Shown here piece by piece: positions 1-64,000 of a stretch of DNA of 64,000 bases. Both the position numbers and the translations under genes were made by a program. Source of the stretch: Verrucomicrobiia bacterium. Its GTDB lineage: Bacteria; Verrucomicrobiota; Verrucomicrobiia; Limisphaerales; UBA1319. Under the pieces are notes generated by a model. The model was not told the origin of the DNA, did no database searches, and worked only from the letters and a program-made list of their open reading frames with translations. Location: assembly GCA_963664225.1 (NCBI GenBank), contig OY760937.1, positions 832,001 through 896,000 of the forward strand. The letters are read 5' to 3'. Position 1 is the first letter of the stretch. The number at the start of each line of letters is the position of its first letter.

Positions 1-85
1 GTCAAAGGGGTGTGTCGCCGACTGGGGATGGGGGCTGTAAAAATAATTGTGTAAGTGGCCTGAGAGAGATGAAAGGATTAACGAC

Positions 86-1303
86 ATGGCCATTACCGAT
101 GAAGTGCTAAACGAACTGCTTAAAGATTATCAGAAGCCCGAAGATTTATTGGGCAAGGATGGGATCTTCAAGCAACTGCAGAAGCGGCTGCTGGAGAAGG
201 CAATGGGAGCGGAGTTGACGGTGCATTTGGGTTACGACAAGCATGACCCGGCGGGCCGCAACTCGGGCAACTCGCGCAACGGCACCAGTCCCAAGACCCT
301 CAAGGGAGAGTTTGGTCACCTGGAGCTGGCGACGCCCCGGGATCGCAATGGAACCTTTGAGCCGCTGATCGTGGCCAAGGGGCAACGCCGGTTCGAGGGA
401 TTTGACCAAGCGATCCTCAGTCTGTATTCGCGTGGCATGACGACGCGGGAGATTGAAGGGCACCTGTTGGACATATACGGGGTGGAGGTGTCGCCGACTC
501 TGGTCTCGCAAGTGACCGAGGCGGTGTGCGCCGATGTGAAGGTCTGGCAGGACCGACCACTGGAGGAAGTTTACCCCATTGTCTATTTTGATGCGCTCTG
601 GGGCAAGGTGCGGCAGGACGGTCAGGTGGCCAAGGTGGCGGTGTATCTGGCGCTGGGGATCACGATGACCGGGCAGAAGGAGGTTCTGGGCATGTGGGCG
701 GCTCACAGTGAGGGGGCCAAGTTTTGGCTGCATGTGCTGACGGAGCTTAAAAACCGGGGAGTAAAGGACATCTTTATTGGCTGCGTGGATGGGATTAAAG
801 GCTTCCCTGAAGCGATGGAAACGGTCTTTCCGGCGACCCAGGTGCAGCTCTGCCTGGTGCACATGGTGCGTAATTCGCTCAGCTACGTGGGATGGAAGGA
901 GCGCAAAGCGGTGGCCGCCGATTTGAAGGCGATTTATCGGGCGGCGACGGTGGCCCAGGCCGAGCAGGCGCTGGAGGCTTTTGCCCAAAAGTGGGACAAA
1001 AAATACCCATCGATCAGCAAGAGTTGGCGGGCGCACTGGCCGGAACTGATCACGTTTTTGAAGTATCCTGAAGAGATCCGCAAAGCCATTTATACGACCA
1101 ATGCGATTGAGTCGGTGAACCGATCGCTGCGTAAAATCACCAAGAATCGGGGCGTTTTTCCAAACGAGGAATCCCTGCTCAAACTCTATTATCTGGCGCT
1201 GGAACGGGCGGCCAAAAAGTGGACCATGCCCATCCACAATTGGGGCCAGGCGCTGAACCGATTTGCCATTGAATTTGGGGACCGGATGCCCCAGTTGGCT
1301 TGA
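86..1303 (+). CDS. IS256 (Mutator-type) DDE transposase
   Basis: Typical motifs NSRNG, PRDR, YPIVYFDA, CVDG, QLCLVH, IYTTNAIESVN; ATG at 86 chosen. Confidence 0.95.
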   Translation: MAITDEVLNELLKDYQKPEDLLGKDGIFKQLQKRLLEKAMGAELTVHLGYDKHDPAGRNSGNSRNGTSPKTLKGEFGHLELATPRDRNGTFEPLIVAKGQRRFEGFDQAILSLYSRGMTTREIEGHLLDIYGVEVSPTLVSQVTEAVCADVKVWQDRPLEEVYPIVYFDALWGKVRQDGQVAKVAVYLALGITMTGQKEVLGMWAAHSEGAKFWLHVLTELKNRGVKDIFIGCVDGIKGFPEAMETVFPATQVQLCLVHMVRNSLSYVGWKERKAVAADLKAIYRAATVAQAEQALEAFAQKWDKKYPSISKSWRAHWPELITFLKYPEEIRKAIYTTNAIESVNRSLRKITKNRGVFPNEESLLKLYYLALERAAKKWTMPIHNWGQALNRFAIEFGDRMPQLA

Positions 1304-1340
1304 GCCGCCATGAAAACTGGATACGCAAGCCCATTTAACC

Positions 1341-1379
1341 GCAGGGGGCGCGAGCTAAGGCTCAAAGCTCGCCCCCTGC
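1341..1379 (+). terminator. GC-rich hairpin in the IS256 3' region
   Basis: gcagggggcg...cgccccctgc inverted repeat after the transposase stop. Confidence 0.5.
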
Positions 1380-1467
1380 TGGTTCTATCTCGCTGCGAAA
1401 ACGCAGGGAGTCATAACAACAAAAAACAAAACTAAAAAATCACTTACACAGTTTTCTTTACAAAACC

Positions 1468-2276
1468 TGGGGATGAGCCGCCAGAACTTCTATGCGGGGC
1501 GCACGCGGCGGATGCGCAAGAAAGTGGAGGGCGACCTTGTGGCCGATTTAGTGCGTCAGGAGCGCAGGAAGCATCCGCGGATCGGGGCGCGAAAGCTCCA
1601 CAGGACGATCAAGCCAGCCCTGGAAAAGGCCGGAGTAAAAATGGGGCGGGACCGCCTGTTTGAAGAGTTGCGAGAGCGGGATTTGCTGGTGCCGCCGCTG
1701 CCCCGGCAATGACCCCAGACAACCCATTACAATCCCAGTTTGCCGGTGTTTCACAATGAGATCAAGGAACGGGAGGTGAAGCGGGCCAATGAGGTTTGGG
1801 TGGCGGATATGACCTATGTGCGGACCGACGAGGGTTTTTTATATGTGTCGCTGATCACGGATAAGTATTCGCGCAAGATCGTGGGTTTCCATGCCGATGA
1901 GACGCTGGAAACCAGGGGGACGCTTGAGGCGTTGGAGATGGCGCTGGCGGCACTGCCCAGGGGATTCAATCCGATCCATCATTCGGATCGTGGCTGTCAG
2001 TATGCCAGTCATGAGTATGTGGATCGGTTGAAGTTGGGCGGCCTGTCCATCAGCATGACGGAGGAGGATCATTGCGCGGAGAATGCGATGGCCGAACGGG
2101 TCAACGGCATCCTAAAGCAGGAGTATGGCATAGGGTATGGATTTAAGACCAAGGCGCTGGCGCGCAAAGTAATCAGTCAGGCTGTCAATCTCTACAATAC
2201 GCGCCGATTGCATACGGCATTGAATTACCAGGTGCCCGAGGCCGTTCACATCCGGGGAACCGTCGAGTATAACTAA
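1468..2276 (+). pseudogene. IS3 orfB (DDE) remnant
   Basis: Split by the IS256 and carries TGA at 1710-1712 where copy 2 has TGG (Trp). Confidence 0.92.
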
Positions 2277-2487
2277 GAAGCCATACCGGCCTGAGAGGGG
2301 AGGGTCCGCGCCACAGTGCCCCTTCGGGTCCACTACGGCATTGGCACTTCGTGCCAAAGCCTCCGTTCCCCCGAAGGGGCACTGCTCTCCTCCTGAAGGT
2401 GTGGGACAGTAGGAAGATTCCCTCCGACCGGAAACCGAAAGAAATAAGACTCAGGAAAAAGTGACAAATTTAAACCAGGACTTGACC

Positions 2488-4800
2488 GGAGATTTCGGGA
2501 GTCGCGGGAGGAATTGGGTGGTTTGGAAGTTGGATAAACATGGCGCTCCGCTGGAGCTGGGAGGAAATTGACAATGGGAAATCGGTTGGGTTTGGGGGTG
2601 CCGTTTGCTATAAACATGTCGCCCCGCTGGGGCTAGAAAACGCAGGTGAGGACAAGAATCTACGACCCCTGCCGGGGTCGGGTTCGAATGCGTGGGGATT
2701 CCGGGGGTGTCGGTCGCGGACGACCTCAACCACCCGGCTAATCGCTTGTATCCCTCCGGGATGGCTTTGATAAACATTTCGCCCCGCTGGGGCTAAGAAA
2801 CGCACGTGAGTACAGGACCGCCAAATGGACTGACTGGACTGACAATTGGCTGTGGATTTCAGGGCGTTTGGCTTTGATTCAACCCTTTCAGGGTAGGGGA
2901 TTCCTGGGGGGGCGATTACCCCGGGTAGGCCTCGGCGGTCAACCCGGGGCTGAGTGATTGCATCCCGTTCCGGGTTGCCGGTCAGGACGTTTTAGTAGGA
3001 GTGGCCGGCATAATGGTTCGCCCATGGTGGTTCGGTGTTGGACTCAGATGGACCATGAAAAGGGTGGGGGAATGCGGACATGGGTCTGTGAATATTAAAT
3101 GTTTCAATCAAGGCAGGGGAGTGTCTGAAATGGTTCTCGCCTCGTTTGTGTCCATTCAGGTTCTGCTGCGAAAGAGAAGACATGCGTCATTTGGCATCTA
3201 TAAACATGACGCTCCGATGGAGCTTGGGAATTGGTCGTGGGGGTGGCGATTGCTATAAACATGTCGCCCCGCTGGGGCTAAGAAACGCAGGTGAGGACAA
3301 GAATCTGCGACCCCTGCCGGGGTCGGGTTCGAATGCGTGGGGATTCCGGGGGTGTCGGTCGCGGACGACCTCAACCACCCGGCTAATCGCTTGTATCCCT
3401 CCGGGATGGCTTTGATAAACATGTCGTCCCGCTGGGGCTACGAAACGCAGGTGAGGACAGGACCGCCAAATGGACTGACTGGACTGACCATTGGCTGTGG
3501 ATTGCAGGGCGTATGGTTTTGATTCAACCCTTTCAGGGTAGGGAATTCCTGGGGGTCGATTACCCCGGGTAGGCCTTGGCGGCCAACCCGGGGCTGAGTG
3601 ATTGCAACCCGTTCCGGGTTGCCGGTGAGGAGGTTTTGGCAGGAGTGGCCGGCAAAAGGGTTCGCCCATAGTGGTTCGGTGTTGGACTCACGTGGACCAT
3701 GAAAAGGGTGGGTGAATGCGGACATGGGTCTGTGAATATTAAATGTTTCAATCAAGGCAGGGGAGTGTCTGAAATGGTTCTCGCCTCGTTTGTGTCCATT
3801 CAGGTTCTGCTGCGAAAGAGAAGACATGCGTCATTTGGCATCTATAAACATGACGCTCCGATGGAGCTTGGGAATTGGTCGTGGGGGTGGCGATTGCTAT
3901 AAACATGTCGCCCGCGCTGGGGCTGGGAGGAAATGGAAAATGGGGCGAAGGGGTTGGTCTGGGGGTTGGAATTGGTAGTGGGGGTGGCGTTTGCTATAAA
4001 CGTGGCGCTCCGCTGGGGTAAAGAAACGCAGGTGAGGACAAGAATCTGCGACCCCTGCCGGGGTCGGGTTCGATTGCGTGGGGATTCCGGGGGTGTCGGT
4101 CGCGGACGACCTCAACCACCCGGCTAATCGCTTGTATCCCTCCGGGATGGCGATGAGAAACATGGCGCTCCGCTGGGGCTGGGAGGAAATGGAAAATGGG
4201 GCGAAGGGGTTGGTCTGGGGGTGCCGCTTGCTATAAACATGTCGTCCCGCTGGGGCTAGAAAACGCAGGTGAGGACAAGAATCTACGACCCCTGCCGGGG
4301 TCGGATTCGAATGCGTGGGGATTCCGGGGGTGTCGGTCGCGGACGACCTCAACCACCCGGCTAATCGCTTGTATCCCTCCGGGATGGCGATGAGAAACAT
4401 GGCGCCCCGCTGGAGTTGGGAGGAAATGGAAAATGGTCAATTGACCGGAAGATCGCGGGAAGAATTGGGCGGTTTGGAAATTGGATAAACATGGTGCTCC
4501 GCTGGAGCTGGGAATTGGTCAGGGGGTGGCGCTTGCTATAAACATGTCGCCCCGCTGGGGCTTGGGTTTTGTCGTTGTTCGATTTCTATAAAAATGTCGC
4601 CCCGCTGGGGTAAAGAAACGCAGGTGAGGACAAGAATCTACGACCCCTGCCGGGGTCGGGTTCGATTGCGTGGGGATTCCGGGGGTGTCGGTCGCGGACG
4701 ACCTCAACCACCCGGCTAATCGCTTGTATCCCTCCGGGATGGCTTTGATAAACATGTCGCCTCGCTGGGACTGGGAGGAAATGGAAAATGGACATCTGGG
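2488..4800 (+). repeat. Mosaic array of REP-like hairpin repeats
   Basis: 16 co-oriented copies of ~ATAAACATGTCGCCCCGCTGGGGCT; 5 copies of a ~125-bp unit (2641, 3286, 4027, 4264, 4619); a ~645-bp tandem duplication (2608/3253). Confidence 0.9.
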
Positions 4801-4968
4801 GAAGAGCAATTTACATGGATGGGAAGGATGAACAGGATTTTTGACCGCGGATAGGACGGCGTTTTAAAGGGGTTTTCAGTTTGGGGAAGTTTCTGTCCTG
4901 AATCCACGAATCCGGGCGGTTGCAGGAAACGCTTGCGGAGTGGTGCGGGCTGGGGAATAGTCGCGGGC

Positions 4969-5556
4969 ATGACCAAGTTGCGCCTTTTGATGTTGATTTT
5001 GGTGGTGGCCGCCGCGGGCATTTTGGGCGTGGTGGCGGGTTTGGTGGGCGCCCGGATGTTCTTCCCGTCCAGCACGGTTCGGGCCTACAACAGCAGTCTT
5101 TTGCTCAAGCAGATTCAGGCGGTCAACCAGTTGGTGACGGTGAAGTATGTGTTGGAGAAGGTGGTGGTTCTGGAGGACGTGAAGTGGTATGGGCAGAGCC
5201 GGGTGTTGATGCTCGCCCATGGAGTGGTGAAGGCTGGGGTGGATTTAAAGCAGGTGAAAGCGGGGGATGTGAGTGTCTCGGGGGGCAAGATAGCGATTCA
5301 ATTGCCGCGGCCAGTGATCACGGATGTCTATCTGGATGAGCGAAAGACGCAGGTGATCGAGCGTTCAACGGGTTTGTTGATGCCCTTTGACAAGGATCTG
5401 GAGCAGAACGCGCGCAGGATTGCCGTGGATGAGATGAAGGCGGCGGCGCGATCCAGCGATATTTTAAACGACGCGCAGGAACGCGCGTTGCAGCAAGTCA
5501 AGGCGCTGTGCAGTCAGTTGGGCTTTTCGGACGCCGAGGTGACTGTGGGACGATGA
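4969..5556 (+). CDS. DUF4230 family protein with N-terminal TM anchor
   Basis: N-terminal hydrophobic helix; GxVKAGVDL motif; IL..A...A C-terminus. Confidence 0.8.
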   Translation: MTKLRLLMLILVVAAAGILGVVAGLVGARMFFPSSTVRAYNSSLLLKQIQAVNQLVTVKYVLEKVVVLEDVKWYGQSRVLMLAHGVVKAGVDLKQVKAGDVSVSGGKIAIQLPRPVITDVYLDERKTQVIERSTGLLMPFDKDLEQNARRIAVDEMKAAARSSDILNDAQERALQQVKALCSQLGFSDAEVTVGR

Positions 5557-5858
5557 TGTTCCAAGCGCCCAAAGAAACGGCTCCAGCGGCTTTCGGAGAG
5601 TCGCAGACGCAGTTTGACCAGGTAGAGGCCTTCGCCTGTCTGCCCGGGAATTCTCGCGCTTATTGAGGCGAGCTTTGTGGTGCGGCTGCCCTGGTAGAGG
5701 AGGGAGATGCGCCCATATCCAACCCGATATTCCGAGGTGGGGGTTTCCGCCGCATCCGGGCTGGAATAAAGCATTTCCCGGCGTTTCCTGTGAAGGAACT
5801 GCCATTGCCGTATTTCCTTATTTTGGCTGAGCGATTGCATAATGACCGATTGACCCAT
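5514..5858 (-). CDS. hypothetical protein (doubtful)
   Basis: ATG-started ORF converging on DUF4230 and overlapping it by 43 bp; no recognisable motif. Confidence 0.3.
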   Translation of the reverse strand: MGQSVIMQSLSQNKEIRQWQFLHRKRREMLYSSPDAAETPTSEYRVGYGRISLLYQGSRTTKLASISARIPGQTGEGLYLVKLRLRLSESRWSRFFGRLEHHRPTVTSASEKPN

Positions 5859-6244
5859 CTTAAGAATTAAGCGGTGCCAGGCTTGCCACGCCGCAGTGCA
5901 CCGATTCAATACGACAGGTGAAGCAAAAATAAGGCCACGTAACGTTTTTATGGGCAGTTTGTATGATTTTTTGCCCGTAAACCGACTGGATCGTTGAAGA
6001 TTCCGCTTCTGACCGGCTTTAAACAACCTTTGAAATGGATGAAACGAGTGGTTTTGCGCGTTGGAGAGTGATTCTGCCGCAGGGAGGCTGATCCGGGATT
6101 GTCTTGTTTTGGCACAGGTTCTCCATTCGTGAATTCTGGCACCTGTTTTGCCAACCCCTGATTTTTTTCGATTCTTTGGCACGTTTTCCACAGGAAATCA
6201 CGCTTGGCAGGGGGCTGGAATTTTGGTTAGCTATCGCTGCTTAA

Positions 6245-8428
6245 ATGAAATACTTACGCCCCATGGGTCTGGCCGGCATGATGCTGGGCGCGGTCGTGAA
6301 CGTTCACGGCGCCCCGGAACAGTCGGTTTGGGAGGTTGAGTCCCTGAATGCGGACAGTCCGTTTGAGTTCGATCTCCAGCGGCAAACGCTGGTGGCGACC
6401 AACGGCGCTGTGGTGACGTATCACGATGTGAAGCGCGGGGACATTGTGCTGACCGCGCAGCACATCCAGGTCAATCAGGTTTCCGGCGACGCGGTGGCGG
6501 AAGGGGCGGTGAATCTGCGATCGGACAATCAATTGTGGATTGGCCAGCGGCTGCAGTATAATTTCATCACCAAGCAAATTCAGGGGGACGATTTTCGCAC
6601 GGGCCTGGCTCCGTTTTATGTGAAAGGCCAGAACCTTACGATGAGTCTGACGAATCAGACTTATTCGGCCACCAATGCGGTGATCACGACTGACGATGTG
6701 GCGGAGCCCGGGTTTCAGGTGCGCGCCCGGAAGATTACGATCATTCCCGGCAAATCCGTGAGCGCGCGGAATGCGGTTCTCTATGCGGGGAACACGCCGA
6801 TCATGTATTATCCGTACTACGAGCGGAAATTGCATGCGCATCCGAATAACTGGGTGCTGGAGCCGGGCTATCGAAGCCTCTACGGGCCGTATTTGCTGGC
6901 GAAGTATAATTTTTATCTGCTGGATCATTTCACGACCGGCATCAATGTCGATTACCGCATGGACCGTGGTTTTGGCTACGGACCCGATTTTTCGTATGAC
7001 CTGGGCAAGGTGGGGAAGGGGGATTTCCGGTTCTATTTCACACACGATAAAAAGCCGGATAACGATCCGAATGGGAAGCCGATCAAGGATGACCGGCAAC
7101 GGGTCAGCTTTAATCATCTGGTGGAAGTGGGCACCAATTTCACGGCGAAGATCGTTCTGCGCGAGCAAAGCGACGCCTACATCATCCGCGATTTTTACGA
7201 GGACGAGTACCGCAAAAACATCCAGCCGTCATCGTATGTCGAGGCGACGCAGTTGTGGAGGAATTGGAGTCTGGATATTCTGGCGCAACCGCAGGTCAAC
7301 AGTTATAATGAGACCGTCGAGCGGCTGCCTGATGTCAAATTGACAGGGATTCGGCAGCAATTGGGTGTTTCTCCGTTTTATTACGAGAGCGATAGTTCGG
7401 CGGGTTATTTTCGATACAAATTTGCGGACGATTATCTGCCTGAATATTCGGCGGCGCGGGCGGATACCTACCACCAAATCGTGTTGCCGAAAAATTTCTT
7501 TGGCTGGCTCAATGTCACCCCGCGCGTGGGCGGGCGGTTCACTTACTACAGCGAAGCGGATGGGCAGAACACGAAAACCGACGAGCAGTATCGGACGGTG
7601 TTCAATACGGGCGTGGAGTTTTCAACCAAGATGTCCAAGGTTTTTCACGAACCGCGCAACCGGTTTTTCGACATCACGGAGTTGCGGCACATCATGGAAC
7701 CGTCGGTCAATTATGTGTATGTGCCCGATCCAAGTGCCGCGCCCAGGGAGCTGCCCCAATTTGACAGCGAACTGCCCAGCTACCGTTTAATGCCGATCGA
7801 GTATCCGGATTACAACAGCATCGATTCGATCGACAGCCAGAACGTGATTCGTTTCGGTTTGAGGAACAAGCTTCAAACCAAGCGCAAAGACAAGATCGAT
7901 AATGTGGTGAACTGGGCGCTCTACACGGATTGGCGGGTGCGGCCGCGCAGCGATCAATCGACCTTTGCGGACATTTATTCGGACCTCGATCTCAAGCCCC
8001 GGCAGTGGATGACGCTGACCTCTGAGACCCGTTACGATGTGCAAAACGAGCACTGGCGGATGGCGAATCATTATCTGACCCTGCAGCCCGCCAACGATTG
8101 GAGTTGGTCGGTGGGGCATCGTTATTACCGCACGGATCCCACGTTCGCCGGTTACAATCTGATCATGAGCCGGTTCTATTACCGGCTGAACGAGAATTGG
8201 GGCGTGCGTGTATCGCATCATTTCGAGGCGCAGGACGGTGTCATGGAAGAGCAATACTACAGCGTGTATCGCGATCTCAGGAGCTGGACGGCGGCGCTGA
8301 CTTTCCGGGTGCGGGACAACCGCGGTGGATCGGACGATTACATGGTTGGGCTGACCCTGTCGCTGAAGGCGTTCCCGCGCTTTGGAATGGGATCGGACAG
8401 CGACATTCCCTGGACCCTGTTGGACTAG
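6245..8428 (+). CDS. lptD: LPS-assembly outer-membrane protein LptD
   Basis: Signal peptide, OstA-like beta-jellyroll N-terminus (AEGAV, A.NA.ITT, P.FY.PY-like), aromatic-rich beta-barrel C-terminus. Confidence 0.8.
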   Translation: MKYLRPMGLAGMMLGAVVNVHGAPEQSVWEVESLNADSPFEFDLQRQTLVATNGAVVTYHDVKRGDIVLTAQHIQVNQVSGDAVAEGAVNLRSDNQLWIGQRLQYNFITKQIQGDDFRTGLAPFYVKGQNLTMSLTNQTYSATNAVITTDDVAEPGFQVRARKITIIPGKSVSARNAVLYAGNTPIMYYPYYERKLHAHPNNWVLEPGYRSLYGPYLLAKYNFYLLDHFTTGINVDYRMDRGFGYGPDFSYDLGKVGKGDFRFYFTHDKKPDNDPNGKPIKDDRQRVSFNHLVEVGTNFTAKIVLREQSDAYIIRDFYEDEYRKNIQPSSYVEATQLWRNWSLDILAQPQVNSYNETVERLPDVKLTGIRQQLGVSPFYYESDSSAGYFRYKFADDYLPEYSAARADTYHQIVLPKNFFGWLNVTPRVGGRFTYYSEADGQNTKTDEQYRTVFNTGVEFSTKMSKVFHEPRNRFFDITELRHIMEPSVNYVYVPDPSAAPRELPQFDSELPSYRLMPIEYPDYNSIDSIDSQNVIRFGLRNKLQTKRKDKIDNVVNWALYTDWRVRPRSDQSTFADIYSDLDLKPRQWMTLTSETRYDVQNEHWRMANHYLTLQPANDWSWSVGHRYYRTDPTFAGYNLIMSRFYYRLNENWGVRVSHHFEAQDGVMEEQYYSVYRDLRSWTAALTFRVRDNRGGSDDYMVGLTLSLKAFPRFGMGSDSDIPWTLLD

Positions 8429-8499
8429 TTGGACTAGCCGAGGCGGCTGAACGGGTGAAAGCCCCGGCTTCAAAGGCGAAAATGGGTTAGATTGCGCCA

Positions 8500-9375
8500 G
8501 TGGAAAACGAGCAAAAAATTGATAACCGACTGGCCGCCGTGCTAAATCATTCACGCGTCTTCAACGAGTCGCTCTACGTCTATCCCGTGATTTCACGCCG
8601 GTCCCGCGGCTTGTCCGTGGGGGTCAATCTCAATCCGGACAAGGTGTGCAATTTCAATTGCGTCTATTGCGAGGTGGACCGAGTGACGCCGCCCCGCATC
8701 CGGCATGTGGATCTTAAGATCCTGCGCGAGGAGTTGATCCGCCTGGTGCGATTCATCAAGGACGGGGAGCTGGCGCGGGCGCCGAGGTTTGCGGACGCGC
8801 CGGAACTGGCCATGGACATTCGCGATTTCGCGTTCAGCGGGGATGGCGAGCCGACCATGGTGATGAATTTCGACGAGTGTGTTCAGTTGGTGGTGGACAT
8901 CAAACAGGCGGAGAATCTGCCTCAGGCCAAAATCGTGTTGATCACGGATGCGGCCGGCCTGGACAAGGCATCGGTGCAGCGTGGTCTGGTCCTCATGCAG
9001 GCGCACCAGGGCGAAATCTGGGCCAAGCTCGATGCGGGCACGGAGGAGTATTATCGCCTGGTGAATCGCTCGCACATTCAATTCTCGCGCATCCTGAACA
9101 ACATTCAGACGACGGCCCGCACGCGGCCCATTGTGATCCAAACCCTGTTTTTGAAGATCCGTGATGCCATGATGCCCCGGGAGGAGCTTGATGCTTACTG
9201 CGGAAGATTGCGCAATATTGTCGAGCAGGGCGGGGTGATTCGCGAGGTGCAGGCTTATACGGTCGCGCGACCCACGCCTGAGGCCTTCGCGACCAAACTC
9301 GACTTGGCGGAGTTGGAGGAAATCGCCCGGATCGTTCGGGAACAAACCGGATTGACCGTTCTCACCTATCCGTGA
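8500..9375 (+). CDS. Radical SAM protein
   Basis: CNFNCVYC motif, FSGDGEPT, KLDAG. Confidence 0.9.
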   Translation: MENEQKIDNRLAAVLNHSRVFNESLYVYPVISRRSRGLSVGVNLNPDKVCNFNCVYCEVDRVTPPRIRHVDLKILREELIRLVRFIKDGELARAPRFADAPELAMDIRDFAFSGDGEPTMVMNFDECVQLVVDIKQAENLPQAKIVLITDAAGLDKASVQRGLVLMQAHQGEIWAKLDAGTEEYYRLVNRSHIQFSRILNNIQTTARTRPIVIQTLFLKIRDAMMPREELDAYCGRLRNIVEQGGVIREVQAYTVARPTPEAFATKLDLAELEEIARIVREQTGLTVLTYP

Positions 9376-9419
9376 AAAACGGACGGGAATAGGGTCGGCG
9401 CATCAGGAAAGCGAACATC

Positions 9420-9725
9420 ATGAATAAGCCCAATGATTCGGATCATCCGATTTATTTGAAAGACCGCCGGCTGTTGATGCTTGCGGTCATCACGCTCGTC
9501 GCGTCCGTCACGTTTCCCATTGGCATCGTGTTTCATGGCTCGCCGTTGCTTGGCCTTTTTGGGGTTTTTGGGCTGTTTGCGGGTCCGACTTATCTGTTTC
9601 TGGCGCTGTGGGAGTATTTTCGATACAGGAAAACCTGGAAAATTCTTGCGGCTGCTTTTCTGCTGGCGCTGGCCACGGTGGTCGCCTGGGGGACCGCCAT
9701 CCTGTATCTTTTTAGAAGGATTTAA
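9420..9725 (+). CDS. Small membrane protein (about 3 TM)
   Basis: Three hydrophobic segments, 101 aa. Confidence 0.65.
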   Translation: MNKPNDSDHPIYLKDRRLLMLAVITLVASVTFPIGIVFHGSPLLGLFGVFGLFAGPTYLFLALWEYFRYRKTWKILAAAFLLALATVVAWGTAILYLFRRI

Positions 9726-10094
9726 TACGGGCGAGAAAATGGAAGAAAAGAGTTAACCACAAAAGTATCAGAGCACAGAGGTCGGCGAATTGAACATGGA
9801 CGGACAGGATGGGGGAGGAAAAGAATTACTTGGATGAGAGCCAGAGCGCATGACAAAATGCTTTCGCAATTCTCTCCGGATCCACGCTCGTGCCAATTCA
9901 CGTTTGGGGCGAGAGAGAAGAATTGCGCGTTCAGATCTTCGGGTGGACTGTGTTCATTCGCCCCATATACTTCCATGTCGTTTTAGAGGCTAATTCGGCT
10001 CTTTGAAGAATTTTGTCCTGCAACCAACTTCCGCCATGGAGGATTGAAAGCTGGCTTGCATCGGCGAACGCCTTGGATCAAAATGTTTGCCAAT

Positions 10095-11606
10095 ATGAAC
10101 CCACTCGTCCGCTGGATTGCCAGGTTATCGTGTGTGGGTCTGTGCTGTTTCGCCAGCCAGGCTCAAGCGCAAACAATCGATCTTGGTATGTTTGAAGGGC
10201 AAAAGGACATTGGAGACAACCGCAAACCGGGTTTTGCCGAGTATCATTCTGACAGCCAAAGTTACCTGGTGGGAGGTGGCGGCGAGAACATGTGGTTCAC
10301 CAATGACGCGTTCCATTTCGTGTGGAAGAAGATGGATGGGGATTTTGCGTTTGAGTCCAAGGTCAGTTGGGTGGGAGAAGGCGGGAATGCGCATCGCAAG
10401 GGATGTCTGATGATCCGGCAGACGTTGGATTCGGATTCTCCCTATATCGATGCCGCGCTGCATGGCGATGGATTGACTTCACTGCAATACCGCGAGGTTC
10501 GAGGTGGGATGACGCGTGAAATCCAGTCGAATGTGACCAAGCCTGCCAAGCTTCGCATCGTGCGACAGGGGGACGCGTTTACCTTGTGGCTCGCGGGCGA
10601 GGATGGGGCCATGGTTTCATCCGGTTGCGCGCATCGTCTGACCTTCAGCGGGCCCGTGTATGTGGGATTGGCCGTGTGCGCGCATGACAACAGCACACTT
10701 GAAAAGGCGCGCTTTTCGGAAATCTCCATTCAACCCAGGCTTAAAGCCGCTGCGGAAAAGCAGGTGCTTCAATCCACTCTGGAAACGATGGCCATTGCTT
10801 CGAAGGACCGCAAAACAGTTTATCATTCACTCGATCCCTTTGAAGCGCCCAACTGGTCGCGGGACGGGCGTTATCTTCTTTATAACGGCCAGGGCAAAAT
10901 GTGGCGGATGCCGCTGGGTGGTCGCCAACCGGAGCCGGTGGATACGGGGTTTGCGATTCACTGCAACAACGATCATGGAATTTCATTCGATGGCAAGACG
11001 CTGGCCATCAGCGACCAAACCAAGGGCGGCAAATCGTTGATTTATACGCTGCCGGTGGAGGGTGGAATCCCACGCCAAATCACGGCCACCGGTCCTTCGT
11101 ATTGGCATGGATGGTCGCCGGATGGCAAATCTCTTGTTTATTGCGGGGAACGCGGTGGGGAGTTCGATGTTTACAAGATTTCGACGGAGGGCGGCTCCGA
11201 GACGCGCCTGACGACGGCGAGTGGTTTGGACGACGGTCCTGAATATACCGCGGACGGGAAATGGATTTATTTCAATTCGGACCGGACGGGGAGCATGCAA
11301 ATCTGGCGCATGGCCCCGGACGGAAGTGGGCAGGAACAAGTGACCAGGGATTCCTTTAATAATTGGTTTGCGCATCCATCCCCGGATGGCCGTTGGATTG
11401 TATTTCTCTCTTATGAAGCGGATATAAAAGGGCATCCCGCCAATAAACCTGTCATGCTGCGGCTCATGCCGCTGGGTGGCGGACCGATCGATACTTTGGC
11501 GACCTTATTTGGCGGGCAAGGCACCATCAATGTGCCCTCCTGGTCTCCGGACAGCCGCAATATTGCCTTTGTCAGTTATGAATTCGTCACGGTAAATGGA
11601 AAATAG
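10095..11606 (+). CDS. TolB-like PD40 beta-propeller protein with N-terminal lectin-like domain
   Basis: Signal peptide; repeated WSPDG/SPDG motifs; exact start uncertain (10083 or 10095). Confidence 0.85.
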
Positions 11607-11945
11607 GAGGGCGGAGGGCGGAGGAAATGGATAATTGACAATCGAAAATGGACAATGAAGCCAACTTCGAATTAGGCAATCCGTGGGAGAAGAGAATTAT
11701 ACATGGATAATCAGGATGGGCAGGATTTTTAACCACGGATATGACGGATGGCACGCAAGAAGGCGAGCGCTGACTGAGCGGCACCTCTCCACGCCGCGCG
11801 GTGACTTCCTGCCGCTCCAAGGGGCGACTGGATGGCTGGAATAAGCGCATAAATCGCAAAATGGAGTTTCTGCAGCGCCGCAACACGCTAATTTCATGCG
11901 GTTTACACATTTTGGAGAGCCTCAAGAACCACGCAGATGAGGGTA

Positions 11946-11973
11946 TTGACATTATTCCTGTGAGGAATATCTT
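11946..11973 (+). promoter_or_regulatory. Sigma70 promoter with palindromic operator for the TA pair
   Basis: TTGACA (11946-51), 16 nt, TATCTT (11968-73); palindrome TATTCCT-gtg-AGGAATA at 11953-11969. Confidence 0.7.
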
Positions 11974-12339
11974 ATGGAGCCGATGTGGCACTTTGAGCCG
12001 ACAACTCAGTGGCGGAAAGATGTCCGCTTCTATGAAAAGAAGCACCCGAACGAGCTGGCGGCTGTCCTGCGAAATTTGGAACGATACGAAAAACAATTGA
12101 ATATTACCGCGAATTCCCGGTCAATTGCGGCCGGTTATCTGCATGCTGAACCACTGGGCATTCTTGCAATTGACCAGAAGGGAGGCGGTGGCAACCTTCA
12201 AGAGACACGGCTTTACACGTATGCGGATGATGTTAAAAAAGTCGTTTATCTTATTACAATAGGGAATAAAGACAGCCAGGCAGGTGACATTGCGGTCAGT
12301 AAAGAATTTGTCGAAACCTTACGCCAAAAAGCGGAATAG
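11974..12339 (+). CDS. RelE/HigB-like type II toxin (start may be ATG 11983)
   Basis: 121 aa; RLY...VYLITIGNKDSQAGDI resembles the G.K..Q..DI motif of HigB/addiction-killer toxins; lies upstream of an XRE HTH gene. Confidence 0.7.
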   Translation: MEPMWHFEPTTQWRKDVRFYEKKHPNELAAVLRNLERYEKQLNITANSRSIAAGYLHAEPLGILAIDQKGGGGNLQETRLYTYADDVKKVVYLITIGNKDSQAGDIAVSKEFVETLRQKAE

Positions 12340-12348
12340 GAATTTACC

Positions 12349-12948
12349 ATGAATACAGAGCTTGAAAAGAAAGGCGCTGCCCGGCCCACGGGCAAACGCT
12401 ATGCCTCCGTTCAGGATCTTCTCCAGGGAGAGAAAATCACACCGGACGTGCACTCGAAGATCAACGAATTGAGGAAAGAGACCCGCCTGGCGGAAATCCT
12501 GGCCGAATTGCGTGTGAAGGCTGGATTTACCCAGGAGCAGGTGGCCCAACGATTTGGCGTCACCCAGAGCGCCATCTCGAAATTGGAAAGCGGGCGGGAT
12601 GAAGACCTGACTCTGGGGGAAATCCGCAAATACGCGGAACTTACAGGCCAGCGGATCGGACTGTTGTTGGGAAAACCACTGACCCATGTGGAAGCAGTGA
12701 AGGTCCACGCATTGGAAATTAAGAGCCGCTTAACCGCCCTGGCCAAACTTGCGCACAAAGACGAGGAGATTGAGCAAGCCATCCAGGGTTTCTTCGGCGA
12801 GGCATTTTTCAATATTCTCGATATTTTGTCGAAATGCCATCAGCAGATGCCCCACAGTTCCGGTTTTCAACTGAAAGTGGAACTCATCGGGACACCGTCA
12901 TCCAAGCCCGCCGCCACACTGGCTGAGCCTTCAGACAGAGGGGAGTGA
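12349..12948 (+). CDS. XRE-family HTH antitoxin (HigA-like) with extended C-terminus
   Basis: LRVKAGFTQEQVAQRFGVTQSAISKLESG HTH_3 motif. Confidence 0.85.
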   Translation: MNTELEKKGAARPTGKRYASVQDLLQGEKITPDVHSKINELRKETRLAEILAELRVKAGFTQEQVAQRFGVTQSAISKLESGRDEDLTLGEIRKYAELTGQRIGLLLGKPLTHVEAVKVHALEIKSRLTALAKLAHKDEEIEQAIQGFFGEAFFNILDILSKCHQQMPHSSGFQLKVELIGTPSSKPAATLAEPSDRGE

Positions 12949-12981
12949 AAATCAGGCGGCTGAAAAAAAAGAACTGCCTGG

Positions 12982-13137
12982 CCGGCATTGAAGCGCGATC
13001 CGAATCGGCCCGAGGACGTGCTGAAGGTGGAAGTGGATGAAGACGGCAACGGCGGCGACGATATGGCCGATGCGCTGCGATATCTGATCGCGAGCAAGGG
13101 AAGGACGGTGGCGGTCAGGTAATTGGTGGAGGTGTGA
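12982..13137 (+). pseudogene. C-terminal fragment of a phage terminase large subunit
   Basis: Translates PALKRDPNRPEDVLKVEVDEDGNGGDDMADALRYLIASKGRTVAVR*LVEV*; DDxxDALRY is the terminase RNase-H-like nuclease tail. No start, internal stop. Confidence 0.65.
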
Positions 13138-13231
13138 GCAACGATCACAGATTAGCGATCCCGCACCAGTGAAGCCCGATATTCAACTGAGACGCGCCCC
13201 GCCCGCCTCCGCTGAAGTGATCTCGTTAGGC
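13136..13231 (-). other. attC site (integron cassette)
   Basis: Minus strand runs GCCTAAC (contains the cassette stop codon) ... GTTGCTC, 96 bp, imperfect inverted repeat. Confidence 0.7.
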
Positions 13232-13534
13232 TGTCTGGTCCACTTCATAGACGAACGCCTTCCCCCGTGAGGACGGTTCCCAGCCAGCAGCCAGTGCCGC
13301 GCGAATCGAATCGGTAAGCCGTCGCTCCGATACCGATGGACGCGGACGCTTTAGTGACGAAACGCTAGTGGTCAATTCCGGCCGGAACTCCAATAGGAGT
13401 TTGCGCGCCGGAAATTCAACGGGCTGAACAGCAAGTGCGAGCCCCTTCCAGCCCTCGCCGCTACACCAAGTCGGGCGGCGGTGACTACACCACTCGAACC
13501 TAACACCGTCAACAGTGACGTTTGATGCTTTCAC
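13226..13534 (-). CDS. Hypothetical cassette protein
   Basis: ORF between two attC sites; GTG start just after GTTGGCC; TAA stop inside GCCTAAC. Confidence 0.65.
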   Translation of the reverse strand: MKASNVTVDGVRFEWCSHRRPTWCSGEGWKGLALAVQPVEFPARKLLLEFRPELTTSVSSLKRPRPSVSERRLTDSIRAALAAGWEPSSRGKAFVYEVDQTA

Positions 13535-13542
13535 TCGATCTT

Positions 13543-13642
13543 GGCCAACAATTGAACTCACACAAGCCGGACCAAACGATGCTGCCCGCGAAGCGGAACT
13601 GCGACGGCCATCCCGCGTTGTGCTTGCGGCGATTTATTAGTC
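13543..13642 (-). other. attC site (slightly degenerate R'')
   Basis: Minus strand GACTAAT...CACAACGCGGGATGGCCGTCGCAGTTCCGCTTCGCGGGCAGCATCGTTTGGTCCGGCTTGTGTGAGTTCAATT-GTTGGCC. Confidence 0.7.
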
Positions 13643-13657
13643 CACCGCGACTGTAAA

Positions 13658-14101
13658 TCAAGTGTCATACTCTCCGCTGTCCCAAGGTTCATGAAACGCC
13701 ATATAATTCCCAGGCAGCAACTTAACCCACCAATCGTCATCATCCTCTTCTGGCGGGCGTGCCACCAAACCGAATGTCGTGCCATACCGCTCAACCTCAA
13801 ACGGCTGAACCTCGATGCGATCATGCTCGACCGGACCAAGTTCCGCGAGCCGCTGCTCGAACATTTTGCGTGCTCGCTGCTCATCAAGCTCGGCTCGTGT
13901 GCCCATATCATCGATGCGAGCTTCGAGAAATACTCCGCGCTTGTCGAAAATATACACTGCAATAAACTCCCGTCCGGCACTTCCATCAATAGCTGGGACG
14001 AAGGGCGACGTCACGAAAAACTGGCGACCATCCGGGAGACGACCAATGTGACTTGCGTGATAGTCATCATGGTCAATTGCAATGAGTGTTGGCTTGCTCA
14101 T
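13658..14101 (-). CDS. Hypothetical acidic cassette protein (147 aa)
   Basis: MSKPTLIAIDHDDYHA...PWDSGEYDT; preceded by GTTAGCC (14119-14125) and followed by an attC. Confidence 0.75.
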   Translation of the reverse strand: MSKPTLIAIDHDDYHASHIGRLPDGRQFFVTSPFVPAIDGSAGREFIAVYIFDKRGVFLEARIDDMGTRAELDEQRARKMFEQRLAELGPVEHDRIEVQPFEVERYGTTFGLVARPPEEDDDDWWVKLLPGNYMAFHEPWDSGEYDT

Positions 14102-14184
14102 GGCCTCGTGCATTGGTGGGCTAACTTTGATAATGCGACCAGCAGTCCGTATCTTGGACCGGTAAGAAAATATTCTTGATTCGT

Positions 14185-14510
14185 CGCATGTACGGGATTT
14201 AAACCCTTTTCCACTGCCGGTCAACATCAGAGGTTCGGCCTACGCCGCTGGCTGGGCGGTTTGGGCGCGTGAGAAAAGGCGGAGGGCGCAGGGCGCAGGG
14301 CGGAGAGCGGAGGGCAGAGGTCAGGCCACTGATCCAACTCCTACAGAGTTGGTGGCGCGTGGGTATGTGTAACCCGGGGTAGCTCGTTCCTCGCAACCCC
14401 GGTCTGAATGATTTAATCCCTTCGGGATAATGAGATGGAAATCCCGTGCGGCAGTGGTTGAATGGAGATTAAGCGGCCAGCACGTCTGCCAGACCGGAAC
14501 AGGTCGCGCC
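14185..14510 (-). repeat. Duplicated module copy 1 (half-attC + three-hairpin element + GGAGGGC repeats + promoter + ATG)
   Basis: Aligns by eye with 15758-16145 across two blocks. Confidence 0.85.
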
Positions 14511-14543
14511 ATCCGCCATCCGCTGGAGTGATCCTCGTTAGGC
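14474..14543 (-). other. Truncated attC (left half only)
   Basis: TGA of the upstream gene is immediately followed by GCCTAACGAGGATCACTCCAGCGG..., closely like attC 13136-13231, then breaks into the repeat module. Confidence 0.65.
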
Positions 14544-15149
14544 TCACCGGTTTTCATGTTCAATAGAATTTAAAAACTTTTCATGCTCTGCGACGATCAT
14601 TCGCCAGTTCGGACGCTCATTAGTGCGAATGAAATTAAGGGTTCCTCTTAATCGCTTACGGAACTCGTCCTGCGAGACTCGCTCGCTGCACTCACCTAGC
14701 TGTCCCGTGTGCGGGCGGAAGTCCGATCCGCTGCCAAAATCAACGGGAATGATAATCCAAGCCTTCTCTTTGAATCTGGTGGGTGGAGGGCCATGCCAAT
14801 TCCAGCGTGTTGGACGGTTAAAATACAAGAGGATCAAATCTGGAGCGTCGTCTTCGCGGAGGCCGGGAACGTAGTTGTAATCATTGGTCCACGCCATATA
14901 ACCGCTCAAATTGTCACCAATTATTGCGAGTGAATCTTGGCTCGAGCCTTTAACATTGGGAAAAGGCTCCCGGGCATTTGTGATGTCTCCGCCAGACGGA
15001 TGCATCACGGCCGAAAAGCCCAGCATAATCGTCTTGTGACAGGTCGGCCTTCCATCCCAATCCAAAATGAGGCAGAAGTACCCGAATATCAGTCCGACAA
15101 GGGCGGCAGATATTCCCGCAACCCAGAAAACTACTATTTTCGTCCGCAT
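14544..15149 (-). CDS. Hypothetical membrane-anchored cassette protein
   Basis: N-terminal TM helix; starts 14 nt after GTTGAAC; stop abuts GCCTAAC. Confidence 0.75.
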   Translation of the reverse strand: MRTKIVVFWVAGISAALVGLIFGYFCLILDWDGRPTCHKTIMLGFSAVMHPSGGDITNAREPFPNVKGSSQDSLAIIGDNLSGYMAWTNDYNYVPGLREDDAPDLILLYFNRPTRWNWHGPPPTRFKEKAWIIIPVDFGSGSDFRPHTGQLGECSERVSQDEFRKRLRGTLNFIRTNERPNWRMIVAEHEKFLNSIEHENR

Positions 15150-15163
15150 GGCACGTAGGATTT

Positions 15164-15264
15164 GTTCAACTCAAAGGTCAGTGATGAGAGCCAGCCGCCT
15201 GAGACGTTCGATTTGTCTCTGAGGGAATCGGCTGGCTCCCGGTCGCTGGGCCGGCCTGTTGATC
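15164..15264 (-). other. attC site
   Basis: Minus strand GATCAAC (alternative GTCTAAC at 15271-77) ... GAGCCAGCCG..CGGCTGGCTC arms ... GTTGAAC (perfect GTTRRRY). Confidence 0.8.
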
Positions 15265-15762
15265 GGTCTTGTTAGACTTGGGATAAATCCGCCAAAGCCC
15301 GACCGACTGATCACCCGGATTCCAGCCATACACGCGCCCCCACATCTCACTACCATCGATCAGGCCGACGTATTTTGGGTCTGCCTCGTAGCCCGCGCCC
15401 TCCTGAGTCCAGGAGACAACAATTCCTGTAACCACAAGCGTTTGTGAGCCACCGCTGCGGTTGAAGGTGTGGGGAGCGGGAACAGTGATCTGCCCATTCT
15501 CGCAGTGAAGGATAATCTCACGGGGCGCAAGATGAGACCCTGGAAACCACACATCCATCAAATACGCGCCGGAGGTGATGACGTTACTCCGCGTTTGAAA
15601 ACTTGGGAGCACGCTCCTATCCAAGTCAGCAAATTTATCGTAGCGCCTCATCTCATCCTCCATCAATTCTACCTCTGCGCTCGTGCTGCCCCACCAACGG
15701 CCGATGAAAAATGACACCACCACCGCTCCGACTCCGATAGAGGCTAGGATAAGCTTACGCAT
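15178..15762 (-). CDS. Hypothetical exported cassette protein reading through its attC
   Basis: Signal/TM N-terminus; the C-terminal tail QQAGPATGSQPIPSETNRTSQAAGSHH is encoded by the attC. Confidence 0.75.
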   Translation of the reverse strand: MRKLILASIGVGAVVVSFFIGRWWGSTSAEVELMEDEMRRYDKFADLDRSVLPSFQTRSNVITSGAYLMDVWFPGSHLAPREIILHCENGQITVPAPHTFNRSGGSQTLVVTGIVVSWTQEGAGYEADPKYVGLIDGSEMWGRVYGWNPGDQSVGLWRIYPKSNKTDQQAGPATGSQPIPSETNRTSQAAGSHH

Positions 15763-16145
15763 GTACGGGGTTTAGACCCTTTTCCAATGTTGGTCAATAT
15801 CGGAGGTTCTGTCCACGCCGTTGGCTGGCCGGTTTCGGCGCGAGAGAAAAGGCGGAGGGCGGAGGGCAAACCAGAAGGCGGAGGGCCACAGATTAACACA
15901 GACCGACACAGATCAGGATGGAAAATATGCGGACGGAGGTCAGGCCACGGATCCAACTCCTACAGAGTTGGTGGTGTGGAGGGGGATGCGCAACCCGGGG
16001 TAGCTCGTTCCTCGCAACCCCGGTCTGAATGATTTAATCCCTTCGGGATAATGAGATGGAAATCCGGTGCCGCAGTGGTTGAATGGAGATTAAGCGGCCA
16101 GCACGTCTTGCCAGCACGTCTGCCAGACCGGAACAGGACGCGCCA
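15758..16145 (-). repeat. Duplicated module copy 2
   Basis: Same blocks as 14185-14510; includes a short AGACGTGCTGGC tandem duplication. Confidence 0.85.
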
Positions 16146-16169
16146 CTCGGGGTACACGGATTAAGCAAG

Positions 16170-17465
16170 TCAGCCGGTATGGTTGGGCGCTAATGTCCGA
16201 ATCAATGCCCTGGTCGCCTGGCGGGTTTTCCAGGTGGCGATGTCCAGGCCGCGATTGCACGCGACGAGCACGGCAAAGTCAATTTCGGGCGCGATGGACA
16301 CAACGCTGTGCGATAATCCGTTGCTTCCGCCGTGCCAGAGACGGCGGCCGGTGTCTCCGGGCCGGATTCCTTTTGCCCAACCGGCTGGGCTGATAAACCA
16401 TCCGGCATTGTAAGTCACGGCGGGTGTGTCATCACCCGTTGCCAGGGAGATTGCCCCGCGCAAGACCCGTCCCCCCTTGAAATAAGTTGTGGCGGGTGAG
16501 GCTGCGTGCATTTCCGCAAATGCATCCGGCTTGAGCAGCGCGGCCTGGCCATGGGGATTGGCCGGATCACCGCACAAATGGAGCCCGATGAATTTGGCCC
16601 AATCTGTAATGGTCATGTGTGCCGTGCCGGCCGGGCCGTAGTACATTGGGAATTGCGCGGCGGGGCTGCCTGGGTCAATCGGTTTGCCAACGAACGAGGA
16701 GTGGCCCCAGGGTTGATCGGTTTTACCAGCGGCGCCCGGCTGCCCGAACCCGCCCGTGCTGATGCCCAGTGGCTGGAAGAGTCGTTCGCGCATCAGGTCT
16801 TCCCACGCACGCCCGGTGAGGTGTTCCAGCACGGCCCCCGCGAGAACGTAGCCCTCATTGGAATAGACGAATTTGGTGCCCGGAGGGTTTGTTGGCGCGC
16901 GCGAAAGGGCCTGCCTGGCGATTTCCAGGCGCTGCTGCGGCAAGGTTCCCAGCCGTGATCGCGGGGGCTGCATCAACCCGGGGCCGCTGCGCAAGTTGGC
17001 GAAAGGTGCGCGAAGAAGGTTAAACACCCGGCCCAGGCCGTCCGGGTCAATGCGCAAGCCGGCGCGGTGCGCGAGGACCTGCCGCAAGGTGACTTTCTCC
17101 CACGCCGGGTGCATGGGCTTCACCGTGTCGGCAAAAAGTTCACCCAACGTGGTGGTCCAATTCACCCTGCCATGCTCGACGAGCATCGCGACGAGCGTCG
17201 CGGTCATGGCTTTGCCGCAGGAATTAAGGAGAAATCGATCGTCGAGTGTGATGCGATCCGCGGCCCCTCTCTTGCGGACTCCTGCGACGCCTTGAGCGAC
17301 GATGCAGTTGCCCTGCAGAACGACAGCGGCCATGCCGAAAGATTCGGCCCACCGACCAAGGATCGATTGCAGGATGGCATCAACATTGGCCGGCACGTTG
17401 TCCTCCATCTTCCCGTGGGACAAACTCGCGGGTCTCAATGGATCGGATTTTGGCGCTTCGCTCAT
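16170..17465 (-). CDS. Serine hydrolase, beta-lactamase class C-like family
   Basis: SxxK (SCGK), L.H.AG, YSN and WHGGS motifs; GCCCAAC core at the 3' end (16182-16188). Confidence 0.9.
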   Translation of the reverse strand: MSEAPKSDPLRPASLSHGKMEDNVPANVDAILQSILGRWAESFGMAAVVLQGNCIVAQGVAGVRKRGAADRITLDDRFLLNSCGKAMTATLVAMLVEHGRVNWTTTLGELFADTVKPMHPAWEKVTLRQVLAHRAGLRIDPDGLGRVFNLLRAPFANLRSGPGLMQPPRSRLGTLPQQRLEIARQALSRAPTNPPGTKFVYSNEGYVLAGAVLEHLTGRAWEDLMRERLFQPLGISTGGFGQPGAAGKTDQPWGHSSFVGKPIDPGSPAAQFPMYYGPAGTAHMTITDWAKFIGLHLCGDPANPHGQAALLKPDAFAEMHAASPATTYFKGGRVLRGAISLATGDDTPAVTYNAGWFISPAGWAKGIRPGDTGRRLWHGGSNGLSHSVVSIAPEIDFAVLVACNRGLDIATWKTRQATRALIRTLAPNHTG

Positions 17466-18100
17466 GTTATTAACTTCCAGCAGGAGAATGGGTCAATGCA
17501 CCAGTCTGCCAATGACCCGAACGTCCGGTTTCATGTTGCCGGTTATCAGGCCGTGGTGCAATAAGACAGTGACCTGGCCCACGAAACCGGGTGTGAGACA
17601 AAATTCTCCGGCAGGCGAAAAAAGCGACAAAAAGGGCATGTGAGTATATACGAAACAAATATTGCAAGGGTTTCGGGAATGGCCGCGCGCCGATTGAGGG
17701 TCCGGCAAAAGTCAGATCTGAATGGACGACCGCCCTCCCGGCCTTCCCCCAGGGGGGTATTGGGAGATATCGGTGTATTTGAACGGTTTGAGAGCTGCCA
17801 TCGCGTGGGGTTTAAGTGCGAGGGGAATGAAACTGATCATAAATTCGGATGGGATTTAGCCGCATTTGGAAAGGAAAAGGAGAGCCTCACCCCGTCCCTC
17901 CATCTGGCGACGGAGAGGGAGGAGTATTGGGCGGTTCCGGACGATTGGGTGGTTTGGGAGGTTGCAGCCGCGTGGGTTTTGCGCAAAGGTAATAACCACA
18001 CAGTAAAAGTGACAGAGGGCGGGAAAGGGCGGAGAATTTAACCGCAGTTCCTCGACGGGTGCCAATCAAAGTTCGGGGCGAGGCGGTGAAACGGGTACGT

Positions 18101-18134
18101 AAAAAATCCCCTCCGGTTTAGCGAAGGGGATTTT
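18101..18134 (-). terminator. Rho-independent terminator
   Basis: aaaatcccct...aggggatttt stem with a T-run on the minus strand, downstream of the DUF1559 gene. Confidence 0.7.
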
Positions 18135-18164
18135 GAAAGTTGAATTAAATCAAGCAGGGCGATC

Positions 18165-19043
18165 TTATTTCGAGGATGTCCGCTGAGACAGCCAGTACCA
18201 GTCGCGCCGCTCCTGTTGTGAATTAAGAGTTAATTGCCCGTTATTACCCGTCCTCATTTTGGTGGAGCTTACGAGCCACTTATGGATTTCAGAGTGACCA
18301 TCGGCGAAGGACAAGCCGACCGCCATATTATGGTAGGTGGCGGGCCAATCGATCCATTTCGCCTGATCGCAACTAACGCCAAAGCCGGCGTCATTGATGC
18401 TGCCCTCGTCTTCCTCAATAAAAACCCATGTCATCGAGGGTTTGAGAAAATCCGTGTTTTTTCCAAAAGTCCTCCAAGGACTATTGCGCTTGTGAGTGTG
18501 ATTGCCATCCAACCAGGGTCCATTGACAGATAGGGTGGGGATGCCACTGTGGTTACCGCCTGCATCAAATCCAGGATCCACGGTGCCCACCGCCTGGCTC
18601 ATGGCAAAGCTGCGAACGGTCGGGCGACCGCCAACCATTCTTTTATCGGCGGGGCATTTGTAAATACCGATGTTGTTACCCGTGTATTTCGCCAACACGT
18701 TGTATCTGGCCTCGCGGATATACATGGGGTTTGTGGCTTGCAGGTTGTCGGCCATGTTTCCCGAGCACCAATTGTAACCAGGCACTGTATTCGCGTCATC
18801 AGGATTAGGCGGCAACAGCTCCATATTGTCCGCAGCATACAACTGCAACGCGAGGATCATTTGCTTGCCGTTGTTCATGCAAGTAATGCCTTGGGCCTTG
18901 GTTTTGGCCTTGGCCAGAGAGGGCAGGAGCATGCCGGCCAGAATGGCGATGATTGCAATAACCACTAACAGCTCGATGAGTGTAAAACCGGAAATTCGGG
19001 CTTCGCGCCTTCCACTGCGGCTTATTGGAGTTGAGATACGCAT
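18165..19043 (-). CDS. Prepilin-type N-methylation domain protein (DUF1559/H-X9-DG type)
   Basis: [35 protein letters not shown]9-DGH C-terminus. Confidence 0.92.
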
Positions 19044-19330
19044 AATAAATTGCATTAAGAATGTCTTCAGTTTCGGCCAGCATCCTAATGGGGCTGTCTG
19101 AACGTGTCAAAATTAAAGCAAAGGAGGGAAACAGACAACTGTGCGTTTTGCGGCACAGTGAAAAGAACGATCCGGGCCGGGATTCGAGAAGGGTGCATGG
19201 AATCAGACGTCCAGACTGCATGTTGCTGTATGTGTATTATCATAAGGAAGATGCGAAACAATTGGATGCGATTCTTTGTGTTGCCGACCATGCAGACCCG
19301 CGCTACAATCCATGAAGCAACTCTGCATTT

Positions 19331-20464
19331 ATGACAATAAAACAATCGCGTCGGCTGATTTATGGGACGGTTTTGTTCATCGTGTTTTCCATTGGCGGGG
19401 CATTTGAGCTTTGCGCGAGCGATGTTGTTCAGAGCACAAATACTAACGATAACGCCTCCGCCAGCCCGGCATGGACTGAGATTCTAAACGCGATGCAGCG
19501 GCTTGAGACTCCGCGCGAATGGGCCACGAACCGGCCCGCGCCTGAAGCTCTGGCGAAATTTCGGCAGAAACAGGCGGACGCAGCCGTGGAAGTGGCCGCC
19601 AGGGCGCAGGAGTTTTACCGTCGGTTTCCCAACGATCCACGGGCATCGGAAGCCAGACTCAAAGAGCGGGAGATCCTTGGACAGGCTGAGCGTTTTGGCA
19701 ACGATAAAGCCCGCGCGCGACTGGCGGAACTTGATGCGGCCAGACTCAAGGACGAGTCCACCAGCGAGGATGAGCGGTTTGAAATCGGGCTTTCGCGCCT
19801 GCAGCGGGAAACCCGGCAGCAGATGACGAATGCCGCCGGGATGGATGCCGCGCTGGAGGTGTATGCAAATGGAGCACGGCAATTGTTGAAGGATTTTCCA
19901 AAACGTGAGGAACCTTGGGAGATGCTGCTGGCTGTGGCGATGAAGGCTCCGGAAGCGAAGGCGCGGATTCTGGCCCGGGAAATTGTCGAGGGGACGGCAT
20001 CAGAGGCGGTCAAGACGCAGGCGCGCGCGGTTTTGAATAAACTGGAACTGTTGGGCAAACCGTTTCAACTGAAGTTCACGGCCCTGGATGGCCGGGAGGT
20101 GGATTTGTCGAAAATGAGGGGAAGGGTGGTGTTGGTCGATTTTTGGGCCACATGGTCCGGACCGTATGTAGCCCAATGGCCGCAGTTCAAGACGGCATGT
20201 CAGATCTGGCAAAACATGGGTTGTGAGGTCGTGGGGATCAGTTTCGACACGGACAAGGAGACATTGAAGACGTTCCTGGCCGGGGAAAAAGTGGAATGGC
20301 CGCAGTATTTCGACGGGCAGGGCTGGAAGAATAAGATCGGTCTGGAGAACGACATTAAGAGCCTGCCCGCCTTGTGGCTGATCGATAAGAAGGGGATTTT
20401 GCGCGATCAGAATGCGAGGGACAATTTTGAGCAGAAGGTGAAGAAGTATCTGGCGGAGAAATGA
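19331..20464 (+). CDS. TlpA/ResA-like thioredoxin-fold protein lacking CxxC
   Basis: GRVVLVDFWATWSGPY, GISFD, LIDKKG motifs; helical N-domain; signal peptide. Confidence 0.85.
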   Translation: MTIKQSRRLIYGTVLFIVFSIGGAFELCASDVVQSTNTNDNASASPAWTEILNAMQRLETPREWATNRPAPEALAKFRQKQADAAVEVAARAQEFYRRFPNDPRASEARLKEREILGQAERFGNDKARARLAELDAARLKDESTSEDERFEIGLSRLQRETRQQMTNAAGMDAALEVYANGARQLLKDFPKREEPWEMLLAVAMKAPEAKARILAREIVEGTASEAVKTQARAVLNKLELLGKPFQLKFTALDGREVDLSKMRGRVVLVDFWATWSGPYVAQWPQFKTACQIWQNMGCEVVGISFDTDKETLKTFLAGEKVEWPQYFDGQGWKNKIGLENDIKSLPALWLIDKKGILRDQNARDNFEQKVKKYLAEK

Positions 20465-20534
20465 GAAGAGGGCGGAGGAAAATTGATAATGGATAATTGA
20501 CAATTGGGTCCCGTCCTAAAATAGGTTGTCCCTA

Positions 20535-20912
20535 ATGAGACAACAAAACAGTGTTCGAAGGGTGGGGATACGGTACAGTGAGTCGTTTAAAATGGCTGTG
20601 GTTCGGGAGCTGGAAGAGGGCGAAATGTCCTTTGAGGCGATGCGGCGAAAGTACGGCATAAAGGGCACGGGCACCGTCCAAAAGTGGGCTCGCAAGTACG
20701 GCAGGGGCGATTTAGGAAAGGTCATACGCGTGGAAACACCTAAAGAATTCAATGAACGGGATCAAATGAAGAAGCGAATCAAGGCTTTGGAGAAAGCGTT
20801 GGCCGATGCGCACATCGATCTGGCGATCGAGCGTGCCACCATCCAAGTGGCCTGCGAACGGGCGGGGATTAAGGATGTGGCGGAGTTCAAAAAAAAAGTG
20901 GCTGGGAAATAG
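20535..20912 (+). CDS. IS3 transposase OrfA (HTH)
   Basis: RYSESFK..VV...RKYGI...W.RKYG motif; ends in KKK at the A-run. Confidence 0.9.
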   Translation: MRQQNSVRRVGIRYSESFKMAVVRELEEGEMSFEAMRRKYGIKGTGTVQKWARKYGRGDLGKVIRVETPKEFNERDQMKKRIKALEKALADAHIDLAIERATIQVACERAGIKDVAEFKKKVAGK

Positions 20913-20950
20913 CCCATTGTGCGGTCAGGGGAGGTTCGGCGGATCAGGAG

Positions 20951-21787
20951 GTGCCGGTCAAAGGGGTGTGTCGCCGACTGGGGATGAGCCGCCAGAACTT
21001 CTATGCGGGGCGCACGCGGCGGATGCGCAAGAAAGTGGAGGGCGACCTTGTGGCGGATTTAGTGCGTCAGGAGCGCAGGAAGCATCCGCGGATCGGGGCG
21101 CGAAAGCTCCACAGGACGATCAAGCCAGCCCTGGAAAAGGCCGGAGTAAAAATGGGGCGGGACCGCCTGTTTGAAGAGTTGCGAGAGCGGGATTTGCTGG
21201 TGCCGCCGCTGCCCCGGCAATGGCCCCAGACAACCCATTACAATCCCAGTTTGCCGGTGTTTCACAATGAGATCAAGGAACGGGAGGTGAAGCGGGCCAA
21301 TGAGGTTTGGGTGGCGGATATGACCTATGTGCGGACCGACGAGGGTTTTTTATATGTGTCGCTGATCACGGATAAGTATTCGCGCAAGATCGTGGGTTTC
21401 CATGCCGATGAGACGCTGGAAACCAGGGGGACGCTTGAGGCGTTGGAGATGGCGCTGGCGGCACTGCCCAGGGGATTCAATCCGATCCATCATTCGGATC
21501 GTGGCTGTCAGTATGCCAGTCATGAGTATGTGGATCGGTTGAAGTTGGGCGGCCTGTCCATCAGCATGACGGAGGAGGATCATTGCGCGGAGAATGCGAT
21601 GGCCGAACGGGTCAACGGCATCCTAAAGCAGGAGTATGGCATAGGGTATGGATTTAAGACCAAGGCGCTGGCGCGCAAAGTAATCAGTCAGGCTGTCAAT
21701 CTCTACAATACGCGCCGATTGCATACGGCATTGAATTACCAGGTGCCCGAGGCCGTTCACATCCGGGGAACCGTCGAGTATAACTAA
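20951..21787 (+). CDS. IS3 transposase OrfB (rve DDE)
   Basis: WVADMTY, HHSDRGCQY, ENAMAERVNGILKQE; probably fused to OrfA by frameshift. Confidence 0.92.
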   Translation: MPVKGVCRRLGMSRQNFYAGRTRRMRKKVEGDLVADLVRQERRKHPRIGARKLHRTIKPALEKAGVKMGRDRLFEELRERDLLVPPLPRQWPQTTHYNPSLPVFHNEIKEREVKRANEVWVADMTYVRTDEGFLYVSLITDKYSRKIVGFHADETLETRGTLEALEMALAALPRGFNPIHHSDRGCQYASHEYVDRLKLGGLSISMTEEDHCAENAMAERVNGILKQEYGIGYGFKTKALARKVISQAVNLYNTRRLHTALNYQVPEAVHIRGTVEYN

Positions 21788-21998
21788 GAAGCCATACCGG
21801 CCTGAGAGGGGAGGGTCCGCGCCACAGTGCCCCTTCGGGTCCACTACGGCATTGGCACTTCGTGCCAAAGCCTCCGTTCCCCCGAAGGGGCACTGCTCTC
21901 CTCCTGAAGGTGTGGGACAGTAGGAAGATTCCCTCCGACCGGAAACCGAAAGAAATAAGACTCAGGAAAAAGTGACAAATTTAAACCAGGACTTGACC

Positions 21999-22552
21999 GG
22001 GTGCAGGGCGGAGGGGAGAGGAAAAACGAACATCCAACAGCGAACATTCAACAATGAACCTCAAACTTGGCAAGGGCGGGGAAGCCACAGATTGGCACAG
22101 ATAAACACAGATTTGGGAAGGGCAGGATGGGAGAACGGCCCAGCGAAAAAGAGACCAATTCAAGCCAGGACTTGAACGGACCCGTGGCGAAATGAGATCA
22201 ACATGGATGGGCAGGATGGACAGGATTTTTAACCACGGATTTCACGGACGGCAGGGATGGGGAAAAAAGATTTAACCACATAGAGCTCATAGATCTCAAA
22301 GAAATAGGCGGGTGAAAACGGGGTTTTTAACCACGGATATCACGGATGGCACGGATATGGGAAAAAAGGATTTAACCGCATAGAACTCATAGAACACATA
22401 GAAAAGAAGGGGGAAGAAGACAGGATTTTTAACCACGGAAAGGGAGATTAATTTCGAGGCCGTAAGAAGGACGGGGTTTGGGCGGAGGGCAGAGGGCGGG
22501 GAAGCCACAGATTGGCACAGATAAACACAGATTTGGGAAGGGCAGGATGGCA
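21999..22552 (+). repeat. Mosaic of short imperfect tandem repeats (7-10-nt periods)
   Basis: CACAGATTGG/CACAGATAAA/CACAGAT (twice, ~55-bp direct repeat), AACCACGGATTTCACGGA, CAGGATGGACAGGAT, CATAGAACTCATAGAACACATAG, GGAGGGC. Confidence 0.85.
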
Positions 22553-22658
22553 AAGTGGAGTCGTTTTTACGAATGCTTCGGGGTTGACGGGATGCACGAG
22601 TTGGGCTTTGCTAAAGGGCAATCAAAATTCAGCACAAAACCAAAAACGAAACGATCCT

Positions 22659-23534
22659 ATGGCCAATCAAGTTTCACGCAGAACCGCGATCAGGACTTTT
22701 GCAGGAAGCGCGGCATTTTTGGGCGCAATGAGCGCCACGCCGACTTCCCTCCTGGCGCAAGACGAGGCGCAGCTCAAGGGGAACATCAATCATTCGGTTT
22801 CCCGCTGGTGTTATGGGGGCATCAGCCTGGACGATCTTTGTGTCGCCGCAAAGAAAATGGGAATCAAGTCCATTGAACTGCTCGGCCCGGACGAATGGGC
22901 CACGGTTCAAAAGCACGGATTGAGTTGCGCGATGTGCAATGGGCCGGACAGCATTGGCTACGGCTTCAATCGTGTGGAACATCACGATAAGTTGGTGGCG
23001 GGCTTCGAGAAGATGATTCCTGAAGTGGCGAAATATGGATTTCCCAACATCATTTGCTTCTCGGGTAACCGCGGCGGGATGGATGACGCCGAGGGGCTCA
23101 AGAATTGCGTGACCGGGTTGAAACGGGTGATGAAGCTGGCTGAGGACAACAAAGTGACGGTTGTGCTGGAGCTTCTGAACAGCAAGGTGGACCACAAGGA
23201 TTACATGGCGGATCATTCGGCCTGGGGTGTGGAGTTGTGCAAGGCGGTGGGTTCCGAGCGGCTCAAACTGCTCTTCGATATTTATCACATGCAAATCATG
23301 GAGGGGGATATCATACGCTCGATCCGGCAGAATCATCAGTATTTCGGGCATTATCACACGGGTGGAAATCCCGGCCGCAACGAGATCGACGAGACGCAGG
23401 AGCTGAATTACTCCGCGATCATGAAGGCCATCGTTGAGGTGGGATACAAGGGCTTTGTGGGGCAGGAATTCATTCCCAAGCAAAAAGACGCGCTCAAATC
23501 CCTGGCTCAAGCCATCCGGATTTGCGACGTGTGA
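22659..23534 (+). CDS. Tat-exported hydroxypyruvate isomerase-like TIM barrel
   Basis: SRR Tat signal; E.LNSKVDH, FDIYHMQ, GRNE, GQEF motifs. Confidence 0.88.
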   Translation: MANQVSRRTAIRTFAGSAAFLGAMSATPTSLLAQDEAQLKGNINHSVSRWCYGGISLDDLCVAAKKMGIKSIELLGPDEWATVQKHGLSCAMCNGPDSIGYGFNRVEHHDKLVAGFEKMIPEVAKYGFPNIICFSGNRGGMDDAEGLKNCVTGLKRVMKLAEDNKVTVVLELLNSKVDHKDYMADHSAWGVELCKAVGSERLKLLFDIYHMQIMEGDIIRSIRQNHQYFGHYHTGGNPGRNEIDETQELNYSAIMKAIVEVGYKGFVGQEFIPKQKDALKSLAQAIRICDV

Positions 23535-23564
23535 TCGGGTGCAAGGTTCGTTGCAGTAAAGTTG

Positions 23565-23595
23565 AAGGGCGTGGTCAAAGGCCGCGCCCTTTTTT
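23565..23595 (+). terminator. Rho-independent terminator
   Basis: aagggcgtggtc-aaa-ggccgcgccctt followed by a T-run. Confidence 0.75.
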
Positions 23596-24219
23596 CGTGC
23601 GGGTCCGGCAATGGTCAGATCTCAAATGACGACCGCCCTCCCCATGAACCCAAAGCGGGATGTCTTCCATTACAAGTTACATGGAAAGAAGTGGGTGAAG
23701 ATATATCAACATGGATAAGCAGGATGAGCAGGATTTTTAACCACTGACATCACGGATGGCACGGATGAGGAAATGGATAATTGAGAAATCGACCGGCAGC
23801 GAATTACAGAAAAGGGTTGACGTACGCCCTCATCCCGGCCTTCTCCCCCAGGAGAAGGAGGAGTATTGCGAGCCCTGGGTTTATTGCACGGTTTGGAGGA
23901 TGCCGCCGCGTGGGGTTTGTTCATGAAGAAAACTTCAATTGGAGGGGGAATTAAGGAACGCCCTCATCCCCGCCTTCCCCGAGAAGGGGGAGTATTGCGA
24001 GTCCTGGATTTATTGCACGGTTTGGACGATGCCGCCGTGCCGGACTTAATGCCCCACACCGACGACTGGCGTCCTGGCCGGGTTCGTACGGTTTAGGCTT
24101 TTACCAGCTTCCTGAATTGTGTCATGCACACTTTGTGAGGTTTGGTGCGTATGATGGATTGACGCATGGGGGATTAATTTGACAGGTTGGCGGTTGCAAA
24201 TTCAAAGAAAGAATACGCG

Positions 24220-25065
24220 GTGGAAATTAAAAAGGCGATCATCACGGCGGCGGGCAGGAATCAGCACACACTACCTTTGCAAACATTGGTGGACCGAGAC
24301 GGCACGCCGAAGGCGGCCTTGCGGATCATCATCGAGGAGGCGTTGCGGGCGGGGGTGGATTCGATTTGTCTGGTGGTGAATCCGGGAAGCCAGGCGGCTT
24401 ACGCGGCGGCGGCGGGAGAACATGCCGACCGGCTGGTATTTGTGGAGCAGGCCCAGCCATTGGGTTACGGCCACGCGGTGTGGTGCGCGAGGGAGTTTGC
24501 CGGGAACGCGCCCTTTTTGCTGCTGGTGGGCGATCATCTTTATGTGAGCCGCGGGCCGAAGACCTGCGCGCAGCAGCTTGTTGAAGTGGCGCGGTCCGAA
24601 TCGTGCAGCGTTTCGGCTGTTCAATCCACCCATGAGAGCAAGCTGCCATTTTATGGGACCATTGGAGGGCGCCTGCTGGCCGGAAGACAGCGGCTTTATC
24701 AGGTTGAGAATGTGGTGGAAAAACCGGCGCCGACACAGGCGGAGCAGGAGCTGATCGTGCCGGGATTGCGCGCGGGGCATTACCTGTGCTTTTTCGGCAT
24801 GCATGTCCTGACGCCTGCAGTGATGGATATTCTCGGAAAGATGGTGAAAACAGCAGGACCCGCGGGCGGATTGCATTTGTCCGCAGCGCTGGCGACGCTG
24901 GCGCATCAGGAAAAATATCTGGCCTACGAGGCGCGGGGCTGGCGTTACGACATCGGTTTAAAATACGGATTGCTCACGGCCCAGTTGGCGCTCGCATTGG
25001 ACGGCCAGGATCGCGAGGAAGTGCTCGCGGGTCTGGTGGAGTTGCTGGCCTTGCGCGCGGAATAA
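24220..25065 (+). CDS. Nucleotidyltransferase (GalU-like)
   Basis: [35 protein letters not shown] start. Confidence 0.85.
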
Positions 25066-25104
25066 GCGGGTCATTCCAAAAAACAAAGACATCCACGCTC
25101 AATC

Positions 25105-28100
25105 ATGTCCAGTCATTTAATCAGCATCATCACGGCCACGGATCCCGCCCTGAGAAACCAGCCGCTGGACGCCTTTTGCCATGCGGCGTCGATGCGGGAT
25201 CTGCTCCAGGAGTGCGCCGCGCTGGATGAGTTTCGCCGAAACCGCGACAATCTTTACGAGCGGGTCCGGGCGCTGTTTTTTCTTTATTCCATTCACCGCT
25301 TTCATCTGCCGACGAAAGAGGGAGTGCAAGGCCGTGGGAAGGTGTCTTTCGCCGGTTATGCTCATTTGCTTCAACGCCGGTTTGAGGAGGCGATCGACGT
25401 TTTCCTGGCCTGCCAAAAAACCGAGGGACCGAGCGATGCCACGTCGAGCGCATTGGCGCAGGCCTATCACAGCCTCGGGTTCCAAACTTTGGCAAACCAG
25501 GTGCGACGCAGCGTGCGCTCCGTGCGGGGCAACCAGTGGATGTTTCGCATGGGGCATCCGGCCGATCAGCCTCTGCGCATCCGGCCTGAATTGCTGAAGC
25601 GCTCCAGTGTCAGAGGGCCGTTCCCCATTTTGTGCGAGCGAACGCCGGTGCGCATGGATTTGTCGCACAGCGCGTGGAGCGACATTTTCTTTTTGGGGAT
25701 GGATTATCCCGAGGGCGCGCAGGTGCTCAATGTGTCCATCGATCTGGGAATACACGGACGGGACGCGGCGCCCAAACCGCCGGTGGAGGCTTATTTGCGG
25801 GTGATCGACGAGCCGGTGCTGCGGCTGACGAGTGTCGATTTGGGGGCGACGACCGATCTCTCGACGTTGAGCGAGGTGTTCGATTTTGCAAAGGATTACC
25901 TGGGATTGCTCAAGGCGGCGGTCATTGCGGCGGGCATCGTGCCTCCAGGAATCGAAGGCGCGGGGGAGGGATTGGCGGAGCTGCTGGCGCGGATGGTGGG
26001 GCCAGGGTGTGGATTGGAGCTGGTCAGCAACGTCAACAACATCCCGAAGGGGTCCCGCCTGGCGGTATCCACGAACCTGCTGGCGGCGTTGATCGGGGTG
26101 TGCATGCGCGCGACGGGGCAGGCCAAATCGCTGACGGGGCAACTCACGGAAAGCGAACGCCGGCTGGTGGCGGCGCGGGCCATTCTGGGGGAATGGCTGG
26201 GCGGGTCCGGAGGGGGATGGCAGGATTCGGGGGGCGTATGGCCGGGACTCAAGCTCATCAAGGGCGAGCAGGCGCGCGAGGGGGATCCCGAATGGGGGAT
26301 CAGCCGCGGGCGATTGCTGCCCGGGCATCGCATTCTGGGTGTCGAAGATGTTCCCCTTGCGACGCGGGAATCGCTGCAAAAGAGCCTGGTGCTGGTTCAC
26401 GGCGGCATGGCCCAAAACGTGGGGCCGATACTCGAGATGGTGACCGAGAAATACCTGCTGCGGTCGGAATCTGAATGGAAGGGACGCCAGGAAGCGGTTG
26501 GCCTGATGGGGGATGTTTTGGCAGCGTTAAAGAATAATGACATTCATGCCCTGGGTGGGATCACCACGCGGAATTTCTCAGGGCCGATTCAAACGATTAT
26601 TCCATGGGCCAGCAATTTATACACGGAGACGCTGATCGCGAGAGTGCAGAGCGAGTTCGGAGACGCTTTCTGGGGCTTCTGGATGCTGGGCGGCATGTCG
26701 GGCGGAGGCATGGGTTTCATGTTCGCGCCTGAGAAAAAGCAGGAGGCGCAGGAACGGTTGCTGGAAATCATGACGCGCACGAAAAAGGAGCTGGAGTGCG
26801 CGCTGCCGTTTGCGATGAACCCGGTTGTTTATGATTTTGCCATCAATGAGCAAGGAACGGTGGCGGGCCTGATGGAGGGGGACGAAGCGTTGCTGCCGGG
26901 AGGGTATTACGCGCTGCATGTGCCGCGGCTGCTTCGACTGGAGTCCCAGCAATTGACCTGGCAGAGGCGCGCGGAGTTGGATCGTTTCGGAGCGGCGTGT
27001 CGCACGAAACCCGAGTTGAAGGGAATGGTGCAGACGCTGTTTGAACGACTCTTTCCCCATCTCAACATGGAGGGATCTGGGCGCACAAACCTGAGCGGAT
27101 TGCTCGAGAGTTTTGGTTTTGATTCCGCGCAACACGAGCAGATTCGGGCCGACCTGAAGAATGGGCGCATTGGCCTGGCACAAAACCGCCTGCCTGCGAG
27201 CACAACTGTCCGCGATGTGCTTCCCGAGGATGTCTGCGATGCCACGGAGGGATTGCCGGAGGCGATGCGCAGCGTGGGACTGCGTGCTTTGAAAGAGGGC
27301 AGGGTGGCGGTGATGACACTGGCGGCGGGCGCTGGAAGCCGGTGGACACAAGGGGCCGGAGTGGCCAAGGCGCTGCATCCTTTCTGCAAATTGGGCGGGA
27401 AACATCGCACCTTTCTTGAGGTTCACCTGGCCAAGAGCCGACGCATCGGACGCATGGTGGACGCGTGGCTGCCGCATATCATCTCCACGAGTCATTTGAC
27501 GCATACGGCGATCGAGACGTTTCTGGCGCGGCAGCAGAATTATGAATATGCCGGAAAAGTGATGCTTTCACCGGGGCGTTCCGTGGGCTTGAGGATGATT
27601 CCCATGGTGCGGGATTTGCGTTTTGCCTGGGAAGAGATGCCGCAGCAAATGCTCGATGAGCAGGCCCAAAAAGTCCGTGAAAGCCTCCATTCCGCGCTCA
27701 TCGACTGGGCAACGCGCGCGGGGGAGGGCAACGATTACACGGACAACATTCCCACGCAATGCCTGCATCCGGTGGGGCATTGGTTCGAAGTGCCGAACCT
27801 TTTGAGGAATGGCGTGCTGCTCGAATTGCTGCGGACGCATCCCAAGCTGAATCATGTGATGCTGCACAACATCGACACGGTGGGCGCGGATGTCGATCCG
27901 GCCATTTTGGGACAGCACATGGAGAGTGGGGCTTGTCTGACATTCGAGATGATCACCCGGCGCATCGACGACCGTGGCGGCGGTCTGGCGCGGATTAATA
28001 ACAGGCCACGTCTGGTCGAGGGACTGGCCATGCCGCGCGAAGCTGACGAATTTGAGCTGAGCTACTACAACTCGATGACCACCTGGATCAACGTGGATCG

Positions 28101-28428
28101 TTTCCTGGAAACGCTGCAGCTCACGCGCGGAGAGTTGGACAATGAGACTCGGGTTGCCGAGGCCATTCGCCGTCTCAGCATGCGCATGCCCACTTACATA
28201 ACACTCAAGGACGTGAAGAAACGGTGGGGTCATGGGCAGGAGGATATTTTCCCCGTGGCGCAGTTCGAAAAACTGTGGAGCGACATGACCACACTGCCGG
28301 ACGTCCATTGCCAGTTTATCGTGGTACCCCGCAAGCGCGGGCAGCAGCTAAAGGACCAGGCGCAACTGGACGGCTGGTTGCGTGACGGTTCGGCCGCATA
28401 CGTGGACGGCCTCTGCGAGTGGGCGTAG
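25105..28428 (+). CDS. GHMP (fucokinase-like) kinase fused to UDPGP-family pyrophosphorylase
   Basis: PVRMDL, IPKGSRLAVS, GGGWQD, GGMSGGG (kinase); LAAGAGSRW, HPVGH, HNID, Q.EK (pyrophosphorylase). Confidence 0.8.
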   Translation: MSSHLISIITATDPALRNQPLDAFCHAASMRDLLQECAALDEFRRNRDNLYERVRALFFLYSIHRFHLPTKEGVQGRGKVSFAGYAHLLQRRFEEAIDVFLACQKTEGPSDATSSALAQAYHSLGFQTLANQVRRSVRSVRGNQWMFRMGHPADQPLRIRPELLKRSSVRGPFPILCERTPVRMDLSHSAWSDIFFLGMDYPEGAQVLNVSIDLGIHGRDAAPKPPVEAYLRVIDEPVLRLTSVDLGATTDLSTLSEVFDFAKDYLGLLKAAVIAAGIVPPGIEGAGEGLAELLARMVGPGCGLELVSNVNNIPKGSRLAVSTNLLAALIGVCMRATGQAKSLTGQLTESERRLVAARAILGEWLGGSGGGWQDSGGVWPGLKLIKGEQAREGDPEWGISRGRLLPGHRILGVEDVPLATRESLQKSLVLVHGGMAQNVGPILEMVTEKYLLRSESEWKGRQEAVGLMGDVLAALKNNDIHALGGITTRNFSGPIQTIIPWASNLYTETLIARVQSEFGDAFWGFWMLGGMSGGGMGFMFAPEKKQEAQERLLEIMTRTKKELECALPFAMNPVVYDFAINEQGTVAGLMEGDEALLPGGYYALHVPRLLRLESQQLTWQRRAELDRFGAACRTKPELKGMVQTLFERLFPHLNMEGSGRTNLSGLLESFGFDSAQHEQIRADLKNGRIGLAQNRLPASTTVRDVLPEDVCDATEGLPEAMRSVGLRALKEGRVAVMTLAAGAGSRWTQGAGVAKALHPFCKLGGKHRTFLEVHLAKSRRIGRMVDAWLPHIISTSHLTHTAIETFLARQQNYEYAGKVMLSPGRSVGLRMIPMVRDLRFAWEEMPQQMLDEQAQKVRESLHSALIDWATRAGEGNDYTDNIPTQCLHPVGHWFEVPNLLRNGVLLELLRTHPKLNHVMLHNIDTVGADVDPAILGQHMESGACLTFEMITRRIDDRGGGLARINNRPRLVEGLAMPREADEFELSYYNSMTTWINVDRFLETLQLTRGELDNETRVAEAIRRLSMRMPTYITLKDVKKRWGHGQEDIFPVAQFEKLWSDMTTLPDVHCQFIVVPRKRGQQLKDQAQLDGWLRDGSAAYVDGLCEWA

Positions 28429-28506
28429 AATGCGGGAGCGCGGGCGGCGGCAGGGAATGGGCGCATGACAAAATTCTTCGGTGAAAGAGCAAGGATTCTT
28501 AATGAA

Positions 28507-28555
28507 GCCCCTCTCTCCGGCTCTCTCCCCGTTCGTGCCTCACGGGGCGAGAGAG
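28507..28555 (+). repeat. Palindromic intergenic repeat (CCCTCTC..CTCTCCCC..GGGGCGAGAGAG)
   Basis: Near-identical copy at 34723-34771; degenerate relatives at ~17730, 17885, 23828, 23960. Confidence 0.75.
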
Positions 28556-28719
28556 AAGAATCGCGTGATCGGTTCTTTGGATCGGCTGTGTTCATTCACC
28601 CCATATTGTTCCATGTTGTTTTAAAGCCTTTTTCGGCTTTCTGAAGAAATTTATCCTGCACCCGTTCGGAATGATCGAGCTGGATTGACCTGGGAACCGG
28701 GTGCCGCTATGGTTTGCGC

Positions 28720-29613
28720 ATGAAATCCAATCGCAGGCAATTCCTGAAAGCCGCTGTCGCGGGACTTGGTGCTGTTCCATTCATCAACGGGACCAGTTTC
28801 GCCGCGGAACCACCATCAAATCCAAGCTTCGTTCTCAAAAAGCCGCAGATGCATTTGGGGATGGTGACCTATGAGATTGGAAAAGATTGGGATGTGCCCA
28901 CCATCATAAAGAATTGCACGGCGGCGAAGTTCGAGGGGGTGGAATTGCGAACAACTCATAAACACGGTGTGGAAGTGAGTTTGAGCAAGGAACAGCGGGC
29001 CGGGGTGCGCAAGCAGTTCGCCGATTCGGGGGTGGAATTGATGGGATTGGGCAGCGCGTTCGATTATCACACACCGGACCAGGCTCAGTTGCGCAAGGAT
29101 ATCGAAGCCACCAAGGCCTACATTTTGCTGGCCCACGACGTCGGCGCGCCCGGAGTCAAGGTGCGTCCCAATGCCTTTCCGAAAGAAGTTTCCAAGGAAA
29201 AAACCATCGAGCAGATTGGTCATTCCCTGCGCGAGCTGGGGGAATTCGGGGCGCAATATGGGATACAAATCCGCCTGGAAGTTCACGGATCAGAAACGAA
29301 TTATGTGCCCAACGCAAAGAAGATACTCGACGCAGCGGATCATAAGAACGTGGGCGCCTGCTGGAACTCCAATGACAGTGACCTGGCGGGCGAGGGATTC
29401 GATTTCAATTTCAACCTACTCAAAGACAGGATTTTCTCCGTCCACATGCGCGATTTGTACTTGGAGAATTACCCGTTTCGCAAATTGCTGACGCGACTCA
29501 ACGAGATCGGGTTCAAAGGATATTGCCTTGCGGAAATATCTTCGAGCGAAGATCCCGTACGCGTGATGAAATATTATCGCGCCCTGTGGCTGTCCTACCA
29601 GGGCGCGCTGTAA
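28720..29613 (+). CDS. Tat-exported sugar phosphate isomerase/epimerase (AP2-like TIM barrel)
   Basis: NRRQFLK Tat motif; GVELR, LEVHG, VHMRD. Confidence 0.85.
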   Translation: MKSNRRQFLKAAVAGLGAVPFINGTSFAAEPPSNPSFVLKKPQMHLGMVTYEIGKDWDVPTIIKNCTAAKFEGVELRTTHKHGVEVSLSKEQRAGVRKQFADSGVELMGLGSAFDYHTPDQAQLRKDIEATKAYILLAHDVGAPGVKVRPNAFPKEVSKEKTIEQIGHSLRELGEFGAQYGIQIRLEVHGSETNYVPNAKKILDAADHKNVGACWNSNDSDLAGEGFDFNFNLLKDRIFSVHMRDLYLENYPFRKLLTRLNEIGFKGYCLAEISSSEDPVRVMKYYRALWLSYQGAL

Positions 29614-29640
29614 GCAATTTAGATCGAATCGAAACCGGTC

Positions 29641-32142
29641 TCAGCGTTCGCTGAATAGAATCCAGGCGGATCCCGGTCTGTCCTGGATGTTGACCAGAAC
29701 GCCATGGTCCATGAGTTCCCTGCCGGACAACTCGTCCGTGTGGTCTGAGTCCAGGTTGCGGACCTTGTAGGTCTTATTCGCGTCCAACCCGACGAGCTTG
29801 AACCGGGCGGATTCATAAACGCAATCCTGACGGCGATAGGCCTGGATGATTCCGCGGCCCAATTCCGGACGGCTGAATTGCCAGGCAATCCACGAATCGG
29901 TGGTGATGCTGTAGGGCGTCAGAGGATTGTAGTCGCCGTAAAACTCCGGCGAGGCCTCGCGCCACTGCGCAAACAAACGCCGGAGCAGGTTGTAATCGAG
30001 TGTTTTATCGCGCAAATCCCAGCAGCCAATGATGGCGGAACACATGCAACTGCGAATGGTGTAGGTGTCCAGGGCCCTGGTTCCCGTGCCAAAAAACGGG
30101 AGCCAAAAGGCGAATCCATAAGTGTGACCCTGCTGGCCGACAGGTTCGAAAATGTAGTCGCTTCGCAGTAATGGCACGGCGCGGCGCATGGTTTCCAGAT
30201 CGTTGCGGTGACCGCCCGAAGCGCAGGAATCGATCAGCAGGCCCGGATTGCGTCGTATTAATTCATCCCAGTAATTGAGATAGCCGGTGACATACTTGAT
30301 TTCCGTAATGCCCTGTCGATCTTCCGTGTCGGTATTTCGCCAGAAGGCGATGGGGCCGATGTTATAATCCTGGCGATAAAGATCGATGCCCTGGGATTTG
30401 ATGAGCGAGTCCATGTGATCCACGAGCCATGTGTAGGCTTTGGGATTGCCCAAATCGAGCAGATGGTCCTGTTCCTGGGGTTGGTTGGGGGAGGACTTTA
30501 ACAGCCACTCCGGGTGATTGGTGGAGATCCATGTGTTTGGCGCGACGCGTTCCGGCTCAAACCAGACGATGGTTTTGACCTGTTTTCCATGAGCATGGTC
30601 GCTGACGGCCCGCAAGCCGCGCGGAAACCGTTTGTCGTCCACTTCCCAAGTGCCGGTCTTTGGCCAACTCCCATCGCATTTGTACCAACCCGCATCCATC
30701 CACCAATAATCAGGCTTCAAGCCTTCTTCGATATAACGATCAATAAACAGTTTTTGACTGGCTTCGTCCGCCTGTGTCATTTCCGAATATTGATGCGAAC
30801 TGCAAGGGGAGAAAAATGCCGTCGGCAGATTACCGCCAGGGCGGGGGACGTTATGCGTAATCATCCAGCGTCGCCAGATGTTCTGGGCGCGAATCCAATC
30901 CCCGGTGTAAAACTGAACCACCATCAAGGGGGTGCGAACCGCCTCCTGTGGGTGCAGCTTGAAATGCGTCAGGTCCTGCCCCGCGCTGATGTTCAATCCC
31001 AGCGCCTGATCGCGGGCGAAATCCGCAGACCATTGACCCGGCCAGCCGACCGCCATGATGACGCCTCCCCGGCCCGTGTTCAGGTTGAAATAAGGAAACG
31101 TGGTGCTGCAAGGCCTGCCGTCGGTTGACCCAAGGTGGAGATTTGAGGAAGGTTTAAGGACCGTTTCCAGAGGCTCAAGATCGCTGGCTGTAACCAACGT
31201 GCCCCTGAAATGATGGAGCAGGTATTCCCCGGAGCGGCTTCGTTGGTATTGAATATCCAAGGGGCGAAGATTTTCGATGATGGGGGTATCGGTTGAGCCG
31301 CTATTCGTCAAATGCAGAGTCCATTCCACGGTCGGAAAATTCAGATATTCCACACCGACGCACCGAATGATCAACCCGGTGGCAGAATCGGAATAGGAAA
31401 CGGTGTGCTCCGTGCGGGCATTATCCAAGGACCTGGAAGCTCTCGTGATCTGCCATTTAGCGATAAAGTCCGTCGAGGGTTTGCCGTCATATTTAAAGGA
31501 AAACGGCGGGGCATCGGAAAATCCCTGCTCCGTCTCATCTGCAAAGGGTAAATCGCCGAGCCAGACTTCACTGCCATCCGCCAGGGTCACGCGCGCGTCA
31601 GCCCAGTCTGATTGATCGCAGGAAATGCCGTCGCCTCCATCGCCGATCTCAAGGACAAATTCGGAAGCGTCTGCCAGCGGGATTTCAACGGCTTGCGCAG
31701 GCATCCCCTCGCGAAGCACCTCGGATTTATAAACGGATTTTCCGCCAACGCTCACTGAAAAATTCACGCTTCCCCTGGCGCCAGAGGTGTTTGAATTGGA
31801 GTCCACGCCAACCAGGGCTTGAAACTTTTTAGCCGGGCCGGCGAGTCGAACGACGATTTTACTGACTGCGTGGCAGTAAAGACCACGGTTGAAGGACTGT
31901 CCCGCAATGACCATGGGCTTTCCATTGCGCGCATTGCGTTGCACTGGATCGTTGTTCTCCACAACCAAAAGCTCGGCGCGTCGATTTTCCTTTGCGACCG
32001 TGCCTTCAAATTTGGCCTGCGACCAATGCCGTGCCTGAGCCATTTCTTCCTGGGAGGCATGGATGGATTGCCCTGAAGCGATTCCAATCGCGCCGAGTGG
32101 CAGAAATAATAAACCCGCAAAAAACCCGAGAGGAAATTTCAT
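29641..32142 (-). CDS. GH36-type alpha-galactosidase with NPCBM domain
   Basis: NPCBM (GLYCHA, DQSDWADA); WMDAGW, W.EPERV, QDYN, DSCASGG.R motifs. Confidence 0.88.
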   Translation of the reverse strand: MKFPLGFFAGLLFLPLGAIGIASGQSIHASQEEMAQARHWSQAKFEGTVAKENRRAELLVVENNDPVQRNARNGKPMVIAGQSFNRGLYCHAVSKIVVRLAGPAKKFQALVGVDSNSNTSGARGSVNFSVSVGGKSVYKSEVLREGMPAQAVEIPLADASEFVLEIGDGGDGISCDQSDWADARVTLADGSEVWLGDLPFADETEQGFSDAPPFSFKYDGKPSTDFIAKWQITRASRSLDNARTEHTVSYSDSATGLIIRCVGVEYLNFPTVEWTLHLTNSGSTDTPIIENLRPLDIQYQRSRSGEYLLHHFRGTLVTASDLEPLETVLKPSSNLHLGSTDGRPCSTTFPYFNLNTGRGGVIMAVGWPGQWSADFARDQALGLNISAGQDLTHFKLHPQEAVRTPLMVVQFYTGDWIRAQNIWRRWMITHNVPRPGGNLPTAFFSPCSSHQYSEMTQADEASQKLFIDRYIEEGLKPDYWWMDAGWYKCDGSWPKTGTWEVDDKRFPRGLRAVSDHAHGKQVKTIVWFEPERVAPNTWISTNHPEWLLKSSPNQPQEQDHLLDLGNPKAYTWLVDHMDSLIKSQGIDLYRQDYNIGPIAFWRNTDTEDRQGITEIKYVTGYLNYWDELIRRNPGLLIDSCASGGHRNDLETMRRAVPLLRSDYIFEPVGQQGHTYGFAFWLPFFGTGTRALDTYTIRSCMCSAIIGCWDLRDKTLDYNLLRRLFAQWREASPEFYGDYNPLTPYSITTDSWIAWQFSRPELGRGIIQAYRRQDCVYESARFKLVGLDANKTYKVRNLDSDHTDELSGRELMDHGVLVNIQDRPGSAWILFSER

Positions 32143-32397
32143 GTGATAAAGTGTTATGCCCTGAATAAATAACACGAACGAACCCATGTGGCTATAGGAA
32201 ACTGAATATTTAAGGCATGTCAATTTGTCTGGTTAACCTGTTTTATTGTGGCGACACGGCGGTGGATACCGCAGTTGCCTCTGGGGGATGCCGTTTAACG
32301 GCCGTCAAAGCGAATCAGAATTGTCAGGAGTGCGATGCGAACAGGGAAATACAATACACGCAAAAGGAAAAAACGAGGAAATCCGCCACTTAAAAAG

Positions 32398-32473
32398 TGG
32401 TGGAGCCGAGGGGATTCGAACCCCTGACCCCCACAATGCCATTGTGGTGCTCTACCAACTGAGCTACGACCCC
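32398..32473 (-). tRNA. tRNA-Ala (GGC)
   Basis: GGGGTCGTAGCTCAGTTGGTAGAGC...anticodon loop ATGGCAT...GGTTCGAATCC...CCA, 76 nt. Confidence 0.95.
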
Positions 32474-32588
32474 GACCAAGCGGAACACAATCTAAAGAGA
32501 TCGGCGGGGATGTCAAAACTTTTTGGACCCGATGTTTTGGATTTTTTTGTGTATCGCGGTCGCCCGCCGGAGTTAAGATCGGTCAATA

Positions 32589-33005
32589 ATGGAAGACGGG
32601 CAGATGGATTTGGAGATTGTGACTCCGCAGGGCTCTTTATTGCAGGGCGCGGTGGATATGGTGGAGTTTCCCAGTCAGGCGGGGGATATGGGAATTTATC
32701 CCGGGCATGTGCCATTGCTGGTGGATTTGGCGGCAGGCACGCTGCGAGTCCACAAGGGCGGGCAGGAGGAGCTTTTTGCGGTGGCCGGCGGCTATGTGCA
32801 GATCTACGGCGGATTGGTGCGTGTGGTTGCGACGTTTGCCATCACCGATGAAGAGGCGGCGGCGGTGGACGAAGCGTGTCAGCGGGCAAAAAACGCATTG
32901 GAAACGACCCAGGCAGAACCACCCGCAAAAATTGCCGAGGAGTTGGAAATGCTGAAGACCGAATTGCTATTCCTGAGAGAGCATAAAGCGCGACGCAACA
33001 AGTGA
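32589..33005 (+). CDS. atpC: ATP synthase F1 epsilon subunit (orphan)
   Basis: LEIVTP, G.MGI.PGH.PL, AV.GG motifs and C-terminal helices. Confidence 0.85.
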   Translation: MEDGQMDLEIVTPQGSLLQGAVDMVEFPSQAGDMGIYPGHVPLLVDLAAGTLRVHKGGQEELFAVAGGYVQIYGGLVRVVATFAITDEEAAAVDEACQRAKNALETTQAEPPAKIAEELEMLKTELLFLREHKARRNK

Positions 33006-33015
33006 TCCGGCCTTT

Positions 33016-34587
33016 TTATGAAGCTGTGGAGTTCGAATTCCCGTTTATGCCGGGCAGTGTGAGCAACTCCGCAGATTGAATAGTGCGTGCGGTTTTCTCG
33101 ATGACCTCAACTGGTTCGATATCTTTTTCCGAACCCGCGCCGAGTTCCTTAAACTTGCGGGCGGTGATCAACACCCGACTTTCCAGCGAGCCAGCGGCTC
33201 TATTGTAGGCCTCCACGGCGCCATCAAGTTTGCTGCCAACAGAGGCAAAATGCTCCGCGAGAACCCGCATTCTGTCATATAACTCGCGTCCAAGGTCGCT
33301 GATCGCCTGAGCGTTCTCGGCGATGTGTTCCTGCCGCCAGCCATAGGATACAGCCCGCAAGAGGGCGATCAGGGTGGTGGGCGTGGCCAGAATGACTTTT
33401 TGTTCAACCCCGGATTCGATGAGGCCGGGGTCTTGCTCGAGGGCGGCGCTGAAGAAAGTCTCGCCTGGAAGGAACAGGACGACAAATTCGGGCGCTGGTT
33501 TGAATTGGTCCCAATATCCTTTTGCGCTCAGCTTGGCGATGTGATCCGCGACTTGCCTGGCGTGCCGCTTAAGCTGAGCGAGGCGGCTTGGCTCGTCGGG
33601 AGCTGATAGAGCTTCCAGGTAAGCCTGCAAAGGGCATTTGGCATCCACCACGACATTTTTGCCGCCGGGAAGCTTCACGATGAGGTCTGGGCGCAAGCGG
33701 CCGTCCTCAGTGGTCACGGATTCCTGTTGAAGAAAATCGCAATGATCGATCATTCCGGCCATCTCGACGACCCGCTTGAGCTGGATTTCACCCCAGCGAC
33801 CACGAACTTGTGGCGCCCGGAGCGCCTTGACAAGATTGGCCGTCTCGGTTTGAAGCTGCACCTGCGTTGTCGCCAGGGACTTGACCTGCTCGGTAAGGGA
33901 TGAATATGCGGATGTGCGCTCCTTTTCAAGGGTTGCGATCTTGCCGTCCACTTTTTCGAGGGAATCCTTCAGCGGCCTGACCAATTCATCAATCGCTTTC
34001 TGGCGGGCTGTCAGGTCGGTCTGGGCCCCTTCCTGAAATTTTTCAAGGGCGGTTTTGGCCAGTTCCAGAAACGACTGATTGTTGCTCTTCAACGCGTCGG
34101 ACGAGAGCGCTTTGAAGGCATCGCCGAGCTTTTGTTGGGCGTTGTTGAGCAGCGTGAGTTTTTCCTCGGCCGCTTTGCGCTCCTCTTGAATCGTCGCGGT
34201 GAGAGTGGCTTGCGCCTCCTTGAGTTGAGTGAGTTCGGCGTTTAGGTTTGCGAGCTGCGTCTCCTTGTCAATTAATTCAGCTTCAAGGGTCGGAATGCGG
34301 GTGTTTTTTTCTTCGGCGGCAGCCAGCCTGGATGATGCTGAAATGAGGTCAGACTGCAGCCGGGTATTTTCTCCATTGGACTTTTCCAGAGTGGCGTTGA
34401 GACCTTGAATTTGAGAATCCCTGGCCTGGAGCGTGGCGTTTAAGCCCGCCCGCTCGGCATCAGCCCCCGCCTTTGCGCTGTCAGCGGATGCTTGAATCCT
34501 CCCTTTGAGTATGAGCCAGCCCAGCGCTGCCCCAAGGACAAGGCCGATAATAAGGCCCAAGACGAGGAGGAGTGTGGGATTGTTCAT
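33016..34587 (-). CDS. rmuC: DNA recombination protein RmuC
   Basis: TM + coiled coil; [37 protein letters not shown]. Confidence 0.93.
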
Positions 34588-34722
34588 AATGGATGGAAAG
34601 GGTGGCTCTTTGGAGCGGACCCGTCAATACCATCGTCGCAAATCGCTAGGGGAATTGAATCGGGATCGGTCGCAGGACAAAAAACTTCTGGAGCAAATAC
34701 GGTGTTTCAAAGCCCAAATTGA

Positions 34723-34771
34723 GCCCCTCTCTCCAACTCTCTCCCCACTCGTGCCTCGCGGGGCGAGAGAG
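34723..34771 (+). repeat. Palindromic intergenic repeat, copy of 28507-28555
   Basis: Direct sequence similarity. Confidence 0.75.
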
Positions 34772-34890
34772 TGGAATGGCGCGTTCGGTGCATTTAGTTG
34801 GGTAGCGCAGGCCTCCACATAGGCTTTCATGGCATTCCAAAGAGTACTTCTGCGAATGGAAGGTTCTTGTCCTGTGCCCATCGGGATCGG

Positions 34891-35286
34891 TTAATTACCG
34901 TAAACGGCGACCACTTCAATTTCCACGCTGGCACCTTTTGGCAGGGCGGCGACCTGGACCGTGGACCGGGCGGGGGCGTCTTTTGTGAAAAAACGGCCAT
35001 AGACCTCATTCAAGACGGCAAAATCGGCCAGGTTGGTGAGGAAAACAGTGGTTTTGACGACATTCGCCAGGGAAAGGTGTTCGTGTTCGAGGATGTTCTG
35101 AATGTTGCGCATGACCTGTTCCGTTTGGGCGGCGATGCTCATCTCGCTTATGACCTGGGCTGGATTGGAAGGATCCAGAGGGATTTGGCCCGAGCAGAAC
35201 AAGAAATTTCCGGCGCGAACGGCATGGCTGTATGGGCCAACGGGTGCGGGCGCGTTTTGGGGCTGTATGATTTTTTTAGAGTTCAT
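34891..35286 (-). CDS. ridA: RidA/YjgF family deaminase
   Basis: AP.PVGPYSHA, SGQIP, PARS.VQV..LP, VEIE. Confidence 0.93.
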   Translation of the reverse strand: MNSKKIIQPQNAPAPVGPYSHAVRAGNFLFCSGQIPLDPSNPAQVISEMSIAAQTEQVMRNIQNILEHEHLSLANVVKTTVFLTNLADFAVLNEVYGRFFTKDAPARSTVQVAALPKGASVEIEVVAVYGN

Positions 35287-35300
35287 GGGATGTGATGCGG

Positions 35301-35501
35301 TTATTTCTTTTCGTCAAGCCAGGTCATTTGAATGCGTTCGAGGATGCGCTCGTTGGAAGAATCCGGATCATCCGCAAAATCGGGCAATTCGACGATCATC
35401 TGGCGGAGTTTTGGGAAGCTCAGGCGCAAGGGATCCTGGTCCGGGTATTGATCCAACAACGCCCAGGCGATTTCCTCAGGACTATTCCAATTCAAATTCA
35501 T
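35301..35501 (-). CDS. iscX: Fe-S assembly protein IscX (YfhJ)
   Basis: W...EIA..L...PD.DP..L.F..L...I..LP.F.DDP..SNE.ILE.IQ..W. Confidence 0.9.
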   Translation of the reverse strand: MNLNWNSPEEIAWALLDQYPDQDPLRLSFPKLRQMIVELPDFADDPDSSNERILERIQMTWLDEKK

Positions 35502-35723
35502 ACAAAAATATCCGGCGGGAGGGTTTAAACTGCGCGCCGCGCGCGGTCAAGCAGGCGTTGCATGGCTGACGATATTTCAAAAATGCATGAAGAACGCGAA
35601 AAATCAAAAGGTGTTGCAGTGGGGGGTGCGATTTGCCACAGTTTTTGCATCGGCAGAATGATGTGCGGCAGAGGGATCCGCAGTGGGAATGCGGATTTGA
35701 AAGTGCAAGGCATAAAATAGATC

Positions 35724-36497
35724 ATGAAAGTTGTCATCTTATGTGGTGGATTGGGCACGCGGTTGCGTGAGGAGACCGAGTATCGTCCCAAGCCGATGGT
35801 GCCCGTTGGAGGGCGCCCGATATTGTGGCATATCATGAAGACGTATGCGCATTACGGGCATAAGGAGTTCATTTTGTGCCTCGGCTACAAAGGGGAGATC
35901 ATCAAAGATTATTTTCGGAATTATCAGTGGAACACGAGCGATGTGACGCTGCGTCTGGGGCGGGTGCCGCAAATCAAGTATCACACCCAGCATGACGAGG
36001 AGGACTGGACGGTGACGCTGCTGGATACCGGACAGGAAACCCAGACGGGCGGACGCCTGCAGCGGGCGCTGAAATTCATCGATGGAGACGATTTTTTGTT
36101 CACTTATGGCGATGGACTCATCAACAGCGACATCAATAAAAGCATCGAATTTCACAAGGCTCATGGGGCGCTGACGACTGTGACTGCGGTGAAGCCGAGC
36201 GGGCGTTTCGGGGAACTGGCGCTGGACGATCAGACCATTACGGGATTCTGTGAGAAGCCGGCGCAGGAGAACTATTTCATCAATGGCGGATATTTCGTGA
36301 TGAACCGGCAGGTGGAAAAATATCTGGATGGGGATGCCTGTGTGCTGGAACAGAAGCCCATGGAGCAAATGGCGCGAGAACGGCAGTTGAAAGCCTATTT
36401 CCATACGGGATTCTGGCAATGCATGGACACGTTTCGCGAGCAGGAGCTGCTTAATAAAATCTGGAAAGGCGGCCAGGCGCCGTGGAAAGTGTGGTAG
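35724..36497 (+). CDS. rfbF: Glucose-1-phosphate cytidylyltransferase
   Basis: CGGLGTRLREETE..PKPM, TGGRL, TYGDG, GFWQCMDT. Confidence 0.93.
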   Translation: MKVVILCGGLGTRLREETEYRPKPMVPVGGRPILWHIMKTYAHYGHKEFILCLGYKGEIIKDYFRNYQWNTSDVTLRLGRVPQIKYHTQHDEEDWTVTLLDTGQETQTGGRLQRALKFIDGDDFLFTYGDGLINSDINKSIEFHKAHGALTTVTAVKPSGRFGELALDDQTITGFCEKPAQENYFINGGYFVMNRQVEKYLDGDACVLEQKPMEQMARERQLKAYFHTGFWQCMDTFREQELLNKIWKGGQAPWKVW

Positions 36498-36499
36498 GG

Positions 36500-37597
36500 A
36501 TGTTTGGCGGATTTTACACAGGCAAACGGGTATTGGTCACAGGGCACACCGGATTCAAGGGAGGGTGGCTGTCCTTGTGGCTGCACAGCCTGGGGGCGGA
36601 AGTCAGTGGCTATAGCCTGCCGGCGCCCACGAATCCAAATTTCCATGAAGTGATTCAGGAGGGGGTGTTTTCAAGGGAGTTTGTCGGGGACGTGCGCGAT
36701 TTGAACAGTTTGCGCGGCGCCATCGAGCAGGTCCGGCCGGAAGTCATTTTCCATCTTGCCGCGCAGGCATTGGTGCGCCTTTCCTATCGGGAGCCGCTGG
36801 AGACGCTTTCGAGCAATGTCATGGGCACGGCCAATCTGCTGGAGGCCGTGCGTCAAACGGAGTGTGGAGCGGCGGTGGTCCTGGTGACCAGTGACAAATG
36901 CTATGAAAACCGCCAGTGGGTGCATGGTTATCGGGAAAACGATGCGATGGGCGGCCATGATGTGTATTCCATGAGCAAGGGTGCGGCGGAATTGGTGGCG
37001 CAGAGCTGGCGCCGCAGTTTTTTTGCTCCGAATGCGAAGCTAGGCAATGTGGCGACGGCGCGCGCCGGCAATGTGATTGGAGGCGGGGATTATGCTCCTG
37101 ACCGCCTGGTGCCGGATTGCATCCGGGCCTTGCTGGAGCATCAGTCGATCGCCATTCGCAATCCATCCGCCACAAGGCCTTGGCAGCATGTGTTGGATTG
37201 TTTGAGCGGTTATTTGTGGCTGGGAGCGCAATTGGCGCGCGCGGAAAAGAACTCGCCGATGGCGGATGCGTTCAATTTCGGTCCGGGCGTGCAGGCGGGG
37301 ATGCCCGTGATGGAATTGGTGGAGATTTTCCTAAAGCAATGGCCGGGGAAGTATCATCTGGCGGTGGATGCCAATGCGCCGCACGAGGCGCGTCAGTTGA
37401 ATCTGGCCATCGATAAGGCCGCGCATGAATTGGGCTGGCATCCGACCTGGAGTGTGGATATGGCGTTGAAAAGCACGGCTGAGTGGTATCGACGCCGGCA
37501 TCTGGATGGAGAGAAGGAGATGGCCCGCTTCACGCTTGCCCAGATCGGCCAATTTGCGGAGGATGCCCGTTCCAAAAATATATTGTGGACCAAATGA
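36500..37597 (+). CDS. rfbG: CDP-glucose 4,6-dehydratase
   Basis: TGHTGFKG.WL, HLAAQ, TSDKCY, RAGNVIGGGD, RPWQHV. Confidence 0.93.
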   Translation: MFGGFYTGKRVLVTGHTGFKGGWLSLWLHSLGAEVSGYSLPAPTNPNFHEVIQEGVFSREFVGDVRDLNSLRGAIEQVRPEVIFHLAAQALVRLSYREPLETLSSNVMGTANLLEAVRQTECGAAVVLVTSDKCYENRQWVHGYRENDAMGGHDVYSMSKGAAELVAQSWRRSFFAPNAKLGNVATARAGNVIGGGDYAPDRLVPDCIRALLEHQSIAIRNPSATRPWQHVLDCLSGYLWLGAQLARAEKNSPMADAFNFGPGVQAGMPVMELVEIFLKQWPGKYHLAVDANAPHEARQLNLAIDKAAHELGWHPTWSVDMALKSTAEWYRRRHLDGEKEMARFTLAQIGQFAEDARSKNILWTK

Positions 37598-38826
37598 GCG
37601 ATTATTTGCAATGCCGTGCGTGTGGTTCGAGCCATGGACGTCTTGTGTTGGATCTGGGAATCCAGCCTCTGGCGAATAATTTGCTGAAGCCGACCGATCT
37701 TTCGCAGCCGGAACCGAAATTTCCGTTGCGGCTTTTTGTGTGCGGGGAGTGCCGGTTGCTGCAAATCGCGGATGAGGTGGCGCCAGTGAAATTGTTTGGT
37801 GAGTATCTCTATTTTTCCTCGTTTTCAGATCTCATGCTGCGTCACGCCCGTGAGGCCGCCGAACGCTATATCAGTGACTTTGGGTTGGGGCCGAAGAACA
37901 GGGTGGTGGAAATTGCCAGCAATGACGGGTATTTGCTGAAGAATTTTGTGCAGGCGGGCATTCCATGCCTCGGGATCGAGCCGGCGGCGAACATTGCCCG
38001 CGAAGCGGTGAGCAGGGGGATTCCAACGCGGGTGGAATTTTTCGGGAGCGCGCTGGCGAAGACACTCGTGGCGGAGAATCAAGGCGCGGATCTGATCCTG
38101 GGAAACAACGTGTTTGCGCACGCTCCCGCGATCAATGATTTCGTGGAGGGGCTGAAAATACTGCTCAAACCAGGGGGGCGTGTGATTCTGGAGTTTCCGT
38201 ATGCCCTGGATTTGATTGAGAAGATCGAATTCGACACGATCTATCATGAGCATGTTTTTTACTTCACCCTAAGCGCGTTGCAGCCCGTTTTTGAACGACA
38301 CGGGCTGGTGATACATCATGTGGAAAAGCTGCCCATTCACGGCGGATCGCTGCGGTTGTTTGCGACGCACGCAGAAAATGGGGCGCCGGACGCGACGGTG
38401 GATGCCTTTCTGAGGGAGGAGAATCGCCGTGGAGTGAAGGCCGATGGGTATTATCAGGGATTCTCCGAGCGCGTGATGGGACTAAAGACGGATTTGAACC
38501 GTCTGCTGGGCCGCTTGAAAGCGGAGGGGAAGAGCGTGGCCGCGTACGGGGCGTCGGCCAAAGGCAGCACCTTGCTGAATTTTTTCGGACTGGGGACAGA
38601 TTATCTGGATTTCGTGGTGGACCGCAGTTCTTACAAGCAGGGACGGCTGACGCCCGGGACGCATATTCCGATCCTGCCGCCCGAGCAATTGCTGGCGAGG
38701 CAACCTGATTACACCCTGCTTCTGACCTGGAATTTTGCCGATGAAATTCTGGAGCAGCAGCAGGAGTATCGCCAGCGCGGCGGCCAATTCATCATTCCGA
38801 TTCCCGAGGTGAAAATCGTCGAATGA
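37594..38826 (+). CDS. NDP-sugar C-methyltransferase (Zn-binding, SAM-dependent)
   Basis: CRACG..CGEC Zn motif, EIASNDG, DTIYHEH, HGGSLR, YGASAKG. Confidence 0.9.
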   Translation: MSDYLQCRACGSSHGRLVLDLGIQPLANNLLKPTDLSQPEPKFPLRLFVCGECRLLQIADEVAPVKLFGEYLYFSSFSDLMLRHAREAAERYISDFGLGPKNRVVEIASNDGYLLKNFVQAGIPCLGIEPAANIAREAVSRGIPTRVEFFGSALAKTLVAENQGADLILGNNVFAHAPAINDFVEGLKILLKPGGRVILEFPYALDLIEKIEFDTIYHEHVFYFTLSALQPVFERHGLVIHHVEKLPIHGGSLRLFATHAENGAPDATVDAFLREENRRGVKADGYYQGFSERVMGLKTDLNRLLGRLKAEGKSVAAYGASAKGSTLLNFFGLGTDYLDFVVDRSSYKQGRLTPGTHIPILPPEQLLARQPDYTLLLTWNFADEILEQQQEYRQRGGQFIIPIPEVKIVE

Positions 38827-39350
38827 AATTTCTCCCCACAACGCTAGACGGGGTCTGGTTGATTGAGTTGGAACCGCGCCAGGATGAGCGCGGCTTCCTG
38901 GCTCGCACCTATTGTGAAAAGGAGTTTTCGAACCACGGATTAAACACGGCCTGGCCGCAGTGCAACTGGACGTTGACCCGGCACAAGGGGATGATTCGAG
39001 GGTTGCATTATCAGTTGCCGCCTCGCGCCGAGATTAAACTGATCCGCTGCATCTCCGGGAGCATTTTTGACGTGTTGGTGGATACCCGGAAGGATTCTCC
39101 GAGCCATGGTCGTTGGGAGGCGTTCGAATTGAGCGGGACGTCCTTTCGCCAGCTTTATGTGCCGGGCGGGCTGGCTCACGGTTTTCAGTGTCTGACCGAG
39201 GATTGCCAGGTGTTTTACCAGATGTCGGAATTCTTCGACGCCGATCTGGCGCGGGGGATTCGGTGGAATAGTCCGGCGCTCAAAATTGCCTGGCCCCTAT
39301 CCAATGCGGTGCTTTCGGATCGCGACCAAAACCTGCCCGTTTTCGAATAA
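38823..39350 (+). CDS. rfbC: NDP-4-keto-6-deoxyglucose 3,5-epimerase
   Basis: DERG, RGLHYQ, GLAHGFQ, S.RD cupin motifs. Confidence 0.9.
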   Translation: MKFLPTTLDGVWLIELEPRQDERGFLARTYCEKEFSNHGLNTAWPQCNWTLTRHKGMIRGLHYQLPPRAEIKLIRCISGSIFDVLVDTRKDSPSHGRWEAFELSGTSFRQLYVPGGLAHGFQCLTEDCQVFYQMSEFFDADLARGIRWNSPALKIAWPLSNAVLSDRDQNLPVFE

Positions 39351-39353
39351 TCC

Positions 39354-40337
39354 GTGAATTTACTTTTAACAGGCGCCACAGGATTTATTGGAGCCGCGTG
39401 CGCGCGTCTGGCGTTGGAGCGTGGCGATCATGTGGGAGCCATCGTTCTTCCGGGGGAGGAGCGGAAATTGCCGCGGCACGAAAACCTCGTCCCCATGACA
39501 GGCAGTCTGGCCGATCCTCCTTACGCGGCGATTGCCGGTTTTGCGCCCGAGGTTTGCCTGCACACCGCCTGGGTGACGGCTCCGGGCGTGTATCTCGAAT
39601 CTCCGGATAATGATTTGTTTTTGGAATGGAGCCGGGAATTCATCAAAGGGATCACAGACCGGGGTGTGGGGCATGTCATGGTGTTGGGGACATGCATCGA
39701 GTATCAGGTCAATAACGCGCCGCTTTCGGAAGATAAGACTCCTGTGGTGCCGACCACGCGATACGCAAGGTGCAAGAATGCGTTGCGCGAGTATCTGGCG
39801 AACGGCGGCGGGACGGGACGCGGAAGCTGGTGCTGGGGGCGTGTGTTTTATCCCTACGGGGTGGGGGAGCATCCTTCTCGGTTATGCAGCGCGATCATCA
39901 ACAAGCTGCGAGCCGGGGAGCCGATCTGTCTGAAGACGCCGTCGAGCGTGAAGGATTACATTCACATAGGCGATCTGGCGGCGGCGATTTTGCTGTGCCT
40001 TGGGCGGCGACAACAGGGGGCGATTAATCTGGGCACAGGTGTTGGGGTATCCGTGGGGGAGATGGCTGGAGCGATCGGACATTTGATGGATCGGTCTGGC
40101 TTAATAACACATGCGGAACCGCCGGCGATGGATCCGCAGGGGCATGTGGTGGCGGATGCGACACGATTGCGCGCGTTGGGATGGGCGCCGCGCGTGACCA
40201 TGGAAACGGGATTGAGAGGACTTATCAAGCATTTGACCTGCGACGCGCCCGAGGGAACGATTGGGATTGGGGGGGCAGGCGTCCCAGGCGAAATCCGAGG
40301 AGAAAACTCCGCCAACGCTCAAGGGAAAAAGGGCTAG
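39354..40337 (+). CDS. NAD-dependent epimerase/reductase (extended SDR)
   Basis: TGATGFIG, YxxxK (YARCK), DYIH. Confidence 0.88.
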   Translation: MNLLLTGATGFIGAACARLALERGDHVGAIVLPGEERKLPRHENLVPMTGSLADPPYAAIAGFAPEVCLHTAWVTAPGVYLESPDNDLFLEWSREFIKGITDRGVGHVMVLGTCIEYQVNNAPLSEDKTPVVPTTRYARCKNALREYLANGGGTGRGSWCWGRVFYPYGVGEHPSRLCSAIINKLRAGEPICLKTPSSVKDYIHIGDLAAAILLCLGRRQQGAINLGTGVGVSVGEMAGAIGHLMDRSGLITHAEPPAMDPQGHVVADATRLRALGWAPRVTMETGLRGLIKHLTCDAPEGTIGIGGAGVPGEIRGENSANAQGKKG

Positions 40338-40354
40338 TCCAACGTCACCTTAAC

Positions 40355-41338
40355 ATGGCTTTTGTCACATCGGTCATACCGGTATTTAACGGCGCGAGGT
40401 TTTTGCCGGAGGCGCTTGAAATGTTTGCCGGGCAGTCCCGGCGGCCGGACCGGTTGGTGGTGTTGGATAATTGCTCCACAGACGCAACACCTGAAATTGC
40501 ACGGGGATTCAAAGGGATGCCCTGCGAATGGCGACGCAACGAAACCAATATCGGGCTGCTGGGCAATTTGAATCGCGCGCTGGCTTTCTCGAGCGAAACG
40601 GAATATCTGCACATTCTGCCGGTCGATGATCGGATCAAACCCACCTTTTTCGAGCGTATGCTTCCGCTTCTCAAAGATGCAGAGGGATTGGCGCTGGCTT
40701 ACAGCCTGGTTGAAATTATTGACGGGGAAGGGAATCTGACCGGGCCAGCATCGGGCCAGGGTGTGGGAGCGCGGGAGGTGCCCAAGAAGCAGTATTTGGG
40801 AGCTTTGGCGGAGTTGAAGACGATTTTGATGCCTGGCATCCTAATGAAGACGTGTTATCAGCCTTCGCCGGTTCAATTTCCGCTGGATATGCCGCAGGTC
40901 GGGGATTGTCTGTTTTACGCTTGTCTGGGGGCGCATTGCTCGAAGCTCATGGAGATGTCCGACCCGTTGTGCCAGCACCGCCGGCATGCGGCGAGCACGA
41001 CGGATCGGAATATATTCAATCTCGACGCGTGGGTGCGTGACGAGTGGCGAAATATGACAATGGTGATGGGGTTGATCGAGGAAGGGGCGTTCGGCCACTG
41101 GCTGAGATGGCAGAAATTGAAGTGCTTGTTTGCGGCACGGAGTCGAATTAAGATCGACATGGTTGCGGAAAGCCGGGCGAACTATGCGGTGGAAATACGC
41201 AAGGCCACATTGGAAAAAATTTCGCCGGTTCATTGGTGGCTTGGCAATGCCGCAGTATGGATGCGGGATGCATTATATGGGAAGTCCCGGCCTCGCATTG
41301 CGGATGGGAAACAGGGGCAGGGTGTTCCGAGAACTTAA
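40355..41338 (+). CDS. GT2 glycosyltransferase
   Basis: IPVFNG, DNCSTD, N.G, DD motif. Confidence 0.88.
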   Translation: MAFVTSVIPVFNGARFLPEALEMFAGQSRRPDRLVVLDNCSTDATPEIARGFKGMPCEWRRNETNIGLLGNLNRALAFSSETEYLHILPVDDRIKPTFFERMLPLLKDAEGLALAYSLVEIIDGEGNLTGPASGQGVGAREVPKKQYLGALAELKTILMPGILMKTCYQPSPVQFPLDMPQVGDCLFYACLGAHCSKLMEMSDPLCQHRRHAASTTDRNIFNLDAWVRDEWRNMTMVMGLIEEGAFGHWLRWQKLKCLFAARSRIKIDMVAESRANYAVEIRKATLEKISPVHWWLGNAAVWMRDALYGKSRPRIADGKQGQGVPRT

Positions 41339-41343
41339 ACTGA

Positions 41344-43956
41344 ATGAAAAGCGCAACGGATAATCAATTGAGGAGGCATCCCTTGTTGGGACTGCCGGGC
41401 GCGTTGGCCATTTTGGTCGTTCCATTGATCTGGCTTTTCCACACGAGTTTCGCATCGGATCAGGTGCTGTTCTCCAACGACGGTCCGCTGGGTGTGCTGG
41501 TGGCGGCGGCGCAGGATGGGTTTTCATCGTTCAAGGGAGTCTGGCTGGGCTTGAACTGGCTGGGCATTCAACAGCCGAGCGCCTTGCCTGATTTCACGCA
41601 GGCCATTTACGGGCTCCTGGGGCCGGGGATTTTTGGTGACGCGGGTCCGATTAATTTTGCCAAATTTTACGCCCCTCTCTCTTTGTTGATTCTCGGAGGA
41701 TGCGCCTGGTTTTATTTTCGAACACTTGGTTTTGCGTCCGCAGTCTGTGTGTTAGGAGGACTGGCGGCGGCATTGAATTCCAATTTCTTCTCGAACGCCT
41801 GCTGGGGCCTTCCCACACGCGCATTGACGCTCGCGAATGTCTTTCTGGCGCTGGCAGCCATCGACGGGATGAAATCGGGGCGTCCATATTTAAAAGCAGC
41901 GCTGGCGGGTGTGGCCATTGGACTTTCCCTGATGGAGGGCTATGACGTGGCCGCGATATTCAGTGTGTATGTGGCCGCATATTGCCTGTTGGTTGCCTTA
42001 AACGAGTCCGGAACGGCGGGCAGGCGGTGGGCGTCTGGAGTGGCGCGCATTGCGGTGATGGCCGTGTTTGCCGCGATTGTAGCGGCTCAGGCACTCAGCA
42101 CGCTGGTGGGCACGCAGGTCAAAGGCATCGTTCAAACCAATCAATCCGCCAAATCGAGCGAGGCCAACTGGAGTTGGGCCACTCAGTGGAGTCTGCCGAA
42201 GTTGGAGGCGCTCCGGGTGGTGATTCCGGGATTGTATGGGTATCGCATGGAAACACCTGACGGGGGCAAGTATTGGGGAACCGTGGGGCGGCAACCGGGG
42301 TGGGAAGAGCATCATCAGGGATTTTCGCGGTATTCCGGGGCGGGTGAATATGCGGGCGTTTTTGTGGTTCTGATTGCGATGTGGGCGGTGGCGCAGGCGG
42401 CCCGGCGCCGAGGCGGTCCATTTGACCGGGCCGGAAGGCGAGTCATTCTGTTTTGGGCGGTTGCGGGCGTTGTTTCAATGCTGATCGCTTTCGGCCGGCA
42501 TGCCCCGTTCTACAGTGTGCTCTATGCTCTGCCATTTTCCTCGTTGATTCGCGGGCCATTGAAATTCATGCATATTTTTCATCTGGGTTTGATGATTTTA
42601 TTTGCCCACGGACTTAACGATTTATTCCGGCGGTACTTTGCCGGGGGATCGGCGACGAGCTTACTTGTCACCGACCATGTGAAGAAGTGGTGGTCGGGGG
42701 TGGACGGGTTCGACCGGAAGTGGGTTTATGGGTGTTTCGGGGCCATTTTGTTGAGTCTGGCTGGATTGTTGGTGTATGCCTCATCGGGGCCTGGAGTGGA
42801 GCGCTATTTGATATCAGGAGGATTCTCGCCTGAGGATGCAAAGCTCATTATTCGCCACAGCATCAGCGAGGTTGTATTATTTTGCGCTCTTCTCATCATG
42901 GCAGTTGTTGCGGTTGTGGTCATTCTAAGTGGCTATTTGAAGGGAACCCGCGCACGTTGGGGGTTGGTAATGCTGGGAGTGTTGCTGGTCGGTGATCTGG
43001 TTCACGCGAATACACCATGGGTGATCTATTATGATTACAAGGCCAAATATGCCACAAATCCGGTGATCGATGTTCTTCGCGCAAAGCCATGGGAACAACG
43101 AGTCAGCGCGCCGCCATTTCTTTCCAGTCCGCAGGCTCCCTATTTTCCCGCCATTTGCAATGATTGGTTGCAGCAGCATTTCCAATATTACCGCATCCAA
43201 TCTCTCGATGTGAGCCAGATGGCGCGGGAGCCGGTGGATCACAAGGCGTATATGGCGTTGTTCGACGAGGCATCGAAGATGCCGAGACTCTGGGAATTAA
43301 CGAATACGCGTTATCTGCTGGGCATGGCTGGATTCGCCGAGGTGTTAAATGCGCAATTGGATCCGGGGAAGAAGAGATTTCGCGTGCATACCGCATTTGA
43401 GTTTGCCCAGGGAGCCGATGGCGCGATCAGCACCGTGATCAAGCCTGATGGCAACTTCGCCATTCTTGAGTTTATGGGAGCGCTTCCGCGGGTAAAACTG
43501 TACCGGCATTGGCAGGTCACGACGAATGATGAGGCCACGCTTTCCGCGCTCGTGAAACCGGAGTTCGATCCTGCGGGCGTGGTGCTGGTGGCCGACGAAG
43601 TTGCCGAAAAGAGCCCCGCCGCGCAGGAGGGCGATGCAGGGACCATTGAAATCAAGGATTATAAATCCAAACGGGTGGAGGTGTCGGCAAATGCGGTTGC
43701 GTCCTCGGTGTTGCTGCTCAACGACCGTTATGATGCGAATTGGAAAGTGTCGGTGGACGGCCAGCCGGAGAAGGTTTTGAGATGCAATTATCTCATGCGG
43801 GGTGTTTTTCTGAAGCCCGGACAGCACACCGTTGTGTTTCAGTTCGACCCTTCTTTGAATGCCTTGTATGTGAGCATTGCGGGCCTGTGCGCAGGTTTGC
43901 TCATGTGCGGCATTCTTTTGATTTCCCCGCGACGATCAGCACCCGGCAATCAATAA
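41344..43956 (+). CDS. YfhO-like polytopic membrane protein (putative GT-C)
   Basis: Many TM helices; C-terminal W.V.VDG....R.NY..RGV.L.PG.H.V.F signature. Confidence 0.75.
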   Translation: MKSATDNQLRRHPLLGLPGALAILVVPLIWLFHTSFASDQVLFSNDGPLGVLVAAAQDGFSSFKGVWLGLNWLGIQQPSALPDFTQAIYGLLGPGIFGDAGPINFAKFYAPLSLLILGGCAWFYFRTLGFASAVCVLGGLAAALNSNFFSNACWGLPTRALTLANVFLALAAIDGMKSGRPYLKAALAGVAIGLSLMEGYDVAAIFSVYVAAYCLLVALNESGTAGRRWASGVARIAVMAVFAAIVAAQALSTLVGTQVKGIVQTNQSAKSSEANWSWATQWSLPKLEALRVVIPGLYGYRMETPDGGKYWGTVGRQPGWEEHHQGFSRYSGAGEYAGVFVVLIAMWAVAQAARRRGGPFDRAGRRVILFWAVAGVVSMLIAFGRHAPFYSVLYALPFSSLIRGPLKFMHIFHLGLMILFAHGLNDLFRRYFAGGSATSLLVTDHVKKWWSGVDGFDRKWVYGCFGAILLSLAGLLVYASSGPGVERYLISGGFSPEDAKLIIRHSISEVVLFCALLIMAVVAVVVILSGYLKGTRARWGLVMLGVLLVGDLVHANTPWVIYYDYKAKYATNPVIDVLRAKPWEQRVSAPPFLSSPQAPYFPAICNDWLQQHFQYYRIQSLDVSQMAREPVDHKAYMALFDEASKMPRLWELTNTRYLLGMAGFAEVLNAQLDPGKKRFRVHTAFEFAQGADGAISTVIKPDGNFAILEFMGALPRVKLYRHWQVTTNDEATLSALVKPEFDPAGVVLVADEVAEKSPAAQEGDAGTIEIKDYKSKRVEVSANAVASSVLLLNDRYDANWKVSVDGQPEKVLRCNYLMRGVFLKPGQHTVVFQFDPSLNALYVSIAGLCAGLLMCGILLISPRRSAPGNQ

Positions 43957-43966
43957 ACAGCAAGTC

Positions 43967-44725
43967 ATGGGACATCAGGAGACATACCGGCAAAACGAGG
44001 ATTACGCGAAGTTTCTCTCTGGGTGGGAGGAGGGATTTTACGCGAAGTACGCCGATTATTTACAGCCATCCAACCCGGGGGCCAGTGTGCTGGATGTGGG
44101 GTGCGGGGTGGGGCAGGTTGTGGCCCGATTGGAGAGGAAGGGATTCGAGGCCTACGGTGTGGATGTCTCCGAACCCAATGTTAAAAGGGCGAGGGAGGCA
44201 TGCCCGCGCTGTCAGCTTTACGATGGGAAGAAGTTGCCTTTTCCTGATGGCCATTTCGCAAGCGCGGGGGCGTTTAATGTCCTGGAACATGTGGAGCAAC
44301 CGGAGGCGTTCATTTCGGAATTGGTGCGCGTGGTGGTTCCGGGAGGGAAGGTGTTGATATCGAGCCCGAATTTTTTCCGGGTTGTTGGTTTTCGGGACTA
44401 TCATCCACGTATGCGCGGATTGGCCAATAAATGGCGCAACGGTTTACGCTTGCGTGAAAAATGGAGGCAGATGACTGCTGCGGCTGACGAGGTGCGTTTT
44501 GACCATATGCCGCCCATTGTGCGAACGCCGTTTAATCCGGATGATGATGCGATCATTGCCACAAATGGCCTGGAAATCAGGTTTTTTTTGGAGCGCGCGG
44601 GATGTCGGGTGGAACATGTTTTTTGCACGGACCGGTATGTTTCGAAGCCACTGGATTTGTTGCTGAACGCGACCGCATTGCGTCATGTCATGTTCAACGC
44701 GTTTGTGGTTGCCCGGAAGAAATGA
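43967..44725 (+). CDS. Class I SAM-dependent methyltransferase
   Basis: VLDVGCGVG, LPFPDG.F, VLEHV, PGG. Confidence 0.9.
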   Translation: MGHQETYRQNEDYAKFLSGWEEGFYAKYADYLQPSNPGASVLDVGCGVGQVVARLERKGFEAYGVDVSEPNVKRAREACPRCQLYDGKKLPFPDGHFASAGAFNVLEHVEQPEAFISELVRVVVPGGKVLISSPNFFRVVGFRDYHPRMRGLANKWRNGLRLREKWRQMTAAADEVRFDHMPPIVRTPFNPDDDAIIATNGLEIRFFLERAGCRVEHVFCTDRYVSKPLDLLLNATALRHVMFNAFVVARKK

Positions 44726-44747
44726 GATTTCCGCGGATTTCTGAGCC

Positions 44748-45320
44748 ATGAAGCGCCGCTGGAATATTGTGCTGGCCGGAATGCTGGTTCTGGATATCGG
44801 GATTGGCTGTTGGTGGTGGCATCGATGGAAGGAGCATCGATATGACAAGGTGATTTATGCGGCCGCCGTTCAATATGGCATCGCACCTGAGCTGGTCAAG
44901 GCGGTGGTTTGGAAGGAGAGTCGGTTTAACGCCCAGGCGCGGGGGCGCGCGGGGGAATATGGACTGATGCAGATCCGTGACGCCGCAGCCAACGAATGGG
45001 CTGCTGCTGAACACCTGAGCGTTTTTCACCCAGTGCTATTGCTGGATCCCGGGACCAACACAAGAGCGGGCGCGTGGTATTTGCGCAAACTTCTGCGGCG
45101 ATATACCAATTCCGATAATGCGGTGGTTTATGCGCTGGCGGATTATAATGCGGGTCGCGGCAATGTCCTGCGCTGGTATAAAGGCCAGGCCGTTACGAAC
45201 AGCAGCGCGTTTTTGGAATTGATGGATTTTTCCACCACCGCTCAATACATTAACGAGATTCTCAGAAAACAAGTGGAGTATCAGGGCAGCTTTCCTGCCA
45301 CGCGGTCCAGCAAACCATAG
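44748..45320 (+). CDS. Lytic transglycosylase (SLT domain)
   Basis: ES catalytic motif (KESRF), GLMQ, YNAG. Confidence 0.9.
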   Translation: MKRRWNIVLAGMLVLDIGIGCWWWHRWKEHRYDKVIYAAAVQYGIAPELVKAVVWKESRFNAQARGRAGEYGLMQIRDAAANEWAAAEHLSVFHPVLLLDPGTNTRAGAWYLRKLLRRYTNSDNAVVYALADYNAGRGNVLRWYKGQAVTNSSAFLELMDFSTTAQYINEILRKQVEYQGSFPATRSSKP

Positions 45321-45510
45321 GTTTTAAGGCAGATCAAGGTGTGCAAGTTAACTGGCGCAGAGGGTGGCAAAAGCGCGGCAGTGACGCTGATTCAGCCGGA
45401 TTACGAGTGTGTAATGGGCCGTCTCTAAAAAGGGAAGGCGCCGAAAAATCGAATCGTGAAATCTGTGGTTGCATTGCTCAGTGGAATCGAATAGATAAAT
45501 TACGTTCGTT

Positions 45511-45584
45511 GCGGGTGTGGTCCAATGGTAGAATGCGGGCTTCCCAAGCCTGAGACGAGGGTTCGATTCCCTTCACCCGCTCCA
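45511..45584 (+). tRNA. tRNA-Gly (CCC)
   Basis: GCGGGTG...loop TTCCCAA...GGTTCGATTCC...CACCCGCTCCA, 74 nt. Confidence 0.95.
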
Positions 45585-45725
45585 ATTTTTAAAGAGATTG
45601 GATCCCTCAGCCACAACAAGTTACAACGATTTTCCATTTATACACATACGTCCCATCGCTCCGTGTGACAAAAATGTGACAGAAGGAATCTCCCAAAGCT
45701 CAAAAAAGTCTTTTCTGGAGGTCGC

Positions 45726-46997
45726 ATGAAAAAAAATGCGATCACTGAACCAGAGGAGTTTCCGGTGTATGTCACCGGCGATCCCACAAACATCACCATT
45801 TACAAAGAAACCCACGACGGGGAATGCCGTTACATGGTTTCTTATTATGACGCCGCGTGCAGCCGTCATCGGCGGCGGTGCTCCACTTATGCGACAGCAG
45901 ATGCCTGTGCCGCAAAACTTAAAAAGGAGATCAAAGCAGGCGGCTGGGATTTGCTGACCCTCCGGGGCGCTGAAAAGCATTCGTATGAGCGTGCCTGGGA
46001 ACTTTTGCGTCCGTGCTCCACACCGCTGGATTTGGCCATCCATGAATACATGGAGGCGAGCAAAGTCCTCAACGGTTTCGGCCTGATGGAAGCCGCGAGG
46101 GCTTTTATCCAGCGCCAGGCGGATAAAGTGACGCCCAAACTTGTGGTCGAGATCGTGCCGGAACTCATTGACGATCTAAAACGGAAGGGCCGTTCAAAAT
46201 TTTATCTGCGCGATTTAAGGACGCGGCTGGGACGGTTTCGAGAGAAGTACTCCTGTCCGCTGTCCTCAATATCCACAGCGGAGATCGACAATTACATCCA
46301 CAATCTTGGGGGCAAGGAACGATACAGGAACAATGTGCTGCAAGCGATTGGCGCCCTGTTCACTTTCGGAAGGAAGCGAGGATACGCTGCTCGTGACCAC
46401 CGGGGTGTCAGCGAAGTCACGCGATACGAGATCAGAGGCAAAGAAATCGAAGTCTTAACTCCGGCGGAATTGGAAAAAATGCTCCTGAAGGCCAATCCGC
46501 AGGTGCAACTTGCGTTGGCGCTGACCTGTTTTGCAGGAGTCCGTGGTTCTGAATTGGGACGACTGGATTGGAAGGACGTCAATTTCGAGGCTGGTTTTAT
46601 CCGCGTCAAGGCTGCCAGCTCCAAAACCGGAATGCGCCGCGTCCCTCCGATCCCAGACAACCTGCGCGCTTGGTTGATGCTCCACCGCAAGGAGTCAGGG
46701 CCGATTGTCCCTTATAAAAATATTTACAATCAATATCCCAAAGTCGCCAGCAAGGCTGGAATCCAATGGAAACGCAATGGTCACCGGCACGGATTTGCAT
46801 CCTATAGATCGGCCTTAATCAAGAACCTTGAGCAGGTTGCGATCGAAGCCGGCCACAGCAAGCAAATGCTCCTGTCGAATTATTTCCAGGTGGTCTCCGA
46901 GCAGGATGCCAAGGCTTGGTTTTCGATATTTCCACCAGGACATCCAAAGCCCATGCCGCCACAACTGGCCACGCTGGAGCCGTCACCGACACATTAA
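45726..46997 (+). CDS. Tyrosine recombinase/integrase
   Basis: G.R..EL..L.W.D, K, RH.FASY, AGHS, catalytic Y; directly 3' of a tRNA. Confidence 0.9.
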   Translation: MKKNAITEPEEFPVYVTGDPTNITIYKETHDGECRYMVSYYDAACSRHRRRCSTYATADACAAKLKKEIKAGGWDLLTLRGAEKHSYERAWELLRPCSTPLDLAIHEYMEASKVLNGFGLMEAARAFIQRQADKVTPKLVVEIVPELIDDLKRKGRSKFYLRDLRTRLGRFREKYSCPLSSISTAEIDNYIHNLGGKERYRNNVLQAIGALFTFGRKRGYAARDHRGVSEVTRYEIRGKEIEVLTPAELEKMLLKANPQVQLALALTCFAGVRGSELGRLDWKDVNFEAGFIRVKAASSKTGMRRVPPIPDNLRAWLMLHRKESGPIVPYKNIYNQYPKVASKAGIQWKRNGHRHGFASYRSALIKNLEQVAIEAGHSKQMLLSNYFQVVSEQDAKAWFSIFPPGHPKPMPPQLATLEPSPTH

Positions 46998-47025
46998 GCG
47001 GCTATTCGCTTAAAAGCAGGCCTAA

Positions 47026-47064
47026 AATCCCAGTCATCCGTCAAGGTGACTGGGATTCATTTTT
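47026..47064 (+). terminator. Hairpin terminator after the integrase
   Basis: aatcccagtca / tgactgggatt 11-bp stem, then cattttt. Confidence 0.65.
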
Positions 47065-47100
47065 GGGCGCGAGGTTAAAAAAAACCGGTCCTTACGAGGC

Positions 47101-47559
47101 ATGGATAATAATTGTGCCTTGGAACCAGCGGTGGTCGCACCTGTCACGGATGGAAGAGAGCGTGATTGCGCCATTACGAAGTCGGGTGAGATTCGCCTTA
47201 GAACACGACTCGAAGCGGCGGATTTCCTGAAAATCAGCCTGAATACGATCGATCGCCTTCGATACCAGCGTAAACTGGCGTTTTACCAGATCGGTGGTTC
47301 CATCAGGTTTGGCGACTGGGATTTGATGGAGTTCGTGACAGATAATCTGATAATGCCGGAACAGCTTTTCCATGACCAAAACCGCATCCTGAACAAGGCG
47401 GACCTTGCTCGGTTTTTAAACCTGTCCACGCGCAGCGTAGAGCACCTGGTGCTCGATAAACGCCTGTGGCACCGTAAAACAGGCCGGATAGTGCGATTTC
47501 ATCTCGGCGATGTGCTGAGACAGTTGGCGAACAATTTCCGTGTAGCGGCGCAATCTTGA
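47101..47559 (+). CDS. Tandem excisionase-like HTH (HTH_17) protein
   Basis: Two EAA.FL.IS..T / LARFLNLSTRSV...G..VRF repeats. Confidence 0.75.
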   Translation: MDNNCALEPAVVAPVTDGRERDCAITKSGEIRLRTRLEAADFLKISLNTIDRLRYQRKLAFYQIGGSIRFGDWDLMEFVTDNLIMPEQLFHDQNRILNKADLARFLNLSTRSVEHLVLDKRLWHRKTGRIVRFHLGDVLRQLANNFRVAAQS

Positions 47560-47770
47560 GGCTAAAACAGGCAAGAGACATCCCACATTTGTTTTTCATA
47601 AAAACGCCGGAGGCTAATGATCGATTAGCCTGCCATGTAGTGCATGCAATTTCACAGCCGATGGCGTGGGTTTAAGACTAAAACTCGAGCAGTATTCCCT
47701 CAGCGAGGACCAAGGTGAGAGAGTGAAAAAATGCCTGTTCAAGTAAACAGAAATTAAAGAGATTCGAAGG

Positions 47771-48667
47771 ATGCCAATTCCAGAATTCAACGAGATCAAA
47801 GCACCGGCTCTTCAGTTTTTTGCCGACGACAGTCAGCACAAGGTATCAGAGGTGTACCAGATTCTCGCGAAGCAATTTAACCTTACGGAAGACGAACAGA
47901 ACGAGATGCTCCCCAGTGGAACTCAGCGCCGTTGGCACAATCGCGCCAATTGGGCCTGCTATGACCTTTTCCGTGCTGGCCTGCTCGATCTCCCAAAGAG
48001 GGGATACTATGCAATCACAGAAATTGGACGAAAGCTTGCTGAGCAAAAGCCAAAGTACATTGACCGGGAATTCTTGATGCAATTTCCGCAGTTCGCCCAA
48101 TTCTCACAGACAACTGGCACAAAGAGGCCGACTCCTGAGGGCAAAAGCAAGACCCCGGAGGAGTTGATCGATTCGGCGTATCAAATGCTCCAAGACACCT
48201 TGAAAAAGGATGTTTTGGATCTTGTGAAGAAGATGGACCCTTACCGTTTTGAGCAACTTGTTCTCGATTTGCTGGTAGCCATGGGTTACGGCGGATCAAG
48301 AGAGGAGGCCGCACATGTGACCAAAGCATCGAACGACGAAGGGATTGATGGAGTCATAAATGAGGATCGACTCGGTCTGGATGTCATTTACCTTCAGGCG
48401 AAACGCTGGGCACAACCTGTGGGGCGCAAAGAAATTCAGAGCTTTGTAGGGGCGCTGGCAGGTCAGCAGGCGCACAAGGGCGTGTTCATTACCACCAGCG
48501 ATTTCGCAGATACTGCGACTGAGTATGCAAAAAAAGTGTCGCAAAAGGTCATCTTGATTGGTGGCGACAGGTTGGCGGACCTCATGATTCAACATGATAT
48601 TGGTGTTTCCAGTGCTCATGTATACGCGATCAAACATGTTGATAGTGATTATTTCGAGCAAGAATGA
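47771..48667 (+). CDS. mrr: Mrr type IV restriction endonuclease
   Basis: Mrr_N winged helix (LPSG, NR.NWA...L); DEGIDG, QAKRW, GVFITTS.F. Confidence 0.92.
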   Translation: MPIPEFNEIKAPALQFFADDSQHKVSEVYQILAKQFNLTEDEQNEMLPSGTQRRWHNRANWACYDLFRAGLLDLPKRGYYAITEIGRKLAEQKPKYIDREFLMQFPQFAQFSQTTGTKRPTPEGKSKTPEELIDSAYQMLQDTLKKDVLDLVKKMDPYRFEQLVLDLLVAMGYGGSREEAAHVTKASNDEGIDGVINEDRLGLDVIYLQAKRWAQPVGRKEIQSFVGALAGQQAHKGVFITTSDFADTATEYAKKVSQKVILIGGDRLADLMIQHDIGVSSAHVYAIKHVDSDYFEQE

Positions 48668-48694
48668 TTAGAAGTCGAATCATCCGCCGTTTCT

Positions 48695-50731
48695 CTATTT
48701 CAGCGCAAGGCCGTCGAGCCAGATTCGCAGGGGTGGAGCGCCCCAGGAGTCGAAGCCAAGGGTCAGGTAGTTGAGGGTTTGAAGTTCCGTGCCTTCGCGT
48801 TGCCACTGGTTGTCACCGGCCAGAGGGACGACAATGTAGGTCCATCCCTCGCGCGCTTCGTTGTAGGGCGGCTGGGACAGGAGATCGGTTTTTGCGGTGA
48901 GTCTTGCGAATCTGGTCTCTGATTCATGCAGGGTTACAACCGGGTTGGGGCCTTGCCACGAAGGCACGTTTTCATTGATTGTCTTCAGCCAGAAAACGAG
49001 GTGCTTTTTTCCTGCAAGCGATAAGCCGGCTCGTCTGGATTTTGGGAAAAGGAGGCTTACCCGCTCGCCGCCATACGGCTGCACCATGGCAAACAGCGCG
49101 GTGCGGCCGCTGATCTTTGTCTGGCGGTCGTCGCTGAACTTCACGGTCGATTGCGGATCGATCCAATCCCACTGGCTGGCTTCTGCTTCGGTGCCGAGTT
49201 CGTCGATGTTCTCAACGACATAGAAATCGCGCCAGGCCAGATCGGATAACAGTCCGTTGTTCACGGTCAGGCCCACGCGGTAGAATCCGGGTTGTTTGAA
49301 GGCATGGGTGATTCGCGGCTGAGTCAGGATGGTTCCGTCACCCAAATCCCATCTGAACCGAAGTTGGTGTGCGGAGGGGTCAGTGCTTTTGGAGGCATCC
49401 AGCTCCACATTTCGGCCCACTTTTGCCATGGAGGGGCCGACCAGTATCGCCTTTGGCGCGAGGGTAATGCCGGAAACATCGGGTGCAACGATCAGATTAG
49501 TCACGCCCCCGGCGTTCTGGACATTGCCGTCCTGGTTGGATTTGAAGACATTGGCCCCGAGGTTAATCCAGTCGGAATACTGGATGTAGAGGCCCCAGCG
49601 GTTGGATGCGAGTGTGTTTTGCTCGATGATCCAGTGTTGGGCCTTCCACTTCGCGCCCTGGGTTTCGATATCGCCAATCAGCGCGATGCCGGCACCGTTG
49701 TTGCCGACGCATTTGTTGCCGCGGGCGATGGTGTGACTCGATGGCCCGAACATGAACACGATTCCCGCGTGTCCCTTGCCGGGCAGGTGAGGCGAATTGT
49801 GCATGCCGTCCGGGAGTCCGTTGTAGGAGGCCTCGTTGTCGATGAGCACTGTTTTATCCGAGGCGCCCAGCCAGAAGCCGTAGCTGCCGTGGCTGGCCTT
49901 GTTGCGGATGTAAGTGTTGTTTGGGGACCAGGCTTCGATGCAGTTGTTGTTGGCGTAGGAGCAGTCGTTGTTTTCAAAGAGGTTGCCTGTGCTGACCCAG
50001 CCGTTGAGGACCCGCACGAAGATGCCGTCACCGCCGTGGCTGCAGTCGTTGCCGGTCATGCGGTTGTCGTTGGATCCACTCTCGATCAGCACGCTGGTGG
50101 AATCGCGGGCATGGACTTCGCCGGGTTTGATGCGGATACCGTAACTGAGGTTGTTATTTGTGATGCGGTTTCGGCAGGAGTTCCAGAGTTTCAGGCAGGT
50201 GTCGGAAGTGTGGGAAAAGTCGTTGTTTTCGATGGTGTTGTCATTGGAATCCACGATGACGCAGGCATCCCAGACGCGGTTGGCCTTGCAGTTGCGAATC
50301 ACCGTGTGGCGGGCGTTGGTCAGAACGATGCCGCCGCGTCGGCCGTTCTCGCCCCAGCCGAATTCTGGATCGGTGAAATTGTCGGAGAAGTCGCAATGCT
50401 CGATCACCCACTCGGACACATTCTTGAGGGCCAGACCGGTCTCCCAGCCTTTGGCGTTCAGGTTTTTGAGCACGACGTTGGTCACGCCTTGAGCCTGGAT
50501 TCCCACGCCGGTGAACGATGCGGGGTTGCCCTGTGTGACTCCAATCACCCATGCGCCCCGGCCGTCGATTTTGACATTCGAGGATTTGATGACGAGCGGG
50601 CCGTAGGTTCTGTTCGGATCGAGGATGGTGTCTTTCGTGATCTCCAGAATGTTGGTGTCCGCCGCGGCGGTCGGGTGCATTCCCAGGAGTAGGATGAACA
50701 GGGCCAGCAGTTCTGCTGTAGCGCGGGACAT
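48695..50731 (-). CDS. Secreted right-handed beta-helix (NosD-like) protein with PKD domain
   Basis: Asn-ladder beta-helix repeats; DAS.S.DP...WDLGDG..H.F..PG.Y.V.LTV PKD; start chosen at the signal peptide MSRATAELL. Confidence 0.8.
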   Translation of the reverse strand: MSRATAELLALFILLLGMHPTAAADTNILEITKDTILDPNRTYGPLVIKSSNVKIDGRGAWVIGVTQGNPASFTGVGIQAQGVTNVVLKNLNAKGWETGLALKNVSEWVIEHCDFSDNFTDPEFGWGENGRRGGIVLTNARHTVIRNCKANRVWDACVIVDSNDNTIENNDFSHTSDTCLKLWNSCRNRITNNNLSYGIRIKPGEVHARDSTSVLIESGSNDNRMTGNDCSHGGDGIFVRVLNGWVSTGNLFENNDCSYANNNCIEAWSPNNTYIRNKASHGSYGFWLGASDKTVLIDNEASYNGLPDGMHNSPHLPGKGHAGIVFMFGPSSHTIARGNKCVGNNGAGIALIGDIETQGAKWKAQHWIIEQNTLASNRWGLYIQYSDWINLGANVFKSNQDGNVQNAGGVTNLIVAPDVSGITLAPKAILVGPSMAKVGRNVELDASKSTDPSAHQLRFRWDLGDGTILTQPRITHAFKQPGFYRVGLTVNNGLLSDLAWRDFYVVENIDELGTEAEASQWDWIDPQSTVKFSDDRQTKISGRTALFAMVQPYGGERVSLLFPKSRRAGLSLAGKKHLVFWLKTINENVPSWQGPNPVVTLHESETRFARLTAKTDLLSQPPYNEAREGWTYIVVPLAGDNQWQREGTELQTLNYLTLGFDSWGAPPLRIWLDGLALK

Positions 50732-51177
50732 GATTCTTCCAACCGCCAACAAAGACGGCGTTTTAAGGGGCCTTTCAGCGAACAGAAGGATATTGGCCTG
50801 CAGCTGTTCCGCTGGGAGATGCGTTGGAGTCAGCCGGATCAAGCGGTCGAATGTTTTGCTCGTCGTCATGGGATTCGTAACGTTGTGCCAGATAGGGAGC
50901 ACAAAGACCACAAAGAAACCACGAAGGTGGGGAAGGGAAAACCGCGAATGGACACGAAGAAATAGACAGGATGACAGGATAAAAAAGGATGGGGAGTGGA
51001 TAAGCCGGGGAAATCCGCAGATGCCGTAGAGGGACGCAGATGGGATAGGGAGAACCGCTAATTGGCACTGATAACCGCCAATACGGATGGGAATTTTGTC
51101 CTGTGGCGAGCGAGAAAAGGGGCGTGGGAAAGGCTTGCGAAGGAGCGTGGAATGGGGTTGAATTATCAGGGTCGATT

Positions 51178-51253
51178 GGTCCCGTAGCTCAAATGGATAG
51201 AGCAACGGTTTCCTAAACCGTGGATTCCGGTTCAATTCCGGACGGGGCTACCA
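51178..51253 (+). tRNA. tRNA-Arg (CCT)
   Basis: GGTCCCGTAGCTCAAATGGATAGAGC, stem ACGGT-TTCCTAA-ACCGT, GGTTCAATTCC, CCA. Confidence 0.93.
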
Positions 51254-51439
51254 TTTCCAGGTCGGCCAATTAAGCAAGACTTCCGCAAAATCTTGGGGGA
51301 AAAGAATCAACCACAAACGAACCATGAATAAATACGAAGATGGGGATGGGAGAACCGCTAATTGGCACTAATCGGCGCTAATGAACAGAAATTGTGAGGT
51401 TGCTTCGATTTGACGGACACAGGAGCGGAGCGAAACTTA

Positions 51440-51793
51440 ATGAAAAACCGTATGAAGCAATCTGTGATTCCCGATTCCAAGACTCATCCGAAGTATGATT
51501 CTGCATTTAAGCAGGAAGCCGTGAACCTCTGGAAATCCAGCGGGAAATCGGCAGCCACGGTGGCGGCTGAGTTGGGGATAAAAATGGAGCGGCTCTATGC
51601 CTGGCGCGCAAAATATGTGCCGCTGCCAACAGGGGAAGGAGCCGAAACAAAGACCCGTGAGCAGTTGCTGGCCGACAATGCCGCTTTGTTGCGCGAACTG
51701 GACTATGTGCGCCAGCAGCGGGAGATTCTAAAAAAAACGTTGGGAATTCTTTCGGACCCCCAGAGCAACGCTATCAACGGGTTGAAGCGATGA
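51440..51793 (+). CDS. IS3 OrfA
   Basis: Y...FK.EAV, VAAELGI..L..W, EILKK. Confidence 0.9.
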   Translation: MKNRMKQSVIPDSKTHPKYDSAFKQEAVNLWKSSGKSAATVAAELGIKMERLYAWRAKYVPLPTGEGAETKTREQLLADNAALLRELDYVRQQREILKKTLGILSDPQSNAINGLKR

Positions 51794-52632
51794 AAGTCGA
51801 TCATCCCATCCGCCTGCTCTGTGAGGCCTTTGATGTGTCTTTTAGCGGCTACTATGATTGGTGCCGACGGCAAATCCAGCCTTCGTTGCGTGCCCGTCAG
51901 GACGCCGTATTGAAAGGGACCATCACAACGATTTTCAATGGCAGCCGCAAAACCTATGGCAGCCCGCGCATCCAGATCGCCTTGAAGCACCAGGGGCACT
52001 GCCATGGTCGCAACCACATCGCCCGTTTAATGCGCCAGGAAGGCCTGCAGGCGCGTTCTAAAAAGCGTTTCAAGGTCCGAACCACCGACAGCAATCATGA
52101 TCAGCCCATTGCCCCCAACCGGCTGGCTCAAGCCGCGCCACCGGACCAACGCAATCAGACTTGGGTCGGGGACATCACCTACATTGCCACCGATGAAGGC
52201 TGGCTCTATCTGGCGGGAATTGAAGACCTCTACAGCCGCCGCATCGTGGGTTGGAGCATGAGCGAACATATTGACGCCGAACTGGTTCTGGCGGCCTGGA
52301 ACATGGCCTGCATTCAGCGACAACCCGAACCCGGATTGCTCTTTCATTCAGATCGGGGAGTCCAGTATGCCAGTCAGGATTATCGCCGGGCGATGGAAAC
52401 CTCCGGTGCCCTGGCGAGCATGAGCCGCAGTGGCAACTGCTATGACAACGCGGCCATGGAATCCTTTTGGAGCACCCTTAAACAAGAACTGGTTTATCGC
52501 CGGGTCTTTGCGACCCGAGCCCAGGCCCGACAGGCCATCTTTGATTACATCGAGACCTTCTATAATCGACAGCGTTTACACAGCACACTCAATTACATGT
52601 CTCCTGTTGACTTTGAAAATATATCCAAATAA
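51790..52632 (+). CDS. IS3 OrfB (DDE)
   Basis: YGSPR, WVGDITY, HSDRGVQY, NCYDNA.MESF. Confidence 0.93.
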   Translation: MKVDHPIRLLCEAFDVSFSGYYDWCRRQIQPSLRARQDAVLKGTITTIFNGSRKTYGSPRIQIALKHQGHCHGRNHIARLMRQEGLQARSKKRFKVRTTDSNHDQPIAPNRLAQAAPPDQRNQTWVGDITYIATDEGWLYLAGIEDLYSRRIVGWSMSEHIDAELVLAAWNMACIQRQPEPGLLFHSDRGVQYASQDYRRAMETSGALASMSRSGNCYDNAAMESFWSTLKQELVYRRVFATRAQARQAIFDYIETFYNRQRLHSTLNYMSPVDFENISK

Positions 52633-52714
52633 CCTATATGTGTCTTCTGTGTCCGATTTATCGAAGCAAGCCCAGGCGTTGGGAAGCAGCCGTCAAAATA
52701 AATCAGCCAGAGGG

Positions 52715-53803
52715 CTACTTTGATTTGTTGATCGCGAGCAAGGGGAATTTTGTCAATAAATCAGCCGTGGTCTTTGTAGCTGCGGCCGCAAAGTTGGCCT
52801 GGTCTTTGATTTCAAAACGCATGACTTCGTGTGAATCCGATGCGTTGCTCTTGTTCACGGTGCCATTGTTGTTCAAGGATACCGTCGTCCTGGAAAAACC
52901 GCAGACCTCGTGTCCCTCGTGTCGAAGGTGACGGCCAGCCACCATGCCCAGGACGGCCGCACACCAGAGATTGCGTTCTCCATCCATCAGCCACTGACGA
53001 TCGGCAGAGTTCATGGGCTGGCTCAGATATTCAATGGGATCGGCGGTTTCCTTGTGCAGCATGTATAGAAAATATCTCTGGAGTGGCAGCGGGGCCTTCT
53101 CCAGCACCTGACCCTGACGAATTTTCCAAAATGAGGCGTGCCCCTTGTTTTGCCAAAGCCCTCCATCAAAGCACGGCACCCAGAAGACGGGGAGGTCTGA
53201 GCGCATCAGGCCCAGATAGGCCTGGGTATCCAGCGCGACATTATACTCGATATAGGCGGGATCCGAGGCCTCGCCAATGAAGGAGTAAATGCCGCGCACT
53301 TTTTCGCGAAAAAGTTTTGGTTCCCGGTTGAACGCGACCACGGTATCGCGCACGCTGCCCAATGTGATAATCGCCATTTTCTCCCGGCTGTCCTGGAGCG
53401 TTTGGAGGATCAAATTGACTCCAAATTGATGTTCAGCCGGTTGATCCAGGGCACGATCCCCGGGTGATTTGAGCAGCCGATTCAATCCAATGGCTGCCGA
53501 CACATGACGGCCCGTGAGGTAGTTCATCTGCCAAACGGGTTTGTAACCCGGACGTTGGGCCTGGAGCGCGCCATTGTCCAGGATGATGGCCCGCACATCG
53601 ACTTCGGGAATGGAATAAATGCAAGCCAGGTCAAAATGATCGTCGGGATCAACGTGCGGATGCGTCAGATCCGTGCTGTAGATGATCGGCACGCGATGCG
53701 GCGACGGCGCGGCCTGTGAGGCGACCGGTGCTCCACCGAGAATCGCGCCCGGGAGGGCGATTCCAGCGGCCGCCAAAAAGTTCCTTCGCGTCAGTGGTCT
53801 CAT
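52715..53803 (-). CDS. Tat-exported nucleoside-hydrolase-like protein
   Basis: TRRNFL Tat signal; STD....DPDD and EYNV..D motifs. Confidence 0.75.
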   Translation of the reverse strand: MRPLTRRNFLAAAGIALPGAILGGAPVASQAAPSPHRVPIIYSTDLTHPHVDPDDHFDLACIYSIPEVDVRAIILDNGALQAQRPGYKPVWQMNYLTGRHVSAAIGLNRLLKSPGDRALDQPAEHQFGVNLILQTLQDSREKMAIITLGSVRDTVVAFNREPKLFREKVRGIYSFIGEASDPAYIEYNVALDTQAYLGLMRSDLPVFWVPCFDGGLWQNKGHASFWKIRQGQVLEKAPLPLQRYFLYMLHKETADPIEYLSQPMNSADRQWLMDGERNLWCAAVLGMVAGRHLRHEGHEVCGFSRTTVSLNNNGTVNKSNASDSHEVMRFEIKDQANFAAAATKTTADLLTKFPLLAINKSK

Positions 53804-53929
53804 TGATTTCCATTCCTAATCGTATTTAATTGAAAAGCAATGGAATATATCAGACAGACAGGATTTCTTAACCACGGATAGGACGGATGCCACGGATAGG
53901 GAAATTAATTTCGAGGTCGCAGGAGGGAC

Positions 53930-54370
53930 TCAGGCTGCGACCATGACCATCCATGAGACGCCGAAGCGGTCGGCAGTCATGCCGAAACGGGGCGAATAAA
54001 AGGTTTTGGCCAGTGGCATCTGCACCTGTCCGCCATCGGCCAGGGCGTTGAAAAGGCGTTCCGCCTCAGCCTCGGTCGGCACGGAAAGTGTGAGGGAGAA
54101 GCCCTGGAAGGATGGCTTCCCGGAACAGCAGCCATCGGAGGCCATGATGGTGGTCTCGCCGATGCGTATGTTGGAGTGCATGATCTTGTTTTCGGAGTTG
54201 GGCGGACACCGACCGGGTTGCGGAGGCTCCGGGCTGTCCTTAAAGCGCATCATCATCGTGATCTCGGCGCCCAGCGTGCGGCGGTAGAACTCAAGCGCTT
54301 CCTCGCAACGACCGTCGAAGAAGAGGTAGGGTTCGATTTTTGAAGGGTGATTGCTATGTGTAGTGCTCAT
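53930..54370 (-). CDS. VOC/PhnB family protein
   Basis: PYLFFDG.CEEAL.FY, KIMH, DRFGVSWMV. Confidence 0.9.
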   Translation of the reverse strand: MSTTHSNHPSKIEPYLFFDGRCEEALEFYRRTLGAEITMMMRFKDSPEPPQPGRCPPNSENKIMHSNIRIGETTIMASDGCCSGKPSFQGFSLTLSVPTEAEAERLFNALADGGQVQMPLAKTFYSPRFGMTADRFGVSWMVMVAA

Positions 54371-54469
54371 AAGATTGCCAATTTGTGTTTCGATTCGTGA
54401 TGTTGTATTGGAAGAAATTAATCCGGTATTTTCATGGGTGGTTCATTGGTGTGCTTGAAGGCGCAGGGT

Positions 54470-54766
54470 TCAGCCTCCGGCCATGGCGCCGACGATGAGG
54501 AAAGGTTCCGCACCGCACACGACGGCCTCGGGCAATGGGGTTTCCGGCGGTTCACCAGAGAGGTCTTCCTTGCAGGCGAAGAATCTGACGAAGGGCCGGC
54601 GCTTCAATGTGCCGTGGTCGCGAATGGTGCCGCGCAGGGCCGGATGGGCTGCTTCGAGGGCGTCGAGAACCGATCGCAGGGTGGGTGGATTGCCAACTTC
54701 AAGCTGCACTTCGCCGTCCACACGCGCGAGCGTTCGTAAATGATAGGGGAGGACAACGCGTATCAT
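54470..54766 (-). CDS. MoaD/ThiS ubiquitin-like sulfur carrier
   Basis: 98 aa, C-terminal AGG; overlaps the stop of the upstream gene. Confidence 0.85.
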
Positions 54767-55923
54767 GGCAGGGTCTGGACCTCAACGGACAGGACGGCCG
54801 GCAGGTCGCGAAGGATTGGATTCCAATCATTGCCACTGTTGGCGGAGGCGTAAACCTGGCCACCGGTGGTGCCGAAATAGACGCCGCATGGTTCAAGGGA
54901 GTCAACGGCCATGGAGTCGCGCAGGACGTTGACATAACAATTCTCCTGCGGCAGGCCGTGCGTGAGCGGTTCCCATTCGTTGCCGCCCGTGCGGCTGCGA
55001 TAGACCCGCAGCTTGCCGTCCGGCGGGAAATGTTCGGAATCGTTCTTGATGGGGACGACGTAAATGGTTTCGGGTTCGTGCGCGTGAACTTCAATTGGGA
55101 AACCAAAGTCACTGGGCAGGTTTCCGCTCACCTCGGTCCACTGTTCGCCCGCGTTGTCGGTGCGCATGACATCCCAGTGCTTCTGCATGAACAATACGTT
55201 CGGTCGGGACGGATGCATGGCGATGCGGTGAACGCAGTGGCCGACTTCGGCGTCCGGATCGGGGAGTTCGTAGTTGGATTTGAGCCCGCGATTGATGGGA
55301 CGCCAGGTCATGCCGCCGTCGTCGGTACGGAAAGCGCCCGCCGCCGAGATGGCGACGTAAATGCGGTTCGGGTTCTTCGGATCGAGGAGAATCGTATGCA
55401 GGCACATGCCGCCCGCGCCGGGTTGCCAGAGGTGTCCCTTGGCGGCGCGCAATCCGGGCAGTTCCTTCCATGTGACGCCGCCGTCCGAAGTCTTGAAAAT
55501 CGCGGCGTCCTCGGCGCCGGCGTAAACGGTGTTGGGGTCGGTAAGCGAAGGTTCGAGATGCCAGATGCGTTTGAACTCCCAAGGATGCTGGGTGCCGTCG
55601 TACCATTTGTGGGTGCCTGCCTCGCCCTCATAGAGGAACTTGTTGCTTTCACCGGCGGGGAATGCGCCGGGCGTTGGTATGGGCGAGCCATCAGGTGTCG
55701 CCCAGGTTTTGCCGCCGTCCTCCGAGCGCTGGATGACCTGGCCGAACCAACTGCTTGTCTGCGAGGCGAAGATGCGGTTGGGCTCGGCGGGCGAGCCTTT
55801 AAGATGATACATCTCCCAACCCGCGAAGTGCGGGCCGCTAACTTCCCAGTTCCGGCGCCTGCCATCGGCTGTCAGGATGAACGCGCCTTTTTTTGTGCCG
55901 ACCAATACTCGCACGCTACTCAT
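54763..55923 (-). CDS. BNR/Asp-box beta-propeller (sialidase-like) protein
   Basis: Repeated S/T-x-D-x-G-x-T-W Asp boxes. Confidence 0.88.
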
Positions 55924-56315
55924 TTTAGTCCCCCATTATTTATCGGGTTTTGCCTGATGTTTTCGTTCATTCAAGTCCAGGACGAGTGAACGATCGCCTT
56001 CGAAATGGTAACGGTCACTACTCTTAACCATTATCAGTGCGAATGCGCATGTGCGCTCAATCTATACTAAAATCCACCAAAACGCAGGCGAAAATTGCTG
56101 AAAAAAGAAGCCGAATGGAACTGGGATATTGGGCGAAGGCGCGAAGGAAGAGGAGAAAATATGACAGGATGGACAGGATGAGCAGGATGGTGGGGAATAA
56201 CCGCGATGAGTGCAGAGGGCGCAAAGGAACCGTGAAAGGGGAAGGGAAATATGACAGGATGGGCAGGATGGGGAATGACAATGGGTTTCAGTCTGCCGTG
56301 GAATCAAACGGGATA

Positions 56316-57365
56316 TCAGAGGACGTAGTCTTTGGAGGCGTCGGGATGGAGCCTCTGGAGTGCGGCGGCCACGACGGTGTTGGGGTTTATGTTTTGCAGG
56401 CAGGCGAGGGGCTGCGGGTTGGAGCACTGGGGTTTCATGCAGGGTACGCAGGGCAGGGGGTGCTGCAAGGCGTTCTCCAGTTGATGGTAGGGTCCGGTGC
56501 GATGGGGTTCGGTGGGGCCAAAGAGGGCGATCAAGGGCTTTTTCATGGCGGCGGCCACATGCATGGGACCCGTATCGTTGGTGATCATGAGATCGGCCAG
56601 ACGGATCCATTCGATCATTTCTGGAAGGGAGGTTTGACCGGTGAGGTTCAGGCAACGCCCAGGCAGAGATTGAGCGATGATTTTGCCGAGGTCCATATCG
56701 CTGCCGCCACCGAGAATGGCAAAACGCATTTCAGGCTCGGATTGGCCCAGGCGGGCGACGGTTTCCGCGTAGTATTCGATGGGCCAGCGCTTATTTGTCC
56801 AGCGCGCGCCGGGATGCACGACGATCCAGCGCGAGTTTTCGACCGCCCATTTGTTACGAAGATCGGCGACAATATTGTGGCGGGGTGGAAACCATGTAAA
56901 ATTTTGATCCACGGGCACTTTTAAAGCGCGCAGGACATCAAGATACCAGTCGGCCGCATGGGTCAGATAGGATTGGCGAGGAACGGCGATATCGTAAAAG
57001 GCCTCGGCGCCTTCACGGGGATCGTCCAGGCCGATGGTTAACGAGCCGCGCGCAAGCCAGGAAATGGCGGCACTACGGGCGAGGCTTTGGAGGTCGATCA
57101 CCCAGTCGAAGGAAAGCTTGCGGATCTGGCGCAGGGTGCGGGCGAGCCGGAGCCAGTAGAAGGGGGAGCGCCAGCCTTTGCGGTAGAATGGGAACAAACC
57201 GGCCAGATCGGGATCGCCCTCCAGAAGCGGGGTCAACTCGGCGGCCAGCCACCAATAAACCTGGTTCGCCGGATCGTGTTTCTTGAGGAGCCGCAAAACG
57301 GGCAGGGCCTGAACGACATCCCCCAACGAACTGGGTTTGACGATGAGGATTTTCACCGGAGGCAA
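56316..57365 (-). CDS. GT9 ADP-heptose:LPS heptosyltransferase
   Basis: SSLGDVV, HPGARW..KRWP, NDTGPMH.AAA, LFGPT. Confidence 0.9.
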   Translation of the reverse strand: MPPVKILIVKPSSLGDVVQALPVLRLLKKHDPANQVYWWLAAELTPLLEGDPDLAGLFPFYRKGWRSPFYWLRLARTLRQIRKLSFDWVIDLQSLARSAAISWLARGSLTIGLDDPREGAEAFYDIAVPRQSYLTHAADWYLDVLRALKVPVDQNFTWFPPRHNIVADLRNKWAVENSRWIVVHPGARWTNKRWPIEYYAETVARLGQSEPEMRFAILGGGSDMDLGKIIAQSLPGRCLNLTGQTSLPEMIEWIRLADLMITNDTGPMHVAAAMKKPLIALFGPTEPHRTGPYHQLENALQHPLPCVPCMKPQCSNPQPLACLQNINPNTVVAAALQRLHPDASKDYVL

Positions 57366-57499
57366 GTCCGGCGGCCCTGGAAAGGTTGATGGAAGAGCGG
57401 GAGGCGCAACGAAATATCCTGCGGCGCGGGAGTGTCCGACACCGCATTTTCCTGAATATTCGTTGCTGCAATCATGGGACCGCGCGCCTTGGGTTGCGG

Positions 57500-58222
57500 T
57501 TATTTACCGAATTCGAGGCGTTCGGCGAGACGTTCGGGTAGGCCGGCGGCGCGAATTTTGGCCTGAGTTGTGGGAATGTCGTAATCCAGGCGGCGCAATT
57601 CGATGGTGCCTTCATCAAGGTCATAGACGCCATAGGTGGCCTTGGCCACGCCGTCGCGGGATTGACCGACGCTGCCGATGTTGACGAAATATTTTTTACC
57701 GGGCTCGGTTTTGAACTTCGAGTAGGTGCCGCCCCGCACGACGCTGTCGCGGATGAAGGCGACAGGGACATGGGTATGCCCGAAGAAGCAGACGCTGGTG
57801 TTTTGGTAGGTGAAGCTGGCGGCTGCGGCGAGCTTATCGAAGACATAGCCCCAGCGTTGGGGGCCGTCCAGAGTCGCATGAACGAGGGAAAAACTGGCGA
57901 TCAGGCGGATGTATTTAAGTTCACGGAGCCATTGGCGGTCTTCCAATGAAAGCTGTTCGCGCGTCCAGTTGATGGCTTCCTTGGCGTGGGGGTTGAAGCC
58001 TTCCAGTTCGCCGTCCATGGAGCAATACTCGTCATGATTGCCTTTGACGCAAGGCATGCCCATGTTGCGAACGATATCGAGGCACTCCTTTGGATTGGCG
58101 TTGTACCCGACGACGTCGCCGAGGCAGGCATAGTGGGTGCATTTGAGGTTTTTGGCATCTTCCAGCACCACTTGCAACGCTTCCAAATTGGAATGTATAT
58201 CGGCTAAAATTGCGTACTTCAT
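57500..58222 (-). CDS. Metallophosphoesterase (calcineurin-like)
   Basis: DIHSN, GDVVGY, GNHD, GHTH, N.GSVGQ. Confidence 0.92.
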   Translation of the reverse strand: MKYAILADIHSNLEALQVVLEDAKNLKCTHYACLGDVVGYNANPKECLDIVRNMGMPCVKGNHDEYCSMDGELEGFNPHAKEAINWTREQLSLEDRQWLRELKYIRLIASFSLVHATLDGPQRWGYVFDKLAAAASFTYQNTSVCFFGHTHVPVAFIRDSVVRGGTYSKFKTEPGKKYFVNIGSVGQSRDGVAKATYGVYDLDEGTIELRRLDYDIPTTQAKIRAAGLPERLAERLEFGK

Positions 58223-58239
58223 TTCGTTACGAGCCCAAT

Positions 58240-58518
58240 TTATCTGATAATCTCAAATCCACGAAATCCGCCTTTGGCTGGAGACCAGCTTTCGCGCGTT
58301 TCACGGATCATCGGCCCGAGGCCTGACTCTAAAATCGCTGTTTTAAATTCTTCCAATTCCGCTTTTTCACCTTCCGCCAGTAATTCGACACTGCCATCGG
58401 GCAGGTTGCGGATGGTTCCTGCCACTTCAAAACCTGTCACGACGGACTTGACTGCATATCGAAACCCAACGCCCTGAACATGCCCCAAGTAAACGACGCT
58501 TAATCGAAACCGGTCCAT
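58240..58518 (-). CDS. acyP: Acylphosphatase
   Basis: G.VQGVGFR and N..DG.VE motifs. Confidence 0.9.
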   Translation of the reverse strand: MDRFRLSVVYLGHVQGVGFRYAVKSVVTGFEVAGTIRNLPDGSVELLAEGEKAELEEFKTAILESGLGPMIRETRESWSPAKGGFRGFEIIR

Positions 58519-58734
58519 AGGTGGTTAAAGCCCCCGGTCGATCGTTGCCATTTGATTGCGCGTTCGATTATCCGCGAATCGCTGCTGTTTAACAGCTAAA
58601 TCCATGCCATGATAAAGCCACAACTTGTCCGGTGCTGGCAACGATATAATTGGCGGCGCAATATTGATTTTGATGCCCTGGCAGATAACGCATGTGCGGA
58701 TGTTGCTGATGCCCAGCAGGTATGGTATTGGAGA

Positions 58735-59142
58735 TCAACGCGGACTCTGGTGCGTTCGCAACGGAGGAAGCGCGGATGTCGATCCCTGGTTGGAGTCCTT
58801 GAATGCCGTTTTGGCTGCGGCAACGGTGATGTTGAGCAATTCGCCGGCTTCTGTGAGCAAGGGGCGTGCGGCTTCGGCCGGGACTTTGCCGCTTTCCAGG
58901 AGGACTTCCATGAGAAAGATGGAGGCGTCAATTTCGTCCTCGACGGCATCGAGTTTGGCCACGAATTCGGTGGGGGTTTTTGCGCGGCACGCGGCCCTGT
59001 AATGGGCGGCCACGGAGGTTCCCGCCTGAAGGAGGGAAGGGCCGAGGATGTCACCAGCGCCGCTTCCAGGGATATTCTCGACGAGCTTGATGATTCCGAG
59101 GGCGAACTGCTTGGTGCGATTTTTTAAATTTTCGGTGCTCAT
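58735..59142 (-). CDS. Four-helix-bundle (23S IVP/Avd-like) protein
   Basis: L..RT..FA..II, GTSVAA.YR.A.RA....F..KL. Confidence 0.85.
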   Translation of the reverse strand: MSTENLKNRTKQFALGIIKLVENIPGSGAGDILGPSLLQAGTSVAAHYRAACRAKTPTEFVAKLDAVEDEIDASIFLMEVLLESGKVPAEAARPLLTEAGELLNITVAAAKTAFKDSNQGSTSALPPLRTHQSPR

Positions 59143-59268
59143 AAAAACTCTGCGGAGGAGGGTGTTTGCGCCGGGTTCAAGTTGGCTGTCTGACGACCAT
59201 GATCCCACCAATATGGTTCGAAATGCGCGAAGAAGCGAGGGCAAAAAGCGGAACTTCGGGCGGTTGTT

Positions 59269-59766
59269 TCATTCCAATTCGGCCAGGCGAACCTTTTTTT
59301 GATCGCGGCAGGCTTCGACGCTGGTGCGGAGTTGTTCGCTTAACGATTTCATGTCGGGTATGGCGTTGAGGATGATGATATGATCGCTGACGTCGTTGGT
59401 GGTCAGTTCGATGCGGCCCAAGCCCAGGATACGCTGGTAAAAGGGCTGAACGAGGGTGATATCCTTGACGCGATAGAGCTCAAGTTCTGTGGTTCGCGTG
59501 GAAAACACGCCAACGGTTGTTTTTAGACGCTGAGTGGTGATCTCGTAAACACGGGTGCGGTTTACGAGGTATTTCCAGAGCGCGAAGGCGACCGGAACGA
59601 TCAGCAAGAGAAGTATATATGCGGCCATGGAGGACGCGTCTGGCATCTTCGATAACAGCATGTACGCCACGATGACGAGCAGGGCTGAGATGGCGCAGAG
59701 ACCAAATGGGCGCGCATTGATTAACTGGGAGGAGGAGCCTTTCCAGATTGTTTTTTCCTCATTCAT
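59269..59766 (-). CDS. Bacterial PH-domain (bPH_2) membrane protein
   Basis: 2 TM helices, then Y.IT..RL....G......EL.LYRV.D..L.Q...QR..GLG. Confidence 0.8.
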   Translation of the reverse strand: MNEEKTIWKGSSSQLINARPFGLCAISALLVIVAYMLLSKMPDASSMAAYILLLLIVPVAFALWKYLVNRTRVYEITTQRLKTTVGVFSTRTTELELYRVKDITLVQPFYQRILGLGRIELTTNDVSDHIIILNAIPDMKSLSEQLRTSVEACRDQKKVRLAELE

Positions 59767-59870
59767 GGAATGTGCAAATTGATTTTGACAAACGATACGC
59801 GTTATTCCATGAGGGGTCAATCTGATGTTTCTCGCAGGTTTTGAACGAGCAGGTGTGTGTGAGCGGCGGA

Positions 59871-60857
59871 TTATTGGGCGATTGCCTCGTAAAAGGCGTC
59901 GATATTGGCCAACGGGGTTCCCGGGGGGACATCGCATCCCGAGGAGAGGATGAAATTGGGATGGGAGCTGGTGGATGCGAGCAGTCCGGCCACGGAGGCG
60001 CGGACATCGGCGGGTTGGGAGCGCAGGAAAATGGCGGCGGGATCGAGATTCCCGGCGACGAGGGTGTCCTTGGGCATTTGGGCCAGGGCGGCTGGAATAT
60101 CCATGGGGGCGCCGAAGTGATAGGCGCTGGCACCGGCGGCGAGCAATGCGGGCAAATGAAGCGATTTTGCGGCGCAATTGTGGACCATGATCGTGAATTG
60201 CGGTTCGGACACGGCTGTTATGATTTCTTTTATGTACCGGGAGGAGAATTTCTCCATGCCTCGTGGGGAAAGGAGGCCCGCAGTGGGTTCCGCCATGATG
60301 ATGCCATCTGCCCCGGCCTTTTTGAAGGCTTGCGCGTAGGCGGTCAGAAAGCGGGTGCTTTTTTCCAGGAGCAGATTTGTCAGATCGGGGTCTTCGAGGG
60401 TGAGTCCCAGGGCTTCGCTAACGCCGAAAATGCGTCCGGCGAGTGAGAAGGGACCGATCATGCCGGCCAGAACCCATGGATGCCCGGGAAAATTTGCCAG
60501 TTTGTTCACGGTATCGAGGTAAACGCTGGTGCGTGCGTCGCCTGGTTGGGGGATGCCCAGTTTTTGTGCGGTTTCGCGTGAGGTGACATGGCGGCCAATC
60601 ACGGTGGGAATCTCGTGGTCGGACATTTTAATTTCGCAACCGAAGGCCTCGGATTCGACGCTTAGATCCATGGCGGACAGGACGACCGGCGTTTTATAGC
60701 GTTCGTGCAAGGCGGCTTGCACATCGGCCTGGATGGAGGCGCTGGTCACCATGTCGCGGACGGTGGCGTGGCGCAGGGGCGCGCCGGGGTAGGTCACAAT
60801 GGGCAAACCCAACGGGCGGCTGGCATTGAGGACGAATTGGGGGAATGAACGAATCAT
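59871..60857 (-). CDS. Uroporphyrinogen decarboxylase/MtaA-CmuA family protein
   Basis: D.SVE.EAFG, GPFSLA, HNC, GNLDP, SSGC..P. Confidence 0.85.
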   Translation of the reverse strand: MIRSFPQFVLNASRPLGLPIVTYPGAPLRHATVRDMVTSASIQADVQAALHERYKTPVVLSAMDLSVESEAFGCEIKMSDHEIPTVIGRHVTSRETAQKLGIPQPGDARTSVYLDTVNKLANFPGHPWVLAGMIGPFSLAGRIFGVSEALGLTLEDPDLTNLLLEKSTRFLTAYAQAFKKAGADGIIMAEPTAGLLSPRGMEKFSSRYIKEIITAVSEPQFTIMVHNCAAKSLHLPALLAAGASAYHFGAPMDIPAALAQMPKDTLVAGNLDPAAIFLRSQPADVRASVAGLLASTSSHPNFILSSGCDVPPGTPLANIDAFYEAIAQ

Positions 60858-60927
60858 TGGGGCTTTCCAATAAAGAAAGCCCCAGAGTATTGCAAGATTT
60901 TAGTGGCTGTTAAGAAACAGCCGCAGG

Positions 60928-62166
60928 TTACCGTTTGCGACGGCGGACCGGGCCGCAATAGTAGCCGCCGGAAAGACGGACGCCCCGGGCGCGCTGGTCT
61001 TCACCGGCAGGTTGACCGGGTTTGTCGCGTTCGAACAAGGCGGTGTAGCGATAGTCGAATTTTTCGAGTTTCACGCGTTCGATCTTCAGGCCGATGAAAC
61101 GCTCGATGGCGCGCATGTGGGCGATGTCCTCGGCAACCATGAGTGTGAAGGCTTCACCCAGGGCCTGGGCCCGGCCTGTGCGGCCAATGCGATGAACGTA
61201 GTCCTCGGGGTGTTGCGGCACATCGAAGTTGATGACATGGCTGACATCGGTGATGTCCAAACCGCGGGCGGCGATGTCGGTGGCGACCAGGATTTCATAA
61301 CGGCCGTCGCGGAAGCCTTTGAGGGCCTGTTCGCGCTCGCGTTGCGTGCGGTTGGAGTGCAGGACGGTGACCGCGTGACTGTTTTGATGGAGGAATTTGG
61401 CGATCCGGTCCGCGCGATGCTTGGTGCGGCAGAAGATGATGACGGAGGAAAAGTCGATGCGACTCAGGATGGCTTTCAGGAGATCGGATTTCTGGTCGTC
61501 GGCGACGGGATAGACCGAGTGGGAGACGGTTTCGGCCGGGGAACGGCGAATGCCGATTTCCACGGTCTGAGGGGTTTTCATGGCCCAACGGATCAGGGAA
61601 CCGATCTCCGGGGGGACGGTTGCCGAGAAAAGCATGGTCTGACGCGTTTTGGGGCAGCGTTCGACGATGCGTTTGACATCGGGCAGGAATCCCATATCGA
61701 GCATGCGGTCGGCTTCGTCGAGGACGAGGTATTTGACGTAGTCGAGACGGACCGCACCCCGGCTGATATGATCGAGGAGGCGTCCGGGGGTTGCGGCAAG
61801 GATATCGACGCCGTTGCGCAATGCTTCGTTCTGTTTTCCATAGCCTACACCGCCATAAACGACGGCGGTGTGGAGTTTTGTGAAGCGGGCGAAATCGTGA
61901 ATGGCGGTTTCCACCTGCGCGGCAAGTTCCCGGGTCGGCTCGAGGATCAACACGCGGGGTCCCTGAGCGGGATCGCCCAGTTTGGAGATAATGGGGAGCG
62001 CGAACGCGGCCGTTTTGCCGGTACCTGTTTGCGCACTGCCGATCAAATCCTGACCGGCCATTAATAATGGTATTGCGCGCAATTGAATGGGGGTTGGTTC
62101 CACGTATCCCATTGCTTTGATACCTTGAACCACCGCCGCTGAAAGCCCTAATTTAGTAAATGGCAT
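60928..62166 (-). CDS. DEAD-box RNA helicase (RhlE-like)
   Basis: Q motif, TGTGKT, PTRELA, DEAD, SAT, ARGLD, HRIGRTGR. Confidence 0.95.
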   Translation of the reverse strand: MPFTKLGLSAAVVQGIKAMGYVEPTPIQLRAIPLLMAGQDLIGSAQTGTGKTAAFALPIISKLGDPAQGPRVLILEPTRELAAQVETAIHDFARFTKLHTAVVYGGVGYGKQNEALRNGVDILAATPGRLLDHISRGAVRLDYVKYLVLDEADRMLDMGFLPDVKRIVERCPKTRQTMLFSATVPPEIGSLIRWAMKTPQTVEIGIRRSPAETVSHSVYPVADDQKSDLLKAILSRIDFSSVIIFCRTKHRADRIAKFLHQNSHAVTVLHSNRTQREREQALKGFRDGRYEILVATDIAARGLDITDVSHVINFDVPQHPEDYVHRIGRTGRAQALGEAFTLMVAEDIAHMRAIERFIGLKIERVKLEKFDYRYTALFERDKPGQPAGEDQRARGVRLSGGYYCGPVRRRKR

Positions 62167-62314
62167 GGTTCAAACTACCAGTTGCAAGCGCGTTTGAAAA
62201 TAAATGTTTTTTTGGGATGGGTTTGTGAAGGCCAAAAAAGAGACCCGCCAGGCCGATGTTCAAACCCGCCTGGCGCGTCGAAAAACCGCTGTCCGGTCGC
62301 TCCGTTTTTCCGGA

Positions 62315-64000
62315 TTATTCGAGAAGCCGCCACTCCAGAATGCCACCGGACTGGCCCGGTTGGAGCCGGACTTCCAGACGGAGGGCGCTGACGGTAACCG
62401 GTTCGAAGTGAACCGTGTTGAATTGGTCTCTGGCCAATCCGTAGTCCTCTTTGGCGACCACAGGTTTCCATTGGTCGCCATCTTTGGAAAGGATGCGCCA
62501 GGAGGCGGGAACGCGGCAGCCGCCTCCGGGTGTGTCGTCAAACCAATAGACCTGGACACCGCCGATTTTTTTGGCGGCCGTTAAATCGTATTGCACCCAT
62601 TCGGTGGTGCCCTTGTGATCCCACCATGTGAAACGGGGGATGGCGCCGTCGTTGGAACCGGCCACGGGAAGGTCGTCCTCGAGGGCCTCCACGGTGTCCG
62701 TGTCGTTCACATGCGAAGCGCTGGCCTTGTAAAGGGCCGGTTTGGGCACGGGCGGGGCGATCCATTCGTGCGCGTCGGGTCCCTTGCCAATGACCGGGAA
62801 GGAGGTGATTCGCAGGCGGGCGGCCCCCATGGGAATGAGGGTGACGGTTTCGAGGGGTTCCGTCGAAAGCGCCGGGCTGGGTTGGAGCAAGCCGACCATG
62901 CCGAGTTTGTCCTGGGTCCAGGCGGGAATTTTACGGGCTATGGCGCGGATGGAGACGGGGATGTTCTCCGGGGTAAACGGCTGGGTGGCCAGCGGGCCCT
63001 TTTTCCTGATCACTTCAAACGATCCACGGCTGAGGTCCAATCCATAGTTCCATGGTGTGGTGGGATAGACTTCCAGTGTCGGCCAGGCGTCAGTGCCACC
63101 ATAGCGTTCCCAGCGTTCGCCGATCTTGAGGGAAAAGGTCAGGGGACCGTAATCGACCGAGAGGGCGTTTTTATTTTTAGCCCAGGTGCGCGTGGTGACC
63201 TTCATGGGCAGTTTCAAGGTGAGGACATCCCCGTTGGACCAGGTGCGGTTCAGGATGATGTAAGACAAGGGAGTCGCCTGGACCCGGACGGATTTGCCGT
63301 TGATTTTGACGGTGGGGTTGGTGGCCCAGCGTGGAACGCGCAGGTAAAGCGGGAAGGTGGCCTTGTCGGCTGTGGTAAGGGTCCATTGAATGGTGTCACT
63401 AAAAGGATAATCGGTTTCCCCGGTCAGGGTGACCTCGACGCCGGAGGCGACTTTGGCTTTGACTTGCGAGGGCGCGTAGAGGGAAGCACATAATCCGCCG
63501 TCGGCGGTTCCCAGATACAACTCCTCGGCGTAATAAGGCCAGCCGTGCGAGACGTTGTGCTGACAGCAGCGATAAGTCTCGAAGGGACTGTAGGAGAGCA
63601 TGGTGCCGCCGTTTTGGAGGTCGGGACTTTTGTTTTTGCTGTCCAGTTGAATCATGTTCGCGCCGGTCAGGTAATGGAGGCCCTTCATGTCCGGGGTCAG
63701 GGCCGCCGGGAAGGTGTTGAAGGCGATTTCCTCGGCGCGGTCGGACCAGATGGGGTTGCCGGAAATGCGGGAGAGCATTTCAAAGCTGTGCATGAACTCG
63801 ACGATGCCGCAGGTTTCGAATCCCTGGCGCGGATCGGTGAAGCCGGGTCGGCAGTTTTCGTCGCCGCCGAAGCCGCCTCCGGGGAACTGGCCGTAAAGGT
63901 CCATGACTTTCTGGTAATTCCGCTCGGCGGCGTTCAGGAATTTGATGTCCTTTGCCTGGGGATAAAACATCGCGGGGGCGCGGAATCCCTGGGCAATGTT
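62315..64000 (-). CDS. GH127 beta-L-arabinofuranosidase-like protein with C-terminal discoidin/CBM32-like domain (5' end outside window)
   Basis: ETC, CCQHN, YPF, LRVP.W, GPL motifs; C-terminal W..Y.....W...W beta-sandwich. Confidence 0.88.
   Translation of the reverse strand, partial: NIAQGFRAPAMFYPQAKDIKFLNAAERNYQKVMDLYGQFPGGGFGGDENCRPGFTDPRQGFETCGIVEFMHSFEMLSRISGNPIWSDRAEEIAFNTFPAALTPDMKGLHYLTGANMIQLDSKNKSPDLQNGGTMLSYSPFETYRCCQHNVSHGWPYYAEELYLGTADGGLCASLYAPSQVKAKVASGVEVTLTGETDYPFSDTIQWTLTTADKATFPLYLRVPRWATNPTVKINGKSVRVQATPLSYIILNRTWSNGDVLTLKLPMKVTTRTWAKNKNALSVDYGPLTFSLKIGERWERYGGTDAWPTLEVYPTTPWNYGLDLSRGSFEVIRKKGPLATQPFTPENIPVSIRAIARKIPAWTQDKLGMVGLLQPSPALSTEPLETVTLIPMGAARLRITSFPVIGKGPDAHEWIAPPVPKPALYKASASHVNDTDTVEALEDDLPVAGSNDGAIPRFTWWDHKGTTEWVQYDLTAAKKIGGVQVYWFDDTPGGGCRVPASWRILSKDGDQWKPVVAKEDYGLARDQFNTVHFEPVTVSALRLEVRLQPGQSGGILEWRLLE

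Follow-up and report, generated by a model that had tools for sequence, protein, structure and literature searches.

On balance, and with modest confidence, we take the small element E to be an orphan, multi-copy attI and Pc-like platform that heads cassette arrays lacking an integrase, and the module in which it was noticed to be a composite of three independent repeat families. The module lies in the window, the 64,000-nucleotide stretch of a Verrucomicrobiia bacterium genome that we analyzed. It is a mosaic of the genome-wide repeats A-B-C (ABC), D and E, and is present there in two copies on the minus strand, as are all window features given below. The interpretation builds on the anatomy and boundaries of the repeats, the cassette arrays, the absence of intI and the variation between strains that we observe. 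The module had been described before in a sequence-only reading; that observation is confirmed in part and corrected in part, and its interpretation is partly supported.

Between ~13.1 and 16.2 kb, the minus strand of the window carries a cassette array of the integron type. As the genome has no integron integrase, the array is a CALIN. Such arrays were recognized by two or more attC-like sites, i.e. imperfect palindromes of about 57-141 nt, with R'' RYYYAAC and R' GTTRRRY, that follow small ORFs. The sites were called by a home-made detector, whose strict form finds ~70 sites in 5.78 Mb; its relaxed form is at background level (11 hits versus 10) and non-specific. The genome contains such clusters, the window sites being at 15164-15277, 13551-13623 and 13134-13231. 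Reading along the minus strand, a 431-aa gene with a beta-lactamase fold (PF00144; 16170-17465) lies upstream of module copy 2 and holds the R''-like word GCCCAAC at 16182-16188. Upstream of this gene there is no core of the E type; its sole clear paralog (33% identity) is behind an E2 copy at 5.336 Mb. Next is a 194-aa cassette ORF (15178-15762), the 3' end of which overlaps an ordinary attC-like site at 15164-15277 (GATCAAC or GTCTAAC ... GTTGAAC). That site folds end to end (z = -3.8), and the attC sites at 0.2226 and 0.3372 Mb are its homologs (z = 24.7 and 21.7). It is followed by a 201-aa cassette ORF (14544-15149) and then by the truncated left half of a type-1 attC (R'' GCCTAAC plus L''; 14505-14544), which meets the ABC repeat of module copy 1 at GGCGCG. 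The left half matches the intact attC at 13134-13231 (z = 14.6) and an attC at 4.1186 Mb (z = 9.7). The missing right half was not found downstream of the module, and the 3' half of E is not homologous to it. Beyond copy 1 there is a 147-aa cassette ORF (13658-14101) that starts 22 nt past the junction G|TTAGCC and, like the 194-aa and 201-aa ORFs, has no Pfam family. A type-1 attC-like site at 13551-13623 (GCACAAC ... GTTCAAT; z = 35 against a site at 0.3377 Mb), a putative 111-aa gene with a GTG start (13226-13561) and the last type-1 attC-like site at 13134-13231 (GCCTAAC ... GTGATCGTT) follow. In the last site the right core is replaced by flanking DNA, and this is therefore the end of the array. 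The earlier framing of the region as a cassette array stands, with ordinary attC-like sites between small ORFs and with 9 sites found by the same detector beside the true intI of the complete integron in a same-family genome, G006.

The two diverged copies of the module occupy 14185-14511 and 15758-16145, with a mean column identity of 82% (96% in B). ABC, a unit of three hairpins, is at 14324-14511 in copy 1 and at 15943-16145 in copy 2, where 13 nt are duplicated in tandem within it (16097-16126). The heptamer run D of copy 1 is at 14278-14320 (6.1 copies); in copy 2 the (GCCCTCC)n run spans 15851-15887, with 2.4 copies at 15851-15867. Both copies contain TTGACC-N16-T(T/C)AAA(T/C)-ccccgtacATGCG. 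The hairpins had been correctly recognized: copy 1 of ABC folds as single-stranded DNA with z = -3.0, and 3 of 21 stem pairs carry compensatory changes across 23 copies, with 6 of 483 cells unpaired. ABC thus has the multi-copy, intergenic character and the conserved hairpins of a MITE/REP-like repeat. A genome search with a 361-nt query gave 60 matches, with sub-element copy numbers of about 14, 43, 23-33, 7 and 11-13, which disposes of the possibility that only two copies exist through one local duplication. Genome-wide, 14 copies of ABC include A, 23 include B-C and ~43 include B, and the majority of B/C copies are outside the loci that carry E. Contiguous A-B-C-D-E is found only in the two window copies. 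Elsewhere ABC, D and E occur apart and in other combinations, e.g. an 8-unit tandem array of ABC without E, and E behind three other upstream modules. ABC and D are generic intergenic repeats, often upstream of E. Terminal inverted repeats or target duplications were not seen on inspection of the flank alignments by eye. The genome as a whole is rich in small modular repeats.

The sequence-only reading had placed in both module copies an attC broken at one shared point. This does not hold: CCTGTTCCGG...GCCGC and the TTAATCTCC behind it belong together as a contiguous repeat unit (A-B), of which there are 14 copies, and A has no significant likeness to attC (z <= 2.6). A half-attC does precede copy 1. 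It is however the segment at 14505-14544, and the break is therefore ~30 nt upstream of where it had been put. Copy 2 is preceded only by the word GCCCAAC, in a flank that matches no attC (maximum z = 2.7).

E, an element of 115-125 nt, has 11 full-length copies in the genome; window copy 2 is truncated, and a further 3-4 relatives are diverged. The full copies fit a single HMM (E <= 2.8e-31) and run 65 nt beyond an ATG to AAAG|TT, similarity being lost after AAAG. TT comes next in 7 of the 11, and also in both metagenome copies, two of three E2 copies and E3; the other four junctions read AC, GT, CT and GG. Window copy 1 (E'+E; 14125-14277) is full length (HMM E = 1.1e-35). It has GGCCGAAC at 14233-14240, a -35-like TTGACC at 14219-14224, TTTAAAT at 14197-14203 and the ATG at 14187-14189. 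Its core, ...GGTCGCATTATCAAAG, ends at G 14125, and the junction G|TTAGCC (14119-14125) marks the end of the repeat and the start of unique cassette DNA. Copy 2 (E'+E; 15758-15850) comprises the 5' half only (HMM positions 2-52, E = 1.6e-10), with the -35-like TTGACC at 15792-15797 and TCTAAA at 15771-15776. Its homology stops with ATGCG (15758-15762), the point of fusion with the 194-aa ORF, and the att-like 3' half is absent. The ATG at 15762 is the start of that ORF, as had been claimed. The 22-codon frame described for copy 1 is likewise present, from the ATG at 14189 to a TAG within GTTAGCC, but it is not coding-like: all codon positions vary, and one copy has an in-frame stop.

A different ORF (at least 79 aa) starts no more than 25 nt past E in 10 of the 11 full copies, and the genes downstream of E are mutually unrelated. 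A half-attC upstream is demonstrable for only one of the 14 copies that bear A. E heads arrays or sub-arrays of 1-4 cassettes at 6 loci at least. At 0.222 Mb the order is E, gene, attC, gene, attC, gene, hisD, with E between non-cassette DNA and the first cassette. Several E-type copies have non-cassette DNA before them: some 900 nt of repeats at 0.222 Mb, a tandem run of eight ABC units at 1.736 Mb, at 5.336 Mb a xerC-like gene, and, in L070 (a metagenome contig of a related strain), the B-C hairpins. E also occurs inside arrays directly behind a cassette, at 1957626, at 1959122, in a second metagenome contig (L069) and as window copy 1. E2 and E3, families that differ from E elsewhere but likewise head cassettes, have its last ~45 nt in common with it. 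That the segment next to the crossover is conserved suggests selection on the site and not a GTT that is there by chance.

Homology that ends at G|TT before the first cassette, as in an attI, is found for E (TT in 7/11; array heads at 0.222 Mb and in L070). We scored the complementarity between the four variable bases of the first hexamer of a cassette and the R'' of its own attC. This was 4/4 for E at 338184 (TTATGT versus ACATAAC) and E3 at 4119667 (TTCGGC versus GCCGAAC), and 3/4 for each of E at 221964, E at 1959122 and E2 at 1679733. L070 was weak at 2/4, and window copy 1 failed at 1/4 (TTAGCC versus GCACAAC, the first downstream R''). Ordinary attC-like sites form families across loci (z up to 35) and fold end to end in 8 of 12 cases (paired fraction 0.20-0.34, z <= -1.4), compared with none of the 11 E copies (paired fraction <= 0.17, z from +0.35 to -2.4). 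Nor is E similar in sequence to any of the 12 attC-like sites (z < 2.5). Given this and the lack of a terminal hairpin in 11 copies, the label attC does not fit E. In comparison with the class 1 attI1, a single copy out of 15 scores above 99% of shuffles, and none of the 15 is significantly similar to the attI of G006. A weak R/L-box-like arrangement is discernible in 8 of 12 copies, with GAAC ~113 nt upstream of GTT and a TGAT/ATCA pair. An inverted repeat GACCnnCAGT / ACyGCTsGTC matches at 7-10 of 10 positions; its 3' arm being constant, there is no covariation.

TTGACC is invariant in all 12 genomic copies of E. We infer from the sequence that, paired with T(T/C)TAAA(T/C), it may act as a Pc-like outward promoter. 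A consensus scan for a sigma-70 promoter makes no call in E because the -10 fails the rule of the scan. From the A of the ATG to the G of G|TT the distance is 65 nt. This is the geometry reported for V. cholerae Pc, where the mRNA start is placed 65 bp upstream of the attI point (PMC3948777).

No integron integrase was found in the source genome (G000) with the IntI model TIGR02249, the best score being 82 bits (82.2) against a curated cut-off of 265 bits, and the hits being of XerC/D type. The cut-off is exceeded in 22 of the 61 genomes comprising G000 and 60 relatives. Lacking an intI gene, G000 does not contain a complete integron, and E therefore does not have the adjacency to intI that normally defines attI. 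E is absent from the 60 relatives. The true attI of G006 has a complementarity of 4/4, and the 126-nt attI platform of that genome occurs a second time, without intI, conserved to ATTG|TT and followed by a different cassette and attC. The two metagenome contigs show how the surroundings of E vary between strains. In L070 the B-C hairpins are followed by E, three new cassettes each with an attC, and a 138-aa cassette that in G000 is located behind different cassettes; E thus heads four cassettes there. In L069, E and one gene adjoin a flank that is 6 kb from E in G000. There E lies between the R' of an attC and its own G|TT with no ORF, behind a short attC GCTCAAC...GTTGAAC.

We propose that E would be the upstream double-stranded partner site where cassettes joined, and would therefore be attI-like. 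Each copy is followed by a different, promoterless-looking small gene, several of these having their own attC. Window copy 1 would be a full platform fused behind a truncated attC, and copy 2 a promoter half alone, fused at its ATG to the 194-aa ORF. Recombination at G|TT would have been carried out by an IntI that has since been lost or that acts in trans. A duplicated Pc/attI-like platform was one of the two interpretations offered by the sequence-only reading; the evidence favors it for the E part only, as ~14 dispersed copies and not as a local duplication. More tentatively, one might think of a 'distributed integron', in which a platform of the attI and Pc type has multiplied to ~14 chromosomal copies, possibly moving as gene-less cassettes that end in attI. 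A single integrase, since lost from this strain or supplied in trans by incoming DNA, could then insert cassettes for expression at many loci rather than one.

The usual picture of an integron is that of a single platform (intI, attI and Pc) with a single array, CALINs being regarded as debris or as stray insertions. In the genome studied here, the arrays without an integrase have a common conserved head element with a promoter-like part, and in a related strain different cassettes stand behind it. If E is a working site of insertion and expression, CALINs could be organized, expressed units, attI-type sites could spread as repeats, and head elements could serve, alongside attC, to locate arrays in phyla that are integron-rich but little studied. 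E is a concrete and testable case for the transcription of distal or orphan cassettes.

Other explanations of E share some of this evidence. It could be a conserved attC family like VCR, or each segment of a repeat plus E could be a gene-less promoter cassette with E as its 3' recombination site, so that E would be part of the cassette before it and would boost expression of downstream cassettes; we consider this rather unlikely. The four copies directly behind cassettes are in keeping with it, as are the GAAC and TGAT/ATCA arrangement and the inverted repeat. Gene-less cassettes with sense-strand promoters are documented for Vibrio superintegrons (PMC11014356), and cassettes ending in attI remnants for mobile integrons (PMC12901181). 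Yet the minimum-free-energy fold contains a terminal hairpin in 0/11 E copies, the sequence is unlike any ordinary attC, and the inverted repeat is without covariation. Moreover the 5' boundary of E is variable, with AAC missing in 4/12 copies, and several E-type copies are behind non-cassette DNA. The other interpretation of the sequence-only reading, that the module is a small non-autonomous mobile element with its own promoter that inserts into and destroys attC and so fixes cassettes, now appears improbable. The truncated attC beside copy 1, the word GCCCAAC before copy 2, the GGCGCG common to attC and the 5' end of ABC at the junction, and the dispersed, multi-copy ABC with hairpins kept by compensatory changes would all fit such an element. 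Against this, a half-attC adjoins just the one A-bearing copy of 14, while the flank of copy 2 matches none, and the missing right half is not found downstream. Nor do the parts behave as one unit, given the 8-copy ABC array without E, the E copies behind three other modules and the B/C copies mostly away from E loci, and the flank alignments show by eye neither terminal inverted repeats nor target duplications.

We give equally little credence to the idea that E is no more than an intergenic repeat like BOX or Correia that bears a promoter and has no dedicated att function. Cassettes would have been inserted by an integrase at its GTT as a secondary genomic site (attG), and their expression would be the reason for their retention. 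IntI1 is reported to insert cassettes at genomic GWT sites, with expression if these are near resident promoters (10.1101/2022.09.11.507474), and both the dissimilarity of E to known attI sites and the abundance of small modular repeats in the genome would be expected. But all ~14 E-type copies have the same AAAG end, though with TT at only 10 of 15 E/E2/E3 junctions, and the terminal ~45 nt of E recur in E2 and E3, both of which head cassettes. That E is a structured leader RNA, riboswitch or small peptide regulating the downstream genes seems very improbable. E is always immediately 5' of a start codon and a conserved stem ATGCGAC...GTCGCAT is predicted, but that stem is broken in 3/11 copies without compensation, the fold of E has z ~ -1, and a search of Rfam yields nothing even at E <= 10. 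The variable 22-codon frame with a stop in one copy, the lack of E in 60 relatives and the unrelated downstream genes also count against a leader.

The preferred reading, E as an orphan platform, can be set against known systems. As in the platforms of the V. cholerae superintegron (PMC3948777) and of G006, a conserved non-hairpin segment ends at G|TT, small promoterless cassettes with their own attC follow, the first cassette bases complement their own R'', and a promoter-like pair lies ~65 nt upstream of the crossover. It differs in that intI is neither adjacent nor in the genome, in its ~14 dispersed copies versus one, in its presence inside arrays also, and in being without significant similarity to attI1 or the G006 attI; promoter and integrase binding are putative here. 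As Cury et al. are said to have used the terms in 2016, CALIN and SALIN are attC clusters and single attC sites without an integron integrase. G000, with several short scattered attC-bearing arrays and no intI, is of the former kind. In the definition given in 10.1101/2022.09.11.507474 CALINs are defined by attC sites only, whereas the arrays of G000 have E as a recurrent conserved head element. The gene-less promoter cassettes described for Vibrionaceae are also ORF-less segments in arrays, which restart transcription of downstream cassettes and parallel the earlier suggestion that the module re-promoters an array (PMC11014356). They have VCR-type attC ends and promoters shown experimentally in that account (PMC11014356), whereas E is not attC-like and its promoter is putative. 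In the Delta-attI-type cassettes described for mobile integrons, attI-type sites likewise form cassette boundaries within arrays, and these attI-derived sites are still recombined by the integrase (PMC12901181). The integrons there are clinical ones of classes 1 and 2 with known remnants of attI1 or attI2 (PMC12901181), unlike E, a chromosomal repeat family whose putative integrase is lost or elsewhere.

The orphan attI copy of G006 is a parallel from the same family: a platform without intI whose conservation reaches exactly to G|TT, with a different cassette and an attC behind it. G006 differs in having two platform copies, one with intI, compared with ~14 in G000 and none with intI, and the sequences are unrelated. 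Modular intergenic repeats include pneumococcal BOX (boxA-boxB(n)-boxC), enterobacterial BIME/REP and the Correia elements of Neisseria, and some carry promoter hexamers. We know of no tie between these families and integron cassette junctions. ABC, D and E resemble them in combining as modules in variable number and order, with hairpins that are kept by compensatory changes.

The window holds two diverged copies of one module on its minus strand, copy 1 at 14185-14511 and copy 2 at 15758-16145, with a mean column identity of 82% that reaches 96% in the hairpin core. Both had been described in a sequence-only reading, which is partly confirmed here. The three hairpins are found in the single-stranded DNA fold of 14320-14440 (-21.5 kcal/mol, z = -3.0), and the heptamer runs lie at 14278-14320 (6.1 copies) and 15851-15887 (2.4 copies at 15851-15867). 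Each copy has TTGACC, 16 nt, T(T/C)AAA(T/C), ccccgtac and ATGCG in this order. As described, the ATG at 15762 opens a 194-aa ORF, and the 22-codon frame from the ATG at 14189 has its stop inside GTTAGCC. We divide the module into a three-hairpin unit (blocks A, B and C), the heptamer run (D) and an element of 115-125 nt (E). Copy 1 has the full putative platform (E; 14125-14277, minus strand), and copy 2 has the promoter-like half only (15758-15850, minus strand), which joins the 194-aa ORF at ATGCG. The mRNA for that ORF would be nearly leaderless if the predicted promoter fires.

The source genome is a single contig of 5.78 Mb, in which the window is G000:C1:832001-896000. A whole-genome search with a 361-nt module query returned 60 matches, which disposes of the possibility that there are only two copies arising from one local tandem duplication. 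From match coverage along the module, block A is present in about 14 copies, B in about 43, C in about 23-33, D in about 7 and E in about 11-13. The module is thus a mosaic of genome-wide repeats. Contiguous A-B-C-D-E occurs in this genome only as the two window copies, and the other E copies lie behind other upstream modules. Block A invariably runs on into B and C, including in a tandem array of eight units, so the supposed break into TTAATCTCC falls within the interior of a single repeat unit. The three stems are kept across 23 copies spanning B and C, with 6 of 483 pair cells non-standard. Two-sided changes in 3 of the 21 stem pairs may come from no more than a few events at subfamily level.

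The tandem array lies outside the window at 1734251-1736444 (G000:C1; loci L004-L010 and L016). Its eight ABC units stand head to tail, repeating about every 296 nt, and directly after them come a copy of E and a small gene. A near-duplicate of this block is found at 1754.6-1758.2 kb. G+C-rich heptamer runs (GCCCTCC or GCCCTCA) vary in length, the longest having about nine units, and recur immediately before E as well as elsewhere between genes; they lie at 11613-11645, 14278-14320, 15851-15887 and 20468-20500 of the window, and at 1959.98-1960.06 Mb of the genome.

The framing of the region as a cassette array holds. Small minus-strand ORFs alternate with imperfect palindromes of about 75-115 nt that have RYYYAAC ... 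GTTRRRY-type ends; in the window these attC-like sites lie between small ORFs at 15164-15277, 13551-13623 and 13134-13231 (minus strand). Clearer examples are found at 4.1184-4.1198 Mb (TGTGGCCGAAC ... GTTCGGCCACA), 0.2226-0.2232 Mb (GGCCAAC ... GTTAGGC and GCCTAAC ... GTTAGGC), 1.958 Mb and 0.3377 Mb. Eight of 12 sites fold end to end (z <= -1.4, 20-34% of bases in the terminal hairpin), and the sites form sequence families common to several loci, with z up to 35. The attC calls rest on our own pattern detector, whose strict form gave about 70 sites in the 5.78 Mb, and which finds 9 sites in 4.1 kb beside the bona fide intI of a same-family genome with a complete integron (G006). The relaxed form was non-specific (11 matches against a background of 10), as was a generic palindrome scan. 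Seven of 11 cassette proteins belong to no Pfam family and the rest match Prok-JAB, DUF4279 and an ACP-like domain; the three window cassette proteins have no family. Such proteins are typical of integron arrays.

The source genome has no integron integrase: its top TIGR02249 match reaches 82 bits where the cut-off is 265, and the closest candidates belong to the XerC/D type. The region is therefore a true cassette array of the CALIN type, a cluster of attC sites without an integron integrase. The integron platform (intI, attI and Pc), CALIN and SALIN are set out in 10.1101/2022.09.11.507474. IntI exceeds the TIGR02249 cut-off in 22 of the 61 genomes searched (the source genome and 60 relatives), including 4 of 9 in the same family, and a same-genus genome has a partial match of 221 bits only.

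E is a sharply bounded family. A search with nhmmer gave 11 full copies (E <= 2.8e-31), then three weak partial matches; window copy 2 covers model positions 2-52 only. Pairwise identity among the full copies is 0.68-0.95 (median 0.79). In all 11 conservation stops after ...ATCAAAG, and the next bases are TT in seven. Ten of the 11 copies each lead, within 25 nt, into the start of a different ORF with a length of at least 79 aa; the eleventh is followed by a 38-codon frame and then by a 443-aa gene at +165. The last 45 nt, proximal to the crossover, are common to three diverged relatives (E2; 1679733, 4881739 and 5336161) and a fourth (E3; 4119667), which have different 5' parts and also sit before genes. 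All 12 of the 12 genomic E copies have an unchanged TTGACC, with a T(T/C)TAAA(T/C) box 15-16 nt after it. These motifs suggest a promoter within E, for which a consensus promoter scan made no call. Counted from the crossover G, the conserved ATG has its A 65 nt upstream. The mRNA start from the V. cholerae Pc is 65 bp upstream of the attI point (PMC3948777), a parallel in geometry and not evidence of homology.

The sharp ATCAAAG boundary and the different ORFs headed by 10 of 11 copies favor the earlier suggestion of a Pc/attI-like platform, as applied to E. We lean towards E being an orphan, multi-copy platform of this kind. Its two parts would be a double-strand, attI-like site of insertion that ends in G|TT and, upstream of this, a stretch resembling a promoter. 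The first six bases of a cassette (TTxxxx) come from its own attC, and should therefore complement the R'' of that attC. Scored over the four variable bases of this hexamer, the match is 4/4 for E at 338184 (TTATGT with ACATAAC) and for E3 at 4119667 (TTCGGC with GCCGAAC), and 3/4 for E at 221964, E at 1959122 and E2 at 1679733. Window copy 1 scores 1/4 with the first downstream site and 3/4 with that at 13231. The true attI of G006 scores 4/4. E stands at the head of an array at 0.222 Mb, where repeats are followed by E and then by gene, attC, gene, attC, gene and hisD. Two metagenome contigs from a related strain (L069 and L070; 85-93% identity) have E in new contexts. L070 has B-C hairpins, E (G|TTCGCT; junction score 2/4), three novel cassettes each with an attC, and a 138-aa cassette that lies behind different cassettes in the source genome. 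In L069, E and one gene adjoin a conserved flank that is 6 kb from E in the source genome. The strains thus differ in the cassettes that lie behind E. A same-family precedent for a platform lacking intI is provided by G006, where a second copy of the 126-nt attI platform, without intI, keeps its sequence up to ATTG|TT and stands ahead of a different cassette and an attC. Since the source genome has no integrase, the E sites are probably frozen unless one arrives in trans.

The main rival is that E is the attC-like end of gene-less promoter cassettes. In Vibrio, gene-less cassettes re-promoter arrays (PMC11014356). We consider this rival unlikely for E; a terminal fold is found in 0 of 11 copies, and sequence similarity to the attC-like sites is also lacking. 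Other known arrangements include insertion of cassettes by the integrase at genomic GWT sites, where resident promoters express them (10.1101/2022.09.11.507474), and attI remnants serving as cassette boundaries in mobile integrons (PMC12901181). A full-text literature search, judged on titles and abstract openings, returned no description of an attI/Pc-like repeat family that has many copies, lacks an integrase and stands at the head of dispersed arrays; one may exist.

Further identities for E were rejected. Unlike a coding sequence, the 22-codon frame is variable at every codon position, and it has an in-frame stop in one copy. The stem ATGCGAC/GTCGCAT predicted for a structured RNA is broken in 3 of 11 copies, with no compensation. 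Rfam (gathering threshold and E <= 10) gave no match to E, only tRNAs and a spurious miRNA hairpin that is an attC stem. An impression of attI-like motifs (GTCGC...CAAAG|TT, TGATGTT) was dropped because similarity to the class 1 attI1 and the G006 attI did not exceed that of shuffles. E gave no BLAST match in the 60 relatives, nothing significant by nhmmer near their intI genes, and no match to two exact patterns in a 185k-species genome collection.

The proposal that the modules cap broken attC sites stands for copy 1. There a 201-aa ORF is followed by 40 nt (14505-14544) that correspond to the left half of each of two intact attC sites (z = 14.6 and 9.7), before the sequence switches to ABC at a shared GGCGCG. 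An insertion element targeting attC is not supported: the flank of copy 2 has no match to any attC, a half-attC is found beside none of the other A-bearing copies, and the missing right half is not E, whose 3' half gave no match to it. Similarity of segment A to attC was not significant. We read the copy 1 junction as a rearrangement fusing an upstream array to a separate platform, which does not resemble targeted insertion. DNA synteny of the window array with three relatives gave only short repeat matches. Across 11000-19500, the contigs of four sequencing runs are interrupted at repeats and show no alternative allele. A joint between 11656 and 17875 in contigs of runs X1 and X3, with 27 other letters in between, has sides of only 30 nt that fall within repeats; it probably comes from another locus that shares the flanking repeats.

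The E2 copy at G000:C1:5334915-5336200 (minus strand) is downstream of a xerC-like gene, whose tyrosine recombinase is of XerC/D type and was rejected as IntI. The gene that comes after this E2 copy encodes a 427-aa paralog, with the beta-lactamase fold, of window gene 16170-17465. The E2 junction is AAAG|GCCAC and GTGGCCTAAC follows the gene, as if four crossover bases had been lost.

At the array end, on the opposite strand (11974-12948, plus strand, and about 12990-13130), are an Xre-type HTH gene (PF01381) and a small family-less upstream ORF, which could be a toxin-antitoxin-like module. The adjoining block, about 150 nt long, is seen again next to the arrays at 0.337 and 0.2209 Mb. Window 2500-4900 is a dense cluster of other small repeats, with a 48-nt unit ending TATAAACATGTCGCCCCGCTGGGGCT present 10 times and 300-nt units five times. 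The cassette region is bracketed by repeats of at least 300 nt with 99% identity, 19.5 kb apart (1467-1766 and 20978-21277; also 1979-2018 and 21490-21529), which may be a duplicated gene or mobile element. A 442-aa tyrosine-recombinase frame (46260-46691, plus strand) adjoins a tRNA gene (45511-45581) and may mark an integrative element unrelated to E.
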